A DNA stretch of 64,000 nt from a bacterium. Its GTDB lineage: Bacteria; Krumholzibacteriota; Krumholzibacteriia; G020349025. Positions 1-64,000 of the stretch are shown piece by piece; within the stretch, counting starts at the first letter, position 1, and every line of letters begins with the position of its first letter. Below the pieces are notes generated by a model. It was not told the DNA's origin and did no database searches. It worked only from the letters and a program-made list of their open reading frames with translations. Where the stretch lies: assembly GCA_031362565.1 (NCBI GenBank), contig JANLSU010000103.1, forward strand, positions 43,321 through 107,320, read 5' to 3'. The position numbers and the translations under genes are program-made.

Positions 1-397
1 CGATGGTGCCCATCGACGCCGTCAGGCGGCGCGCTTTGCGATGCGAGGCCTCGACACTCATGTCCTCGGCTTCGGGATCGAACGCCGAGAGCGCCGACAC
101 CGCGGTACGCAGCGTCGCCATCGCGTCGTCTTTGGCGGCGATTCGCGCCACGATTTCCAGAACCGGCGCCGGCACCTGGCGATCGGCGGCCAGTTCCTTG
201 GAAAACGTCGCGAGTTGGCCTTGGGTCGGCAGGACGCCGTTCCACAGCAGATAAACGGTTTCTTCGAAGGTCGAATGCTTGGCGAGATCGTGAATGTCGA
301 TCCCTTGATAAATCAGGGCGCCCTTTTCCCCATCGACCTTGCTGATCGAGGTTGGGGCGACAACGACCCCTTCGAGGCCGCGCGCGACTTCCGGCAT
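1..397 (-). CDS. Citrate synthase / 2-methylcitrate synthase family, N-terminal part (runs off the window start)
   Basis: Not in the ORF track. Manual translation gives MPEVARGLEGVVVAPTSISKVDGEKGALIYQGIDIHDLAKHSTFEETVYLLWNG...MATLRTAVSAL, a typical citrate synthase N-terminus. GGAGG RBS at 406-410. Confidence 0.9.
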   Translation of the reverse strand, partial: MPEVARGLEGVVVAPTSISKVDGEKGALIYQGIDIHDLAKHSTFEETVYLLWNGVLPTQGQLATFSKELAADRQVPAPVLEIVARIAAKDDAMATLRTAVSALSAFDPEAEDMSVEASHRKARRLTASMGTI

Positions 398-562
398 GTG
401 TCAATCCTCCGGGACAGCCCTGTTCAAGGGCTACGATCGTGGGTCGTTCGGTGATTCGGGACCGCTGGACGAGCCGCGGGGCCAAACCAAGACTGTCCTG
501 AGTATAGGAACGCCGCGCGCCGGTCGCAAGGGTCGTGCAGCCCCGCACGGGGCGCCCTTTTT

Positions 563-2566
563 CTAGAGCTTGCGCTGGTACCAGCCGAGGGTCCGTCGCA
601 GGTGCTCGGCACGCGCGCGCGGCCGCCCGCTGCGCGTCAAGGCGTGCGATTCGCCAGGAAAACGCACGAATTCAACCTCGCGGCCCAGGACCCGGAGCGC
701 CGTGAACAGCTCTTCGGACTGGCCAATCGGACAACGGTGATCCTGTTCCCCATGCAGCAAGAGGAGCGGGGTGCGGATCGCCCCGGCGCGCGCCAGGGGC
801 GAAACCCGCCACCAGCGGTCGAACGAGTGCCATGGGAGCTGGCCCTCGAACTCAGGGAGGAGTTCGGGCCCGATGTCACACGTCCCGAACATGGAGAACA
901 GATTCGTGACCCCGCGCATCGAGACGGCGCACTTGAAGCGCTGCGTGTTGGCGATCGCCCAAGCGGTCAAGTAGCCGCCGTAGGAACCGCCCGCGACGGC
1001 GATCCGGGCGGCGTCGACGAACGGCAGCCGCTCGATGGTGTCGGTGACGCGCATCAAATCCTCATGATCCGAGTGGCCCCAGTTGCCGACCAGGGCGCGC
1101 ATGAAATTGCGGCCGTAGCCGGCGCTGCCGCGCAGGTTGGTGAATACGACGTGATAGCCTTGGCTCGCGAGCATTTGAAATTCGAAGAAAAAGCTCCAGC
1201 CGTACATCAGGTACGGACCGCCGTGAATCGCCACCACGGTAGGGCGGCGCTCCGGCGCTCCCGTTGCACGCAGGATCCAACCGTGGACTTCGTGACCGGG
1301 CACACACTTGACGCGAATCTCTTCGGGCACGGGCAGGCGATAGCGGCGCAGCCAAGTGTTGAGCTTGGTGAGTTGCTTGACACCGGCACCCGGGACCATG
1401 CGGCTTCGGCGCCCCGTTCCGCCGGCTGTAGCAACGAAGACGTCGCCGGGTTCGGTCGGCGTGCGCCGCACGAATGCCCACCGGCTTGCCCCACGGCTCT
1501 GCGACAGTTGGCAAATGCCGTGGCGGCCGGCGGTGCGCGGCCGCGCGGCGCCGTTCGCGACCGTGACTTCCCACACCTGAGTTTCGCCACGCTGGCTCGC
1601 CAACACGAACAACCGGTCACCGCGCGGCGACCAGAGCGGTGCCGGCGGCGGTCCATCGACGTCGTCGACATCGGTGAGCAGCGAATCGCCGCACATGAGA
1701 TCGGACGCCGCCATCAAGTCGCGTGGTTTGCCGCCGCTCGCGTCGACGATCCACACGTGCAGGTTCTCGACCGCATCGGGAAAGCCGCGGTGCCCCATGT
1801 AAGCGATGCGGCGCCCGTCGGGTGACCACGCCGGCGCATGCTTGGGACCCATAGCCGAGGTCAGGGCGCGGATCCGGCCGCCTGCGGCACCGACCACGTA
1901 GACGTCGGCGTGCGGCCGTTGCACATCGGCGCGCGCGCTGCGATTCGACACGAACGCCAGCTGGCGGCTGTCCGGCGACCACGCCGGATCGGCGACATCG
2001 GCATCGCCTGAGGTGAGAGACCGTTTGCGGCCGGTCGCGAGATCGAGAACCATGAGTTGGCTGAACGCGCCATCGCGGAAACCGCGGCCATCCTGTTTGT
2101 CATCGATGCGGGTCATGACGCGCGCGACGGGCACTTCGTCGGCGGTTCCGAGTTCGTCCATGCCGGGCAATGGCGTATGCAAGAACGCCACGCGGCGTCC
2201 ATCGGGCGAGACGGAGACGGCGCGCGCGTTGCCGTCGACGATCGTGAGTTGTTCCACCTTGCCGGTCTCTATACGCAAGCGCCAGAGCCCAGTCGCGTCC
2301 ACGAGCCGGGTGGCGAAGACGAGGGTTCGCGAATCCGGCGCCCAGGCCGGCGCACCCTCCGCATCGAGTTTCGGCACCGCGACGCGGACCGCGCCGGTCA
2401 CGGCATCGACAACCCGTAACTCCTCGCGGTACGTGTGGCGCGACGCGGCAGTGGTCCGCTCCACGTAGGCGACCCAACGTCCATCCGGCGACAAGCGCGT
2501 GCCGTAGGGCACTCGCAACTGCAGGACATGACTCGGGGTGAGTTGGGATTGGCCGGAACGCGGCAT
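563..2566 (-). CDS. S9 family (prolyl oligopeptidase / acylaminoacyl peptidase) serine peptidase
   Basis: Beta-propeller WSPDG repeats, HGGP, GGSYGG nucleophile, and D (GEQDHRC) and H (GESHAL) triad residues. ATG 2566 follows AGGAG. Confidence 0.92.
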   Translation of the reverse strand: MPRSGQSQLTPSHVLQLRVPYGTRLSPDGRWVAYVERTTAASRHTYREELRVVDAVTGAVRVAVPKLDAEGAPAWAPDSRTLVFATRLVDATGLWRLRIETGKVEQLTIVDGNARAVSVSPDGRRVAFLHTPLPGMDELGTADEVPVARVMTRIDDKQDGRGFRDGAFSQLMVLDLATGRKRSLTSGDADVADPAWSPDSRQLAFVSNRSARADVQRPHADVYVVGAAGGRIRALTSAMGPKHAPAWSPDGRRIAYMGHRGFPDAVENLHVWIVDASGGKPRDLMAASDLMCGDSLLTDVDDVDGPPPAPLWSPRGDRLFVLASQRGETQVWEVTVANGAARPRTAGRHGICQLSQSRGASRWAFVRRTPTEPGDVFVATAGGTGRRSRMVPGAGVKQLTKLNTWLRRYRLPVPEEIRVKCVPGHEVHGWILRATGAPERRPTVVAIHGGPYLMYGWSFFFEFQMLASQGYHVVFTNLRGSAGYGRNFMRALVGNWGHSDHEDLMRVTDTIERLPFVDAARIAVAGGSYGGYLTAWAIANTQRFKCAVSMRGVTNLFSMFGTCDIGPELLPEFEGQLPWHSFDRWWRVSPLARAGAIRTPLLLLHGEQDHRCPIGQSEELFTALRVLGREVEFVRFPGESHALTRSGRPRARAEHLRRTLGWYQRKL

Positions 2567-2656
2567 GCGGGGAGCTCCTTCGAACAAGTTCGGGGGCGCG
2601 GGCGCGACAGCGCACGGTACCCGAGCCTGCAACTCGCACACAAGCCCGCGTTCGCT

Positions 2657-3901
2657 TTAGCGCGTTCCGATGACCGGCAGTGGCGTGGAGACCAGATGTT
2701 CGAGCACCGGCGTTGCGAGACTTCGCGCCGCGATGGCGTGCCCACGCATGTTCCAGTGGTTGTCGCTGCTGAGATACGGATGGTCGCCGTGCGCGATGCG
2801 GGCGGCGAATTCGGGGGTCAGATCGAAGAACGGCAGGCCGGCGGCATCGGCGAGCCCCGCCAAGGTGCGGTTGGGGCGCTCGAAATCGAGTTTGGACGCA
2901 TCGAGCCCGAAACGTGCGATCCAACGTTGGCGTGCGGCGGGGTCGACTTGCTGTTCGGCGGGAATCGCCACCACGAGTGCCGTTGCATGCTGGATGTCGC
3001 ACCACAGTCGCAGCGCGCGGAGGGCGCTGCCGGTCGAATCGATTGCGGCCCGGAGATCGGCGCTCGGTTCGTCTTGCAAAGCGTCCGCGAAACCCTTGTC
3101 GTAGACGTAGTAGTCGAACGGCTTCGGCTCCGCCGATTCGCCCGGCTCGGCGGGGGTACGGGCGCGCCGCACCGGATGCACGAGCCGCGCCTTCAGCAAC
3201 AAGTACAACTCGGAGTGCGAGTGCAGCCAGAGACGCACTTGCCGGTGCCACGGACGAAACTCTTGCCGGAAGCCGGCGGCGGACGCTTCCAACATTTGAT
3301 AGCCGTCCACGACCGTCATCCGCGTGCGGCCGGAGTTGTCGGTGAAGTCGTTGCCGAGATAGAACGCCAGCAGCACACCATCCGGTCCGATCTCGCGTCC
3401 GAGCCGCCGGAGCATGCCGATCTCTTGCTCCGTTCCGTAACCATCCACACCGGCATTGACGACTTCGGCGTCGTGCCACGCCGGCCGTCCGGGTGCCGTG
3501 GGCAACGCGGCGAGTTGCCCGCGCAGTTCGACTTCGAGGCGCTTCACGAAGCAACTGTCGAGCGGGCCGGCGTGAATTCCGAGCGTGAACGAATCACCGA
3601 GAGCCAAAAGACGCAGGCGACCGGGCACCCGCGGTCCGATCTCGCGGTCGCGAATTCCGAGACTGTTGGTGCGCACGTCGCAGGTGAACTCCGCGGTGTG
3701 CACGTGCTTGGCGAACCTGGGCACCATGACGTAGCCGAGTTCAGCGTTCGGTTGGTGCAGGCCACGCAGCGCGACGGCGAGCGGGAAGTGCTGTGGCGCG
3801 ATGCGCCGCACACACAGTTCGCAGACGACAAGCGCAACGGCCGTACCGGCTGCGGCCAGCAGAATGTTGGAGACGACGCGCAGGAGGACGTGGGAGCGCA
3901 T
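2657..3901 (-). CDS. Membrane-anchored SGNH/GDSL hydrolase-like protein (AlgX/AlgJ-like)
   Basis: N-terminal TM helix, LGDSFT, NAGVDGYG, GND and C-terminal DNHWN motifs. Confidence 0.8.
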   Translation of the reverse strand: MRSHVLLRVVSNILLAAAGTAVALVVCELCVRRIAPQHFPLAVALRGLHQPNAELGYVMVPRFAKHVHTAEFTCDVRTNSLGIRDREIGPRVPGRLRLLALGDSFTLGIHAGPLDSCFVKRLEVELRGQLAALPTAPGRPAWHDAEVVNAGVDGYGTEQEIGMLRRLGREIGPDGVLLAFYLGNDFTDNSGRTRMTVVDGYQMLEASAAGFRQEFRPWHRQVRLWLHSHSELYLLLKARLVHPVRRARTPAEPGESAEPKPFDYYVYDKGFADALQDEPSADLRAAIDSTGSALRALRLWCDIQHATALVVAIPAEQQVDPAARQRWIARFGLDASKLDFERPNRTLAGLADAAGLPFFDLTPEFAARIAHGDHPYLSSDNHWNMRGHAIAARSLATPVLEHLVSTPLPVIGTR

Positions 3902-4064
3902 GTCAGCGACCGCCGTCGGAGGGCGTGAACCTGAAACGCGATGAACGAGGCGAGCATACTCCGCTCTCCGAACGCCGTCGAGCCTCGCTCCCTTGACGCT
4001 CGGCAGGTCTTGCCCCTATACCCTTGGTCTACAAAGACGAGCCGGCCGTAAGGCAAGGCTCGAT

Positions 4065-4139
4065 CCGTTAGGGGTGGCCGAAAGGCCTGAGACCAAACCC
4101 TTCGAACCTGACCTGGGTCATACCAGCGTAGGGAAACGG
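4065..4139 (+). ncRNA. TPP (thi-box) riboswitch aptamer
   Basis: CCGTT-AGGGGTG-GCCGAAAGGC-CTGAGA-CCAA-ACCCTTCGAACCTGA-CCTGGGTCATACCAGCGTAGGGA-AACGG matches the TPP consensus (CUGAGA, CCUGA, GCGUAGGGA). P1 is CCGTT/AACGG. Confidence 0.93.
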
Positions 4140-4162
4140 GCCAAGATCCTCAGGTACCCACA

Positions 4163-4186
4163 GCTGCCTCTCGGGTGGCGTTTTTT
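4163..4186 (+). terminator. Intrinsic terminator, probable expression platform of the TPP riboswitch
   Basis: GCTGCCT-CTC-GGGTGGC hairpin with G-U pairs, followed by GTTTTTT, between the aptamer and the CDS. Confidence 0.6.
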
Positions 4187-4235
4187 CAAGCCAACGTCCG
4201 GCGCCAATCGGCCGGTCGAACCGAGGGGGATCGCG

Positions 4236-6647
4236 TTGTCGCGTCATGCCGTTTTGTTCATGCTCGTTGCTGCGGCGCTCGCTGGTCGAGCCCGCGCCGA
4301 CACACTCCAGGGCCGGGTTGTGGACCGCGTCACCGGCGCCCCGGTGGCGGCGGTGGAAGTGCGTGTGATCGGCGCGCCGCGCGTCGTGCTCACGAACCAG
4401 GCCGGCGAATTCACGGTTGCCGATGTCTCGGACAGTGATCTCGAAATCGAACTGCTGCGCTTCGGCTACCTGCCGGCGCACCAGCGGGTGTCCCGCGCCG
4501 GCGTCGCGAGCAGTGGCGGAACACTCGAAGTGCGCCTCGAACCGCTCGCGTTCCAGGAGGATCCCGTCATCGTCAGCGCGGCGCGCGTGCAGCGGCGCGA
4601 AAGTCCGATTCCGCACTCGGAGTTGACGCACGCCGAACTTCAGGAGCGCTATACGACGCAGGATCTGCCGGTGCTCTTGGCGGCGCTGCCGTCCTCGATC
4701 TACTACTCGGAAAGCGGCAATGGCATCGGTTACAACTACCTGACGTTGCGCGGCTTTGACCAGCGGCGCATCTCGGTGCTGGTGAATGGTGTGCCGCAGA
4801 ACGACCCCGAGGACCAAAACGTCTACTGGCTCGATTTCCCGGACCTCGCCGCCAACTTGCAGGACGTGCAGGTGCAACGCGGTGCGGGCAGTGGCTTCTA
4901 CGGACCACCGGCCATTGGCGGCGCGGTCAATCTCGCAACGGCGGCCTTCGATCCGCAGCCGGGCGTCCGCGTGCAAACCGGTGCAGGGAGTTTCGGCACC
5001 CGCAAGTCGTCGTTGCAGTTGAATTCCGGGCTGGTGAACGGCGTCTATGCTTTTTCGGGCCGTTATTCGCGGCTTCTCTCGGACGGCTACCGGCAAGACT
5101 CCTGGACCGACTTCACGTCATTCTTCTTTGGCGCGGCGCGCTACGACGCCCACCTGACGACGCGCATCCACGTCTACGGCGGGCCGCTGTCGGATGGCTT
5201 GGCCTACTACGGCGTGCCGGGCACCGCGGTGCACGATCGCGTCGCGCGCCGCCAGAATGCCCTCGCAGGCGGCGCCCAGATCGAGAATTTCTCTCAACCA
5301 CACTACGAATTGCTGAGCGAATGGCGGCCGAATGCCAAGGTGCGGGTCGTGAACACGCTCTTCTACGTGCAAGGTGACGGCTTCTTCGACTTCGACGGTT
5401 CGTTCGCCGACACGACGTACTATCGCCTGACCGGCGCGTACGGATTCCGCCCGGCGACGAATCCCGGGCGGTCGCTCATTCGGGCTTCGGTTGCCAACAA
5501 GCAGGCCGGCTGGCTGCCGCGAGTCGAATGGCAGCATGCGAACGGCGAACTGACGGTTGGTGCCGAACTGCGCCGGCACCGCTCCGATCACTGGGGCCAG
5601 ATCCGCTGGGCCGAAGCCCTGCCGGCGGGCCTCGATCCCGAGCGCAAGTACTATCGCTATCGCGGCGGCAAGGACATTCTGGGCGCCTATGCGCACGAAG
5701 TGCTGCACGCGACCGAACGCTTGCAAGTGACCGGCGATCTGCAGCTCGTCTACGACCGCTATCGGATTTTCGACGAGGATTTCGCCGCCACGACGTTCGC
5801 CCAGCCGTATGTGTTCGCGAATCCACGCTTCGGCGTCAACTACAACGCCAACCAGTCGCTGCACGGCTACGCGAGTTACGGCTACGTGCAGCGCGAGCCG
5901 CGGCTAAAGAATCTCTATGACGCCGCCGAATCGAGCGGCGGCGCCACACCGCAATACGACACCTTGTCCGGCGGCGGGGTCGATTTCGATCAGCCATTGG
6001 TGCATCCCGAAAAGTTGCACGACTTCGAATTAGGCGCCGGCTGGCGCCAAGGCACCCGCGCCACTGCGGCGGTGAATCTGTTCTGGATGGATTTTCACGA
6101 CGAGATCGTCTCCAACGGCCAGCTCGACCGTTTCGGGCAACCGGTCACCGGCAACGCCGCGCGCTCGGTGCATCGCGGCATCGAGTTGGAAGCCCGTGTC
6201 CGGCCGGTTGCGGCGTTCGAAGTCGAGGGCAATCTGTCTTGGAGCCAAAACCGGTTCCGCGACCACCGTGTCTTCGTGGACGCCGGCGGCAGTGCGATTC
6301 CGGCCGGCGTGCAACTGGGCGGCAACGAGATTGCAGGCTTCCCGAGTTTGGTTTCCAACTTGCGCGGCACGCTCCGTGGGCACGGCGCGACTGTGGCACT
6401 CGCCGCCCGTGGCGTCGGTGAGTTCTTCACGACCAACTTCGAAAACGCCAGTGAACGCGTCCCCGGGCACTTCGTATTGGATGCCGAGGCCGCGTACGAA
6501 CTGCCGTTCGCGACCCTGCGCCGCACGCGGCTCCAATTGCAGGTGCGCAACGTGCTCGACCAGTTGTACGTGCTGCACGGTGAGGGCGATCAGTTCTTCC
6601 CGGCCGCAACTCGCAATTTCTTTGCCAGCGTCGAGTTCGGCCTGTAA
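4236..6647 (+). CDS. TonB-dependent outer membrane receptor, probably for thiamine or a precursor
   Basis: Signal peptide, carboxypeptidase-regulatory-like N-domain, plug (LRGF...VLVNGVP...GGAVNL), and barrel ending VRNVLD...RNFFASVEFGL. Lies downstream of the TPP riboswitch. TTG start after GAGGGGG. Confidence 0.9.
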   Translation: MSRHAVLFMLVAAALAGRARADTLQGRVVDRVTGAPVAAVEVRVIGAPRVVLTNQAGEFTVADVSDSDLEIELLRFGYLPAHQRVSRAGVASSGGTLEVRLEPLAFQEDPVIVSAARVQRRESPIPHSELTHAELQERYTTQDLPVLLAALPSSIYYSESGNGIGYNYLTLRGFDQRRISVLVNGVPQNDPEDQNVYWLDFPDLAANLQDVQVQRGAGSGFYGPPAIGGAVNLATAAFDPQPGVRVQTGAGSFGTRKSSLQLNSGLVNGVYAFSGRYSRLLSDGYRQDSWTDFTSFFFGAARYDAHLTTRIHVYGGPLSDGLAYYGVPGTAVHDRVARRQNALAGGAQIENFSQPHYELLSEWRPNAKVRVVNTLFYVQGDGFFDFDGSFADTTYYRLTGAYGFRPATNPGRSLIRASVANKQAGWLPRVEWQHANGELTVGAELRRHRSDHWGQIRWAEALPAGLDPERKYYRYRGGKDILGAYAHEVLHATERLQVTGDLQLVYDRYRIFDEDFAATTFAQPYVFANPRFGVNYNANQSLHGYASYGYVQREPRLKNLYDAAESSGGATPQYDTLSGGGVDFDQPLVHPEKLHDFELGAGWRQGTRATAAVNLFWMDFHDEIVSNGQLDRFGQPVTGNAARSVHRGIELEARVRPVAAFEVEGNLSWSQNRFRDHRVFVDAGGSAIPAGVQLGGNEIAGFPSLVSNLRGTLRGHGATVALAARGVGEFFTTNFENASERVPGHFVLDAEAAYELPFATLRRTRLQLQVRNVLDQLYVLHGEGDQFFPAATRNFFASVEFGL

Positions 6648-6651
6648 GGCG

Positions 6652-7719
6652 TCACGCCGAGCCGGCCTCGAAGGCATTGAATGCGTCGCGGTAGAGCCCG
6701 CCCAGCCGCTCCCACGAATAGTCGTGGGCGGCGGTGTGGGTGGCTTGCCGCATGCGGTCGCGCTCCGCGGCCGGCATTTCGACAAACCGCCGCATAGCGT
6801 CGCCGACTTCGTTCGCATCGCGCAGGAAGATGCCGATGGCCTGTTTCTCGAAGTCCACGACGTTGCCCTCGGACTTGATGATGATCGGCAACTCGAAAGC
6901 CAACGCCAAGTAGATGGCCGAACAGGTCTCGATGTACTTGTACGGCGCGACGAAGCAATCGGCGGCGCGCAGATAGACCTGGATGTCGTCGTCCGGCACA
7001 TAGCCGAGCGCCAGGTGCACGTGCGGAGTGTCGCGGGCTTGGGTTTCGAGCCCGGCTTGGAATTCGGGCGAATAGGGTTTGCCGGCGATGAGCAGCCACG
7101 TGTCCGGCGCCGTGCGCTGCACGGTCGCGAAGGCGTCCAGCAGAATGTCGACGCCTTTGTACGGCCGCACGTTGCCGAAGAAGACGAAGACCGTCGCCGC
7201 TGCCGGAATCCCGAGCCGGGCCCGGGCGTCGGCGCGCGACACGCGATCCTCATAGGCGCCCGCGTAGCTGCCGATCGGAATCGTGTAGGCATGCCGCTTA
7301 CGCCCCCAGCGCCGCTCGGCTTCGGCGCGCACGTCCGGGGTGTGAAAGAAGACGATCGATGCGAGGTTCCACAACATGCGTCGCGATGCCATGTGCAGCC
7401 AATTGAGCTGCTCGGCATCGTGGACGTGCACCTCGTGCACGGTCCAAATGATCTTGTAGCCGCGCGCCACGAGCGCCAGCCACACGAGATGGGTCACGAT
7501 GTAGTGTTTGAGCCCGAACAATCGCGTCCAGGCCCGGGGCCGCAGAGTAAAGAACACTTCCGGCCAATGGAAATGCACGTAGTGGAACCGGTCGCGCCGC
7601 CGGTGGGTGAGCACCCAGCGGAGCGAAAACGGAAACTGCTCGTAATGCAGCCCGATCGTCGCCAAGGCGCGGTACAGGAGCACGGTATAGACGTTGCCCG
7701 ATTCCTGGCTGGGCAGCAT
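6652..7719 (-). CDS. Glycosyltransferase family 4 (GT-B)
   Basis: HFHWPE, WTVHE, FFGNVRPYKG and YLRAADCFVAPY motifs. Alternative TTG start at 7734 overlaps the upstream stop. Confidence 0.85.
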   Translation of the reverse strand: MLPSQESGNVYTVLLYRALATIGLHYEQFPFSLRWVLTHRRRDRFHYVHFHWPEVFFTLRPRAWTRLFGLKHYIVTHLVWLALVARGYKIIWTVHEVHVHDAEQLNWLHMASRRMLWNLASIVFFHTPDVRAEAERRWGRKRHAYTIPIGSYAGAYEDRVSRADARARLGIPAAATVFVFFGNVRPYKGVDILLDAFATVQRTAPDTWLLIAGKPYSPEFQAGLETQARDTPHVHLALGYVPDDDIQVYLRAADCFVAPYKYIETCSAIYLALAFELPIIIKSEGNVVDFEKQAIGIFLRDANEVGDAMRRFVEMPAAERDRMRQATHTAAHDYSWERLGGLYRDAFNAFEAGSA

Positions 7720-7730
7720 CGTGATCCGGC

Positions 7731-8678
7731 TCAAGTCGTAGCCTCCGCCGCAATCCGCGCCCGCCAATCGGCCATGATGTCGTCGAGCGTCGTGTCGATC
7801 GCGTACTCGGGCTGCCAGCCGGTGCGGGCATGCAGGCGTGCCGGGTCGCCGGCCAGCACCGGCAGATCGCTCGGCCGCCAGCGTTCGGGATCGACTTCGG
7901 AGCGCAGTGGCACGCGGGCGCGACGTATGAGACCGTCCAGCAGATCGCCAATGCGCGCCGCTTCACCGCGGCAGACGTTGTAGACCGTGGCTGGTTCGCC
8001 GTGTTCGGCGAGCAGCGCATACGCCCGCACGACGTCACGCACGTCGAGGAAATCACGCCACACGTCCAGGTTGCCGACCCGCAGGAGTGGTGGTTGCCCG
8101 CCGCGTTCGATCGCCGCAATCTGGCGCGCGAAACCCGGTAACACGAATCGATCGCTTTGGCCGGGGCCGCTATGGTTGAAACTGCGGACGAGCACGACGT
8201 TGAGTCCGTGGCTGGCCGCATACTGCAGCGCCAACATCCCTTGGGCGGCTTTGCTGACGGCGTAGGGACTTTGCGGCCGCAACGGTGCGGTCTCGGCGAT
8301 GGGCTGGTGTTCGCGGTCGACGGCGCCGTACTCCTCCGCCGATCCCACCACCACGATCCGCGCCTGCGGCGCCTTGGCGCGCATCGCCTCGAGCACGTTG
8401 CACGTGCCGGTCAGGTTGACGTGCAGCACCTCTTGCGGATGGGCGAATGAATAGGCGACCGAAGAGAGGCCAGCCAGATGGAAGATCCAGTCCGGCCGCG
8501 CCGCATCGACCAGCGCCACGACGGCCGCAACGTCCAAAAGATCGGCGCGGATATGGCGTTCGCCGCCCATGCCGTCGGCGCGATCCGTCGTCCACACCTC
8601 GTGACCCGCGCCCGTGAGCCGCGCCACGAGGTGCGGCCCCACGAAGCCCGAGGCTCCGGTCACGAGACAGCGCCGCAC
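7731..8678 (-). CDS. rmd: GDP-4-keto-6-deoxy-D-mannose reductase-like (Rmd-like) extended SDR
   Basis: TGASGFVG, HLAGLS, GSAEEYG, SPYAVSK, RSFNHSGPGQ and GNLDVWRDFLDVRD. Lies directly downstream of gmd. Confidence 0.75.
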   Translation of the reverse strand: MRRCLVTGASGFVGPHLVARLTGAGHEVWTTDRADGMGGERHIRADLLDVAAVVALVDAARPDWIFHLAGLSSVAYSFAHPQEVLHVNLTGTCNVLEAMRAKAPQARIVVVGSAEEYGAVDREHQPIAETAPLRPQSPYAVSKAAQGMLALQYAASHGLNVVLVRSFNHSGPGQSDRFVLPGFARQIAAIERGGQPPLLRVGNLDVWRDFLDVRDVVRAYALLAEHGEPATVYNVCRGEAARIGDLLDGLIRRARVPLRSEVDPERWRPSDLPVLAGDPARLHARTGWQPEYAIDTTLDDIMADWRARIAAEATT

Positions 8679-8679
8679 G

Positions 8680-9639
8680 TCAGCGCCTCAAGCGATCGAG
8701 GTCGGCGCGGACCATCATCTCGACGAGTTGCGGCAGATCCACCTCGGCGCGCCATCCGAAGGCCTTCTTGGCGCTCGAACAGTCGCCGATGAGCTGGTTG
8801 ACTTCCGCCGGCCGTACGAAGCGCGGATCGACGACCACATGTTTTTCCCAATCGAGTCCGGCGGCTTCGAACGCCAGGCGCGCGAACTCGCGCACGGTGT
8901 GCGTTGCGCCGGTCGCGATGACGAAATCCTGCGGTGTGTCGAGCTGCAGCATCTGCCACATGCCGCGCACGTAGTCGCCGGCAAAACCCCAGTCGCGTTC
9001 GGCGTCCAGGTTGCCGAGCGCCAGTTCCTTGGCGAGGCCGGCCTTGATGCGCGCCGCGCCGTCGGTGATCTTGCGGGTCACGAACTCGAGGCCGCGGCGC
9101 GGCGATTCGTGATTGAACAAGATCCCCGAACTGACATACATGTTGTAGCTCTCGCGATAGTTCACGGCGATGTAATGGCCGTACACCTTGGCGACGCCAT
9201 AGGGGCTCCGCGGCGCGAACGGTGTCGTTTCACGCTGTGGCGATTCGCCGGCATTGCCGAACATCTCGCTGGACGATGCTTGATAGAAGCGTGCCTCGGG
9301 CGCCATCATGCGCGCCGCTTCGAGCAGGCGCGTGACACCCAGCGCCGTGAACTCGCCGGTCAGGACCGGCTGGTTCCAGGACGTCTGCACGAACGACTGT
9401 GCCGCCAGGTTGTAGATCTCGTGCGGCCGAGCGGCCCGCACTGCTTCCAGCAACGAATTTTGATCCAAGAGATCGCCTTGCAAGAGTTGCAGGCGATCTT
9501 GGATATGCTCGATGCGCTCGAAGTTGAGGGTGCTGCTCCGGCGTACGAGGCCATACACCTCGTAGCCCTTGTCGAGCAGGAACTCGGCGAGGTACGAACC
9601 GTCCTGTCCGGTGATGCCGGTGACCAGGGCCCGTTTCAC
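8680..9639 (-). CDS. gmd: GDP-mannose 4,6-dehydratase
   Basis: [45 protein letters not shown] and RDWG motifs. GTG start with GGAGG RBS. Confidence 0.95.
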
Positions 9640-9757
9640 GGGGACCTCCGCTCGGGAAAAAACGTCATCGGGAAAGCGCGGACGGCGGCAAGCTCCGCGC
9701 AACCGCACGCGAACACGCCAGCATAGCACACAGGCCGCGATACGGCCGCGGTCGTGG

Positions 9758-11608
9758 TCATTTCTTCGGGGCGCCGAGCGTTGCCTGCAGATCCTTGAGA
9801 GCGCCGGCTCGCAACACCGTGATCTTGAGCGTTTCGCCCGGTTGGTGCGTCTTCAGCACATGCGTGTAGTCGTAGATGTTGCCGATCGTCATCGCGTCGA
9901 TCTTGACGATGAGGTCGCCACCCTGCAAGCCGGCTTTGTCCGCCGGACCGCCGGCACGCACGCCGGAAAGCAACACGCCCTTCAGGTTCTCGTCTTGGCT
10001 GTAGTCGGGAATGGTGCCGAGGTAACTGCCGAAGGAACTGCCGCCGCCGTCGCCACTCGATGGCGCCGGTCCGGTCGCTGCCGCGAACGTCAGCGGCTTG
10101 TCCTGCACCGCACGAGCGACCTCGGTCACGAACGCCGCTACTTCCGAGAGGCCGTCGTAGTTCACCAGCGCCGCATCATCGGTCGGCTTGTGGTAGTCGG
10201 TGTGTGCGCCGGTGAAGAAGTGCAGCACCGGGACGTTTTTCTCGAAGAACGACATGTGGTCGGACGGCCCGTAACCGTCGCCTTTCATGGTCAATTGGAA
10301 CTTAGGTCCGGCGGTGTTGGCGGCGTCCACCAGGGCGTTGAACTCCTTCGCCGTGTCCGTGCCGTACACCATGAGCTTGCGATCGCGCAGCCGTCCCACC
10401 ATGTCCATATTGAGCATCGCGGTCGTGAACTCGAGCGGCACGCTTGGCTGCTTGACGTAATGCCCCGAGCCCACGAGCCCGAGTTCTTCACCGGAAAATG
10501 CCGCGAACAGGATCGACTGCGCCGGCTTGGGTCCGGCCGCGAAATCGCGCGCGATGGCCAGGAGTGCCGCGGTGCCGGACGCGTTGTCATCCGCACCGTT
10601 GTGGATCTCATGCGCATCCGGCGCCAGCGAGTTCTCGCCGCCCATCCCGAGATGGTCGTAGTGCGCGCCGATGACCAGCACATGATGCGGGTCGAGCCCT
10701 GGCAACAGCGCCAGCACATTGCGCAATCGGGTGCGTTGCTTCGCGAGTCCCACGGCCCAGTCGGCATCGCCGACCACGATGGCTTCACCGAGCGGCTTGC
10801 CGCCTTGGTCGATGCGCTTCTGCAAGGCGGCGATGTCGATTCCTGGGGCGGCCTTCGCGAGCGCGTCGCGCCCGATCTGGCCGCAGGGGATGCCGGTGGA
10901 GTAGTAGCCGGTGTCGGCGCGTAGTTTGCCGAGCCGGTCGGGTTCGCCGCTCGCGGGCCCGGTCACAACCAGCATGCCGACGGCGCCCGCTTCGCGCGCC
11001 TCGATGGCCTTGCGACGCAAGTCGGCGGCGGGCACGAGTTGGGCTTGCAATGCATTCGCCGAATCGGCGTGACCAGGCTCGAAGCGCAGCACGAGGACGA
11101 TCTTGCCTTTGACGTCGAGCCCCGCGTAATCGTCGTAGTGCGTCTTGGGAGCGCGAATGCCATAGCCGGCAAACACCACCGGCGCCTCGACCGCGCTGCT
11201 TTCCGCGAATCCGTACGCCATCCAGTCGCGATTGAGCTCGAGATCGTGGCCGGCGATGCGGAGCGCGTTGCGGCCCTCGGGCCGCACGCCGATCGTCACC
11301 TCGAAGCCCTGGAAATAAGTGTCGCCGTCGCCTGCAGGTTCGAGTCCGGCGGCTTTGAAGCGCGCCGCGATGTATTCCGCTGCCGCATCCAAACCCGGCG
11401 TGCCGGGGCCACGTCCTTGCAGCCGGTCGGCGGCGAGATACCCCACCATGGCGCGCAGTGAGTCGGGCGCAAAGGCGTTCGGTACGGCGATCGTCGCACC
11501 GGCCATGGACCCGAACCCCCAAACCCCGGCGCCAAAGAGTGCGCCGGCAAGGACGGCGGCAGCATGTCGCGGGGCCACGAAATCACGGCGCCTGGGGACG
11601 GCTTGCAT
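9758..11608 (-). CDS. M28 family aminopeptidase with PA and C-terminal PDZ domains
   Basis: [27 protein letters not shown] and DYH zinc motifs, a PA insert, and PDZ (YLGTIP...[12 protein letters not shown]). Confidence 0.92.
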
Positions 11609-11690
11609 CGTTTCTCCTTTGGGGACCGGCACGGCGGAAAAGAGCGCGCCAGTATAACACTGGGTGGCGCGTCCCGCGTACAATGCGCCG

Positions 11691-13694
11691 ATGGCCGAAC
11701 GTCCCACATTCGATCCCGTGACGCGCGCCGCACATCGCGACCAACTGCGCGGCGCGCGCCAGCAAGAGGCGGCGGCTGCCGCCGTGCGTGAACGCCGTGG
11801 CCGGCGGCTGTCGAGCGGCATCGGGCTCGTGCGCTTCGCAGTGTTCGTGGTGTTCGTGATTCTCGCGGTGCGTGTCGTCGGGCACAGTACGATGTCGTCG
11901 GCGTGGCCGGCGGCGGCTGGTTTGGTTTTCGCTGCCGTCGTCGCGGTGCATGCACGCGTCCGTAGCGCAGCCGATCATGCGGCCCGCGAGCGCCAACTCA
12001 GTGCGGAGAGCGCGGCGCGCCTCGGCGGTGCGTTTGGCCCTGGCGCCGGGGCGAGCAGCAGTGGGCAGCTCCCCGCCCATCCGGCGTCGGATCTCGATGC
12101 CGGCGAAGCGGTGTTTCGCGCCACGGATGCCGGCGAGGCGCTCGACCCGGAAGCGCTCGCCGACTTGGGCGTCGACGGTGCGGCGCCGTCGCTCTACCGC
12201 CGGCTCGACAGCACCCAAACTCTGTTGGGCGCGCGGCGCTTGCGGCGCATGTTGCACACGCCACTGCTCGACGCTGCCGCGATTCGTGCCCGCCAAGACG
12301 CCGTGCGGGAACTTGCGGCCGAGCGCATCATGCGCGACCAGTTGCTCGAAGCCTTTGCCGTGGCGCGCGGCGCGCCCATGACGCGCGCGCCGCTATTTCT
12401 CGCCGCACCGCGTCGCCTGTTCGGCACTTCGACCCCGGTTGTCATGGGTGCCGCAGCGTTGGCCGTGATCGCCGGTGCGGCGGCGGTGGCGTTTTGGGCC
12501 CAGTACCATCTGGCGCCGATCGTGTTCCGTACCGGCAGCGTCCTAGCCGGCGTCGGACTTCTGTTATCGATCGCCGTGCACGCGCGGTTGCAGGGGGCGA
12601 CCGCGGGGCTCCGCGATTCGTACCTGGAGCTCGAGCCCATCGTCCGGCTCGCCGCCGATGTCGCGCGCGTGCTGCTGGCGCATTCGCCCCAAAGCAGCCG
12701 CCTCGTCGAACTGCGCGCCGAATTCACCGCCCTCGTCGCCGGACGCGGTGCGGCGCGTCTCACTTCCGTGCGCCGGGCGCTGCGTCTCTTGCACGTGCAC
12801 GAGTTTGGTGCCGCGTATCCGGTCGTTGAACTCTGCACTGGTTCCGAGGTGCAGGCACTCTTCGCCCTCGAAGGCAGCATGAAGCCGCCGCACGCCAACT
12901 GGGAACGCGTCGCCGGCGCGCTCGGTGAGTTGGAAGCACTGGCGGCGCTGGCGGTCGACGCCGACGAGTGTGGTCCGTGGCCGTATGCGGAGTTTGTCGA
13001 TGGCGCGCCCGAACTCGAGATCGAAGCCGGCGCCCATCCGCTGCTCGATGCGCTGCATGTCGTGCCGAACGACTGCCGGCTGGCAGGAGCGACACGCTTG
13101 GCGCTCGTGACCGGCAGCAACATGGCGGGTAAGTCGACGTTCTTGCGCATGGTGGCGTTGAATGTCGTGCTGGCGCAGGCTGGAGGCGTGGTGCGCGCCC
13201 AACGCGTGCGGCTCACACCATTGCGTTTGCGGGCGCTCATCCATGTGCGCGATTCGCTGGCCGACGGCAAGAGTTACTTCAAGGTCGAGGTCGAACGCGT
13301 CCGCGAGGTGATCGAAACCGTTGGGCGGGAAGCACATGTGCTGGCGGTGTTCGACGAGTTGTTTCGCGGCACCAACTCGATCGAACGCATCGCGGCCGGC
13401 CGCGCGATCGCGCGCCACTTGGCGGCGTCCGGCGGACTCTTCCTGCTCGCGACCCACGACCATGAACTGGCGCGGTTGGCCGAACAGGCCGCCGACGGTG
13501 TCGTGGCATGGCACTTTGGCGACGAGGTCGTCGACGGCGCGTTGCACTTTTCATACGCGCTCGAGCCGGGTGTGAGCCGGGCCCACAACGCGATTCGCTT
13601 GCTGGAAGAGGCGGGCTACCCGACAGCGATCGTCACTGAGGCGCGCGCCGAGGCGGCGCAGCGGACCGCCGGTTTGCCGTTGGATGAGGGCTAG
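11691..13694 (+). CDS. Membrane-associated MutS domain-V ATPase (MutS-related protein lacking the mismatch-binding domain)
   Basis: Two pairs of TM helices, Walker A GSNMAGKST, SYFKVE, DELFRGTN, ATHD and GVSRAHNA. Confidence 0.85.
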   Translation: MAERPTFDPVTRAAHRDQLRGARQQEAAAAAVRERRGRRLSSGIGLVRFAVFVVFVILAVRVVGHSTMSSAWPAAAGLVFAAVVAVHARVRSAADHAARERQLSAESAARLGGAFGPGAGASSSGQLPAHPASDLDAGEAVFRATDAGEALDPEALADLGVDGAAPSLYRRLDSTQTLLGARRLRRMLHTPLLDAAAIRARQDAVRELAAERIMRDQLLEAFAVARGAPMTRAPLFLAAPRRLFGTSTPVVMGAAALAVIAGAAAVAFWAQYHLAPIVFRTGSVLAGVGLLLSIAVHARLQGATAGLRDSYLELEPIVRLAADVARVLLAHSPQSSRLVELRAEFTALVAGRGAARLTSVRRALRLLHVHEFGAAYPVVELCTGSEVQALFALEGSMKPPHANWERVAGALGELEALAALAVDADECGPWPYAEFVDGAPELEIEAGAHPLLDALHVVPNDCRLAGATRLALVTGSNMAGKSTFLRMVALNVVLAQAGGVVRAQRVRLTPLRLRALIHVRDSLADGKSYFKVEVERVREVIETVGREAHVLAVFDELFRGTNSIERIAAGRAIARHLAASGGLFLLATHDHELARLAEQAADGVVAWHFGDEVVDGALHFSYALEPGVSRAHNAIRLLEEAGYPTAIVTEARAEAAQRTAGLPLDEG

Positions 13695-13815
13695 GAAGTA
13701 GGTCGACCCGGGTCGCAGGAACACCGACTAAGTTGAAGCCGGACCCGCGACCCGGGATCTACCTGCAAAATGTACCCGCGAGCGGCACTGAAAGTGCCCG
13801 GCCTTGAGCCAAATC

Positions 13816-16143
13816 TCAGTGCAGAACGACGATTCCGGCCGTCCCGTGCGCCCCGCGCCACGCGGCGCGCGCCGCCCAGTCCAATGCACCCAACCGCCGC
13901 CAGGTGTCGATGCCGGGTGTGGTGGCCAGAGCTCGGAAACGCGCCTCGGCGGCGGCGGAATTCCCGGCCGCAAAATCCGCCCGCGCCCGCAGTTCCTCGG
14001 CGGTGCGCCGCGCCAACGGGCCGAGCGTGGCGCTCGCGAGCGCCGCGTCCAATTCCACCGCCGCGGCTTCCGGCTGGCCCGCGAAATAGAGCCGCCTGCC
14101 GAAGAGATACCGAGGGAGTGCATCCGCCGGCACCGCGAGCCGCGCCCGGACCAAGAGTCCCAGTGCCGCGGCGTCGGTGGGGGTGACATCGGTGAGGTAG
14201 TCGCGCAGGAGCGTTGCGACGCCAGTGTCGCCGAGCGCGGCGCGCAACACTTCGTAGGCGCGTGCATCGTCGGACGAGGTACTCGCGGTCAAGCCTTGCA
14301 AATAGAAACTGTCGGCGGCCGCGACGCGGCCCAAGTGCCACGCCGCGTCGCCGGAGAGTCGCAGCGCGCGGTCGCGCACGCTCGGTCCCGCATGCGCGTC
14401 GGTCAAAGCGCTGCCGGCGAGTTCGAGCGCGCCGCGCGCGTCGCCGCCCGCCAGTTTGGCGCGCCCCCAGTCGACGAGCCGCGCCGGATCGTCGGGGTCG
14501 ATCGCCAGCAAACGCGACAGCGTCGATTCGGCGCGCGTGCCGTCGCCGACGGCGCGTGCCGCCGTGGCTTGCGATTCGAGTTGAGCCGTTTCGTGGGCGC
14601 ACGGCGCCGCGAAGATCGACCGCGATCCGAACAACCGGTCGGCGCGCCGCAGTTGCGGGGCCGTGGGTGGGGTGCGATGGATGATGGCGCGCCACTCGCC
14701 GGTCAGCGCCGACAAATGCTTGCCATACGCCGCCTCGAAGTCGCCGCGGCGCCAGAGCGCGTTGAAACGCGCCATGCCATATGTGTCGACGAGATAGCGC
14801 ACGAATGAACCCGCTGCCGTGTAGGCACGCGAACCGGAAAGCGTCCAAAAGCCCCAGGCGGAGAGCGCCCGTTCGATGTCGGGCAAGAGATGCAGCGAAT
14901 CCATCGCCGCGCAGGCCTCGTGCGGCGTCATCTCGAGGCGGGCGCTTTCGTCGGCCCATTCGGCGGCGACAGCGATGCCTTCGTGAATGCCGATCTTCCA
15001 GCACACCGGCACCCAAGGATCGATTTGCGCCGCGAAGATGTGCGCCATCTCGTGGGTCAGCACCGGATGCGGGTCGTCGTTGGCGGAGTTGATGTGGAAC
15101 TCGTCGGCGACGGCATCTTCGAAGCTCGTGCCGCCGGCCCCCATGAGGCGTTTCTTTTGTTCGGCGGATGCGTACACGTAGCTGCCGATGCGCCGTCCCG
15201 GGGAGCGCCCGAAAAACGCGCTCAATTGCGCATAGCGAGTCTCGTGCTCGACGGCGAGTGCCCGGGCGCGGGCTTCGGTCAGCGCACTGCGCGCGAAGTA
15301 CAAGTGCACATGCGGCGTCTCGATCTCGCCACCGAGAGTGCGTTGAATGAAGGCGCGGTCGATGCGCAGTCCGAGCGGTGCGCTGAACAGCGTCGTGAGA
15401 CCGAGTCCTGCGAGCACCGTGCCGAGGAGCGCCGCCACGACCGCGCGCTCGCTCTGCCAGGCGCGAACCACGTACGAGAGCCGGCCACGCCGCCCATCCC
15501 AGGCCAGCCATCCTACGAGCAGTGCCGCGATCGCTTGCGCGACGACGATCGCCCGCGCCAGCACCAGCGTTGCGGACAGGGGAATCTCGGTGTCATAGAG
15601 CGGTCCGGCGAAGAAACCGATGAAGGCGTTGTAGGCGAACTTCTGCGGCTCGGCGAGCACGAAGATGAGCGTTGAAACGTACGTCGCCACGCTCCACAGG
15701 ATGAATGTGGCGCGCGGCCGCCGGGCGCCCAACCCGAAGGTGAATCCGAAGGCGCTGCCATAGAGCACCGCGGGCAGAACGAGTACGGCGTAAAAGCCGA
15801 GGCCCTCCACCGCGTTGCAGGCCGGCACCCAGAAGGAGCGCAGGCCCATGAGCAAGAGCGGGGTGACTGCGAGGGTCAGGTTCTCGAAGCCGGTGCGCGC
15901 CCAGACCGTGCCTGGAAAAGGCGCCGCTTCGGCATCCGGGTGGCGCCTCGCCGCACGTGCCACCCCCGCCGCGCGCCAGCCCGAGACGTAGGCGAGGACG
16001 CAGCCGAGGACGACCGCAAATTCGAAGCCCAAGGTGTTGTAGAGCGGCACCGCCCACAGAACCAGGGTCGCCACGGCCACCACGCCGTGGGCGCGCCAGA
16101 TCGCTGCAACGCGCGGAACTCCAAACGCCACCGGCGGTTTCAT
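13816..16143 (-). CDS. Multi-pass membrane protein with a zincin (HExxH) domain and C-terminal TPR-like repeats
   Basis: About 7 N-terminal TM segments, THEMAH...HEG motif, and Ala/Leu-rich helical repeats. Confidence 0.7.
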   Translation of the reverse strand: MKPPVAFGVPRVAAIWRAHGVVAVATLVLWAVPLYNTLGFEFAVVLGCVLAYVSGWRAAGVARAARRHPDAEAAPFPGTVWARTGFENLTLAVTPLLLMGLRSFWVPACNAVEGLGFYAVLVLPAVLYGSAFGFTFGLGARRPRATFILWSVATYVSTLIFVLAEPQKFAYNAFIGFFAGPLYDTEIPLSATLVLARAIVVAQAIAALLVGWLAWDGRRGRLSYVVRAWQSERAVVAALLGTVLAGLGLTTLFSAPLGLRIDRAFIQRTLGGEIETPHVHLYFARSALTEARARALAVEHETRYAQLSAFFGRSPGRRIGSYVYASAEQKKRLMGAGGTSFEDAVADEFHINSANDDPHPVLTHEMAHIFAAQIDPWVPVCWKIGIHEGIAVAAEWADESARLEMTPHEACAAMDSLHLLPDIERALSAWGFWTLSGSRAYTAAGSFVRYLVDTYGMARFNALWRRGDFEAAYGKHLSALTGEWRAIIHRTPPTAPQLRRADRLFGSRSIFAAPCAHETAQLESQATAARAVGDGTRAESTLSRLLAIDPDDPARLVDWGRAKLAGGDARGALELAGSALTDAHAGPSVRDRALRLSGDAAWHLGRVAAADSFYLQGLTASTSSDDARAYEVLRAALGDTGVATLLRDYLTDVTPTDAAALGLLVRARLAVPADALPRYLFGRRLYFAGQPEAAAVELDAALASATLGPLARRTAEELRARADFAAGNSAAAEARFRALATTPGIDTWRRLGALDWAARAAWRGAHGTAGIVVLH

Positions 16144-16195
16144 AGGGCCATGCTAGACTGAGGCCCACCCCGGAAGGAAGCAAGAGGAGGAAACG

Positions 16196-16561
16196 ATGCG
16201 ATTTGGAACGAGAGCGCTCGTTGTGACCGCAGCCGTGGTCCTGGGGGCTGGGTTCGGGCTCGGACGGGCTTCGGCGCGGGTTCGCGGCGACACCGTGACC
16301 GGCGTCTTTGGAGTCGGCGGCGTGATCGTGCAACACGGTACTGACGCAGTCCTCTGGCAGTATCTGCCGGACGACAAGAAATGGCAGACGATCGACGCAG
16401 CCTTCAAGCGCGACGGACGCGAGACGCACGTGCTGCCACTGCCCGTTCCGGCCGCCAAGATCCGCGCGATGGAGAGTTGGGGATTCCTGGTCACGACCGA
16501 TGGCCAGATCTGGCACTACGACATCGACGACAACAAATGGCACGATATCGGAATGCCTTGA
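16196..16561 (+). CDS. Hypothetical secreted protein
   Basis: GAGGAGG RBS, signal peptide, and a Trp-rich beta-type mature region. Confidence 0.75.
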   Translation: MRFGTRALVVTAAVVLGAGFGLGRASARVRGDTVTGVFGVGGVIVQHGTDAVLWQYLPDDKKWQTIDAAFKRDGRETHVLPLPVPAAKIRAMESWGFLVTTDGQIWHYDIDDNKWHDIGMP

Positions 16562-16735
16562 GGCCTATTGGGGCTTTGGTTGGCCCCGCGGCGCCCGCGC
16601 GCCGGAGCGCCTCCAGCCGCGGGCATCGCAACCCGGGACTTTCAGCGCCGGGGAGCGTATCTTTAGATAGAGCGCGGTGAGCAGAGCCCCATTCCCCTGT
16701 GGGCTGAGTTCCCTAAAGGGAGAGGGTTGGTTGTC

Positions 16736-17800
16736 ATGAAATGCCGCAGTTTCGTCTTCGCTTGCGCCCTCGTCGCGACGATGGTTGCGCCGGTCTTCGC
16801 GGATCGTGCCGCCAACGGCGATGACGAGATTGGCGCTGTCCTACGCCTCGTCGCGGCCGGTGTTTCCGATGAAGTCATCGTGAAGCACATTCGTGCCGCC
16901 GGTTACGTCTTCGATCTCACGACCGACGACATCGTCGATTTGCGCCACCAGGGTGTGAGCGACACGCTGCTCGCGGCGATGATCGACACATCGATCGACA
17001 ACGGCGATGCGCCGCGGTCGACTCCGAACCGTGAGAGTGACGTCGATGACGATTCGGGTGACACGACGACACAGGTGACGCTGAGTGCCGGGTGGTTCTC
17101 GCCTTGGTACCAGTATCCGTACGCTTGGGGCTCGTACTACGATCCGTTCCCGACGTGCTACTCGTACTACTACTATCCATTCCGCTTCTGCCATTCGTGG
17201 GGTTACTACGGCTCCAACCGTGGTTACTACTACTGCGATACATGGGCAGGATATCGCTGGTGGGACAACGTCGGCTGGTACAACCAGTGCGCGTCGCGGC
17301 CGGGCTGCCGCATCCCGATTCATCGCACCGACGGTTTGTCGTGGCAAGCGGGCCGGGCGTTGCCGGCGAACCATGGCGTCGGCAGGGTGCGCACGCGCAA
17401 CGCCAGCGAGATCGCCCGTCCGCGGCGTGAACATTGGAGTTCAGCGTCGCGTCTCGACAATCGTTTCGATCGCACCCGCACGCGGGTGAGCGCGCCCGTC
17501 AACTCCAGCGAACCGGCGCATGCACCGCGCGGCCGCGGCTCGGAATCGGTACAAGCGCCACGCAGCCGTGCATCCGAACCGACGCGGGCACCGCGCGAGT
17601 ACTCGCCGCCGGCGGCGGCGCCACGCGAGTTCTCACCGCCGGCCGCGGCGCCACGTGGGCACGAATCGGCACCCGCGCCGTCGCCGCGTGGATCCATGTC
17701 GCCACCGCCATCCAGCGCACCGCCTGCAGCTGCACGTGGTGCCGGCGTTTCAATGCCGGCGCGTGGCGAAAGCGGCGGACGGTCACGAGTGCGTCCGTAA
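16736..17800 (+). CDS. Hypothetical secreted protein with a helical N-domain, Tyr/Trp/Cys-rich middle and Pro/Ser/Arg-rich tail
   Basis: Signal peptide, AGVSDEVIV/QGVSDTLL repeat, YYYYPF region, and APRE(Y/F)SPPAA tandem repeat. Terminator follows. Confidence 0.75.
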   Translation: MKCRSFVFACALVATMVAPVFADRAANGDDEIGAVLRLVAAGVSDEVIVKHIRAAGYVFDLTTDDIVDLRHQGVSDTLLAAMIDTSIDNGDAPRSTPNRESDVDDDSGDTTTQVTLSAGWFSPWYQYPYAWGSYYDPFPTCYSYYYYPFRFCHSWGYYGSNRGYYYCDTWAGYRWWDNVGWYNQCASRPGCRIPIHRTDGLSWQAGRALPANHGVGRVRTRNASEIARPRREHWSSASRLDNRFDRTRTRVSAPVNSSEPAHAPRGRGSESVQAPRSRASEPTRAPREYSPPAAAPREFSPPAAAPRGHESAPAPSPRGSMSPPPSSAPPAAARGAGVSMPARGESGGRSRVRP

Positions 17801-17843
17801 AGCAACGCGAGCGCGGCAAGCTCCCGAGCGCGACTCAAGACAA

Positions 17844-17883
17844 GAACCGGCCGCGAACCTCTCGCGGCCGGTTTCTCTTTGTT
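17844..17883 (+). terminator. Rho-independent terminator
   Basis: AACCGGCCGCGA-ACCTC-TCGCGGCCGGTT followed by TCTCTTTGTT. Confidence 0.8.
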
Positions 17884-18358
17884 GAGCCTCCCCCGAGAGC
17901 ACGGCGGCGCGGAAGGCGGGCGCGAGGCGCATCGCGCCGCGGAATCAAATTTGGCGCCTGATCCAAGTCGTTGACCGGTATGGCGCGGGTGCGGTATCGC
18001 TCCCCGGCGCGGTTCATCGCCCCCTGAATGAAGGGGGGCACGGGGTCCGCAGGGGTGAGGGGTCGAGGGGCAAGGGGCGCGGGCGGATCGTCGCGGCGTT
18101 TCCCACAGTAGGATTCGACACGCGGCATGGCCGGGCATCGCGAGATGCTCTCGGTTGTGCATCGGGGTCGTCGCCTTGGGTCAGTCTGGCCGAGATATTG
18201 CCCCCGGTAGTCTCCGGGGGCAGGCTCGCGCCGCTCGTGACCGGCCTCCAATCCTGTAACTCCTTGTGTGTATGAGCATTGGCCCGATCGGCCCGAATCT
18301 CCCTGGGGGGCGTTCGGCGGGCACGGTGCAAGCGCGGGATTGCAGAGGGGGAAACCAC

Positions 18359-19102
18359 GTGCGGCGAGAGAAGCTCTTTGGCTTCATTGGCTTGGGGCTC
18401 TTCTTCCTTTTTCCACTCATCAGCGTCTTGCAGGTGAGCGACGTCGACGGGGCGTGGCGCCAGGTCGTTGCCAACACGCAGCCGAGCGTGGTGCGCATTA
18501 CGAGCCTCGACGACGGCGTGGCTGCGGTCTCGGGCGTGGTTGTCGAACGCACCCCGCTCCGCGTCGCGATTGCCGGGCGCTCGGAGAGCGCCGTGCTGCG
18601 AACGGCCTCGGGCGACGGTTGGCTCGAATGGCAGCCGGTTTACGCCGATCCGCATGGCGATTTCACGATTCTCGAAGCCCGCACGGCGACTGCCGCGGCG
18701 GCGAGCGTCCCGGCTCCGACCGCGGTCGACCCAGCGGTCATCGGTGACATGACTGCGGCCCCGGAAGACGACCGGGGCGTGGTGGCAGTCCTCGTCGCAC
18801 CCTCGGCGCGCCCCGAACTGCCGATGTGGGTGGGCAAGCTGACGGCGCAACGTGGCGCCGACGGCCGCCCGTCCTACCAAGGGGATGGCCTGCGGCCGTT
18901 GCGCGCCGATGTCGTCGGCACGGCGGAAGCCGAAGCCGCGGCGCCGCCCGTCGATCCGGCGCTGTGTGGCGCGCCGTTCGTGACCCGCGACGGGGTGGTG
19001 CTGGCGCTCTATGCCGGCCGTACCGCCGACGGCATTCGGGCGGTCCCCATGGCACTCGTCCGCGACGCGATGGCAGTACTCGATCGTCACGCTCGGCACT
19101 GA
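18359..19102 (+). CDS. Membrane-anchored trypsin-like (HtrA-type fold) protein with a degenerate catalytic triad
   Basis: TM helix, PSVVRI, SGVVV, DFTIL and ALCGAPFVTRDGVVLAL (compare GNSGGPLVNxxGEVIGI). GTG start after GAGGGGG. Confidence 0.55.
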   Translation: MRREKLFGFIGLGLFFLFPLISVLQVSDVDGAWRQVVANTQPSVVRITSLDDGVAAVSGVVVERTPLRVAIAGRSESAVLRTASGDGWLEWQPVYADPHGDFTILEARTATAAAASVPAPTAVDPAVIGDMTAAPEDDRGVVAVLVAPSARPELPMWVGKLTAQRGADGRPSYQGDGLRPLRADVVGTAEAEAAAPPVDPALCGAPFVTRDGVVLALYAGRTADGIRAVPMALVRDAMAVLDRHARH

Positions 19103-19144
19103 ACGCGCCGCCGGCGCGACTCGATCCGGCATAGAATCCGGCCC

Positions 19145-22100
19145 ATGAAGGCCCGATTCGAATTCGTTCTCGCTCCACTCCATCCCGACCTGCAAGCCGC
19201 GCTCTTCGCGGCGTGGCCCGCCGCATCCTTCGATGCCGTGCCGCGCACCGTCGTCGTGCCGACGCGTGCCCTCGGACGGTTTCTGTTGCGTGAGCGGGCC
19301 CGGCTCGGCACCGCGACGTGCGGCGTGCGCACCCTGACCTGGCTCGAACTCGGTCTCGAACTCAGCGCGTCGGAACGCGACGCCGAAGCGCGGCGCTTTC
19401 TGGGATCCGAAGCCCAGGCCTGGCTCGTGCGCCAATTGCGCGAGACAACGTCACGCGCCCCGACGCCGTTCGATGCGGCGCTCGACGTGCGCGGGTTTCG
19501 CGCCGTCTTGCAGCGCGCGTTCGACGCCCTGTCGCGCGCCGGACTTACGAGCCGCCGTGACGTCGAACGCTTTCTCGTGCACCACGGGTTCGATCTGCCG
19601 CTCGCCGCGCGGCATGTTCTCGAATTGGGCCTCGCCTATCGCACCAGCTTCGAAGCCACCCACGATGATGCCGCAGCCGTCCTAGCGCGCGCCGCCCGGG
19701 TGCCGGCCGGGCGCTGGCGCGAGGTGCTCGGCACGGCGCATTTGGAGGTGTACGGCTTCGACGCTCTCGATGCGGTCGAGTTGCAACTGCTGGGGCGTCT
19801 TACAACGGAGCCCGGGCTCGATCTCGCGCTCTACATTCCGTACCAGGAAGGCGCCGAGCCGGTCCTGGCACGGCGCGTCCGTGAACTCGGCGCTCTCGAA
19901 CGCGCGGTTCCGGCGGCCGTGCCCTACGCGCCCGAGACGCGCTTCGTGGCTGCACCGAGCGATGAGTCCGAGGCCGAAGAGATTGTCCGGCACTTGCTGC
20001 GTGCCGCCGCCGGCGGGATTCGCTTCGATGCCATGGCGGTCGTGGCGCGCAACTCGCGCCGATTGGACCTCGTGCGCTCGACGCTCGGGCGATGCGGCGT
20101 GCCGTACACGCTGCAGCCGGGTGCGTCGCTGCAAGGCACGCGTTCCGGGCGCGCCTTGGTGGCGTTTTTCGAGGTGCTGGATGCAGGCATTCGTCTCGAT
20201 CCGGTGTTGGCGTTTCTGGCGCTCGCGCCGGTTCGCTGGCACGATTGGGCTGGGCTCGAGACTGACGCCGTGGTGTCGGCGTGGGAGCGCGCGGCACATG
20301 CGGCGGGCGTTGGCCGCGGCCTTGCCGAATGGACCGCGCAACTCGAACGGTACGCAACCGATTTGGAAGCCGAGGCGGCGCGCCGCGAGGCGGACTCGGA
20401 ACCGGCGCAGCGGGCCCGCGACGCGGCGCGCGCGGCGCGTGAACTGTTGCAGGTCGTGACCGTGCTCGACGCCGAGGCCGGGCGCTTTCCGGTCCGCGCG
20501 CGCTGGCGCGAATGGGTCGACGCGACGGCCGCGTGGCTCGTGCGCACGTTGGCGCCAAGCGTCGAACTCGACGCTGTGGGAAGTGCCGTCGGCCGATTGC
20601 AGAGCCTGGAAGGTCTCGGCCGTTCGTTGCCATCGCGCGCCGATTTTCGCGATGCGGTTCGCAGTGTGCTCGCCGACGCGACGTTGACCCGGCCATCGGA
20701 CACGGTGCCGGCTGTTTGGCTCGGCACCAGTAGTGCCCTGTGGGGCGCGAGCTTCGATGTCGTGTGCATCGCCGGATTGCGCGAGGGCGAGTGGCCGGCG
20801 GCGGCGCGCGACGATCCGGTCTTGCCCGATCGCTTGCGCACCGCGCTGGCGAATCGTCTCGCCGATGACGAGTCACTGCCGTCGCGCCACGCGGCCGTCG
20901 AGCGCGAGCGGCGCGAGTTCGTGCAATGGTGCAGGGCGGCGCGACAGCGGCTCGTTTTGACCTGGGCGCGGCTCGATCCGGCGACCGGAGCACCGGGCCT
21001 GCCGTCGACGCTCGGACTCGAATTCGCCTCGGCGCTCGCCGGCCGGCCGCTCGACTATGAGGGCATCGAAACCTGGGACGGCACGGAGCGTGTGGCGCTG
21101 CGGCGCACCGGTGCCGAAACTGCGGCCGAGCCGCTCGACCTGGCGGAACTCGACGTGTGGACCGTGGCCGGCCTGCCGCCGGCAGCTGCACGCCGTTATG
21201 TGGCCGGACTCGGCAGTGTCGCGGCGCGCGGCCAGGCCCTCGAACGGTTGCGCCAGAATACGCCGCGCTTCACGAGCGTCGATGGCTGGCTTGCAGGACC
21301 GGCGGCGCGCGCCGCGCTCGAGGCGCGCGGCGCTCCCACCAGCATCAGCGTCAGCCAACTCGTCACCTACGCTACCTGTCCATTTCGCTATTTCATGCGC
21401 TACATGCTGCGCGTCGAACCGCTCGACCGCGATGAACCGCGCGATTTGTCGGGCCAAGAATCCGGCAAGTTGGTGCATCGCATTCTCGAACAGTTTCACC
21501 GCGACCTGCAGCGCGCCGGCATCAGCCTGGCTGAACTGACCGACGCTGAACTCGGGGCGCGCTTCGCGGCCGCCTTCGAAGCCGGTTGCCGCGAAGTCGA
21601 AGCGCGCGGCCGCACCGGGGCGCGCCTGCTCTGGGCGGTGCGCAAACAGCGCCTGCGCGACGACCTATCGCGTGCCCTGCGGTTCGAACGCCAACGGAGC
21701 GGCCGCTGGCAGCCGCGCGAATTCGAACAGCGCTTCGGCAGAGGTGGCAAGGGCGTTCCAAGCCTGCGCTTGGACGACGGCTCGCTGGTCGGGCTGCACG
21801 GCGTCATCGACCGCGTCGATGTCGATCCCGAAACCGGTGGGTTGTGTGTCATCGACTACAAGACCGGGCGCGCGCTCACCGGCCGCACCGGTGACCCGGC
21901 GGCGGTGCAACTCGTCGTCTATCTGCATGTGGCGACGGCCGGCCATCCGGAGCAATTGGCGGCGAGTGAAGCGCGCTTTGCGTACGTGACGCGGCGGGCG
22001 CAATTCGCACTGCAGCGCTTGCCGGGACCGGTGCTCGCAGCGCGGGCCAACGATCTGGTGGCGTTCGTGTCCGGCGTCGTCGGTGGTATCGCGCGCGGCG

Positions 22101-22309
22101 AGTTCCTGCCGCAACCCGGGCCGCGCGCGCAGCGTTGCGAGATCTGTGACTACCGCACGACCTGCGACGCACGCATTGCGGTGCTTGCCGAGCGCAAGGC
22201 GGGTGCCGGGCAAACCGTTCGTCTCGACGCCCTGCCGGAATTCGCCTCGGCGCTCGAAGCCGACATTCCGGCCGGTAGTGGCGCGGACTCCACGGCAGGT
22301 GACGCATGA
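19145..22309 (+). CDS. addB: AddB/RexB-like subunit: inactive helicase fold plus a PD-(D/E)xK nuclease with Fe-S cysteines
   Basis: SVSQL..YATCPFRYF, G..VHRILE, E.RFG, GVIDRVD, IDYKTG, QL..Y and CEICDYRTTC. Confidence 0.8.
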   Translation: MKARFEFVLAPLHPDLQAALFAAWPAASFDAVPRTVVVPTRALGRFLLRERARLGTATCGVRTLTWLELGLELSASERDAEARRFLGSEAQAWLVRQLRETTSRAPTPFDAALDVRGFRAVLQRAFDALSRAGLTSRRDVERFLVHHGFDLPLAARHVLELGLAYRTSFEATHDDAAAVLARAARVPAGRWREVLGTAHLEVYGFDALDAVELQLLGRLTTEPGLDLALYIPYQEGAEPVLARRVRELGALERAVPAAVPYAPETRFVAAPSDESEAEEIVRHLLRAAAGGIRFDAMAVVARNSRRLDLVRSTLGRCGVPYTLQPGASLQGTRSGRALVAFFEVLDAGIRLDPVLAFLALAPVRWHDWAGLETDAVVSAWERAAHAAGVGRGLAEWTAQLERYATDLEAEAARREADSEPAQRARDAARAARELLQVVTVLDAEAGRFPVRARWREWVDATAAWLVRTLAPSVELDAVGSAVGRLQSLEGLGRSLPSRADFRDAVRSVLADATLTRPSDTVPAVWLGTSSALWGASFDVVCIAGLREGEWPAAARDDPVLPDRLRTALANRLADDESLPSRHAAVERERREFVQWCRAARQRLVLTWARLDPATGAPGLPSTLGLEFASALAGRPLDYEGIETWDGTERVALRRTGAETAAEPLDLAELDVWTVAGLPPAAARRYVAGLGSVAARGQALERLRQNTPRFTSVDGWLAGPAARAALEARGAPTSISVSQLVTYATCPFRYFMRYMLRVEPLDRDEPRDLSGQESGKLVHRILEQFHRDLQRAGISLAELTDAELGARFAAAFEAGCREVEARGRTGARLLWAVRKQRLRDDLSRALRFERQRSGRWQPREFEQRFGRGGKGVPSLRLDDGSLVGLHGVIDRVDVDPETGGLCVIDYKTGRALTGRTGDPAAVQLVVYLHVATAGHPEQLAASEARFAYVTRRAQFALQRLPGPVLAARANDLVAFVSGVVGGIARGEFLPQPGPRAQRCEICDYRTTCDARIAVLAERKAGAGQTVRLDALPEFASALEADIPAGSGADSTAGDA

Positions 22310-25300
22310 CGCACGGCTTCGATGCCGATCTCGTCGATCGCGAGGCGCGTGAACTCGCCATCACGACTCTCGACAAACCGCTGCTCGTCGAGGCGGGAGC
22401 CGGCACCGGCAAGACCACACTGCTCGTGGCGCGCCTCGTGCATGCCCTCGCGGCCGGCGCGGTGCTCATGCCCCGTGTCGTCGCGATCACGTTTACCGAA
22501 AAGGCGGCGGCGGAACTTCGCCTGCGCCTGCGGCAAGGACTCGAACGCGCCGCCGCCGATACCGCCCGTCCGGTCGACGAGCGCACGCGCTTGGGACGCG
22601 CCCTGCACGAACTGGATCGTGCCACCGTGTCGACGATCCACGCCTTCGCGGCGGCGCTCCTGCGCGAGCGGCCGGTACAGGCGCGCATCGATCCGCAATT
22701 CCGCACTCTCGACGAACTCGAGTCGGCGCAGTTGTTCCGCGAGTTCTGGAACCGTTGGGTCGATGCGGAACTCGAAACGGATGCGGCGGCGCAGTGCTTA
22801 CGGTTCGCACTGCTGACCGGCGTGCGGCTCGAACCCGACATCGTCGACCTGGCACGCGACCTCGACTTGCAGCGCGATTGCGTCGAGGCGCTCGCACCAC
22901 CGTCCGCGGCGGCGGATCTCGAATCTCGCATGCGCGACGTGCATGCGGCGGTGCGGCGTTGTCTGGCGCATGCGGAGCGCTATTGCCGCGAGCCCGAAGA
23001 TCGCGGCTTCGCTCAAGGGCGCGATTTGGCGGCGCAACTCGCGACGCTCGACGGACTCGACCCGCAGGGCTGGCCGGCGGTGTTCTTGCAAGATCTGCCA
23101 CTGCAGACCAACCTGGGCCGGGCGAGCGCCTGGGTGGGACAGGAGGGCGCCGCGAGCAAGCAAATGCGGCGCGAGATTCGCGCCGCGATCGAGTCCCTGC
23201 GCCAGGCCTTCGCCGACACGGCGCTGCACGGTGTCCTGCTCTGGCTCGAACGGTTTCGCGACGCCTATGACATCGAAAAACAACGGCGTGGCGTTCTCGA
23301 CTTCCAGGACCTGCTGCTGCGGGCCCGCAAACTCGTGCGTGAGGATCCGGCGGTGCGCCGCGAACTCGGGGCCGGAATTGACATGCTGTGCGTCGACGAG
23401 TTCCAGGACACCGATCCGCTGCAGGCGGAACTCGTGCTCTTTCTGGCCGAACGTGGCGGTCCGGCGTTGGACTGGCACGACGTCGTCGTCGGGCCGAAGT
23501 TGTTTTTGGTCGGTGATCCCAAGCAATCCATTTATCGATTCCGCCGCGCCGATCTCGACGTGTATGCGCGCTGCGTCGATCTCGTGACGCGCTCCGGCGG
23601 ACTGCGGCTCGACATCGTCCGCAACTTTCGCAGCCGGCCGGCGGTCATCGACTGGGTGAACGGCGTTTTCGAATCGACGTTTCAGCCGGCGCCCGAGGAT
23701 CCGTCGGCACCGCGCCATGTGGCGCTCGTGGCGGGGCCCGAAGCACTCGACCGCCCGGCGGTATGGATCGTGCGGCATGGTGCCGGGGCGCTGGAAGCAG
23801 CGGCCGATGCGGCGCGGCGCGCCGAGGCCACGGCGCTCGCCGCGTTTATCGCCCGCGCCTTGCACGAGGCCTGGCCAGTGCGGGACGCCGGCACGGTGCG
23901 GCCGCTGCGCGCCGCGGACATCGCGCTCTTGTTCGCGCGCACGTCGGGGATCGAGTTGTACGAGACCGCACTGCGGACGGCGGGGATCGCGTTCCAGCAG
24001 GAAGGCGGCCGGTTGTTCTTCCAGCGCCCCGAAGTTCGCGATGTGTTGCACACGCTGGCGGCGATCGACGACCCGCACGACGAGCTGGCATTGGTCGCTG
24101 CCTTGCGATCGCCGCTCTTTGGCATCACCGATGAGGAACTGCTTCTGCATCGATTGGCATTCGGCGGTTTTGTGAGCGCCGATCCGGCGGTGAACCCGGC
24201 GCTCGCCGAGCCGCTCGCGATCGTCGCCGCACTGCACGCCGCGCGGCACACGAACGGTGTGGCGGGCACCATTGCGGCGTTACTCGATCGCACTAGTGCG
24301 CGCGCTGCCCAGGCGGCACGGCCGCAGGGGGCGCAGGCGCTGGCGAATTTCGAAATGTTGCAGCGGCGGGCGCGGCAATTCGAAGCGACGCACGCCGCCG
24401 GGCTGCGTGAATTCATTCGCGCCTTGCAGGATCTCGACCGCGATACGCCGCGCATCGCCGAGTGGGCGCCACAAGACGACGCCGACGACCGCGTGCGGCT
24501 GCTGACGGTGCACATGGCAAAAGGGCTCGAGTTCCCGTGCGTGCTGCTTGCCAACATGGGGGCGCGGGCGAGCGGCCAAACGTCGTCGGTGCTCGTCGAG
24601 CGGCTGTCCGCCTCCGTCTCGGTGCGATTGCGCGCCGGCGACATCGGCCATTCCTTCAAGAGTGCGACCTGGGATGAGGTGTCGGTGCGCGACCGCGACC
24701 GCGACGCTGCCGAAGAGCGCCGGTTGTTGTATGTCGCAGCGACCCGGGCCCGCGACTATTTGGTCGTGCCGGCGTTCGAAGGTGCCGCATCCGGCGGTTT
24801 CGCGCGGCTGTTGCGCGAGGTGCCGGGCGCCCTTGGGGATGCGCCGTGTGGCGCGTTGCCCGCACCGGCGGAGCCCGGCGCTTTCGTGCCGCGCGATGTG
24901 CCGTGGTGCCGGATCGAAGCCGCGGATCTTCCCATCGTCGTGCCGGCGGTGACGCGCCGGGCGGCCCGCACCGACGTGGAGTTGCTCTGGCGGCGCCGCG
25001 ACGAGTGGCGATTGCGACACGCGGCGCAGCTGCGCGGCGGTGGTGCCGGCGAGGCGTCGCAAGAGCGTTTGCCGGTGGGAGAGGAACTCGGCGACGTGCC
25101 GCGCTGGCGCCTGCTCTTAGGACGGGCGCTCGAGAGCATCGGCGGCGACCCAAGTCCCAGCGCCATCGAGTCGGGCGTGCGGCGCGTTACGGCCGCGCAT
25201 GGCGCACGCCTGTTTGCTTCAGAACTCCGCGAACTGGCGCCGGGGGCGATCGCGTTCGATTGCGCCCAAGGTTCCAGACGGATCTGGCGCGGTGTGACAT

Positions 25301-25545
25301 GGGTGGGCATGGACGGTGCGCGGCCGGTCAGCCTGTGGCTCGATTGTATTCACGACACGCCGGATGGATTGCTGCTCGTCGAGTACGTGCTTGAAGCATC
25401 GGATGTCGGGTTGGAAGCGGCTCGGGCGGTGGTGCGTTGGAAGGCGGCGGTGCTCCGGAGCGCGCCGGTGCAACTGGCGCGGGCCGGCATCTTGTGCCTG
25501 CCCGAGGGCACCTGGCACCCGGCTGGCGAGTCGACGGCGCTGTAG
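22306..25545 (+). CDS. addA: AddA/UvrD-like SF1 helicase
   Basis: EAGAGTGKT, TFTEKAA, TIHAF, DEFQD, GDPKQSIYRFR, TVHMAKGLEF and EERRLLYVAATRA. ATGA overlap with addB. Confidence 0.88.
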   Translation: MTHGFDADLVDREARELAITTLDKPLLVEAGAGTGKTTLLVARLVHALAAGAVLMPRVVAITFTEKAAAELRLRLRQGLERAAADTARPVDERTRLGRALHELDRATVSTIHAFAAALLRERPVQARIDPQFRTLDELESAQLFREFWNRWVDAELETDAAAQCLRFALLTGVRLEPDIVDLARDLDLQRDCVEALAPPSAAADLESRMRDVHAAVRRCLAHAERYCREPEDRGFAQGRDLAAQLATLDGLDPQGWPAVFLQDLPLQTNLGRASAWVGQEGAASKQMRREIRAAIESLRQAFADTALHGVLLWLERFRDAYDIEKQRRGVLDFQDLLLRARKLVREDPAVRRELGAGIDMLCVDEFQDTDPLQAELVLFLAERGGPALDWHDVVVGPKLFLVGDPKQSIYRFRRADLDVYARCVDLVTRSGGLRLDIVRNFRSRPAVIDWVNGVFESTFQPAPEDPSAPRHVALVAGPEALDRPAVWIVRHGAGALEAAADAARRAEATALAAFIARALHEAWPVRDAGTVRPLRAADIALLFARTSGIELYETALRTAGIAFQQEGGRLFFQRPEVRDVLHTLAAIDDPHDELALVAALRSPLFGITDEELLLHRLAFGGFVSADPAVNPALAEPLAIVAALHAARHTNGVAGTIAALLDRTSARAAQAARPQGAQALANFEMLQRRARQFEATHAAGLREFIRALQDLDRDTPRIAEWAPQDDADDRVRLLTVHMAKGLEFPCVLLANMGARASGQTSSVLVERLSASVSVRLRAGDIGHSFKSATWDEVSVRDRDRDAAEERRLLYVAATRARDYLVVPAFEGAASGGFARLLREVPGALGDAPCGALPAPAEPGAFVPRDVPWCRIEAADLPIVVPAVTRRAARTDVELLWRRRDEWRLRHAAQLRGGGAGEASQERLPVGEELGDVPRWRLLLGRALESIGGDPSPSAIESGVRRVTAAHGARLFASELRELAPGAIAFDCAQGSRRIWRGVTWVGMDGARPVSLWLDCIHDTPDGLLLVEYVLEASDVGLEAARAVVRWKAAVLRSAPVQLARAGILCLPEGTWHPAGESTAL

Positions 25546-25672
25546 TGTCCGACGCGGGAGGCGGAACGAGGCCCGCGGTCGCATCCGCACCCCTGCCGCA
25601 CCCCAAGACGAATCACACCAATCCGAGGGTCGTCGCACGCCTCCCGGACGTCGGTCACTGCCTGGCACACTT

Positions 25673-25688
25673 TGCAAACCGGGTGCCA
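25673..25688 (-). promoter_or_regulatory. Candidate sigma54 (-24/-12) promoter
   Basis: TGGCACCCGGTTTGCA on the minus strand, with exact GG-N10-GC spacing. Confidence 0.55.
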
Positions 25689-25726
25689 GGCATCCGAGGC
25701 GGTACGCGCGCTGTCGGGGGGCGAGA

Positions 25727-25754
25727 GCGGCGCCGCCGCATGCGGCGGCGCCGC
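25727..25754. terminator. Perfect 28-bp palindrome, probable terminator or 3' stem of the adjacent minus-strand gene
   Basis: GCGGCGCCGCCGCATGCGGCGGCGCCGC lies just past the stop at 25760. No clear U-tract. Confidence 0.45.
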
Positions 25755-25759
25755 ATCCT

Positions 25760-26344
25760 CTACCGTACGAGGGGGTTCGGCGCCGCTTCCACCAGAACTG
25801 CGTCTTGGCGCAGCGTGACCGTGGTGTTGAGGATCCGCATCACACCATTCTTGGCGTCGATGAGGGTTGCGGGACCGTAGACCTTTTCCTTGGCCTTCTT
25901 GCCGCCCGGCAGTTTAACCGTCGTGACGCGGAACTTGGTGGCCTTGAAACTGCCGTTCGCTTGCACCGATCCCTGCACTTTGACCGCCATTCCATCCTCC
26001 ATCTTGGAGCTCATGATCTGGCGTTTCAGCTCGTCCTTGATCGTGGTCTTGTCATCCCAGGTCACCACGTACCCCAGCACCTTCATGGTGCTCTTGACGC
26101 GGTTGATGTCTTGGATGGCGCCATAGATCGCCCGGTCCTCGCCGAGCGAGTCGGCCGGGGCGTAGATCTCGAAATCCTTGCCCATCAACGTGCCATCCGG
26201 CATGAGGGTGCCGTCGGCTTCGACCCAGGAGCCGGGGCGGGCGATTTGTTTCATGGCGAAGTCACGCCCGAGCGGCGGACCCGCGAACGCGGCTGTGGCG
26301 CTGAGCGAGAGCGCCAACACGGCGATTCCGTGGGCCTTCGACAT
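25760..26344 (-). CDS. Secreted protein with repeated small OB-like domains (DUF5666-like)
   Basis: AAGGAGG RBS, signal peptide, and repeated units of the form G.I..I....ST.KVLG..VT and G..V.V.G....G.F.AT. Confidence 0.65.
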   Translation of the reverse strand: MSKAHGIAVLALSLSATAAFAGPPLGRDFAMKQIARPGSWVEADGTLMPDGTLMGKDFEIYAPADSLGEDRAIYGAIQDINRVKSTMKVLGYVVTWDDKTTIKDELKRQIMSSKMEDGMAVKVQGSVQANGSFKATKFRVTTVKLPGGKKAKEKVYGPATLIDAKNGVMRILNTTVTLRQDAVLVEAAPNPLVR

Positions 26345-26593
26345 ATGTCTACTCCTCCTTGGCGAAATTGACATTCCAGGCACGCAGCCCTCTGTAACCC
26401 GCAGCCTACTCGAAGGTTCCAGCGTTGGGGAAGCACAGGTTCGGGGCAAAATGCGCAGCCGGCGGCAGAGCGTCGGGACCCAAGCCGCGGGCGGATCCGC
26501 GGGGCTTGAGACCATGTGGCGGCAGGGACTCGCGCCGGCCGGAAACGAGTGCTATATTACGAACGCGTTTTCAAGACTGGGAGATTCGAACGT

Positions 26594-27043
26594 ATGCGCC
26601 GCTTCCGCCTGCCGATTCTCACCGTCCTGGCCTTCGTTGGCGCCGGCTGCAATAGCACGCCCGAAAGCGTTCTCGAAGTCGCGAAACATACCCAGCCGGT
26701 CGTCGACATCCGCAACGTGATCATCAACGGCCAGGCGCGAGTGTCCTTCTCGTTCGCCGTGCCCGGCGATGTGGGGCATCCGCATTTCCAGGGCCGTTGG
26801 ACGGTGCGCGACGCTGAAAAACCCGTGCAGGTGTTCGTGTTCCGGGCCGCGGACTACAACGACACTCTCCTGCCGACGGTGCAGACCGCCACGTGGTCGT
26901 GGACGCTGACCTCCGACAAGCCCGAGATGCACGTGCATCCGACGCCGGGCAGCTGGGTCATCGTGTACTTCAATCCGGCCCAGGGTGGAGCGACGACGCG
27001 CACCGATTTGTCGTCCGAGATCGACTTCAGCTACTTCAAGTGA
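26594..27043 (+). CDS. Hypothetical lipoprotein
   Basis: MRRFRLPILTVLAFVGAGC lipobox. Confidence 0.75.
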   Translation: MRRFRLPILTVLAFVGAGCNSTPESVLEVAKHTQPVVDIRNVIINGQARVSFSFAVPGDVGHPHFQGRWTVRDAEKPVQVFVFRAADYNDTLLPTVQTATWSWTLTSDKPEMHVHPTPGSWVIVYFNPAQGGATTRTDLSSEIDFSYFK

Positions 27044-27056
27044 TCCGGCGCGCCGT

Positions 27057-27692
27057 TCAGCGCACGCCGCCCAGATGCCCCCAGCGCACCTTGCTGCGCG
27101 CCGTAGCCTCGCCGTCCCAGGAAAAATAAATCGCCAGCGGGTGGGCTCGGACGTTGGCGATCGGCACGGCGCCGAAGAACCGGCTGTCGAAGCTATTGTC
27201 CCGGTTATCGCCCATGGCGAAGAAGTGGTCGGGCGGGACCACGAACGGCCCAAACTGGTCCCGGAGGGCGCGCGCTTGCACGTCGGTGTGTTTGCAGCCG
27301 GGCGCTTCCAGCCGCGGCTCCCCATTCACGAAGAGCTGTTTGTTCCGAACCTCGACGATCTGGCCGGCGACCGCGACACAGCGCTTGATGAGATCGATTT
27401 CCGGATCCTCGGGACTCTCGAAAATCACCAAATCACCTGCGCGTGGCGTGCGCAGCCCGGGAACTCGAATCGAGGGCACGACTGCCGAGAGGAGGGGGAT
27501 GCGCCCCGGCACGTGGGGTCCGAAGCTGATTTTTTCGGCCAGCACGAAGTCGCCGGGGAAAAGTGTGTCTTCCATGGATCCCGACGGAATGTGATACGCC
27601 TGGACGAGCGTCGCCCGCACCAGGAGCGCAATCGCGATCGGCACGCCCAGGCCGGTGAGGGTGCGGCGAACGATCCGAGGCAGAGCGGTCAC
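27057..27692 (-). CDS. lepB: Signal peptidase I
   Basis: IPSGSMEDTL (catalytic Ser), IKRC (catalytic Lys), and MGDNRDNSFDSRFFG. GTG start with GGAGG. Confidence 0.93.
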   Translation of the reverse strand: MTALPRIVRRTLTGLGVPIAIALLVRATLVQAYHIPSGSMEDTLFPGDFVLAEKISFGPHVPGRIPLLSAVVPSIRVPGLRTPRAGDLVIFESPEDPEIDLIKRCVAVAGQIVEVRNKQLFVNGEPRLEAPGCKHTDVQARALRDQFGPFVVPPDHFFAMGDNRDNSFDSRFFGAVPIANVRAHPLAIYFSWDGEATARSKVRWGHLGGVR

Positions 27693-27909
27693 GATTCCTC
27701 CGCACCTTGGGCTGTTGCGCGTCCACGGCGTCCCGAACGACATTCGCTTGTACGGACGCCACGCGCTGGTGGTTCCGGCGTCCGAGGCGCCAAGGTGCAG
27801 GCTTCGAGCCCACGCCTGGGGTGAATCGAGCCCCAAACCGCCGCAGGCGGCGCGGGACTTGCTCGGAATTCCGGGCGGCCGGGAAAAGGCCAGAAGCGCG
27901 GAGGATGCC

Positions 27910-29622
27910 ATGACGCAGGGATTTGCGCGCGCCACCTTCACGGGTGTGCTGCCGCGCGACGTAGTGTTTCCGTATCCCGAGATGCGCCCCGAAGACGCCG
28001 AGGTCGTCGGGATGCTGGTCGATTCGATTCGCAAGTACGCTTCCGAACACATCGACGATGCGCGCATCGACTCCGAAAGCCGCATGCCGCGCGAGATTCT
28101 GACCACCCTCGCCGAACTCGGCATCATGGGCATGATCGTTCCCGAGGCCTACGGCGGTTCGGGAATGAGTGTGACGGCCTACTGCCGCGTGTTGGAAGAG
28201 ATCGCCTACTACTCGGGCGCGGTCGCCGTAACGGTTGGCGCGCACCAGTCCATCGGCATGAAGGCGATTTTGCTCTATGGCACCGATGTGCAGAAGCGCG
28301 CCGTGTTGCCCAAGCTTGCTACGGGCGAGGAATTCGCCGCCTTCGCGCTCACCGAGCCGGGTGCCGGAAGCGATGCCGGCAGTGTGCAGACGACGGCGAC
28401 GCTGACTCCGGAAGGCGACTTCTGGGTCCTGAACGGCACGAAGCAGTGGATCACCAACGCCGGGTTCGCCGACGTGTTCACGGTCTTTGCGCGCACCGAC
28501 AGCACCGGGACGCAATCGACCGGCAAAGCCATCTCGTGTTTCATCGTCCGCCGCGACACGCCGGGCGTCACGGTGGGGCCGCCGGAGAAAAAAGTTGGGC
28601 TGCGCGGTTCGGAGACCAACGAAGTGCATTTCGAGTCGGTGCGGGTACCGGCCGGCAATCTCCTGGGTGAAGTCGGCAGCGGCTTCAAGATCGCCATGTC
28701 GGTGCTCAACGAAGGGCGGCTCGGGCTCGCGTCGGGCTGCGTCGGCGCGTCGCGCCGGCTCCTGCAGCAAACGGTGGCGTACGCCAACCAGCGCCGGCAA
28801 TTCGGCCAATCCATCGGCAGTTTCGAGATCATCAAGGAAAAGCTCGCCCATATGGCGGCGCGCACCTATGTCATGGAAAGCTCCGCCTATCTGACCGCCG
28901 GCATCGCCGACCGCGGCGTCAAGGACATCAGCATCGAAGCCGCCATCTGCAAGGTGATGGGCAGCGAGACTCTGTGGTACGTGGTCAACGAAGCCATTCA
29001 GATTCACGGTGGCAACGGCTTCATGGAAGAGTTTCCGTTCGGCCGGGTCATGCGGGATGCGCGGATCAATCTCATCTTCGAGGGCACGAACGAAATCCTG
29101 CGGGTCTTCATCGCCGGCATGGGCGTCAAGGGTCCGGGCGAGGAACTGCGCCTCGTGGCGCACGCGTTGCGCCACCCGGCGCGTGAGATGGGCGTTCTGT
29201 CGCACTACTTCGGGCGGCGCATCGAGCGGCGGTTCTTGCGTGATCGCCTCCGCGACCTGCGCCCCGAACTCGACGAGTGTGCACGCGGCATCGAGCGCGT
29301 CGTGCAGCAACTGCCGCGGCGCGTCGAAACGTTACTGCGGGTCCATGGCCGCGACTTCGCGACCCGCCAATACCTCATGAAGCGGATCGCCGATGTGGCG
29401 ATCGACACCTACGGCATGGTTGCTGCGACCTCGCGCACGAATTCCTTGCTCGAGCGCGGTGAACCGGCGACCCAGGAACTGGCGATGACCCGCTTCTGGT
29501 GCCGCAAGGCGATCCGGCGGATCCGGCGCAACATGCGGGGACTGGTCGTCAATAGCGACGCTCTCACGACCGATGTCGCCGATGGGATCCTGTCGGCGCC
29601 ACTCTGGTTCGATCGCACCTGA
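27910..29622 (+). CDS. Acyl-CoA dehydrogenase (long, ACAD9/VLCAD-like)
   Basis: FALTEPGAGSD, NGTKQWITN, RRQFG, QIHGGNGF, IFEGTNEI, and a C-terminal extension. Confidence 0.93.
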   Translation: MTQGFARATFTGVLPRDVVFPYPEMRPEDAEVVGMLVDSIRKYASEHIDDARIDSESRMPREILTTLAELGIMGMIVPEAYGGSGMSVTAYCRVLEEIAYYSGAVAVTVGAHQSIGMKAILLYGTDVQKRAVLPKLATGEEFAAFALTEPGAGSDAGSVQTTATLTPEGDFWVLNGTKQWITNAGFADVFTVFARTDSTGTQSTGKAISCFIVRRDTPGVTVGPPEKKVGLRGSETNEVHFESVRVPAGNLLGEVGSGFKIAMSVLNEGRLGLASGCVGASRRLLQQTVAYANQRRQFGQSIGSFEIIKEKLAHMAARTYVMESSAYLTAGIADRGVKDISIEAAICKVMGSETLWYVVNEAIQIHGGNGFMEEFPFGRVMRDARINLIFEGTNEILRVFIAGMGVKGPGEELRLVAHALRHPAREMGVLSHYFGRRIERRFLRDRLRDLRPELDECARGIERVVQQLPRRVETLLRVHGRDFATRQYLMKRIADVAIDTYGMVAATSRTNSLLERGEPATQELAMTRFWCRKAIRRIRRNMRGLVVNSDALTTDVADGILSAPLWFDRT

Positions 29623-29630
29623 CCAAACCC

Positions 29631-30215
29631 TCACGCTTGTGGCGGGTGCGCCGGGCGTGTACCGCGTGGCCGCGGCCAGCGCGGCGACACGGTGCGATAG
29701 ATCGCTTGGATCACGGCTGCCGACGCGCCGCCGGCCAGGAACCCCACCAGCACATCCGCCGGGTAGTGCACCCCGACATAGCAGCGCGAGTAGCCGACGG
29801 CGAACGCCGTCAGGCCGAGTGGAATGCGCCAACGCCGGTAGAAGAACATGAAGTGCACGGCCGCCGCCGCCGAGTTCGCCGCATGTGAACTGGGCATCGA
29901 CCACGAGCCGGAGCACCCGGCGAGCAAATGCACGTGCTCCAGCACGTGGCATGGGCGCACGCGGTGAAACGCATCTTTCAGGAAATGGCTCGAGAGTTGA
30001 TCGGAGAGGGCGATCAACGGAATGACGAGCAACGCCGCCCAGCGTTCGCGCCGCTTCCCGAACACCAGCAGCAGCACGAAGACGATGACGAACAGCACTT
30101 TGAAGTTACCGTCGCTGGAGAGAAACGGCATCAGGCGATCGAAGAGGCCGTTCTGCCAGGCGCCGTTGACGCGCTCGAAGAGGGCGCGGTCGGCAGACGC
30201 GAGAGTTTCGAGCAC
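29631..30215 (-). CDS. PAP2 family membrane phosphatase (undecaprenyl-PP phosphatase-like)
   Basis: K....RVRP, PSSH and SRCYVGVHYPAD motifs. Start position uncertain. Confidence 0.88.
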   Translation of the reverse strand: MLETLASADRALFERVNGAWQNGLFDRLMPFLSSDGNFKVLFVIVFVLLLVFGKRRERWAALLVIPLIALSDQLSSHFLKDAFHRVRPCHVLEHVHLLAGCSGSWSMPSSHAANSAAAAVHFMFFYRRWRIPLGLTAFAVGYSRCYVGVHYPADVLVGFLAGGASAAVIQAIYRTVSPRWPRPRGTRPAHPPQA

Positions 30216-30328
30216 TGGGCGTCCGAATCGCAAAAGAACACGGCGGGTCCCCGGCGCCACCGCACCTTAAACACTGGTGTCAGCGGTGCGCAAGCCGCAG
30301 GCAGGCCGCTACGCCGCCCCGCGGGGGC

Positions 30329-30356
30329 TTGCCGCCGCCCGGATGCATGCTAGAAT
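30329..30356 (+). promoter_or_regulatory. Candidate sigma70 promoter of the queE operon
   Basis: TTGCCG-N16-TAGAAT with an extended -10 TG. Confidence 0.5.
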
Positions 30357-30474
30357 GACCGCACGGGACGCGATCCCCGCACAATTCTCGCCGAGGCCAC
30401 GGCGTGGCCGGAACAGAATCGGCGCGACAAACGGGGGCCCACGAGGCCCTTTCCCTTATCGTCCTGGAGACGGT

Positions 30475-31122
30475 ATGGACGGACGCTTGCGCGTCAACGA
30501 GATCTTCTATTCCGTGCAGGGCGAATCGACGCATGCGGGGCGTCCGTGTGTCTTCGTACGGTTGACCGGTTGTCCGTTGCGCTGCACCTACTGCGACACG
30601 GCCTACGCGTTCCATGACGGGCGCTGGATGACGCTCGACGATGTGCTGGATGCGGCCGGCGCGCACCCGTGCCGGCTGGTCGAAGTCACCGGTGGCGAAC
30701 CGCTCGCGCAACCGGCGACGCTCGCACTGCTGGCAGCGCTCGTGGAGCGCCAGTACGAAGTCCTGCTCGAAACGAGTGGCGCGTTGCCGATTGCGGCCGT
30801 GCCGGCGGGCGTGCGGCGCATCGTCGACTTCAAGACGCCGGACTCGGGTGAATCGCACCGCAATGATTGGACGAATGTCACGGCGTTGCGAACTGGGGAC
30901 GAAGTGAAATTCGTCATCGGCTCGCGCCGCGACTACGAATGGGCCCGCGAGATCATTCGCGAGCACGCACTCGACGCGCGCGTGCCGGTTCTCCTGTCGC
31001 CGGTTTGGGAGAGTGGCATCGAGCGCGATCTGGCCGCCTGGATGCTCGCCGATGGCCTGCCGGCGCGGTATCAGATCCAACTTCACAAGTGGATTTGGCC
31101 CGGCGTCTTGCGCGGGGTGTGA
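30475..31122 (+). CDS. queE: 7-carboxy-7-deazaguanine synthase (radical SAM)
   Basis: EIFYSVQGE, FVRLTGCPLRCTYCDT, TGGEP, ETSG, D.K.P.SG and C-terminal QLHKWIW. GGAG RBS. Confidence 0.92.
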   Translation: MDGRLRVNEIFYSVQGESTHAGRPCVFVRLTGCPLRCTYCDTAYAFHDGRWMTLDDVLDAAGAHPCRLVEVTGGEPLAQPATLALLAALVERQYEVLLETSGALPIAAVPAGVRRIVDFKTPDSGESHRNDWTNVTALRTGDEVKFVIGSRRDYEWAREIIREHALDARVPVLLSPVWESGIERDLAAWMLADGLPARYQIQLHKWIWPGVLRGV

Positions 31123-31125
31123 CAC

Positions 31126-32481
31126 GTGTCCGAGTTTCAGCCATTGCTTGCGGATCTTCGCACCCCGCCCCCGGGGCCGCGCTCGCGCGCCTTGGCCGGG
31201 CGGCTCGAACGAGTCGAATGCCCGGACACGACGTTTCTTTCGGATCGCTTCCCGGTGTTCTGGGAACGTGCGTCCGGGGCGAACGTTTGGGATGTGGACG
31301 GCAATCGGTACATTGATTTGACCGCTGCCTTTGGCGTGGCGCTTCTTGGACACGGCCATCCGGATGTCATTGACGCGCTGCGCACGCAGGCGACGCGTCT
31401 CGTGCATGGCATGGGCGACGTTCATCCCACTGAACTCAAAGTCGAGGTCGCGGAGCGGTTGGCGGCACTCGCACCCGGTGGGCACGGTGTGACGTTGTTC
31501 GGCAACGCCGGTTTCGAGGCGGTCGAAGCGGCGCTCAAGACGGCGGCGCTCGCGACGGGGCGTCCCGGTGTGCTGGCGTTCGAAGGTGCGTACCATGGGC
31601 TCGGGATGGGTGCGCTCGCCACGACCTGGCGCGAAGAGTTTCGCGCCCCGTTTCGCGCTCAGTTGAATCTACACGTCACGCACGTGCCGTATCCCGCCGG
31701 CCGCGGGGTCGGTAGCGCCGCCGACGCTGGGCGTGCGCTGGATGCGGTCGATAGGTTGCTCGGCTCATCGGATGGCGCCAACATCGGTGCGGTGCTCGTC
31801 GAACCCGTGCAGGGGCGCGGCGGCATTCGGATTCCACATGCGAGTTTTCTCACCGGCCTGCGTGAGGTCTGTACGCGGCGCGGCCGGCTACTCATCGTCG
31901 ATGAAATTCTCACCGGTCTCGGGCGCACCGGCCGCTGGTTCGCGTGTGAATACTCGAATGTCGTGCCGGATCTGCTGTGCGTCGGCAAGGCGCTGGCCGG
32001 CGGGCTGCCGTTGTCGGCGTGCATCGGCACTCCGGCTGTCATGGCGAGCTGGGGCCGATCGACGGGCGAAGCGCGCCACACCTCGACGTTTCTTGGCAAT
32101 CCCATGGCGTGCGCTGCTGCCATTGCGACTCTCGATGCGTTGGCGCGCCTGGATGCGCCGCGGGTGGCGATCGAGCGCGGGGCGCGGCTTGGACGCCTCT
32201 TGGCCGGGCTCGGGGCGCATCCCGGCGTCGCGGACGTGCGTGGGTTGGGATTCTTGTTTGGCGTGGAACTGGTGTCAGCGGAGGGTTCTCCCGACGGGGC
32301 GGGCTGTTTCGACGTTGTCTGCGCCGCGCTGCAACAGGGAGTCCTGGTGCTCGGCGACGGCAGTGACGGCAACGTGCTCGCCTGCATGCCGCCGCTCTGT
32401 CTCGCCGATGAACCGATGGATGCGGCCGTCGCGGCTCTTGACGCGGCGCTCGAGATGCGTGCCGCGGGGAGCGCTCCATGA
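31126..32481 (+). CDS. Class III PLP-dependent aminotransferase
   Basis: WDVDGNRYID, GAYHG, EPVQGRGG, DEILTGLGRTG, PDLLCVGKALAGG and HTSTFLGNP. Confidence 0.92.
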   Translation: MSEFQPLLADLRTPPPGPRSRALAGRLERVECPDTTFLSDRFPVFWERASGANVWDVDGNRYIDLTAAFGVALLGHGHPDVIDALRTQATRLVHGMGDVHPTELKVEVAERLAALAPGGHGVTLFGNAGFEAVEAALKTAALATGRPGVLAFEGAYHGLGMGALATTWREEFRAPFRAQLNLHVTHVPYPAGRGVGSAADAGRALDAVDRLLGSSDGANIGAVLVEPVQGRGGIRIPHASFLTGLREVCTRRGRLLIVDEILTGLGRTGRWFACEYSNVVPDLLCVGKALAGGLPLSACIGTPAVMASWGRSTGEARHTSTFLGNPMACAAAIATLDALARLDAPRVAIERGARLGRLLAGLGAHPGVADVRGLGFLFGVELVSAEGSPDGAGCFDVVCAALQQGVLVLGDGSDGNVLACMPPLCLADEPMDAAVAALDAALEMRAAGSAP

Positions 32482-33674
32482 ATGCTTCGCAAGCAGCACG
32501 CGATCCCGAAGCCGAGCGGCTCGATGCGCGCCTCCGCGACTGGATGACGACGGCACCGGCGGGGTTCACGCAGGCGGGCCGAAACCTTGGGGCACGCTAC
32601 GGGCTCGATGCGGCGGGAGCCACGCGACTCGATCGTGAGTTCGATGCACTGGCCCTCGATCTGTTCGAATATCAAACCAATCGCATCGAAGTGTATCGAA
32701 CCTTTGCCGCGGCCGGCGACCGGCGCGCGACTCCGCAGCGTGCCGTCGATGTGCCGGCACTGCCGCTCGTGGCCTTCAAACAGGCACGGGTTGCGGCTTT
32801 CCCGCCGGCGCGCGAGTGCGCGGTATTCCACACGAGCGGCACCACCGACGGCCGGCCGGGAAAGCTCCATCTCGACGACTTGTCGCTCTATGAACTGTCG
32901 CTTGCCCGCGGCTTTCGCCATCACGTGCTGCCCGACTTAGATCGCATCCGTATGTTGCTCGTAGTCGGTACGGCCCGCGAGATGCCACACTCGTCACTCG
33001 CCTACATGCTCGACCACGTGCGCCAGTTGTGGGGTACGGCCGAGAGTGGACATTTTGTTCAGGATGGCAAAGTGCAGTACGCGGCGTTCGTGGCCGCAGT
33101 GCGCTTGGCGTGCCGTGATCGCGAGCCTGTGTGTTTGATGGGCACAGCGCTCGCGTGGGTCCAAATCCTGGACGCGTGTGCAGCCGAAGGCTTTCGCGTC
33201 GTGCTTCCCGAGGGTAGCCGGGTCTTCGAAACGGGCGGCTATAAGGGACGTACTCGAGAGTTGTCCCGCGCCGACCTCGCGGCGGGCTTCGAACCGCATT
33301 TCGGCATTCCGGCAACGCATGTCGTGAGTGAATACGGTATGACCGAGATGGCGTCGCAGTACTACACGACATCGTTGCGTGCCGCACTTCTCGACACGCC
33401 GCTCGACCAGGCAGTGTGGTCGCACCCCGCGTGGCTGCGCCCGCATTGGCTCGATCCCGAGCGCGGCACTCTGTTGGAGGTTGCGGAGGCGAGCGGCATC
33501 GGGCTGCTGGCCCATCACGATCTCGCGAATCGTGGCAGCGTTGCGCATCTGTTGACCGCCGATCTGGGCAGCGCGCACGACGCGGGCTTTGACCTCGCCG
33601 GGCGATGTCCGCAAGCCGACCCGCGCGGGTGTGGACTCGTGTACGAAACGTTGCCGCTGGTGCGGGCGCCGTGA
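32478..33674 (+). CDS. LuxE-like acyl-protein synthetase (adenylating)
   Basis: VFHTSGTT P-loop, ETGGYKG, EYGMTE, DLAN, T.DLG and C-terminal GR....PRGC with the LuxE-type acyl-accepting Cys. ATGA overlap with the aminotransferase. Confidence 0.82.
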   Translation: MNASQAARDPEAERLDARLRDWMTTAPAGFTQAGRNLGARYGLDAAGATRLDREFDALALDLFEYQTNRIEVYRTFAAAGDRRATPQRAVDVPALPLVAFKQARVAAFPPARECAVFHTSGTTDGRPGKLHLDDLSLYELSLARGFRHHVLPDLDRIRMLLVVGTAREMPHSSLAYMLDHVRQLWGTAESGHFVQDGKVQYAAFVAAVRLACRDREPVCLMGTALAWVQILDACAAEGFRVVLPEGSRVFETGGYKGRTRELSRADLAAGFEPHFGIPATHVVSEYGMTEMASQYYTTSLRAALLDTPLDQAVWSHPAWLRPHWLDPERGTLLEVAEASGIGLLAHHDLANRGSVAHLLTADLGSAHDAGFDLAGRCPQADPRGCGLVYETLPLVRAP

Positions 33675-35017
33675 CTCGCCGGCGACTGGCGCATCTGCCA
33701 GGCCTCGCGGGCGAACACGATTGGCGCCCGCTCGGTGACCTCCAGTTCGATACGCCAGTGCTTGCCGCGGCCGATGTTCGCACCGTTTGGACCGCGATCG
33801 CGACCGCAAGCCGTGCATGGCGCGCGCGCCCGCTCGCCGAGCGCCTTGATCGATTGGCGGCGGTCGCGGCGTGGTTGCGGACCGAAGGCCCTGGTCCAGA
33901 AGCAGACGCACTCGTTCGTACAACAGGATTGTCATCGGCCGGGCTTGCCGCAGCATGGGACGCGACGTTCGCACCGTCCACACTCGCTGCGCTCGCGGCA
34001 GCAATCGACGCTGAAGGTTTGTGGGACCGGCTCGAGGCCCCCGGCGCCGACGTTGGACCCGTCGTGCATGTCGTGGCCGGTAACGTCATGCCCGCAACAT
34101 GGACGATGCTCGTTCGCGGCTGGCTCGTCGGGGCGCCGCAGTGGCTGCGTCCCGCGAGCCGCGAACCGCTCTTCCCGATCATTGTTGCGGCGCGATTGCA
34201 AGCGCTCGCGCCGGAATTGGCGGCGACATTCGCGGTGACCTGGTGGCTGCACGGCGACGATACTGTCGAACGGCACGTGCTCGAAGCGGCTCATGTCGTG
34301 ACAGTGCAGGGCGACGATCCGGCGATTGCTGCGGTGCGGGCGCGTGTGCAAGCGGTCGCGGAACAAGCGCGCTGCGTTGCCTATGGACCACGCTGGAGCG
34401 CGGCGCTCGTCGCCGAGGCAGCGCAAACGCCGGACAATGCCGCCCGGTTGGTGCAGGACATGGCGCTTTTCGACCAACAAGGTTGCCTCTCGCCGTCGAT
34501 CATCCTCGCCGAAGACGGTCCGCGTCTCGAAGCATGGTGCGGTGAACTTGCGGCCGCGCTCCAGGCAGCGGAGACGCGTTTGCCACGCGGCAACGTGGAT
34601 GCGACGCGAAGCGCTGGACTTCGTCTGTGGCGGGAGTCGGCGCGCCTCGGAATTGCGCTCAGGACGGTACGGCAGTTGTGGGAAAGTTCAGGTTCGTCAG
34701 CGTGGGCCGTGGCGCTCACGGCGCCGGGCGCGTCGCTCGCTTCGCCGCTCGACCGCCATGTCGTCGTGATGCCAGTGGGCAACACCGCTGGCGCCGCGCA
34801 AGAGTCGATCGATGTCGTGCGTGCGGCCCTCGGCCCGCGTTTGGTGCGGTTGCAAGGGCTTGGCGTCGACACCACGGGTTGGTCGGCAGAGACGCGTGAC
34901 GCCTGGGTCGCAGCCCTCGATGCAGCGCATGTCGCGCCGCTCGGAACCCTGCAATGGGCGCCACCCGGCTGGCGCCAGGATCATCACCCGCCGCTCGGTT
35001 CACTGCTCAAGTCGTAA
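33671..35017 (+). CDS. LuxC-like acyl-CoA/acyl-protein reductase (aldehyde dehydrogenase fold)
   Basis: HVVAGNV, QGDD.AI, YGPRWS, FDQQGCLSP (LuxC catalytic Cys motif), and a C-terminal G..Q.....W.QD. GTGA overlap with the luxE-like gene. Confidence 0.8.
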   Translation: MTRRRLAHLPGLAGEHDWRPLGDLQFDTPVLAAADVRTVWTAIATASRAWRARPLAERLDRLAAVAAWLRTEGPGPEADALVRTTGLSSAGLAAAWDATFAPSTLAALAAAIDAEGLWDRLEAPGADVGPVVHVVAGNVMPATWTMLVRGWLVGAPQWLRPASREPLFPIIVAARLQALAPELAATFAVTWWLHGDDTVERHVLEAAHVVTVQGDDPAIAAVRARVQAVAEQARCVAYGPRWSAALVAEAAQTPDNAARLVQDMALFDQQGCLSPSIILAEDGPRLEAWCGELAAALQAAETRLPRGNVDATRSAGLRLWRESARLGIALRTVRQLWESSGSSAWAVALTAPGASLASPLDRHVVVMPVGNTAGAAQESIDVVRAALGPRLVRLQGLGVDTTGWSAETRDAWVAALDAAHVAPLGTLQWAPPGWRQDHHPPLGSLLKS

Positions 35018-35026
35018 GAACTGGGC

Positions 35027-35365
35027 CTACCGCACCGACATGCGCAGCGCGTCGTCTTCCGAGGCTGCGAGGTCGAGCTTGGCGGCGACGTTGGTGCATT
35101 CGAACAGACGCAGCGCGGAGTCGCGGGCGCCGGTCAGACTGAAACGGCGGGCGCCGCTTCGGGCCCGCTGCTGGATCCGGAAGAGATAGGCGAGGGCGTC
35201 CGCGTCGACGCGTTCGACGTCCTGCAGGTTGAGCACGACATCGCGCGCGGTGGGAGCGAGTTCCTTGTCGATTTCGCCCAACAATTCGCGCGCCGCGGCG
35301 CGGGTCAGGTCGCCCCGGACGCGGACGACGAGCGCCTCATCCACGGCTTGAATTCGAATCTGCAT
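35027..35365 (-). CDS. STAS domain protein (anti-sigma factor antagonist-like)
   Basis: VVRVRGDL, VVLNLQDVERVDADAL and LRLFECT. GAGGAGG RBS. Confidence 0.82.
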   Translation of the reverse strand: MQIRIQAVDEALVVRVRGDLTRAAARELLGEIDKELAPTARDVVLNLQDVERVDADALAYLFRIQQRARSGARRFSLTGARDSALRLFECTNVAAKLDLAASEDDALRMSVR

Positions 35366-35529
35366 GTCGCCTCCTCGCTCGGTTCCTTGGAGTATCGTCC
35401 GGTCTGCGGGCCAACGAGGGGGTATCCAGGAACGACAACTACTGTAGCCCACCACGCTGGCAGCCTGCAACAAGCGGCGACCGCCGCCTCCCCGTCCGCC
35501 CAAGGGCTTGCCCGGGCCCCCCGCTCGCA

Positions 35530-35545
35530 GGCAGCCCGCGTGCCA
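35530..35545 (-). promoter_or_regulatory. Candidate sigma54 promoter upstream of the STAS gene
   Basis: TGGCACGCGGGCTGCC, GG-N10-GC, intergenic. Confidence 0.45.
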
Positions 35546-35561
35546 GGCGCCAGGCCGCGCC

Positions 35562-36053
35562 CTAGGCTTCGAGCTGGGTTTCGCAGCGCCCGCTTTGACC
35601 CGGGGATTCCTCGACCGTGGCGGCGAAGGCCACGACGCCGCCCGAGCGGAGCGCGTCGTGCAATCGCTCGACGAGGGTGGTGCAAAAATACTGGGCGAGA
35701 CACTCGCAGCTGACATTGGGCACCGGGAGGATGGTGCAGTCTTCGGCGGGGAGTACGTAGCGCTTGCCGCGGCACCGCACTTCGATCTCGCCGTCCCGCG
35801 AAGTGATTTGGAGATCGGCGGCCGCACCGGGCAAGAGCAGAGTCTCATCGAGTTCGGCGCACAGGCGCCGCGCTTCGACCTTCACGGTGCCGAAGTCGAC
35901 GAGCAGGCCATGCTGCAGTGTCTTAGCGCGCAGCGTGAGTTGCACGCGGTAATTGTGGCCATGCAGGCGTTCCATGGCCGACTCGAACAATGTGAAGTGG
36001 GCGCTGGAGAACTTCATGTCCTCCTTGCCCAGCGAGATCTCGTGGATTTGCAT
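35562..36053 (-). CDS. 6-pyruvoyl-tetrahydropterin synthase (PTPS/QueD) family protein with a Glu-type (PTPS-III-like) active site
   Basis: FSSAHF, MERLHGHNY, G.LVDF, LD, S.E.LA and VEESP. TGATG overlap with the upstream gene. Confidence 0.85.
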   Translation of the reverse strand: MQIHEISLGKEDMKFSSAHFTLFESAMERLHGHNYRVQLTLRAKTLQHGLLVDFGTVKVEARRLCAELDETLLLPGAAADLQITSRDGEIEVRCRGKRYVLPAEDCTILPVPNVSCECLAQYFCTTLVERLHDALRSGGVVAFAATVEESPGQSGRCETQLEA

Positions 36054-37381
36054 CACCGGAACGTGAGGCCAAGGCCGATGTAGCTGGCCTTCGTCACGCC
36101 CGAGCGGCCGACGCCGTTTGCATCGACGACGCGAAAGTGGCTGAGGTTGCTGACGCGGACGAGCGCAGTTCCCATCACATGATCACTGAGCGGCAGGCGC
36201 AGGCGCCCGGCGTAGCTCGGCCCGACCTCGGTCTCGCCGACGACGCGCAGCCCGGTGAAACCGATCATCCCGGCCAGATTCACGAACCCGAAATCGATGT
36301 CGAGTCCGCCCGAAATGGAACCGCCGTTCACGACCGGCGCCCGGCTCGAACTGAATGCCACGAAGGCGCTCTCGTTCACAAGCAAGAATTTGAAGAAGCG
36401 CTGGTTGAACGCGAAATAGACGCCGCCTTCCGTGACCGGGTCACCGGCCGGCGTGCGGGCGCCGAGGAACGCGATCACGCCCACCTCGGGCTGCAGGTCG
36501 AGCTTCGAGGGCGCGTATTGCAGGTTGTAGCCCTGGTAGTTGGGCCCGAGCATGTTGACGCCCTGTCGCAACGCCGCTGCCGGTGGCGCCGGATCGAGTG
36601 GCGCCAAGCGATCTACCGGCACCGGATCGAGCGAGACGTACTGGCTCGGGTCGGAGCTCTTGCGCGGCGGGTATTGGTCGCGCGTCGAATCCGGCTCGCC
36701 GCGGAAGAGTCGCATGTCGTTCACGGCCGGGAGCGAGTCCGGGCCGGTGGCAATCCAAACGTCGCCACCGCGCGCTGCGAGTTGCACGACCTCTTCGGCG
36801 AGCCGCTTCCGATAGGCGAGCACCACGGCGGTGGTCATATCGAGCGCCATGGCGGAATCGGCATTCTCGATCGGCGCGATGGTGGCCGTGAAACCTTGCT
36901 TGCGGATGTTCGGAAACAGCGCGACGCTTTCGTCCGGTACCTGCGGATCGAGCTTGCCGTAGCGCGGCAGCCCGCCGTCGTAGTCCTTGCCGCGGTTGAG
37001 GTAGATCACCATCGGCCAGTACGTCGCCGCGAACCCCGCCGGCGACGAGCCATCGGCGATCGAATAGATGCGCGATGCGATGTCACGCAGGTCGTGCCCG
37101 TTCATGAACACTTGCACCATGTTGGCGGTGTTCGGCACCGGCTCGAACGGCACGCTGGCCATCAGTTCCTTGTAGAGACGGACACGCTCGTTGATGTGAT
37201 CGACGCGCGCCTTCTCGTCCAGGTACTCGATCCGCTTGCGCTCGGCTGCCTCGCGCTGCTGCTGGATTTCGGCGGGATTCGGCTGTTGAGCCGCAAGGCG
37301 CGAAACGGATCCGGCCGCCAGCAAGAGCACGCCGGCGAGGCCCAGGGTTCGGATCAAAATGGATCGGCTGCGCCCTCGCAT
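36053..37381 (-). CDS. Hypothetical secreted / outer membrane protein
   Basis: GGAGG RBS, signal peptide, and C-terminal amphipathic beta strands ending YIGLGLTFR. Confidence 0.7.
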   Translation of the reverse strand: MRGRSRSILIRTLGLAGVLLLAAGSVSRLAAQQPNPAEIQQQREAAERKRIEYLDEKARVDHINERVRLYKELMASVPFEPVPNTANMVQVFMNGHDLRDIASRIYSIADGSSPAGFAATYWPMVIYLNRGKDYDGGLPRYGKLDPQVPDESVALFPNIRKQGFTATIAPIENADSAMALDMTTAVVLAYRKRLAEEVVQLAARGGDVWIATGPDSLPAVNDMRLFRGEPDSTRDQYPPRKSSDPSQYVSLDPVPVDRLAPLDPAPPAAALRQGVNMLGPNYQGYNLQYAPSKLDLQPEVGVIAFLGARTPAGDPVTEGGVYFAFNQRFFKFLLVNESAFVAFSSSRAPVVNGGSISGGLDIDFGFVNLAGMIGFTGLRVVGETEVGPSYAGRLRLPLSDHVMGTALVRVSNLSHFRVVDANGVGRSGVTKASYIGLGLTFR

Positions 37382-37621
37382 CTCGGGTCGAACCTCCTGC
37401 GTTGGACCGTTCCTCGGGGGAACGTTTCGGGACGGAACGAGCCGGGGCTCGAACCCCGCGCCCGCCGCGGGCCGGGCCCTGCTCCGGTGGGACCAAATAA
37501 GCGCCACATCCTAGCACAGGCCCACGGCGGGCGGGCGCTGGGCCAAGGCCGCCCGGCACGGCCTGCCGGACGGCCCGGAAACAAAGCCGGTGGATGCCGT
37601 GAGCGCAAGTCCCGGCGGCGA

Positions 37622-39688
37622 TTACGGCCGGGCGGTGAGCAGGCCGGCGGCGACGAATGCGGCCCCGATCCCGGCCGGGTCGGTGACCGGCACTTGGCAG
37701 GCAAAGTCGCGGCAGACGTGGGCCGCGGCACCGGACGCGGGGGGCTCCCGGCCGGCGAGCAGCGCGAGTCCGGCGGGCGGCCCTTGTTCCGGCCATCCGG
37801 CAACGACCTTATGCGGCGCAAACGGCCGATGGACGGCGGTGGCCAAGGCGCGGGCGGCCGGACCCCGGCCGACGATTGCGACCTCTGCATTCGGCCCGAG
37901 TGCCCAGTCGAGAGCGCACAACATCTCCGCCATGCCGCCGGGTGAATCGCGCATCAATCGTCCGAATGTGGTCAGCGTGCGCCAGGCCCGCTGGCGCGTT
38001 CCGCCGTCGCCGGTGAGGGCTGCGAGGCGCAACAAGTTGCCGGCGTGCAGCGAGTTGCCGGCCGGCGTTGCGTTGTCGTACGGCTGCCGTGAACGCGCCA
38101 ACAGCGCTTCGTGGCCGCGTCCCGTGAAGAAAAATCCACCGTGCTCCGAATCCCAAAAATCAGCGTCCAGCACCGCATCGAGGCGCTGCGCGGCGTCGAT
38201 CCAGCGCGGCTCGAATGTCGATTCGTAGAGGTCGAGCAGCCCGGTGATGAAGGCCGCATAGTCGTCGAGAAAGCCCGGGCCCTTGGTGCGCTCGTCCTTG
38301 TAAGTGCGAAAGAGCGTGTCGCCGGTCATGTGATCCAGAATGAATGCCGCCGCCTCGCGCGCCGGCGCGAGCCATGCCGCGTCATCGAAGGCGCGTGCGG
38401 CACGTGCAAAGGCGCTGATCGCGAGTCCGTTCCATGCGACGACCACTTTGTCATCGCGGCCGGGCGCGACGCGTTCGGCGCGCGCTGCGAAAAGTGTCGT
38501 GCGCGCCCGCCGGACGATGGCACTCAGTTCATCGATCCCGAGTCCGAGTTCCGCCGCCACAACCTCGGGGTCGCGCGGGATAGAGAGCACGCTCGTGCCG
38601 GCTTCGAAGTTGCCGCGCGCTTCGACACCGAAATAGCGGCAGACGACGCGCCCGTCGGCGGCGCCTATCCGGGCGGTGATTTCGTCCGGCGTCCAGGCGA
38701 AGAACTTGCCCTCGGAGTTCTCACTGTCGGCGTCTTGAGCGGCCGCGAATCCGCCGCCGGGGGCCCGCATCTCGCGCCCCAGGTAGCCGAGCGTTTCGGT
38801 TGCGACATCGCGCAGCCACGGCGCTCCGGTTGCCTGCCAGGCTTCGACGTACGTGCGCGCCAAGAGCGCATTGTCGTAGAGCATTTTTTCGAAATGCGGC
38901 ACGAGCCAGCGTGCATCCGTCGAGTAGCGGTGGAAGCCGCCGCCCAGTTGATCGCACAATCCGCCGCGCGCCATCCGCAAGAGAGTGTGATTCACCATGC
39001 GGAGCGCGCTGGGCGCAGCGGTGCGCGCCTGGTAACGCAGCAGAAACGACAGCGCCATGGAGGGCGGAAACTTGGGCGCGCCACCGAAGCCGCCGGCCTC
39101 GGGATCGTAGGCGCGCTCGAGTGTCGCGAATGCGTTGTCCAGCACCGCGGTGTCGGGAACATCGGTGGACGGCGGCAGTTCGGCCATTGTCCGCAGCGCG
39201 TCCACGACTTGGCGGGCGGTCGTTTCGACATCGCCGCGCCGCGCCCGGTAGGCTTCGGCGGTGAAATGCAAAACTTGTGGGAAGCTCGGCATGCCGTGGC
39301 GCTCGGTGGGCGGAAAATAGGTACCGCCGAAAAACGGCTCGAGCTGCGGAGTCAAGAACACGCTCATCGGCCAGCCGCCGTGGCCGCCCGAGAAGAGCTG
39401 CACCGCCTGCATGTAGAGTTCGTCGATGTCCGGCCGCTCTTCGCGATCCACTTTGATGCTGACGAACGCGGCGTTCAACTGGGCGGCAATGGCCTCGTTC
39501 TCGAACGACTCGTGCTCCATCACATGACACCAGTGACACGCGGAGTAACCGACGCTCAGAAAGATAGGCCGGTCCTCTTGGCGGGCCCGCTCGAGCGCTT
39601 CTGGTCCCCAGGCATACCAGTCGACGGGATTGTTGGCGTGTTGGCGGAGATACGGACTCGTCTCGGCCGCCAGCCGGTTCTGTTGCAT
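37622..39688 (-). CDS. YyaL/SPATA20-like thioredoxin-domain protein (DUF255 plus alpha/alpha barrel)
   Basis: [55 protein letters not shown] and [11 protein letters not shown]. Confidence 0.92.
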
Positions 39689-39780
39689 TGCCGCGCGCGT
39701 CCTTTCACCAACTCGTTCTGGAGCCAAGCGCCGCAAGATAGCACGGCGGCTTGACCGAACAGTTGGGCGCGCCGGAAAGC

Positions 39781-39809
39781 AAAAACGGCCGGCGTATGCC
39801 GGCCGTCTT
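39781..39809 (-). terminator. Rho-independent terminator of the 38-aa ORF
   Basis: Minus strand ACGGCCGGC-ATAC-GCCGGCCGT followed by TTTTGCTTT. Confidence 0.8.
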
Positions 39810-39842
39810 GGTCACTCATTCGGGCGAGGGGTGGCGGGTCCG

Positions 39843-39959
39843 TTACATCAGGTGGCGCAGCAGGAGGAGCAGCGCACAGCTCACGAGTACGCCGACCGCA
39901 ACGCGTCCCAAACCCTGTTTTCGACCCTTCAGCTCCTCGACTTCGATCTCGTAGTCCAT
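39843..39959 (-). CDS. Small (38 aa) single-TM protein
   Basis: MDYEIEVEELKGRKQGLGRVAVGVLVSCALLLLLRHLM. GGAGG lies 4 nt before the ATG, and the ORF has its own terminator. Confidence 0.65.
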   Translation of the reverse strand: MDYEIEVEELKGRKQGLGRVAVGVLVSCALLLLLRHLM

Positions 39960-40034
39960 GGTGCCTCCAGCTCGAAACGGGCCCTCGTTGGACCGTCGGC
40001 GTGGGATGCGACGCCGCGGTCCGAACATGCGTCA

Positions 40035-40050
40035 CGCAACCGATGTGCCC
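40035..40050 (-). promoter_or_regulatory. Candidate sigma54 promoter of the 38-aa ORF
   Basis: GGGCACATCGGTTGCG, GG-N10-GC. Confidence 0.5.
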
Positions 40051-40367
40051 GTGGGCGGTGGGTAGGCACGGGACCGCGAGTGGAACGACGAGGCAGCGAT
40101 ATCCCCTGCGGGGCTTGGACCCACGACGCAGCCTGCGACGCACGCACCGCAAAGCGCGCGTTCGGTGCCTCGAATCCATCCAGCACTTGCCGCGTTGCGG
40201 AAACCCCACGGAATCAAAGGCCCGTTACGGCAACGCACGGTGCCTTGCGATGTGATGCGCCGCACCGCATTCTTCTGCGGCCGAGGCGAGCGTCCGCGGG
40301 ACGTTCGCGGCGCGCCAAGTTCGCGAGCGGATTGCCAGGGTGCAGCGTGGCCGGGAAGGGAACAACG

Positions 40368-41207
40368 ATGCGTGGGTTCGTGCGGCGGGAGTGTTGCCGT
40401 CGCCTGCGTCGAATGCGGGGCACCGCGCTTGCGATGCTGGTGTGCGGGGTCGCGCCTGCCGCGCCACCGCCAAAGCCCGCCCCCGCTCACGCCTCGACAG
40501 TTGTCGGCCGGCTCGAGATCTCGGCGCCGCTGCCGGCGGCCGACTCGAGCGTCGCGCGCCGGCTCTTTGTGTGGCTGCCCGCCGCCTACGATTCAACGCA
40601 CCGGTATCCGGTCTTGTACATGCCGAATGGGCAGGATCTCTTCGACACGGCGACGGCTGCCGGCGGCGAAGAGTGGGGGATCGACGAATTGCTCGCGGCG
40701 CATCCCGCCGGGATCCCGGATCTCATCGTCGTCGGCATCGAGGCGGCGCCGCATGCCATCGACGACTACGCCCCGCCCGGCAGCGGCGACGGGGCGCGTG
40801 GTGCGGCGTATGTGGCTTTTCTCACCACCGTCGTGAAGCCCTACGTGGACAAGCACTACGCGACGCGCCGTCAGGCGGACTGGACCTGGATCGCCGGCGA
40901 CGGATCGAGTGCGGCCATCGTTCTCTACGCCGCATGGACACGGGCCGACATTTTCGGCGCCGGCATCGCCCTCGCCGTGCCCGATCTCGACCGCGCCGCG
41001 TTGGCGTGGGCCCGCGTGCTGCCGGTCGCAACAGCGCCGCGCTTGTGGGTCGACCAACTCGGCAGTGGCGCGATCGCGGCAGCGAGCACGACTGATCTCT
41101 ATGGCCTCCTGTCGAAGGGTGCACGGGTCGAATTCCACCTTGCAGGGAGTCATGCGTACCGGTTGGTGCGTCTCGGGGCCGCGTTGCGTTCGATGGCGGC
41201 GCCCTAA
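40368..41207 (+). CDS. Secreted alpha/beta-hydrolase (putative esterase, IroE/Fes-like) with an atypical nucleophile elbow
   Basis: RRLFVWLP..Y...RYPVLYM.NGQDLFD, IVVGI and VKPYVDKHYAT. The GxSxG motif is replaced by GDGSS. Confidence 0.75.
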   Translation: MRGFVRRECCRRLRRMRGTALAMLVCGVAPAAPPPKPAPAHASTVVGRLEISAPLPAADSSVARRLFVWLPAAYDSTHRYPVLYMPNGQDLFDTATAAGGEEWGIDELLAAHPAGIPDLIVVGIEAAPHAIDDYAPPGSGDGARGAAYVAFLTTVVKPYVDKHYATRRQADWTWIAGDGSSAAIVLYAAWTRADIFGAGIALAVPDLDRAALAWARVLPVATAPRLWVDQLGSGAIAAASTTDLYGLLSKGARVEFHLAGSHAYRLVRLGAALRSMAAP

Positions 41208-41383
41208 GTCCGAAATCCGCCCGCGTTGCAGATCGAAGCGTTATACTCGAAGCCGAGCCTCGTGTTTCGGGCGCCGCCCCTTGAGTCCGTTCGAGTTTCC
41301 GATCGCAACTCATTGTTTCTAGTGGCTGCGAACGCTAACGCGTCGCGGTGTGTCGTAGCGGCTGTGCGGCCAATGGATGGGCC

Positions 41384-44200
41384 ATGCAGAGACGGCTGGC
41401 GTTATCGACATGGAGCGCACTCTTCCTGATGGCGGCGGCCTTCCTGCCGCCGCTGTATGCGTTGCGCTGGCTCTCGGCGGCGGCAGTGCGGCGCGCACCG
41501 GCGCCGGTTGCCGCACCGCACGCCGGCGCGCCGTTCGCACCCGCTGTCGACGCTGCAGGCCACACGCGGCGCGCCTATTTTCCGGGCTCGGCCACGCCGG
41601 GCAGTCTCGCGGACCGGGCTCGTGAAATGGTCTGGCAAGGTGCCCGGCAGTTTGGCATCGACGCCGGGCGCACCGATTTGCAACTCGTGGCGGTGCGCCG
41701 GAGCCCGAGCGGCTCGCATGTGCGTTTGCGGCAGCGCATCGGTGCGGTGCCGGTGTGGGGTGCCGAAGCGGTCGTGAGTTTCGACCGCACGGGCCGTGCA
41801 ACCGTGCTCGCGAATGATCTTCAACCGGTGCCGATGCTGCCCGCTGCCAAGCCGCTCGCCGATGCTGCGGCGTGTTCGCTGGCCGTGCAGGCTGTCGCGG
41901 TGCGTGGGGCGCTCGCGGACCCACCCACGGTGCAGCTTTACTGGCGCGAGCGCAGCGGGCAATGGGACCTCGAATCGCGCGTCTCATTCTACTGCGCCGA
42001 TCCGGCCGGCGACTGGGACGTGTGGATTGCTGCTGCGAGCGGCGAAGTCCGTGAGGTGCAGGATCGAACCGTGTGGCGCGTGGCTCCGCAAGCGAACGCC
42101 ACGAATGGCACCGGCCGCATCTTCCGCCCGGATCCGGTGCTCGTCGGCGGCGATCTGCAACTCACCGATCAAAACGATGCCGACACCGCCGTGCCGGCGG
42201 GTGCATACACGACCGGCGCACTGCTCGATCTCGCGACACCGGTGCGCGGACTGTATCGCTTGCGCGGCCCTTGGGTGTCGATCGAGGACTGGGAAGCGCC
42301 GCTCTCGGCACCCGATTCGTCGCTGGACGGCACCTTTCTGCACTACCGGTCCGAGCCAGGCTTCGAAGACGTGATGGCCTACTACCATCTCGACACGATA
42401 CAGCGTTGGTATCAAAGCCTCGGATTCGAAGACGCGAATCATCGCATGCAAGTCGTCGATCCACATGGCTTGAACGGGCTCGACAACTCGAAGTTTGTGC
42501 CCACCCTGCGCAAGATTGCATCTGGCGAAGGTGGCGTCGACGACGCCGAGGATGCGGCCGTGCTGGTGCACGAGTACGGCCATGCGACGCAGTTCGACAT
42601 CGTCCCGACCTGGGGCACCGGCGGCCACGAGGGTGCGATGGGCGAGGGCTTTGGCGACTATCTCGCCAACTCGTACGCCTGGTCGTTGCAGCCGGCGCGG
42701 GTGCAGGCCTGGAACGGCGTTTTTCAGTGGGATGGACACAACGAATATTGGCCCGGCCGGCGGGCGATCGAGCCGGCGTTGCACTATCCCGAGAACGCAA
42801 CCGGCGCGGTGCACCGCGCTGGAACTCTGTGGTGCTCGGCGCTCACCGAAGCGCTGTACGCCATCGGTGACCGCGCCGTCATGGACCGGCTGGTCATCGA
42901 TCACCACTACGCGTTGACGGGCACCGCGACCATGGAGGATGCCGCCAACGCAATCTTGGCGAGCGACGTGGCGCTCTATCGCGGCAGCCATTTGCCGGTC
43001 TTGGTGGAAACCTTCGCCCGCTGGGGCTTGGTCGATGCGAGTGCATGGCGGCCGGTGCAGATCAGCCACGCAGCGCTCGACATCGCGGCGTCGGCCGATG
43101 GGCCGGCGTGCATCATGGCGACGATTGTCTCCGCACTCGCCGGGATCGAGCCGGCGTCGGTCGTGGCACAGGTGCGGGTCGGGAGCGGAACGTGGTTGGC
43201 GGTGCCGCTCGCCCCACAGGCCCTCGATCGCTACACGGCGATGCTGCCGCAAGTGGGCGGCGGTGCCTGTACGTTCGAGTACTACATCGAGGGGCGCGAC
43301 AAACTCGGCAATAGTGCCTTCTTGCCGGCGCAGGGCTCGGCGGCACCGTTCCTGGCGGCGCGCGGGGTGCGTGCCGAAAGGTTCGAAGCCGAATCCGGTT
43401 GGGCGGCGGGAGCCGCCGGCGATGCCGCGGTCGCCGGCCGCTGGGTGCGCGCCGTGCCGGTCGGAACGACGGCGCAGCCCGGCGCCGATCACACGAGCGC
43501 CGGCACCGCGTGCTTCGTTACCGGCAACGGCGTCCCGGGGTCGCCGGCCAGCGATTCGGATGTCGACGGCGGCACGACGACGCTCGTTTCACCGCTCTAC
43601 GACTTGCGCGGTGCGGCGCATGTCACTCTGTCGTATTGGCGCTGGTATGTGAACGATGGCGGCTCGCTGCCGGTCGATGACCAATGGCGCGTCGATGCCT
43701 CCAACGACGCCGGCACCACTTGGACCACCGTTGAACGTACGGCGCTCTCGCAGCCGGGCTGGCACCGCGTCGTCGTCGACTTGAGCGCCGTTCTTGGGGC
43801 GCCCGGTTCGGTGCGCCTGCGTTTTGTGGCGAGCGACTTGGGTTCGCCCTCGATCGTCGAAGCGGCACTCGATGACGTGCTCTTGCAAGCCGACTTCGCG
43901 TCCGATGCCGCGGGCGGCAATGGCGCCCGACTGTCTTTGGACGTCGCGGCGTGGCGCCCAGGCCTGCCGTTGCGCTTCGCACTCGGGCAGCCTGGCGACG
44001 CTCACATGAATGTGTATGACCCGCGCGGCCGCGTGGTGCGCGAACTCGTCGCCGGCCATTTGGCGGCCGGTGATCACAGCGTTGTTTGGGATGGCAGCAA
44101 TGGGCGTGGACAAGCCGTCGCCCGTGGGGTGTATTTCGTCCGCCTGGCGACTCCCGAGGGCGCTGTAACGCGCAAGATCCTCCTCGTGCGTCGAGATTGA
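41384..44200 (+). CDS. Secreted M36/M4-like metallopeptidase with a propeptide, beta-sandwich domains and a C-terminal FlgD-Ig-like domain
   Basis: FTP/PepSY-like region, HEYGH...EGFGDY, and C-terminal VYDPRGRVVR.L.......WDG....G..VARGVYFVRL. Confidence 0.85.
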   Translation: MQRRLALSTWSALFLMAAAFLPPLYALRWLSAAAVRRAPAPVAAPHAGAPFAPAVDAAGHTRRAYFPGSATPGSLADRAREMVWQGARQFGIDAGRTDLQLVAVRRSPSGSHVRLRQRIGAVPVWGAEAVVSFDRTGRATVLANDLQPVPMLPAAKPLADAAACSLAVQAVAVRGALADPPTVQLYWRERSGQWDLESRVSFYCADPAGDWDVWIAAASGEVREVQDRTVWRVAPQANATNGTGRIFRPDPVLVGGDLQLTDQNDADTAVPAGAYTTGALLDLATPVRGLYRLRGPWVSIEDWEAPLSAPDSSLDGTFLHYRSEPGFEDVMAYYHLDTIQRWYQSLGFEDANHRMQVVDPHGLNGLDNSKFVPTLRKIASGEGGVDDAEDAAVLVHEYGHATQFDIVPTWGTGGHEGAMGEGFGDYLANSYAWSLQPARVQAWNGVFQWDGHNEYWPGRRAIEPALHYPENATGAVHRAGTLWCSALTEALYAIGDRAVMDRLVIDHHYALTGTATMEDAANAILASDVALYRGSHLPVLVETFARWGLVDASAWRPVQISHAALDIAASADGPACIMATIVSALAGIEPASVVAQVRVGSGTWLAVPLAPQALDRYTAMLPQVGGGACTFEYYIEGRDKLGNSAFLPAQGSAAPFLAARGVRAERFEAESGWAAGAAGDAAVAGRWVRAVPVGTTAQPGADHTSAGTACFVTGNGVPGSPASDSDVDGGTTTLVSPLYDLRGAAHVTLSYWRWYVNDGGSLPVDDQWRVDASNDAGTTWTTVERTALSQPGWHRVVVDLSAVLGAPGSVRLRFVASDLGSPSIVEAALDDVLLQADFASDAAGGNGARLSLDVAAWRPGLPLRFALGQPGDAHMNVYDPRGRVVRELVAGHLAAGDHSVVWDGSNGRGQAVARGVYFVRLATPEGAVTRKILLVRRD

Positions 44201-44273
44201 CGCGCTCGCCTTCCGCCGTCACACTGGCCGCCACCGCGCCCAAGCCTATGGCCGCGGCCTGGAGGTCCGACGA

Positions 44274-45698
44274 ATGCGGCAGCAGGCGACAAAGCTTCTC
44301 TGGATTGCACTCCTGATTTGCGCCGTGGTTCCCACCGCGCACGGCGCTGATGTCGAAGCGCTCCGGCATCGCTGGAACGATCTCTTGGTACAGGAGCCGG
44401 CGACGCTGTCGCCGAAGCGCTATCGCGACGCGCACGAAGCGATGGAGGCACTCGAGGCGGCGACGCGTCGCAGTGCGCCGGATGTCGCGACCCTCGGCGC
44501 CGCTGCCGAAACCCACCTCGCAGCACTCGAATCCGCCTTGCAAAAGACCCGCGCGGCCATCCCGGAGGTTTTGCGGGCCCGCGATGCGGCGCGTGCCGCG
44601 CATGCGCCCGAGACCGCCGGACGCGAGTGGCGCACGGCAGAGAATGTTCTGGCCGCTGCGGCGCAAAAATTGGAAGCGGGGCGCATGGAAACCGGCGCCG
44701 CGCAAGCCCAGGAAGCTCGCGGCCTCTACGAGCAAGCGCGCCTCGCAGCATTGCAGGGCGATATCTTGGGCGAAGCGCATGCCGGCTTGCGCAAACTCGA
44801 GGCCAACAAGGGCCGCTTGTATGTGCCACGCAGTTACGTCCGCGCCCTCGACGCTGTCACTCGAGCCGAGACATTGCTGCGCGGCCGTGGTGAAGCCGAT
44901 CCGGAAGTGCGGGCCGCCGCCCAACATGCCGCGGCGGAAACGCGCCGCGCGCAGTTTCTGCTGGAGCGCATTCGCGGTGCCTGCGAGCAGCCCGATGCAG
45001 CGCACTTGGAAAGCACGATCCTGGATTGGCAGGACGCGTTGGAACGGACCCTCAGGGCGCTTGGCGCCGACGCGAGTTCCGAGACCTGGCTCGGCCCGGG
45101 ATTAGCGGCAGCCGAGAGTGCCGCGGTCGCGCTCCGCGGCCACGTGGACTTCTCGCACACCGATGCACAACGCGACCGCTCGGCGGCGGAATCGCTCGCG
45201 GTTGTCGTCAACACCTTGCAGGACTCGCTACAGCGCGGGCAATTGCAGCGCGCCGACGCGGCGCGCGCCAGTGCCCCCTACGAGCGCTTTCAGCGCCTGC
45301 AAAGCCTTCTGACGCGGGACGAGGGACGGGTGTTTCTGCAGGACCGTGACATCGTGCTGCGCCTGCCCGGTCTTGCCTTTGCAGCCGGCGACACGAGTCT
45401 TACCGACACGACCCGGGCACTCCTCGACAAAGTCGCGGCGGCGTTGAGGGAAATCCCGCACCCGACCGTCGTCGTCGAAGGCCACACCGATGCCCAGGCC
45501 AACCCCGAAACCAGTCTGCCGCTCTCACGCCGGCGCGCCGAGGTGGTGCGTGCCTATCTCACCGCGCAAGTGCCGCTCGATGCGGCGCGCGTCACGGCGT
45601 TGGGTGTGGGTAGCACGCGGCCCGTCGTCGCCGAAGACAGTGAGGCGTCACGGGCGCTCAACCGCCGCATCGAGATCATCGTGTCGACCGACGAGTGA
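44274..45698 (+). CDS. OmpA-like C-terminal domain protein with a long helical N-terminus
   Basis: VEGHTD, LSRRRAEVV, G.G..RP and NRRIEI. Signal peptide present. Confidence 0.88.
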   Translation: MRQQATKLLWIALLICAVVPTAHGADVEALRHRWNDLLVQEPATLSPKRYRDAHEAMEALEAATRRSAPDVATLGAAAETHLAALESALQKTRAAIPEVLRARDAARAAHAPETAGREWRTAENVLAAAAQKLEAGRMETGAAQAQEARGLYEQARLAALQGDILGEAHAGLRKLEANKGRLYVPRSYVRALDAVTRAETLLRGRGEADPEVRAAAQHAAAETRRAQFLLERIRGACEQPDAAHLESTILDWQDALERTLRALGADASSETWLGPGLAAAESAAVALRGHVDFSHTDAQRDRSAAESLAVVVNTLQDSLQRGQLQRADAARASAPYERFQRLQSLLTRDEGRVFLQDRDIVLRLPGLAFAAGDTSLTDTTRALLDKVAAALREIPHPTVVVEGHTDAQANPETSLPLSRRRAEVVRAYLTAQVPLDAARVTALGVGSTRPVVAEDSEASRALNRRIEIIVSTDE

Positions 45699-45708
45699 AG
45701 GGGAGTCC

Positions 45709-46455
45709 GTGCGATCACCGTTCCAGGCGCGGAATCGATGCGGCACGGTGGCGCTGGCTTGCAGCGTCGCAATCCTGAGTCACGCGAGCGCGCGAGCCCG
45801 TGTTACGAGCCCGGAGGCCGCCATGGCGTCGGATCCCGCGAGCCCCGCTACGGCGCAAGTTTCGCTGCTCCTCGTGCCGCATGTCGTTGCACCCGGCGAA
45901 TCGATCGTGGCGCGGCTCCTGGGCACTGTGGGGCCCAACGGGTCGTGGAGTCTCGAGTCGGTCGAAGTGCGCCGCCAGGGCGCGAGTGTGGAACTCGTGC
46001 CGCACGTACGAAGGGTTCCAGGCGACATGTTCACGCAGATGGTGGTGCCGCTCGACGTCAGCGTGCGTTTCGCGGCGTTTGCCGGTTTGCGCGACGTGCG
46101 GGTGCTCGGCAGTGACACGACGCTCGTCGTCCCAGTGCAGGTGCGCAAGCAGGCGCGGCGGGCACCGCCGCGGGTGCGCATCCATGCCGAATCGTCTATT
46201 CCCATTGGTGCAGACGCCGCCGTGCCTATCGTCATCGATGCGACGAGCGCCGATGGCTGGGTCGAGCGCCTGGAGATTCGGAGCGGCGCGCTCTGGGTGC
46301 CGCCTGACTCGGTCGAGCGCGACGGCTCGAGCTTGCAGGCGCGCACGACGATCCGGCGGCCGCCGCATGACGGGGCACGCCGGATCGAAGTCCGTGCGAT
46401 CGATGGCCAGGGCCGGCGCTCACGGCGTGTCGTGTTGACGCTGCCGAAGCGTTAG
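45709..46455 (+). CDS. Hypothetical secreted protein (Ig-like beta domains)
   Basis: GTG start after GGGAG, signal-like N-terminus, beta-rich sequence. Confidence 0.6.
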   Translation: MRSPFQARNRCGTVALACSVAILSHASARARVTSPEAAMASDPASPATAQVSLLLVPHVVAPGESIVARLLGTVGPNGSWSLESVEVRRQGASVELVPHVRRVPGDMFTQMVVPLDVSVRFAAFAGLRDVRVLGSDTTLVVPVQVRKQARRAPPRVRIHAESSIPIGADAAVPIVIDATSADGWVERLEIRSGALWVPPDSVERDGSSLQARTTIRRPPHDGARRIEVRAIDGQGRRSRRVVLTLPKR

Positions 46456-47024
46456 AACACGCTCAGTTGCGACACCATGTGCACGTCGAGCTTGGATACA
46501 CTGCAGGTGCCTTGCATCGTCTGTGCGGACTGCGGATTCCACGTCCAGTCGAGCCCCATGACGAGATGCTTCGACGTGAACAGGTCGAGAACCCGCTGGT
46601 CCATGTCGATCCGGATCGCCCCCGGCGTGACCGCGGCCGGCTGCAAGTCGGTGTCGAGCGTCGCGACCGGCGCCGTCGAGTACACCGTCGATGCGTCGTC
46701 TCCGAAGTAGACGGTGAAATTCCCCTGGCCCTGGCCGGTCTGATTGTCATAGAGCAGCCCGATGTCCAGCGACGCCGCCTCGGCGGTGCCGAAATCGGCG
46801 AAGCCCTCCACGAGGTTGATCGGCACTGCCGGCAGCCGCACGCTGAAGGGCAGCAACGACGGTGCCGAGTACGGCTGTTGCGCTTGCGACGCATCCATGA
46901 AGCTGAGTGCATCGACGTTCAGCAGGACGCGATTCTTACCGCAGCCCGTGCCGACCAGGGCGGTGAGTGCCAGGGCGCCGAGCGCCGCGCATTGCATCCG
47001 GCCCGCGAATCGAGTGATTTTCAT
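46452..47024 (-). CDS. Hypothetical lipoprotein
   Basis: LALTALVGTGC lipobox. GGAGG RBS. Confidence 0.75.
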   Translation of the reverse strand: MKITRFAGRMQCAALGALALTALVGTGCGKNRVLLNVDALSFMDASQAQQPYSAPSLLPFSVRLPAVPINLVEGFADFGTAEAASLDIGLLYDNQTGQGQGNFTVYFGDDASTVYSTAPVATLDTDLQPAAVTPGAIRIDMDQRVLDLFTSKHLVMGLDWTWNPQSAQTMQGTCSVSKLDVHMVSQLSVF

Positions 47025-47090
47025 TTCAAAGCCCTCCCGTGGCTCGAGGCGCGGCACAGCCAATCGCGTTGGCGCGCCGCGGCACCTTGA

Positions 47091-48437
47091 TCAGCGAATG
47101 GCCAGCGATGTACCGAGCGTCATGCCGCGCTCGCCGGTGACCGTATGATTGTGCGTTTGAAAGCCGAGATCGAAGCAGACGTGTGCCAGGCCGAGCCCCG
47201 CACCCCAGGCGTACTGCACCTTCGAGTTGTCGTCGGTGAGCATGCCGCCGCGCATGGCGAGGATGCCCAGCTTGCGCTCCGCGCCGACGTGCATCTCGGT
47301 GCCCCAACGGTTCGTGGTCAAGTCGGCGGCCAGCAAGGTGCGGTGGCCCGTCCACGCGACGTTGAGTGTCGTTTGCTGCGGCAGCTTGCTCGTGTAAGGC
47401 TCGCTGTCGGACAGCGTTTCGGTGACGACCTCGCCGGTCACGTCGTCGAGATACGAGTGATCGACTTGGGTCCCGCTCCAGTGCACGCTCGAGCCGAGGT
47501 CGCGCAGGCCGAGCCCGATGTCGAAACCGCCCATGCGATAGGCGACACCGGTATCGAAGCCGACGCCGTTGCCGATCTTCCCGAAGCGCGACACGCGGGT
47601 CGTGGCGTCGTAGCCGACATTCATCGGGTCGCTGTCCCCGAAGATCGTGTCGCCGGTGGCGAGCGAAAATTGGGTATCGGCCTTCCCGAGTCCAAAACCC
47701 ATGATGTACTTGGTGTAAGCCCCCAAGTAGAACCCGTCGCCGTTGGGATGTCCCCAGCCACCGCCGGAGTAACCGACGTTGAACGACGCGCCGGCCATCG
47801 TCTCGCCATTCGCGGTCATGGTGTACTCGCGGTTGGGGAGCAGCGCCTCGCCTTGGGTCAAGACACCAAAGAGGGCGTTGTCGAAAGCGATGCGTCCTTC
47901 GAGCGTCACCACCGGAGCGAAATACGTGCGGGCCCCGAGCAAGCCCAGTCCGAACAGCGGCCGCGCGTACATCGATCCGACATTCAACGGCTCCTGCGGC
48001 AGCAGGGTGCGCGCGTCGGCAATGTCGATTGCAAAGGAGTTCCGGGCGATGGTCAGCGAAATGTCGCCGTCGAGCGGGTCGGCGTTGCCCGTCTCCATGA
48101 AGAACGGCGGATTGATCGCCAGGTTGGCGATGCGCGTCACGCTGAAATTCGGGTCGTTGGCGTCGAATGTCGGGAAGTCCTGGGCCAACTGGATGAGGCC
48201 GAGCGGCAGCGGAATCACGAAGCCGCGGCCATCACGCCGTGAAGGCATGGTTTGGTATGCGACGTTGGCGGATGCGAGATCGCGGCCGCCTGGAACGAAG
48301 GGGCTGCCCATGCCGAGCCGCCGCGCATCGGTAGTGAAAGCGGCGGCGGGAGCTGCGAATGCAAACAGGCTCGCCGCGGCGAGCGCCAACTGTGCAGCGA
48401 CGCAGGCGCGTCGCGCGGTGCGGTCCCGATCCATCAT
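47091..48437 (-). CDS. Outer membrane beta-barrel protein (FadL/TraF/DUF5723-like)
   Basis: Signal peptide, DARRLGMG, GVGFDTG, GLRDLG and alternating beta strands. Confidence 0.7.
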   Translation of the reverse strand: MMDRDRTARRACVAAQLALAAASLFAFAAPAAAFTTDARRLGMGSPFVPGGRDLASANVAYQTMPSRRDGRGFVIPLPLGLIQLAQDFPTFDANDPNFSVTRIANLAINPPFFMETGNADPLDGDISLTIARNSFAIDIADARTLLPQEPLNVGSMYARPLFGLGLLGARTYFAPVVTLEGRIAFDNALFGVLTQGEALLPNREYTMTANGETMAGASFNVGYSGGGWGHPNGDGFYLGAYTKYIMGFGLGKADTQFSLATGDTIFGDSDPMNVGYDATTRVSRFGKIGNGVGFDTGVAYRMGGFDIGLGLRDLGSSVHWSGTQVDHSYLDDVTGEVVTETLSDSEPYTSKLPQQTTLNVAWTGHRTLLAADLTTNRWGTEMHVGAERKLGILAMRGGMLTDDNSKVQYAWGAGLGLAHVCFDLGFQTHNHTVTGERGMTLGTSLAIR

Positions 48438-48561
48438 GCAATTCCCTTCGCCTAGCCAAGGCGCGTCCCGCGCCCTCCGTTCGCACGACAGGCTCACGGC
48501 GCGTGACAATCGAGCGTCCACGCACCCTTTCCACAATGCCGTGTCGGCCAGGAGTGAACTC

Positions 48562-48577
48562 GGCAATGCGCATGCCA
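48562..48577 (-). promoter_or_regulatory. Candidate sigma54 promoter for the barrel-lipoprotein pair
   Basis: TGGCATGCGCATTGCC, GG-N10-GC, intergenic. Confidence 0.6.
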
Positions 48578-48646
48578 GAGCCCAATATTCGTGCGGCGCG
48601 CGTGTGCTATCGTGACGTGGAGCGGAGTTGCGCAAGGGGGCAGGTC

Positions 48647-48856
48647 ATGGCGAAACGATTCCAGCGCATCACGTCCGGAAAAAAAATCGCCGGTGTGTGT
48701 ACAGGGTTGGCGGATTACTTCAACTTGGATGTCACGCTCATCCGGGTCCTGTTCATCGTCTTGTGTGCCGCATACGGTGCGACGCTGTTGGCGTACCTCA
48801 TTCTGTGGATGGTGGCGCCGGTCGCGCCTGGAGAAGCGGCTCCGCCCCGCGAGTGA
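48647..48856 (+). CDS. pspC: PspC domain protein
   Basis: KKIAGVCTGLADYFNLDVTLIRV...LAYLILWMVAP. Confidence 0.9.
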   Translation: MAKRFQRITSGKKIAGVCTGLADYFNLDVTLIRVLFIVLCAAYGATLLAYLILWMVAPVAPGEAAPPRE

Positions 48857-49047
48857 CGCCGTGGTGGTGACGTCCGCACACGCCGCCGTCGTCGCCCGGA
48901 CAACCGCCACGCCCGCTTCGGCCCGCAGCACCGCTTGGCGCGGCTGACACAAGTCCACGCTTCGCAGCGACTTGCAGCAATGACCCCAGGATCGAGCCAT
49001 GCCGGACCCGGACCTGCAATGACGCCTTGCGTCATGGGAGGTTCGAG

Positions 49048-49773
49048 ATGCGATTCGCTTCGAAATGGTGTCTTTGCCTGGCGCTCTTGGCGGCGCTCCC
49101 GGCGCTCGCCGCCGCCAATCCGCATGAGCCGGAGTTCGGTTGGCGGCATCGCGAGCGGCGCCGGGAGTCCTTCGGGCCCGCGCAAGGGTACGTCGCGGTC
49201 AAGGGCGGCGGGCTCGCGCTTGGCGCGGCCGGCGCGACAGGCGGTACCTATGTTGGTGTCGAAACCGGCATCACGGCCTCCGAGGTTCTGGACGTCGGGT
49301 TCTCGGTCGACTATTTCCATCGCCGGAGCCGCGACCTGGACGTCTGGTTCGAAACCGACCATGGGTTCGATCCACCGGTGCGCGGCGAAATCACCCGCTT
49401 CGAGTCGTCGGCGGACTTCGTGCCGATCGGCGTCACGGCGCGTCTGCGGCTGCCGACCGGCACCCAAGCCTGCAGGCCCTTCGTGGCGGCGACTCTTGCC
49501 TACGAGGTGTTGCATCTGTCGTTCTTCGATCGCAACGCACCAGTGCGCCCCTATGACAACATCCTCACCAACGACGAAACGTTCATGGGATTCGGCTGGC
49601 AGGCATCCGCCGGCGTCGACTTTGGGCTGGCACCGGGTGTCGGCGTCTTCGGCGAGCTGGGACTGCACCGCGGGACGCCGTCGCAGGCCGTCGAGGTGAA
49701 CGGTGATCCAGTGGATTTGCGCGTCCAGATGAACGGCGCTTTTCTGCGCGGCGGTGTGCGTGTCGCCCTTTGA
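49048..49773 (+). CDS. Small outer membrane beta-barrel protein
   Basis: Signal peptide, RPFV, GFGWQASAGVDF and C-terminal FLRGGVRVAL. GGAGG RBS. Confidence 0.75.
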   Translation: MRFASKWCLCLALLAALPALAAANPHEPEFGWRHRERRRESFGPAQGYVAVKGGGLALGAAGATGGTYVGVETGITASEVLDVGFSVDYFHRRSRDLDVWFETDHGFDPPVRGEITRFESSADFVPIGVTARLRLPTGTQACRPFVAATLAYEVLHLSFFDRNAPVRPYDNILTNDETFMGFGWQASAGVDFGLAPGVGVFGELGLHRGTPSQAVEVNGDPVDLRVQMNGAFLRGGVRVAL

Positions 49774-49891
49774 CGCCGGTCCGCCGGCGCAAGGGGCGGC
49801 GCAATCGGCCCCTTGAGTCCGGCGCCGGGTAGCTTACAATCCCCCCCCAGGCAGCCCCCGTGGGCAAGCCTAGTCCTAAAGGGGAGGATGC

Positions 49892-51379
49892 ATGCGCACG
49901 AGAAGGAAGGCACGGATCGCCTGGCTCGCGTTGGTCGTACTGGCGATCGGTTTCGTCTCGTGCGCGGTCAATCCGGTCACGGGGCGGCGGCAGTTGAGCC
50001 TGTTGTCCGAGTCACAAGAGATCGCCCTCGGCACCGAATCGGATCCGCAAATCATCGCCGAGTACGGCCTCTACGACGATCCGCAGGTGCAAGCCTACGT
50101 CGATGCGGTCGGCCAGAAGATGGCGCATTTATCGCATCGGCCGAACTTGAAGTTCACGTTCCGGGTTCTCGACTCACCGGTCATCAATGCGTTCGCGTTG
50201 CCGGGTGGTTACATTTATATCACGCGCGGCATTCTGGCCCACATGAACAACGAGGCCGAGCTCGCCATGGTCGTCGGCCACGAGATCGGCCATGTGACGG
50301 CCCGGCATGGCGCTGAGCAGTACACCCGCCAGCAGATCGCCGGGATCGGGCTCGGCATCGGCTCGGTCTTGAGTGAGCGCGTGGCGCAGTTCGGCGGTGC
50401 GGCGCAGCAAGCGCTCGGGCTCATGTTCCTCAAGTACGGACGTGATGACGAGAATCAGGCCGACGACCTTGGCGTCGAGTACGCGTTGCGCGCCGGCTAC
50501 GACGCCGAAGCCGGCGCCCACTTCTTCGAAGTGCTCGATCGCCAGAGCAAGGAGTCCGGGTCGTCGATGCCGGAATGGCTGTCGACCCATCCGGCTCCCG
50601 AGGGCCGCATTACCCACACGCATGATCTCGCGGTGGCGCGCAAGCCGGAGCACCCGGATGCGACGCGGATCGGCGAAGCCGGCCACAAATCGCATGTGGA
50701 CGGCATGATCTTTGGTGACGATCCGCGCCAGGGCTTCATGGACGGCAATGTGTTCAAGCACCCGGCACTGCGTTTCCAGCTCGAACTGCCGAGCGGTTGG
50801 CAAGTTCAGAACACGCCGAACGCGGTGTTGGCGGGGGCGCCGGATCAGAAGGCCGTGCTGCAAATGACGCTCGAGAAGAGTGGCGGCGTGGGGCCGGCCG
50901 AGTATGCGGCCAAACTCGCGCAGTCCGCGAAGGCGACGATCGCGCAAGCCACCGCGGAACGAGTCCACGGCAGCGATGCCTATGTCGCCATTCTCAATGT
51001 GACCGATAACGCTGGTGCCGTGGCGTCGGTGCAGGCGGGATTCGTGCAGCGTGAACGGGGTGGTCCCATCTATCAGATCATCGGCCAGGCGGCGCCCGAC
51101 GCGTTTGCGTCGTATCGCGACAGCTTCGTACACACGATTCGCAGCTTGCAGACGCTTCAGGAGACGGCGGCGTTGCAGATTCAACCGAACCGCGTCAAAC
51201 TCGAAACGATTCGTGGGGCGACGACGCTGTCCCAGGCGTTCGACCGGGCCGGCTCGGTGCCGGTGCCGGTTGCGACGATTGCCCTCGTGAACAACCTTGC
51301 GCCGGCTTCGACGCTCAAAGCCGGGTTCCAGCTCAAACTCGTGCAGGGCGCGTACCGGCCGAAATCGAGCGCCCATTGA
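49892..51379 (+). CDS. M48 family metalloprotease lipoprotein (BepA/YfgC-like) with a C-terminal extension
   Basis: Lipobox FVSC, NAFALPGG, HEIGH, E..AD and STHP. Confidence 0.9.
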   Translation: MRTRRKARIAWLALVVLAIGFVSCAVNPVTGRRQLSLLSESQEIALGTESDPQIIAEYGLYDDPQVQAYVDAVGQKMAHLSHRPNLKFTFRVLDSPVINAFALPGGYIYITRGILAHMNNEAELAMVVGHEIGHVTARHGAEQYTRQQIAGIGLGIGSVLSERVAQFGGAAQQALGLMFLKYGRDDENQADDLGVEYALRAGYDAEAGAHFFEVLDRQSKESGSSMPEWLSTHPAPEGRITHTHDLAVARKPEHPDATRIGEAGHKSHVDGMIFGDDPRQGFMDGNVFKHPALRFQLELPSGWQVQNTPNAVLAGAPDQKAVLQMTLEKSGGVGPAEYAAKLAQSAKATIAQATAERVHGSDAYVAILNVTDNAGAVASVQAGFVQRERGGPIYQIIGQAAPDAFASYRDSFVHTIRSLQTLQETAALQIQPNRVKLETIRGATTLSQAFDRAGSVPVPVATIALVNNLAPASTLKAGFQLKLVQGAYRPKSSAH

Positions 51380-51484
51380 GGCCGTGAGCGGGGCGGCGGA
51401 ATTGCCGGTGCTCCCCTCCGGGTGCATGAGCTAGTCTGGGAAAGAACGCAGCGCGGGCCCCCCCGCCGGAACCGAGGAGATTTC

Positions 51485-52441
51485 GTGCGCGCGATCGCCA
51501 TGCGGCCACGCGGCTTCTGTGCCGGTGTCGACCGCGCCATCGACATCGTCGAGGAAGCCCTGCAGCTCTTCCCAGCGCCGATCTACGTGCGCAAGGAAAT
51601 CGTTCACAACCGCGCCGTGGTGGAAGGGTTTCGCGCCCGCGGCGTCATCTTCGTCGACGCGCTGAGCGAGGTGCCGAACGGCACGGTGGTGATCTTCAGT
51701 GCCCACGGCGTGTCGCCGGCGGTGCAGGACGAAGCCCGGCAACGCCACCTGCAGGTCATCGACGCGACCTGTCCGCTGGTCACCAAGGTGCATTTCGAAG
51801 TGCGGCGGTTCGTGAAACAGGGCTATGACATCGTCCTCATCGGGCACGAGGGGCACGACGAAGTCTTGGGCACGACCGGCGAGGCGCCCGAACATATCTT
51901 TCTGGTCGGCAGCGTCGACGACGTCGAGCATCTCACGGTGCCGCAGACCGAACGCCTGGTGTATTTGACGCAAACGACGTTGTCGGTCGACGAGACGGTC
52001 GAGATCGTCGCGGCGCTGCGCCGCAAGTTTCCGAAGCTGACGCGGCCGCCGAAGGACGACATCTGCTATGCGACCCAGAACCGCCAGGAAGCGGTCAAGG
52101 CCATGGTGGCCGCGGGTGCCGACTTGGTGCTCGTCGTGGGATCCGAAACCAGTTCGAACTCGATTCGCCTCTGCGAAGTTGCACACGAGCGCGGGGCGCG
52201 CGCCCACCTCATCGATTCGGTCGGCGACATCGACCCGGCGTGGATCGAGGGCGCCCAGGTCGTTGGTGTGACCGCTGGGGCGTCGGCACCCGAGCACCTC
52301 GTGCAGGATGTTCTGGCGTGGTTGCAAGCGCGCGGCGCGGTGGTCGAGGAGTCCGAGATCATCCGCGAGGATGTGCATTTCGCGCTGCCCCCCGAGTTGG
52401 TCGCCGCGCGGCGTGCCGCCGTCGCGGCCAATCGAACCTGA
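51485..52441 (+). CDS. ispH: 4-hydroxy-3-methylbut-2-enyl diphosphate reductase
   Basis: GFCAGV, IVHN, SAHG, DATCPLV, DICYATQNRQ, SSNS and TAGASAP. GTG start after GAGGAG. Confidence 0.96.
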   Translation: MRAIAMRPRGFCAGVDRAIDIVEEALQLFPAPIYVRKEIVHNRAVVEGFRARGVIFVDALSEVPNGTVVIFSAHGVSPAVQDEARQRHLQVIDATCPLVTKVHFEVRRFVKQGYDIVLIGHEGHDEVLGTTGEAPEHIFLVGSVDDVEHLTVPQTERLVYLTQTTLSVDETVEIVAALRRKFPKLTRPPKDDICYATQNRQEAVKAMVAAGADLVLVVGSETSSNSIRLCEVAHERGARAHLIDSVGDIDPAWIEGAQVVGVTAGASAPEHLVQDVLAWLQARGAVVEESEIIREDVHFALPPELVAARRAAVAANRT

Positions 52442-52474
52442 CGACCCTCTCGACGACGCTCGATAGTTGACGAG

Positions 52475-53554
52475 CTACGGTACAGGTTCCCCCGTCAACA
52501 CCCGCGCCGCCTGGGCTGAATCTGCCATCGCAATCAGCAAGGGCATGAGCGCCCGAGCCACCTTGTCGTGCCCCGCCGGCCGCCAGTGCGTGTCACGTTG
52601 GAAGTAATCGCTGGGCGCAAGAATGTTGCGGCCATCGACGCAGCTTGCACCCCATTCCCGTACGTCGCCGGCCGTGAGCGGGAAATTGGTCAGCATCTCG
52701 CCGCTCGGGATCACGAACACCACAGGCGCGACGGCGTCTTGTCGCAGTTCCAGCAAGAACTGCCGGAATAGGGCGCGCGTCAGGTTGACGGCATGTGCCG
52801 TCGGGGTATTGAAGGTGCGCATCGCATGCGATCGCAATAGCGATGCCTGTACCAACAACGACAGCCGGTTGCGGATGACGTTCCACAACTGCGAGTGCTC
52901 GAAGAGCCAGCGGGTGGGTGGAAATGCGTAAATGTTTGCGCCGGCGGAAATGCCCGGCAGGTAAGTACGGCCCGTACGCACGGCCCGGCCGTCGGAATCG
53001 ATGCCGAACAAGCTGGCGACATCGTTGTTGCCGAGGTCGTTGCTGAAGTAGAAGAGGACCGCGGCATCGGGCGCAAACCGGCGCACCTTGTTCTCATAGT
53101 TCAAGAGTTCCTCGGCTTGGCCGTAGCCGGGAACTCCGAAGTTGAGGACGGCGTATTTGCGTCCGCGCTGCCGATTGAGTGCGCCCTCGAGCCGCGCCGC
53201 CACGGTCTCGCTATCCTGTACCCCGAAGCCAAACACGAACGAGTCGCCGATGAGCGCGATCCGGTACACGCCTTGCTGTTTGCCGGGTGCGTAGTCGCGG
53301 CGGTAGTCACGCATGCCGTCGCGGTTCGTGGTCACGGCGATGGCATATTCTCCGGGCGCCGTGTGGCGCGTCCGAACGCCAGGCATATTGTCGCGCACTC
53401 CGTATCCGGCATCGAACACGAATCGTGGCAGGATCGGTTCGCGCAAGGCGAGCCGCACCAGCGCTTCTCCGGCCAGGAGCGCCGTGCCGGTGGACGCCAA
53501 CATCAGCAGGACGGCCGCTGTCCGCCGGGTTTTGCGGCGCGGATTCGCGCTCAC
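52475..53554 (-). CDS. Membrane-anchored SGNH/GDSL hydrolase-like protein
   Basis: TM helix, IGDSF, NFGVPGYG, ND and DTHW. GTGA overlap with the upstream stop. Confidence 0.8.
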   Translation of the reverse strand: MSANPRRKTRRTAAVLLMLASTGTALLAGEALVRLALREPILPRFVFDAGYGVRDNMPGVRTRHTAPGEYAIAVTTNRDGMRDYRRDYAPGKQQGVYRIALIGDSFVFGFGVQDSETVAARLEGALNRQRGRKYAVLNFGVPGYGQAEELLNYENKVRRFAPDAAVLFYFSNDLGNNDVASLFGIDSDGRAVRTGRTYLPGISAGANIYAFPPTRWLFEHSQLWNVIRNRLSLLVQASLLRSHAMRTFNTPTAHAVNLTRALFRQFLLELRQDAVAPVVFVIPSGEMLTNFPLTAGDVREWGASCVDGRNILAPSDYFQRDTHWRPAGHDKVARALMPLLIAMADSAQAARVLTGEPVP

Positions 53555-54765
53555 GGTGCGCGCCGCGGCGCTTGCACGACTCGGAACGGTTGCGACCACG
53601 CCATCTGCATCCAGGTGTTGTGTGGAGCAACCACCGGACCACCGCGGGCTTCGATGCGGACGTAGCCCGCGTCGCCGGCGATCGCATACTCGGCGTGATC
53701 CGCATCGAAGACTTGCAGCACGCGGCCACCGCTACCGATGGCGCGGATCTGCAACGCATCCGGAACGCGCACCTCGAGCGTCGCGCCGGTAAGCCGCAGT
53801 TCCTGGAATTCGAGCCCGGTGCTGGCGTAGAAGGCGCCGCGGTGCAGGGCGTCCAGAAAACCCGCTGCTGTGGGCTCGAGGCACAACACCACGTCGAAGG
53901 CGACGAATGGATACTGTTCGGCGGCACCGGGATACTGATGTGCGTCGTCGTTCGCCAGCCCCCACAACACGTGTCCCTGGGTGAGGAGTGAATCCCAAAG
54001 AGGCGTCGCGTCCGCGACCTGGGCGCCGGTCAGCCGGACACCATTCATGATCTCGAGACCCTCGAACTCGTCGAGCGGCAGGCCACGGGCGAAACGCGTC
54101 GCGAGGCCGTTGGCGTCGCCCGGGTGTGCGATATAGGCGAATCCACCTGCGTCGCGCGAGCGCGCCAGCCACTCGTATCCGGGCTGTGGCGGGTCGACGG
54201 CGCCTGGCGGAAAGCCGACGAGTCCAAAATGCGCCCCGAAGTAGCCCCACGACGCCTCGAATCCCGACAACACGATCGGGACGTCGGTGATGCGGGTGCC
54301 GGGAGGACGGAACCAGCGGTCTTTGCAGTAGTCCGGTGGTTGCACCGTCCAGTCCCGGACATAGGCTTCGACGCCGCTGCCGTAGATGTGCTCGGGGTGG
54401 GCGGTGCCGTTGTTGTTCCAGTCGTGCAGCACGGAGTCGGCTTGGAATGCTGCCAAGCGGCCGCCATCCTGGTCGCCGTACTGGTTGTGGTCCGTGATCG
54501 CGATCGCGCCGTAACCGGCGCTCCGATAGGCCTCGGCAAGCTCCGCTGCGGTCATCAAGCCGTGGCTATGTGTGCTGTGGAGGTGGAGGTTCGCCTTGTA
54601 CCAGGTGCCGCCGCCTGCATAGGGATCGTGAATAGTGACCGGCACTGGATTGGGGTGGACCGCTGGGTCACTGCACCCCGCTAGGAGGATGAGCGCACCA
54701 CTGGCCGCCGCCCGCCGGCCCAGCGCCGAGCCGCGCGAACGCACCGCGCTGGTTCCGAAGCCCAA
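53551..54765 (-). CDS. PHP-domain metallohydrolase lipoprotein (CehA/McbA-like)
   Basis: LLAGC lipobox, WYKANLHLHS, ITDHN, AHP, LEIMN, DDAH and GAFYAS. Confidence 0.82.
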   Translation of the reverse strand: MGFGTSAVRSRGSALGRRAAASGALILLAGCSDPAVHPNPVPVTIHDPYAGGGTWYKANLHLHSTHSHGLMTAAELAEAYRSAGYGAIAITDHNQYGDQDGGRLAAFQADSVLHDWNNNGTAHPEHIYGSGVEAYVRDWTVQPPDYCKDRWFRPPGTRITDVPIVLSGFEASWGYFGAHFGLVGFPPGAVDPPQPGYEWLARSRDAGGFAYIAHPGDANGLATRFARGLPLDEFEGLEIMNGVRLTGAQVADATPLWDSLLTQGHVLWGLANDDAHQYPGAAEQYPFVAFDVVLCLEPTAAGFLDALHRGAFYASTGLEFQELRLTGATLEVRVPDALQIRAIGSGGRVLQVFDADHAEYAIAGDAGYVRIEARGGPVVAPHNTWMQMAWSQPFRVVQAPRRAP

Positions 54766-54896
54766 CGACCCTCCGCCTTGTCACGGGCCAGGCGAAAAGA
54801 ACCTTGCAAATTGACCCCGGTTTGTCAATATTTCGGCCAGCCTGTCGATTCCAAAGTGGCGCGCCGCGACCGTGCGTTACGCGCCGAAAGGCGAGC

Positions 54897-57302
54897 ATGC
54901 GAATCCTCGTCACCGGCGGCGCGGGTTTTCTCGGCCGTCATGTGGCGCATGCGTTGGTGTCGCGAGGCGACACCGTCACCGTTTTGGACGATCTCTCCTG
55001 TTCCAATTCGGCGTTCGATGTGCCGGAGCTGCAGCACCCGGCGATCACGTGCATTCGCGCCACCACCCTGGATACGGTGCTCCTTGGCCGCATGGTGCCG
55101 GAGCACGATGCGATCTTTCATTTGGCGAGCGTCGTCGGAGTGGAGGAAACCATCCGGCATCCGTTCGAGACGATGCGCAATTTGGAAGGCACGTTGAACG
55201 TGGTCGAAGCCTTGCGGCCGTCGCAGGCGATCGTTTTCACATCGTCCGCCGATGTCTACGGGCTGCATTCGCACCTCTATGACCAACCCATGCACGAAGA
55301 CGACCTGCAGTTGTTCGAGAGTTCGGACGTGAATCGCTGGGTCTATCCGAAGGTCAAATCCTTGGAAGAGAACGCGGTCCTGCACGGCCCAGGGCGTGGG
55401 GCTGTAGTCCGGGTGTTCAATTGTTTCGGCCCCGGGATGGATTTCCCGCACGGCAAACGGGTGGTCCCGCAGTTCATCGAACGTATCCTGTGCGGGCTGC
55501 CGCTACGCGTCAGTGGAACCGGTGAGCAGCGCCGCGCGATGTGTTTTTATACCGATACGGTACGCGGTGTGCTCGCGGCTCTGCAGTACTTGCTCGACGA
55601 TCCGGGCGCCACTCCCATCGCGGTGAACATCGGCTCCGACGAGACTTGGAGCGTGCTCGAACTGGCCGACACGCTGCAGGAACTGGCCATCGAGACCGGG
55701 CTTCTCGAGCAGCGCTTACCGGTGGAGCGCCACGCAAAATTGTATTCGCAGACCTTCGACGATTCCTGGCACCGCGTGCCGGACCTGAAGCGTGCAGCCA
55801 CACTCTTGGGGTACGCGCCACGCGTTGCCGCGCGCGAGGGGCTGCGACGCACACTCGAGTATTACGCCGCCAGCCAGGCGGGCGCGCAGCTGCGCCACGA
55901 GCGCGCCGCGGTGGTAGTCGCGCGGCGCCCGGCGGCGGCTTTGGGCGTCTTTCCGGCGCGTCGCGACGCGACGGTTGTGGACACGGATGTGTTGATCCTG
56001 GGCGGCGGTATCTCCGGATTGAGCTGCCGTGCCGGACTCGCAGGTGAACGCGACAGTCTCTTGCTCGAGGCGGCGGGCGAATTGGGTGGATTGCTGCGCG
56101 TATACCCGCACGGGGACTACGTATTCGACACGACGGTGCACGCGATTTTCTTTCAAAACCCACGCTTGCGGCAGCTGTTCGAGGATCTCTTGCCGGCCGG
56201 ATTTCACGAGTTCGACAAGCAGAATCTCATCTGGCAGGCGGGACAAGTCATCGACTACCCGTACCAGTTTCACCTGCGCCAGGTTCCCGGACCGATTCGA
56301 GCCCGGTGTTTGGCCGGAGTTCCAGAGGCACCCGGCCGTGGCGTCGCCGCGGACTGCAGCTTCGAAGCGTGGTTGGTAGCCCAGTTCGGACGCGGCCTCT
56401 ACAACGAGTTTTTCCAGCCCTACAACACCAAACTTTACGGGGTCCCACTCGCGAGCTTGGAAGCCGGCCCCATGGTGTGGACGATTCCGGTCGACAATCG
56501 CGCCGCCATTTTGGACGGTGCGGATGGCGCCCACCAGACGCGCGAGCGTCGAGTCCGCTGTTTGTACCCGCGCGGCCGCGCTGGTATTGCGGCGATCGCG
56601 CAGGCCATGGCGGCGCGCAGCACGGCACCAGTTCATTGCGGCGAACGCGTCGTGGCGGTCGATCCCGTCCACCGCGTCGTCGAGACCGCGAGCGGCCGGC
56701 GCGTTCGCTACCGAGAACTCGTGAACACGCTGCCACTCCCGCAGTTCATCGCCATGTGCCGGGGTACCAGCGCGAGCTTGCGGGCCGCGGCCGCGACGTT
56801 GGACGCTGCCGCCATCACCGTGGTGCAGTTGGGCCTGCCCGAACGCGGACCTGGGCTGGATGCCCACTGGACGTATTTCCCGGATGCAGACGTGCCGTTC
56901 TATCGCCTGACGCGTCTCGAACGGATTTCGCCCGACTTGTGCCCGGCGGGCGCGAGTGCGCTGCTGCTGGAATGCGCCGGCGACACGCCGCCGGACCGCG
57001 CACGCGTGCTGGAGGTCCTGCAGCGATTAGATGTCATTTCGAGTCCGGCGGTGGACTGGTACGGCACCCTCCGCATTCCGAACGCCTATGTGCTGTTCCG
57101 GCGTGGCAGCGGGCGTGTCCTGCAGACGTTGCATGCGGCGCTGGAAGAGAACGGCATCCGGACGATCGGCCGCTTCGGCGAGTGGCGGTACGCAAATATC
57201 GAACAGTGCGTCGTCTCAGGACTGGACGCGGCGCGGGCGCTCGTGCCGGCCGCGGCCACAGTGCCGTTGTTGGAGCGTCTCCGGTTGGCGGTGACTCCGT
57301 GA
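54897..57302 (+). CDS. Fusion of an NDP-sugar epimerase/dehydratase (extended SDR) and an FAD-dependent UDP-galactopyranose-mutase-like domain
   Basis: N-half: TGGAGFLG, HLAS, YPKVK, RVFNCFGP. C-half: ILGGGISG, GG.LR, FDTTVH, YPYQ, FF.PYNTKLYG, YP..G, PFYR, GRFGEWRY. Confidence 0.8.
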   Translation: MRILVTGGAGFLGRHVAHALVSRGDTVTVLDDLSCSNSAFDVPELQHPAITCIRATTLDTVLLGRMVPEHDAIFHLASVVGVEETIRHPFETMRNLEGTLNVVEALRPSQAIVFTSSADVYGLHSHLYDQPMHEDDLQLFESSDVNRWVYPKVKSLEENAVLHGPGRGAVVRVFNCFGPGMDFPHGKRVVPQFIERILCGLPLRVSGTGEQRRAMCFYTDTVRGVLAALQYLLDDPGATPIAVNIGSDETWSVLELADTLQELAIETGLLEQRLPVERHAKLYSQTFDDSWHRVPDLKRAATLLGYAPRVAAREGLRRTLEYYAASQAGAQLRHERAAVVVARRPAAALGVFPARRDATVVDTDVLILGGGISGLSCRAGLAGERDSLLLEAAGELGGLLRVYPHGDYVFDTTVHAIFFQNPRLRQLFEDLLPAGFHEFDKQNLIWQAGQVIDYPYQFHLRQVPGPIRARCLAGVPEAPGRGVAADCSFEAWLVAQFGRGLYNEFFQPYNTKLYGVPLASLEAGPMVWTIPVDNRAAILDGADGAHQTRERRVRCLYPRGRAGIAAIAQAMAARSTAPVHCGERVVAVDPVHRVVETASGRRVRYRELVNTLPLPQFIAMCRGTSASLRAAAATLDAAAITVVQLGLPERGPGLDAHWTYFPDADVPFYRLTRLERISPDLCPAGASALLLECAGDTPPDRARVLEVLQRLDVISSPAVDWYGTLRIPNAYVLFRRGSGRVLQTLHAALEENGIRTIGRFGEWRYANIEQCVVSGLDAARALVPAAATVPLLERLRLAVTP

Positions 57303-58105
57303 GTGACGGAGTGACACAGGACAATGCGCGCAGCGAGGACCCCACGGCGCTGAACGCCCGTTCGCGGCTGAACAACGAATGCGGGTCGTTCGACCTGGCG
57401 GCCTGGGTCCGCAAACAGGCACGGCTGGAGCCCGGGGCGCGCCTGCTCGATGTGGGGGCGGGAACCGGGCAGTTGCTGCTGCGGTACGCCGGCGCGGTAT
57501 TGCGCGCCGGCAGTTGCGTGGCAGTGGATGTGTCGGCGGCAAGTTTGCGTGAACTGCAGGCGGCCCTGCCGGCGAGTGGATACAGCAACGTGGAAACGGC
57601 GTGCTTCGATATGGATCTGTTGGCGGAGTCGCAATGGCGGCCCGAGCTTCGCAACTTCACCGATATTCTCTCAGCCTACGCGCTCTACTATTCCGCCGAT
57701 GCCAACCGGCTGCTCGCCGGCCTGAGCGGCCGCCTGCACCCCGACGGCTGCTTGATCGTCGTGGCGCCGGCGCCGGGCAACAACGTCGAATGGTTCGCGC
57801 TTCTGGAACGAGCCGGGGTTCGCGTTCCGGCCAAGGTCCACGCCGTCTCCACCTTCCTCGATGACACGGTCTTGCCCTTTGCACGCCGCCATTTTGCCGC
57901 CGTAACGGCGGAATTCGAGACGAACACCGTGCGGCTGGACTCGGTGGACGAAATCGATGCGTACTGGCGCAGCAACATCTACTTCGAGCCCAGCAAGAGT
58001 GAGGCATTGCACGCCTGCGCTCGGGACCTGTGCCGCGAACAAGGTGGCTTGGTCAACCGCAAACGCATCGGGCTCGTGACCATGCGTGGGAGGCTCGCAC
58101 CATGA
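57299..58105 (+). CDS. Class I SAM-dependent methyltransferase
   Basis: LLDVGAGTG, AVDVS, ALYY and L.P.G. GTGA overlap with the upstream gene. Confidence 0.82.
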   Translation: MSDGVTQDNARSEDPTALNARSRLNNECGSFDLAAWVRKQARLEPGARLLDVGAGTGQLLLRYAGAVLRAGSCVAVDVSAASLRELQAALPASGYSNVETACFDMDLLAESQWRPELRNFTDILSAYALYYSADANRLLAGLSGRLHPDGCLIVVAPAPGNNVEWFALLERAGVRVPAKVHAVSTFLDDTVLPFARRHFAAVTAEFETNTVRLDSVDEIDAYWRSNIYFEPSKSEALHACARDLCREQGGLVNRKRIGLVTMRGRLAP

Positions 58106-58905
58106 GCCATCTGCGGCCTCAGGACACCCAGGACTTCAGTTTGGCCGGCTATCGCGGCATTCTCCAACGCGCGCAGGCGCTGGGGTATTCGCTGCAGTGC
58201 TTTGCCGGCTTCGCACCGCCCCTGCAGCAGCCGGTTCTGCTCTTGCGACATGATCTGGACCATTCCCTGCGTGCCGCGTTGCCGTTGGCGGAACTCGAAG
58301 CAGAACATCGTGTCCGAAGCACCTACTTTGTCCAGGTCACAGGGGATTTCTACAACCTGCTGGGACGCGAAGGCCGGGCGGTCATTGCGCGGCTCGTGGA
58401 ACTCGGGCACGAGGTGGGGCTGCACTACGATGCACGGCGCTATGCCGAGGCCTTCGGCGCCGGTGGTCCCGCCGCCGCCGAAGCGTGTTTGCGGCTCGAC
58501 CTCGCGCTTCTCGCGGACCTCTCGGGAGAACCCGTGGTTTCGGCATCGCAACACCTGCCGTGCGACACGCAAGGCTTCGCGGTGCGGTGTGCTGTCCGCA
58601 ACGAGGCGTACGAAGACCGGTTCACGGCCGAACCCATGACCTACATTTCGGACTCGCTTCTGGCGTGGCGCCAAGCCACCCCCCACGATCTGCTGGACCA
58701 CCGTGCGAGTTTCCAACTGTTGACGCATCCGGTGAAATGGGCCGCACCGGTGGCGGGCTTGCACGCCCTCTTGCAGCGCGCATGGCAGGAAGAATGCGAC
58801 GCGCTGCGGGCGCGCTACGATGAGGTGGAAGGGTACTATGCCGGTCTCTTGCAACGCCGGACAGAGCTCGATGCCGCATTCCAGTCCCGTCGCATCCGCG
58901 GCTGA
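58102..58905 (+). CDS. Polysaccharide deacetylase-like protein (WbmS-like)
   Basis: LRHDLD, STYF, YN, GHEVGLH, YISDS and QLLTHP..W. ATGA overlap. Confidence 0.75.
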   Translation: MSHLRPQDTQDFSLAGYRGILQRAQALGYSLQCFAGFAPPLQQPVLLLRHDLDHSLRAALPLAELEAEHRVRSTYFVQVTGDFYNLLGREGRAVIARLVELGHEVGLHYDARRYAEAFGAGGPAAAEACLRLDLALLADLSGEPVVSASQHLPCDTQGFAVRCAVRNEAYEDRFTAEPMTYISDSLLAWRQATPHDLLDHRASFQLLTHPVKWAAPVAGLHALLQRAWQEECDALRARYDEVEGYYAGLLQRRTELDAAFQSRRIRG

Positions 58906-58924
58906 CGCTGGGGCGGCGGCCGCC

Positions 58925-59545
58925 GTGCCGCACGCCCGGCCGGGACTCGATCGCCTGCAACGCTGGACCGACTGCAGTCTTGTCCTCGTGACGTTGCCCG
59001 TCTGGTTCCTGGTACTTGCCGTGACGCTGATCGCGACCCGGGTCGGGAGCCGCGGCACTCTCTTCTTCCATCAAACGCGCCTGGGGCGCGACTGCCGCCC
59101 ATTCACGATTCACAAGGTCCGCACCATGCGGCCCGGCCTGGCGCCGCCCGCGGGCGCATTGTTCGCGGGGTGGACCTATGCCGGCGACCCGCGGGTCACG
59201 CGCACCGGTGCCTTCCTGCGCCGCTATCGCCTGGATGAACTGCCGCAATTGTGGAACGTGTTGCGCGGCGACATGAGCTTGATCGGGCCGCGCCCGGAGC
59301 CGTTGGATATCGCCGAACGTCTCGGCGAAGAATTGCCGGGCTATCACCAACGTCATGCGGTGCGGCCTGGTCTCACGGGACTGTGTCAGATTTCAGCCGT
59401 TTATCGCGATTTCGGCACGATCGACAAGGCCGCACGCAAGTTGGAGTACGACCTGGCCTACGTACGCACCCGCAGCGTGCGGCTGAATGCTTGGATCCTA
59501 TGGTGCACGGTCGCAGTGCTGGGCCGCGGCGAAGGAATGGCGTGA
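58925..59545 (+). CDS. Bacterial sugar transferase (priming phosphoglycosyl transferase)
   Basis: KVRTM, DPRVT..G.FLR...LDELPQLWNVL.GDMSLIGPRP, RPGLTG and D..Y. Start uncertain. Confidence 0.92.
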   Translation: MPHARPGLDRLQRWTDCSLVLVTLPVWFLVLAVTLIATRVGSRGTLFFHQTRLGRDCRPFTIHKVRTMRPGLAPPAGALFAGWTYAGDPRVTRTGAFLRRYRLDELPQLWNVLRGDMSLIGPRPEPLDIAERLGEELPGYHQRHAVRPGLTGLCQISAVYRDFGTIDKAARKLEYDLAYVRTRSVRLNAWILWCTVAVLGRGEGMA

Positions 59546-60882
59546 TGCGCGTCGTCCTCGTCTCACAGTATTTCCCGCCCGAGACCGGCGGTCCGCCCAA
59601 CCGCGCGGTGTCGTTGGCGCGTGGGCTGCTGGATGCAGGCCATGTTGTCGAGGTGGTGTGCGAAAAGCCCAGCCATCCGGAAGGGCGGATTCGCGCCGGC
59701 TACCGCGGCGGGCTCGCGGTTCATCGTCGGTGGGAAGGCATCCCGGTGCACTACGTTTGGGTGCGCGCGAGCCTCGGGAAAACACTCTGGGCGCGGGTCG
59801 CCAACCATCTCTCGTTCCTATTCACGGCGCTGTTGACGGGGTTGCGGTTGCCAGGCCGGATCGATGTGGTTCTTTCGACGTCGCCGCCACTGTTTGCGGC
59901 CGCCGCCGGTTGGTGGTTGGCGCGTCTCCGGCGCGCGGCACATGTGCTCGACGTTCGCGACTTGTGGCCCGATATCGCGGTCGCCATGGGTGAGCTGCAG
60001 AACCCCGTTTGGATCCGGCTCGCGAAGCGTCTCGAGCGGGCGTTGTATCGGAATGCCGATGCGATCACCGCGGTGACCCAGAGCTTCTGCGACACGATCG
60101 CCCCGCAGGCGAAAGATCCGCGCGCCGTGCACTTGATTCGCAACGGCTCGGTACCGGATTTCTTCGCTCATCGTGGCGATGCCGCCGACGCCCGGCGCCG
60201 GCTCGGCTGGCCCGATGATGACCGGCGCTTTGTGGTGGCGTACGTCGGCAACATCGGCTTGGCCCAGGGGCTCGATCACGCCGTGGACGCGGCGCGCTTG
60301 CTCGCGGACACGCCACAGCCGGCGCGCGTCTTACTGGTGGGCAGCGGGCCGGCCGTCGCACGCTTGCAAGAGCGCGCGTCGCGCGGTGCGGTGGCGAATC
60401 TGGAGTTTTGGCCGCGCGTCGATCAGGATCACGCTGCGGATTGGATGGCGGCTGCCGATGCGCTCGTCGTCAGCCTCGCGAATCTCGAGATGCTGGCGCA
60501 GTTCGTTCCGTCGAAGCTGTACGACGCCATGGCGTCGGGCCGGCCGGTGCTGTTGGGCGCCCGTGGCGAAGCGCAAACGATGCTGGAAACGGCTGGAGCC
60601 GGCATCGCGTATGCGCCGGAAAGCGCCACCGGTCTCGCGGACGCGGTGCGCCGGTTGCAACGGGATCCCGATTTGTGTGCCCGCCTGGGTAGACGCGGCG
60701 CGGCGTTCGCGCGCCAGCACTGTGATCGCGCCCAGCACGCGCGTGCCCTGGTCGCGCTGCTGCAAGATGTGGTGCGGCGGCGAGAGAAGAGTCGTGCCGG
60801 CGATCTAGCGGATCAACGTGACCTTTTGCGAGTAGGACATCGCACCAGCTTGGGCGCGGACAAAATAGACACCGGACGGTAG
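59545..60882 (+). CDS. Glycosyltransferase family 4 (WbuB/WcaI-like)
   Basis: SQYFPPE, TSPPLF, DVRDLWPD, YVGNIGLAQG and PSKLYDAMASG. Confidence 0.9.
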   Translation: MRVVLVSQYFPPETGGPPNRAVSLARGLLDAGHVVEVVCEKPSHPEGRIRAGYRGGLAVHRRWEGIPVHYVWVRASLGKTLWARVANHLSFLFTALLTGLRLPGRIDVVLSTSPPLFAAAAGWWLARLRRAAHVLDVRDLWPDIAVAMGELQNPVWIRLAKRLERALYRNADAITAVTQSFCDTIAPQAKDPRAVHLIRNGSVPDFFAHRGDAADARRRLGWPDDDRRFVVAYVGNIGLAQGLDHAVDAARLLADTPQPARVLLVGSGPAVARLQERASRGAVANLEFWPRVDQDHAADWMAAADALVVSLANLEMLAQFVPSKLYDAMASGRPVLLGARGEAQTMLETAGAGIAYAPESATGLADAVRRLQRDPDLCARLGRRGAAFARQHCDRAQHARALVALLQDVVRRREKSRAGDLADQRDLLRVGHRTSLGADKIDTGR

Positions 60883-62106
60883 GCGCTGACCGCTCGCACC
60901 GCGGCCGTCCCAGACGACAGCGTGCGATCCGGGCGGCTGCGTCGTGTGCGCGAGGCGTGCGACCACCATGCCGCGCAAGTCGTACACGGCCACATCGACT
61001 TGCGCCCGCGTCGCGAGGTTGTATCGGAGCGTGCCGGCGCCGCGCATGGGGGTCCGAAACGGCGTGATCCAGTTTGCGCCTTGCAGTTGTGGTTCCGCGG
61101 CATCGACCGGCGTGCACGGAGTGCTGGCGCAGAGGCCCGTGGCGGCGGCGATGTTCCGCCAGTCATACGCATGCACGGCGCGATCGGCGTGCGCTGCGAA
61201 GAGAGCCCCTTGAGGAAAATTGGGGAGCGGTTGCTGGACGAGAGCGATGCCGTCCGTCGCCTGCGCCACACCCGAAAAATTGCACAGGAAATGGTAGTCC
61301 CGACGGTCGAAGACTTCCCATTCGACGGGCGTCGCCATCTGATCGGTCACGATGACATAGCCAGTGCCGTTCCCGGTGTCGTAGATGGCCATGCCCTCGG
61401 TGTCCTTGACGAAGTGGCCGGCGCCGAACCGGTCGACCAATGTGCCCTGCAGATCGAACACCATGACGTCGTGCGCGTGCTCGTCGCAGATCAACGCCCG
61501 GCCATTCTTCTGGTCGACGACAATCGTCTCGAGAATGCTCCCCGGCGGCGTCGTAAAGGTGAGGCGCTGAGTCCCGCCCAAGCCCGTGGCGGTGGGAACG
61601 ACGTCGAAAACGAAGACCCGGTGGGTCGCAAAGCCGATATCGGTGATCCAGATTTGCGGTTGCGCGCCGTCCAGCGACACCGCAATCCCCATGGGCTCGT
61701 GGAGCACCGCGTCACCGATCGAGCCGAGGTAGAACCCGAAGGGCAGTGCGAACAGCGTCACACGGTGATTGTTGCGTTCGACGACGCAGGCGATATCGAG
61801 CGGCCCGGCACTTGTCGGTACGCCGTACGCAATGGCAACCGCGTTCGGACGGCTGAACCGGCCGGCGGTCGATCCGTGGCCGCCCATGCGGCCCAAATAG
61901 ATATTACGAACCGGATCGTGAATCTCGACGAAATCCTGCGTCTTGTCCGTCACGAGCAGAAGGCTCGCCGCCGGGTTCGGCGCCACCCAGACTGCCGGTG
62001 AATCCAGGTCGCCGTGGCCACTGGGCGGCACGGAGGTCTGGTACGAGAGCGGGACGGTGACCGCCAGGAGCGGCCCGAGCGACAAACGGCGGAGCCGGCG
62101 CCACAC
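60805..62106 (-). CDS. Beta-propeller phytase-like protein with a C-terminal FlgD-Ig-like domain
   Basis: D.PAVW, TDK, E..VVD, D.EG.AIY..G...GY.IV.DQ, TDG and FPQG, then VYDLRG..V..L...WDG....G..LPSGVYFVR. Start uncertain. Confidence 0.75.
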   Translation of the reverse strand: MWRRLRRLSLGPLLAVTVPLSYQTSVPPSGHGDLDSPAVWVAPNPAASLLLVTDKTQDFVEIHDPVRNIYLGRMGGHGSTAGRFSRPNAVAIAYGVPTSAGPLDIACVVERNNHRVTLFALPFGFYLGSIGDAVLHEPMGIAVSLDGAQPQIWITDIGFATHRVFVFDVVPTATGLGGTQRLTFTTPPGSILETIVVDQKNGRALICDEHAHDVMVFDLQGTLVDRFGAGHFVKDTEGMAIYDTGNGTGYVIVTDQMATPVEWEVFDRRDYHFLCNFSGVAQATDGIALVQQPLPNFPQGALFAAHADRAVHAYDWRNIAAATGLCASTPCTPVDAAEPQLQGANWITPFRTPMRGAGTLRYNLATRAQVDVAVYDLRGMVVARLAHTTQPPGSHAVVWDGRGASGQRLPSGVYFVRAQAGAMSYSQKVTLIR

Positions 62107-62300
62107 GCGGGCGGACGCCGCGTACGCGAGATTCAATCCCGGTTGCAAATTGTTTCTCCGAATGGCGCATTGTGGCGAACTGCGGTAGGCGCGATCCCGG
62201 CGCGATCGGAACCGCGCCGGGAACCAGCACAATCATAACATGGCGGCGCATTGGAATCATCATCGCAACGCCATATGCCATGCCAAGGATCCGACGCGAC

Positions 62301-62534
62301 TCAATCGCGCAGGACGAACGTCACCTTCATGTTGACGCGGTATTCGACGATCTCGCCGTTCTGGATCTCGACTTTGTAGTTCTGGATCCAGGCGCCCTTC
62401 ACTTGGTCGAGCGTCTTGTGGGCGCGGGCGACGCCGCGGCGCACCGCATCGTCAAAGCTCTTCGTGGACGAAGAGGTGATCTCGGTCACCCGCGCCACCG
62501 ATTCGTCGGCGGTTGATTTCTTTTTGGCAGCCAT
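62301..62534 (-). CDS. Dodecin family (flavin-binding) protein
   Basis: SVARVTEITSSSTKSFDDAV..G..RA.KTL...W...EYRVNMKVTFVL. AAGGAG RBS. Confidence 0.9.
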   Translation of the reverse strand: MAAKKKSTADESVARVTEITSSSTKSFDDAVRRGVARAHKTLDQVKGAWIQNYKVEIQNGEIVEYRVNMKVTFVLRD

Positions 62535-62614
62535 GAGCAGTTCTCCTTCAAGTAACGATTCCCAGTCTTGGTTTACCACGCGCGAACGCGAAAGGGAAGG
62601 TGGTGCCGCCGGCG

Positions 62615-62944
62615 TCATTCGGCGGCGATCCCGAGCGTGCCATCCACGACTTCGACGAAAGTTCTGGCCTCGCGCCGGATGAATCGCTGCGCCTCTGCCA
62701 TCGCGAAGTTGGCGAGCGCCAGCGGATCCGATTTCAAGCGGGCCCGATAGGCCTCGTAGGCGGCGAGGCTCTCGAAGGCGATCAAACCCCAGGCAATGTT
62801 GTTCGTACCTTCGTAAGGCAAAAAGTACCCGACCAGGTGGCCACCGCAGCGCGGGATGATGCTGCCCCAGTTCGCCGCATAAGCCGCGAATGCCTGGCGC
62901 TGGAACGGGTCGATCTCGTAGCGGATGATGCAGGTGATCGCCAT
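62615..62944 (-). CDS. NIPSNAP family protein
   Basis: [30 protein letters not shown]...[18 protein letters not shown]. Confidence 0.85.
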
Positions 62945-63010
62945 CCTGTCCTCCAAGGTTGCGGACTCGGCTGAATGCACTCCGGGAGTGTGCCGGTTGC
63001 CGCGCCGCCA

Positions 63011-63034
63011 CAATTCGTCTACGATCGAAGTATG
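63011..63034. promoter_or_regulatory. Imperfect palindrome overlapping the -10 box and start codon of the ArsR gene (candidate operator)
   Basis: CAATTCG-TCTACGAT-CGAAGTATG (TTCG-N8-CGAA), which contains TACGAT. Confidence 0.45.
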
Positions 63035-63733
63035 AATGTCGAAGCCGCGGATCGCGTCGTTTCCAGAATTGCCGCCGCCATCGGTGAGCCGGGGCGCGCC
63101 CGGATGCTCTATTGCCTGATGGATGGCCACGCGCGCACCAGCACTGAGCTTGCGGTCGTGGCGGAAGTGAGTCCGTCAACCGCCAGCGCACATTTGAGTC
63201 GATTGAAGGAAGAACACCTGGTGAAGGTGCTCGTGCAGGGGAAGCATCGTTACTACAGCCTCGACGGCGCCCATGTGGCCATCGCGCTCGAAGCGTTGAG
63301 CGTCTTGGCCGGCGGCTCGCCGGTGAAGTTCGTACCGCGCACCCCGAGCCGCCTGCGGGCGGCGCGCACGTGCTACGACCACATGGCCGGCACCGTCGCG
63401 GTGGCGCTCCACGATCGCTTCAAGGCGCTCGGCTGGCTCTCGGCAGTGCGGGGGAGTGACGACGCCTACGACCTCACCGCCACCGGAGTGCGGGCGCTGG
63501 AAACCCTCGGCATCGACATCGAAGCAACCCGGACTCTGCGCCGTCGATTCGCGTTCGCGTGTCTCGACTGGAGTGAGCGGCGGCCGCATGTCGGCGGCGC
63601 GCTGGGGGCGGCGCTCCTCAACGTGGCACTGAAAAGGCAATGGCTGGTCCAGGATCTCGACAGCCGGGCGTTGAGTGTCACCAAGGCGGGACAACGCGAA
63701 CTGCGGACTCGGTTCGGCGTCGCATCCGGCTAG
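63032..63733 (+). CDS. ArsR/SmtB family transcriptional regulator (long form)
   Basis: R.RML..LMDG....TELA.......STAS.HL..L, QG.HRYY, ARTCYDH.AG and [10 protein letters not shown]. Confidence 0.9.
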
Positions 63734-63754
63734 ACCTGCCCCCGCCGCTCCACG

Positions 63755-64000
63755 CTACATTGCGTCGGCGGCGTCGAGGTCGGTACGGATGCGCTTGAGG
63801 CGCACTTCGCGATCGGCGACGAAGCGCTCGATGCCCTTGAGGAGCCAAGGCGGCGACAGATGCGCCTCGTCGATGATCTCGTCGAGGGCGCCACCGGTGC
63901 GCCAGCGATCGTCCCAGTCGGGAGTCATCGCATACTCGGCGGCGATGCGGTTCGCGAGCCAGTCGGTCATCGTGCGCCGGCCGCGGTTCGAGATCACGGT
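63755..64000 (-). CDS. C-terminus of a probable transketolase-like protein (partial)
   Basis: DWDDRWRTGG.LDEII.EAHLSP..LL.GIERF resembles a transketolase C-terminal domain. Only about 80 aa are visible. Confidence 0.45.
   Translation of the reverse strand, partial: TVISNRGRRTMTDWLANRIAAEYAMTPDWDDRWRTGGALDEIIDEAHLSPPWLLKGIERFVADREVRLKRIRTDLDAADAM

Follow-up and report, generated by a model that had tools for sequence, protein, structure and literature searches.

How might a bacterium turn 7-carboxy-7-deazaguanine (CDG) into preQ1 when its genome carries queE and searches return neither queC nor queF? In the standard route, CDG is converted to preQ0 and then to preQ1 via an amide and a nitrile, at the expense of ATP, ammonia and two NADPH. 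To our knowledge, no means of converting CDG to preQ1 other than QueC plus QueF has been described, and queuosine synthesis is treated as solved. The question is raised by a four-gene operon at positions 30475-35017 of the window (the whole 64,000-nucleotide stretch of DNA analysed here), in which queE is followed by genes for an aminotransferase, a LuxE-like protein and a LuxC-like protein, hereafter called the trio.

All four genes lie on the forward strand. The CDG synthase QueE, a radical SAM protein of 215 aa, is encoded at 30475-31122 (ATG start). After a gap of 3 nt behind the queE stop comes the gene for a class III (omega) aminotransferase (31126-32481; GTG start; 451 aa), whose stop overlaps the start of the LuxE-like adenylate-forming acyl-protein synthetase gene (32478-33674; ATG start; 398 aa) in ATGA. 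The stop of the latter overlaps in GTGA with the start of the gene for the LuxC-like thioester reductase (33671-35017; 448 aa; GTG start, with an alternative in-frame ATG at 33605). The sequence-only reading had described four co-directional, tightly coupled genes, and the coordinates, strand, gap and both overlaps were all verified, as was the presence of the motifs it quoted (RGC, within DPRGCGLVYE near the C terminus of the LuxE-like protein, and DQQGCLS, within FDQQGCLS of the LuxC-like protein). It had also placed a promoter upstream of queE. A sigma-70-like site, TTGCCG-16-TAGAAT with TG preceding the second hexamer, was located at 30329-30356 on the forward strand as a pattern match; a consensus scan of 29500-36300 gave two sites against 0.5 expected from shuffles. 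The 5' leader of about 118 nt (30357-30474, forward strand) contains a hairpin, ACGGGACGCGATCCCCG, right after the promoter-like site, which a motif search of relatives found to be common to G002 only, and the leader fold was no better than shuffles (z -1.1). A second hairpin, GCAGGGTTCGTCTCCCC, is nearly invariant upstream of queE in four relatives (G001, G002, G003 and G005) and absent from the window; it resembles a tRNA T-arm. At the gathering score, Rfam gave no family match anywhere in the window, nor did it at E 10 in 29500-30600; the Rfam searches likewise returned no preQ1 riboswitch for the window and its leader, for the region preceding queE in G005 or for nine related loci. Both hairpins were considered as preQ1-linked RNA, and no tie to preQ1 was established for either.

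Two convergent genes on the reverse strand follow the operon. The first encodes a STAS-domain protein (35027-35390, start approximate; the domain spans residues 164-267 of the ORF 35027-35848), and a STAS-domain gene is found after luxC at the matching position in G001, G003 and G006. The second corrects the earlier inventory of the window: it is a QueD/PTPS-like gene (35562-36056; 164 aa). Its product matched PF01242 (57.6 bits, cut-off 22.4) and scored below the cut-off of the QueD model TIGR03367 (51.7 bits, cut-off 89.25); it is possibly the synthase of 6-carboxy-tetrahydropterin (CPH4) that feeds QueE. The position of this gene was conserved only in G003 (63% identity). With regard to QueE itself, TIGR04349 was the best of five QueE models (291.3 bits, cut-off 300; model positions 1-205 of 210), Radical_SAM PF04055 was matched with 48.7 bits (cut-off 29.5), and the translation contains CPLRCTYC, the radical SAM cysteine cluster motif.

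The genome that contains the window is 100% complete in 133 contigs, and its remaining queuosine genes could be surveyed. FolE (255 bits), three QueD/PTPS homologs, adjacent tgt and queA genes (contig C91) and queG (392 bits) were identified; the window queE is the sole QueE in the genome, and only one TGT-family gene was found, with no second transglycosylase. A six-frame HMM search of the whole genome with PF06508 gave no match for QueC, the sole match to the QueF profile PF14489 was the FolE gene (23.4 bits, under the cut-off), and tblastn searches with four QueC and four QueF queries of the same class gave no match at E 1e-3. The absence of queC and queF first noticed in the window was hereby extended to the whole genome; of the other queuosine genes proposed for a genome-wide search, tgt, queA, queG, folE and queD homologs were found, along with a single queE. 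The hole in the queuosine pathway of this organism matches the CDG-to-preQ1 steps exactly. A candidate second deazaguanine cluster on contig C97, a weak radical SAM match near a second QueD homolog, was traced to a generic radical SAM gene beside rpsA.

The three proteins encoded behind queE belong to recognizable enzyme classes. The aminotransferase covered positions 7-403 of the 403 in PF00202 (330.3 bits) and scored under every NCBIfam equivalog cut-off. Its nearest solved structures were GabT, PuuE and putrescine aminotransferases (PDB 4FFC, 7JH3 and 4UOX; E 3e-73 to 2e-63), which share the class III fold and whose substrates have terminal CH2NH2/CHO groups; unlike GabT, PuuE and PatA, the window enzyme is translationally coupled to a LuxE-like gene. 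It was more similar to the aminotransferases of other loci with the order aminotransferase-LuxE (45-66% identity) than to paralogs in its own genome (35-38%). The window LuxE-like protein alone had no Pfam match at E 0.001 and only 27.6 bits against the NCBIfam LuxE equivalog (cut-off 550). Relatives at 35-43% identity matched PF04443 with 35-104 bits (cut-off 24.9), and a family profile of 11 members matched LuxE of PDB 7XC6 (chain E) over nearly the full length (E 1.7e-24), with its C-terminal GC aligned with the GC of that protein. TSGTT, EYGMTE and the C-terminal RGC (C385) were invariant in all 11 sequences. The LuxC-like protein matched PF05893 (132.9 bits, cut-off 21) and LuxC of PDB 7XC6 (chain A, E 1.1e-9; FDQQGCLS aligned with YDQQACFS); because it reached only 49 bits against the NCBIfam LuxC equivalog (cut-off 750), it is not an orthologue of the bioluminescence LuxC. 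We take the RGC cysteine of the LuxE-like protein to be the acylated residue and the cysteine in FDQQGCLS to be the catalytic one, and the catalytic apparatus of the pair appears to be intact.

The window pair resembles LuxC-LuxE of Photobacterium phosphoreum, a fatty acid reductase of luminous bacteria (PDB 7XC6; PF05893 and PF04443), in being a two-protein relay: the synthetase, of the adenylate-forming type, has its cysteine near the C terminus, and the reductase has one in its active site. Both cysteines align, but the pair is very distant from that system and, unlike it, is coupled to an aminotransferase and queE. Among 19 long members of the LuxE-like family that were scanned, we found LuxE-LuxC fusions, zinc alcohol dehydrogenase-LuxE fusions and other extensions, and no fusions to Que proteins. 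The LuxE-LuxC fusions underline that the two proteins probably act as one unit. The family is large (1751 clusters at 50% identity, E up to 1e-30), and not all of its members need serve a preQ1 pathway.

The genes present and their order, the conservation of catalytic residues and the phyletic patterns were observed directly; from these we infer the following route, including what the LuxE/LuxC-like pair acts on, the use of an amino donor and each of the chemical steps. QueE would produce the carboxylic acid CDG. The LuxE-like enzyme would adenylate the 7-carboxylate with ATP and load the acyl group onto its C-terminal RGC cysteine, from which it would move to the DQQGC cysteine of the LuxC-like enzyme; reduction of this thioester by NAD(P)H would give 7-formyl-7-deazaguanine. 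Transamination by the class III enzyme would then turn this aldehyde into its aminomethyl counterpart, preQ1, from which queuosine would be completed in tRNA by the Tgt, QueA and QueG of the same genome. Since the genome lacks QueC and QueF and couples QueE to enzymes for acid activation, reduction and transamination, such an acid-aldehyde-amine route to preQ1 is probable, and we regard it as fairly probable that the operon converts GTP-derived CDG to preQ1 without passing through the nitrile preQ0. The sequence-only reading had kept a new deazapurine amine as a separate alternative; this coincides with the preQ1 reading, since preQ1 is by definition what 7-formyl-7-deazaguanine yields on transamination.

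With the QueC plus QueF route, the proposed one would share its start (CDG), its end (preQ1) and its place in the operon directly behind queE. It differs in its proteins, which have no sequence relation to QueC or QueF, and in its course, which would run via an aldehyde with ATP, one NAD(P)H and an amino donor instead of via an amide and a nitrile. The known substrates of canonical LuxC/LuxE are fatty acids, and the one proposed here is a heteroaromatic acid, as opposed to the myristic acid of luminous bacteria. In biocatalysis, cascades of a carboxylic acid reductase (CAR) and an omega-transaminase convert COOH to CHO and then to CH2NH2 with ATP, NADPH and PLP. Their overall logic is that of the proposed route; CAR, however, is a single multidomain protein with a phosphopantetheine arm, whereas the proposed route would use a cysteine of a stand-alone LuxE-like protein as its carrier. 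In the openly searchable literature, with subscription journals outside the search, we found no description of a nitrile-free route from CDG to preQ1 or of a natural operon coupling such a cascade to a tRNA-modification gene.

Comparison of 41 genomes of the class placed the operon in an evolutionary context. In the sister families f2 and f6, the same queE subtype (47-58% identity to the window QueE) is directly followed by queC after 11-224 nt in all 13 genomes, whereas in the family of the window (f1) queE is followed by the aminotransferase, luxE and luxC genes, in the window and in four other genomes from three further genera (G001, G003, G004 and G005). The expected conservation of the linkage was therefore observed, and the trio occupies the operon slot that queC holds in the sister families, which suggests displacement in place. 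The LuxE-like gene was present in five of six f1 relatives and in none of 34 genomes elsewhere in the class. G000, G001, G003, G005 and G006 have TGT and neither QueC nor QueF, and queE was conserved at 66-72% identity in five f1 genomes lacking queC. From this pattern, QueE without QueC occurs in f1 only alongside the trio. In family f5, QueC, QueF, QueE and the LuxE-like gene were each absent from all seven genomes, and the joint loss of the three Que proteins is as expected for salvagers. One f1 genome, G004, has the operon and, on another contig, QueC, QueF and a QueE-like gene. It should be noted that this genome is a 64% complete MAG and that its QueC/QueF stretch lies beside an IS21-type ATPase and has a GC content of 62.8%, compared with 71.3% for the operon contig.

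Outside the class, we examined 35 distant genomes, mostly Binatia, with a LuxE-like gene of 35-42% identity, in most of which LuxC and aminotransferase genes lie nearby. All 35 have TGT. QueC was detected in five at E 1e-10 (four of them weak, 94-115 bits) and QueF in one. QueE was found in 27 with the initial query, and five out of five genomes re-tested matched TIGR04508 (346-355 bits, cut-off 240), so that at least 32 of the 35 have a true QueE; it was not found in G222 and was weak in G110 and G147. The anti-correlation with QueC and QueF that had been put forward for testing was seen as a strong depletion among trio carriers that keep QueE and TGT, but it has exceptions: G048 has the full trio together with a queE-queC operon and QueF, and G107 and G137 have the LuxE-like gene with both QueC and QueF. 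G124 and G160 have the LuxE-like gene and QueF, with no QueC or QueE found. In a sample of 151 genomes from the phylum of G044, QueE without QueC was seen, by the query used, only in G209, which carries the LuxE-like gene. QueC was lacking in 7 of 12 LuxE carriers and in 44 of the 139 others, a modest depletion (Fisher p 0.11, or 0.02 with the weak G044 match discounted; relatives are not independent).

Linkage to queE recurred outside the family as well: three of 80 metagenome loci, on unrelated contigs, carry QueE-AT-LuxE-LuxC, one in plain order (L160), one with an IS200-like gene inserted after queE (L131) and one with LuxE and LuxC fused into a protein of 848 aa (L162). In the LuxE tree, these loci and those of f1 are distributed over three distinct clades. 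At 47 Binatia-type genome loci no Que genes were found within 8 kb; several other trio loci have the housekeeping neighbors dnaG-rpoD, RNase HII, priA and thyX.

The gene content, linkage and phyletic pattern support the reading that CDG is converted to preQ1, and the five exceptional genomes (G048, G107, G137, G124 and G160) count against it, as do G004 with its QueC and QueF, G222 with no QueE found, the modest statistics of the 151-genome sample, the lack of Que genes near the Binatia-type loci and the failure to find a preQ1 riboswitch. The trio might instead turn some other carboxylic acid, for example a fatty acid, into a primary amine and be merely co-transcribed with queE, the queuosine precursors being salvaged or supplied by other enzymes. 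This explanation, which we consider rather unlikely, draws on the LuxE-like genes of G124 and G160, where no QueE was found, on the complete QueC/QueF pathway beside the trio in G048 and beside the LuxE-like gene in G107 and G137, and on fatty acids being the substrate of canonical LuxC/LuxE (PDB 7XC6). All f1 genomes have an acyl-CoA dehydrogenase gene as the conserved upstream neighbor of the operon, and this gene and the alcohol dehydrogenase-LuxE fusions fit non-queuosine uses. At one Binatia locus, in addition, an SCP2 lipid-carrier domain protein is encoded right after the aminotransferase, with alpha/beta hydrolases nearby. However, an unrelated acid leaves unexplained why five queC-less f1 genomes retain queE when the f5 salvagers lost it, why the trio sits in the queC slot of the sister families and why linkage to queE appears in three LuxE clades, and the housekeeping setting of several other trio loci also speaks against it.

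Two further possibilities keep the chemistry within deazapurine or pterin metabolism. Deazapurine antibiotics and DNA modifications draw on CDG and preQ0 (PMC5699537 and PMC10516641), and the product of the operon could serve such a purpose outside tRNA. This appears improbable: the sole TGT-family gene of the genome adjoins queA, a scan of the ORFs near the operon showed no nucleoside-forming or tailoring genes, entire lineages carry the trio in housekeeping settings, and with CDG as the substrate the product would be preQ1 anyway. The acid reduced might instead be CPH4, the QueD product, or another pterin acid, giving an aminomethyl pterin; like CDG, CPH4 is a carboxylic acid in the queuosine pathway, and the QueD-like gene is located 545 bases beyond the end of the operon. 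We consider this very improbable, since the operon itself contains queE, which consumes CPH4, while queD lies outside it in a position kept only in G003, and the missing steps from CDG to preQ1 would be left unexplained.

Returning to the conversion of CDG to preQ1 as the preferred reading, we lean slightly towards a widespread nitrile-free route that replaces QueC and QueF in whole lineages, namely f1, most Binatia tested and scattered others. If true, 7-formyl-7-deazaguanine would be a true metabolite; the only mention of it that we found is as a by-product of QueF mutants (PMC13740343). The LuxC/LuxE relay would work on a heteroaromatic acid, and a natural acid-to-amine cascade of interest for biocatalysis would be at hand. 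Genome-based assignments of 'queuosine auxotroph' or 'salvager' would then be incorrect across entire lineages, among them the Binatia and the family of the organism studied here.

Between 30475 and 35017, the window (G+C content about 66-70%) is filled by four plus-strand ORFs, and the four-gene operon proposed in the sequence-only reading was confirmed, with its coordinates, 3-nt gap and ATGA and GTGA overlaps all verified in the sequence. The queE gene extends from an ATG at 30475 to a stop at 31122 (TIGR04349, 291.3 bits against a cut-off of 300; Radical_SAM, 48.7 bits). It is followed by genes for a class III aminotransferase (GTG start at 31126, 3 bases after the queE stop; PF00202, 330 bits), a LuxE-like protein (ATG at 32478, in an ATGA overlap with the preceding stop) and a LuxC-like protein (GTG at 33671, in a GTGA overlap, with an alternative in-frame ATG at 33605; PF05893, 132.9 bits), hereafter the trio. 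The LuxE-like protein matched its family only weakly (NCBIfam LuxE, 27.6 bits) and was without a Pfam match. Both cysteine motifs claimed earlier are present in the translations: the LuxE-like protein has its C-terminal RGC within DPRGCGLVYE, and the LuxC-like protein has DQQGCLS within FDQQGCLS. A promoter-like site was found by pattern match upstream of queE (30329-30356), and a convergent STAS gene lies 9 bases past the operon end. The earlier inventory of the window was correct for the operon genes and overlooked a QueD/PTPS-like gene beyond the STAS gene (35562-36056, minus strand). A PAP2/undecaprenyl-diphosphatase-like gene (29631-30260, minus strand) lies between an acyl-CoA dehydrogenase gene and queE, divergent from the operon, and a gene of similar size occupies the same interval in relatives.

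Several RNA elements were also observed. A TPP riboswitch at 4060-4151 (plus strand; 72.5 bits, gathering score 54.3) was the sole Rfam family in the window. Directly 3' of a -10-like box, the leader hairpin ACGGGACGCGATCCCCG, followed by ATTCTCGCCG, was shared only by the window (hairpin at 30363-30379) and the related genome G002 (locus L107, 2248-2264, minus strand); in both leaders a terminal GC hairpin precedes a T-rich run, an attenuator-like arrangement. Another hairpin, GCAGGGTTCGTCTCCCC(T/C)GC, is not present in the window and is almost invariant, with diverging flanks, 150-350 nt 5' of queE in the genomes G001, G003, G005 and G002 (loci L071, 12564-12580, minus strand; L072, 6917-6933; L074, 7531-7547; L107, 2475-2491, minus strand). 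It resembles a tRNA T-arm.

The standard route converts 7-carboxy-7-deazaguanine (CDG), the QueE product, to preQ0 by QueC and then to preQ1 by QueF. A genome-wide search for queC and queF, proposed with the sequence-only reading, found neither in the assembly that contains the window (100% complete, 1.85% contamination, 133 contigs). By six-frame family search, tgt and queA were adjacent on one contig (C91) and queG was present (392 bits); GTP cyclohydrolase I (FolE), three PTPS/QueD homologues and a single QueE, the window copy, were also identified. Among 15 candidates scored in the family search, none matched QueC; the one weak QueF match (23.4 bits, under the cut-off) was the FolE gene itself, and QueH was not found in the genome. 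Likewise, when QueC and QueF proteins from the same class, four of each, were run against the genome by tblastn, no match appeared at E 1e-3, with each positive control recovering itself. Since the upstream and downstream genes are present, the gap comprises exactly the two steps from CDG to preQ1.

In LuxE-LuxC systems, adenylation is followed by formation of a LuxE thioester, transfer to LuxC and NADPH reduction to an aldehyde, and GabT, PuuE and putrescine aminotransferases use terminal amine/aldehyde pairs as substrates. These aminotransferases were the closest to that of the window. A profile of 11 LuxE-like sequences, in all of which TSGTT, EYGMTE and RGC are invariant, matched almost the whole length of LuxE in a solved LuxC-LuxE complex (7XC6; E 1.7e-24), with the C-terminal RGC aligned to its KGC; the LuxC-like protein matched LuxC of the same complex (E 1.1e-9), with DQQGC aligned to its DQQAC. 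Taken together, the known LuxE-LuxC mechanism and the chemistry of class III transaminases predict that the trio would convert R-COOH to R-CH2NH2. If R-COOH were CDG, as we infer from gene context and phyletic pattern, the product would be preQ1.

Comparison of 41 genomes of the class (families f1 to f8, f1 being that of the window) showed the LuxE-like gene in five of the six other f1 genomes and in none of 34 genomes of the seven other families; the f1 genome without a match, G002, is 71% complete. Full-length QueC (E 1e-39 or better) occurred in all 27 genomes of f2, f3, f4, f6, f7 and f8, in none of the seven of f5 and, within f1, in G004 alone. Strong QueF was found in 19 genomes of f2, f4, f6 and f8 plus G004, and TGT in 39 of the 41. 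With the window QueE as query, orthologues were detected in f2 (7/7), f6 (6/6) and f1 (5/6) and not in f5. All 13 f2 and f6 genomes have queC 11-224 nt 3' of queE on the same strand, whereas in G001, G003 and G005 an acyl-CoA dehydrogenase gene is followed, in this order, by queE and the aminotransferase, luxE-like, luxC-like and STAS genes; a short G004 contig carries queE and the trio in the same order, and that of G006 begins within the aminotransferase gene. Thus, the trio holds the queC slot of the sister families. Family f5 has lost QueC and QueF, gained no trio and lost QueE too. Another irregular queuosine gene set was observed in f3 and f7 (G008, G013, G018, G023, G028, G033 and G038): QueC and TGT, only weak, FolE-like QueF matches, and no QueE by the window query.

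A pattern scan with one genome per species yielded a LuxE-like gene (35-42% identity) at 47 further loci. The majority carry a Binatia label, and Gemmatimonadales, Methylomirabilota and Eisenbacteria each contribute a single record. Most loci had LuxC adjoining, with a class III aminotransferase at a distance of 0-5 kb. In one uncultured genome (locus L011), a radical SAM gene of the AmmeMemoRadiSam system, not a QueE, follows aminotransferase-LuxE-LuxC (6206-7282). Among the 35 host genomes searched, TGT was present in all, QueF in G048 alone and QueC (E 1e-10) in five (G048 with 224 bits; G042, G044, G046 and G063 with just 94-115 bits). The window QueE gave a match in 27, and those sampled were genuine members of the Cx14CxxC subtype of QueE (348-357 bits, cut-off 240). 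Of the genomes without such a match (G042, G046 and G074 among them), the five that were re-tested, G043, G055, G061, G065 and G072, all have QueE of this subtype (346-355 bits). A second, unrelated lineage therefore has the same pattern: it retains TGT and QueE, lacks QueC and QueF and carries the trio.

Physical linkage was examined further in metagenomes, where a profile scan kept 80 loci, many on contigs of just 1.4-4 kb, and 40 of them had a class III aminotransferase match on the same stretch. Among 11 aminotransferase-LuxE loci with more than 1 kb upstream, three (L160, L131 and L162) had a QueE of the window subtype (46-51% identity) just upstream. In L131 an IS200-like transposase gene (4780-5361) separates queE from the aminotransferase in an otherwise intact operon, and in L162 LuxE and LuxC form a single 848-aa protein. 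Other metagenome trios lay amid housekeeping genes (dnaG-rpoD, RNase HII, priA and thyX). In a midpoint-rooted FastTree tree of 128 LuxE-like sequences, drawn from the window and 132 loci (four loci were left out, with a best match under 310 residues or containing a stop), the QueE-linked loci represented three separate clades: f1, L131 with L160, and L162. The clustering with queE that the sequence-only reading proposed to check was seen in f1 relatives and these three loci, and at none of the 47 pattern-scan loci, which had no Que gene (three QueE types, three QueD, QueC, QueF, FolE, TGT or QueA) within 8 kb of the LuxE-like gene.

The anti-correlation with queC and queF, proposed as a check in the same reading, held in the window's own genome, in f1 and in the 35-genome set, was modest in a broader sample and failed in G048, G004, G107 and G137. 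The sample comprised 151 genomes drawn evenly from the phylum of G044 (completeness at least 85%), of which 12 matched the LuxE profile (E 1e-20), 100 had QueC and 84 had QueE by the window query. QueC was missing in 7 of the 12 LuxE carriers versus 44 of the 139 non-carriers (Fisher's exact p 0.11, or 0.02 if G044, with just a weak QueC-like match, is counted as QueC-less); neither figure means much, because related genomes are not independent. Strong QueC accompanied LuxE in G107, G137, G171 and G196, the last with a weak LuxE match containing a stop. Among the carriers, QueF was present in G107, G137, G124 and G160 and absent from G171, G196, G044, G110, G147 and G209. Neither QueE query found a match in G124, G160 or G222, and matches in G110 and G147 were weak and partial; for these five genomes the count covers the LuxE-like gene alone. 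By the window query, QueE without QueC occurred in one of the 151 genomes, G209, a LuxE-like carrier. G124 and G160 have QueF without QueC or QueE, which looks like preQ0 salvage, and their LuxE-like gene may do something else. G048 combines a full trio (locus L026) with a queE-queC operon and QueF. In G004, a contig other than that of the operon (locus L076, contig C1, 3548-9190) carries an IS21-type helper ATPase, QueC (161 bits, TIGR00364), QueF and a partial, truncated-looking QueE-like gene, with unassigned ORFs between; this stretch has 62.8% G+C versus 71.3% for the operon contig (8.5 points lower). The G004 assembly is a MAG 64% complete in 710 contigs, so the stretch may be a mobile deazaguanine island or the result of faulty binning.

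The LuxE-like family is broad: among 1.84 billion, its profile matched 4784 cluster representatives at E 0.001, and 1751 when the limit was E 1e-30. The only ESM Atlas labels of nearby clusters are 'LuxE/PaaK family acyltransferase' and 'long-chain fatty acid-CoA ligase family'. Of 19 unusually long members, seven were LuxE-LuxC fusions and three (P0015, P0016 and P0059) carried a zinc-type alcohol dehydrogenase ahead of LuxE. Such fusions hint that part of the family may serve other acid-reducing pathways, and those with alcohol dehydrogenase suggest a putative acid-to-alcohol branch. Full-text searches outside subscription journals revealed no QueC/QueF-independent route and no LuxC/LuxE homologues in queuosine synthesis. 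The one paper found on 7-formyl-7-deazaguanine describes it as a by-product of hydrolysis in QueF variants (PMC13740343), and the single 'aminotransferase' mention in PMC6884629 refers to enzymes making G+ from preQ0. The genomes with both systems, the LuxE-like genes without QueE and the lipid-flavoured neighbours at some loci weaken the proposed route. On the other hand, the exact pathway hole, the replacement of queC in place, the pattern shared by a second lineage and the recurrent linkage support it. Judged from these genomic patterns, the route of the sequence-only reading is the best-supported explanation and a moderately likely one: the trio would convert CDG to preQ1 via 7-formyl-7-deazaguanine, bypassing the nitrile preQ0.
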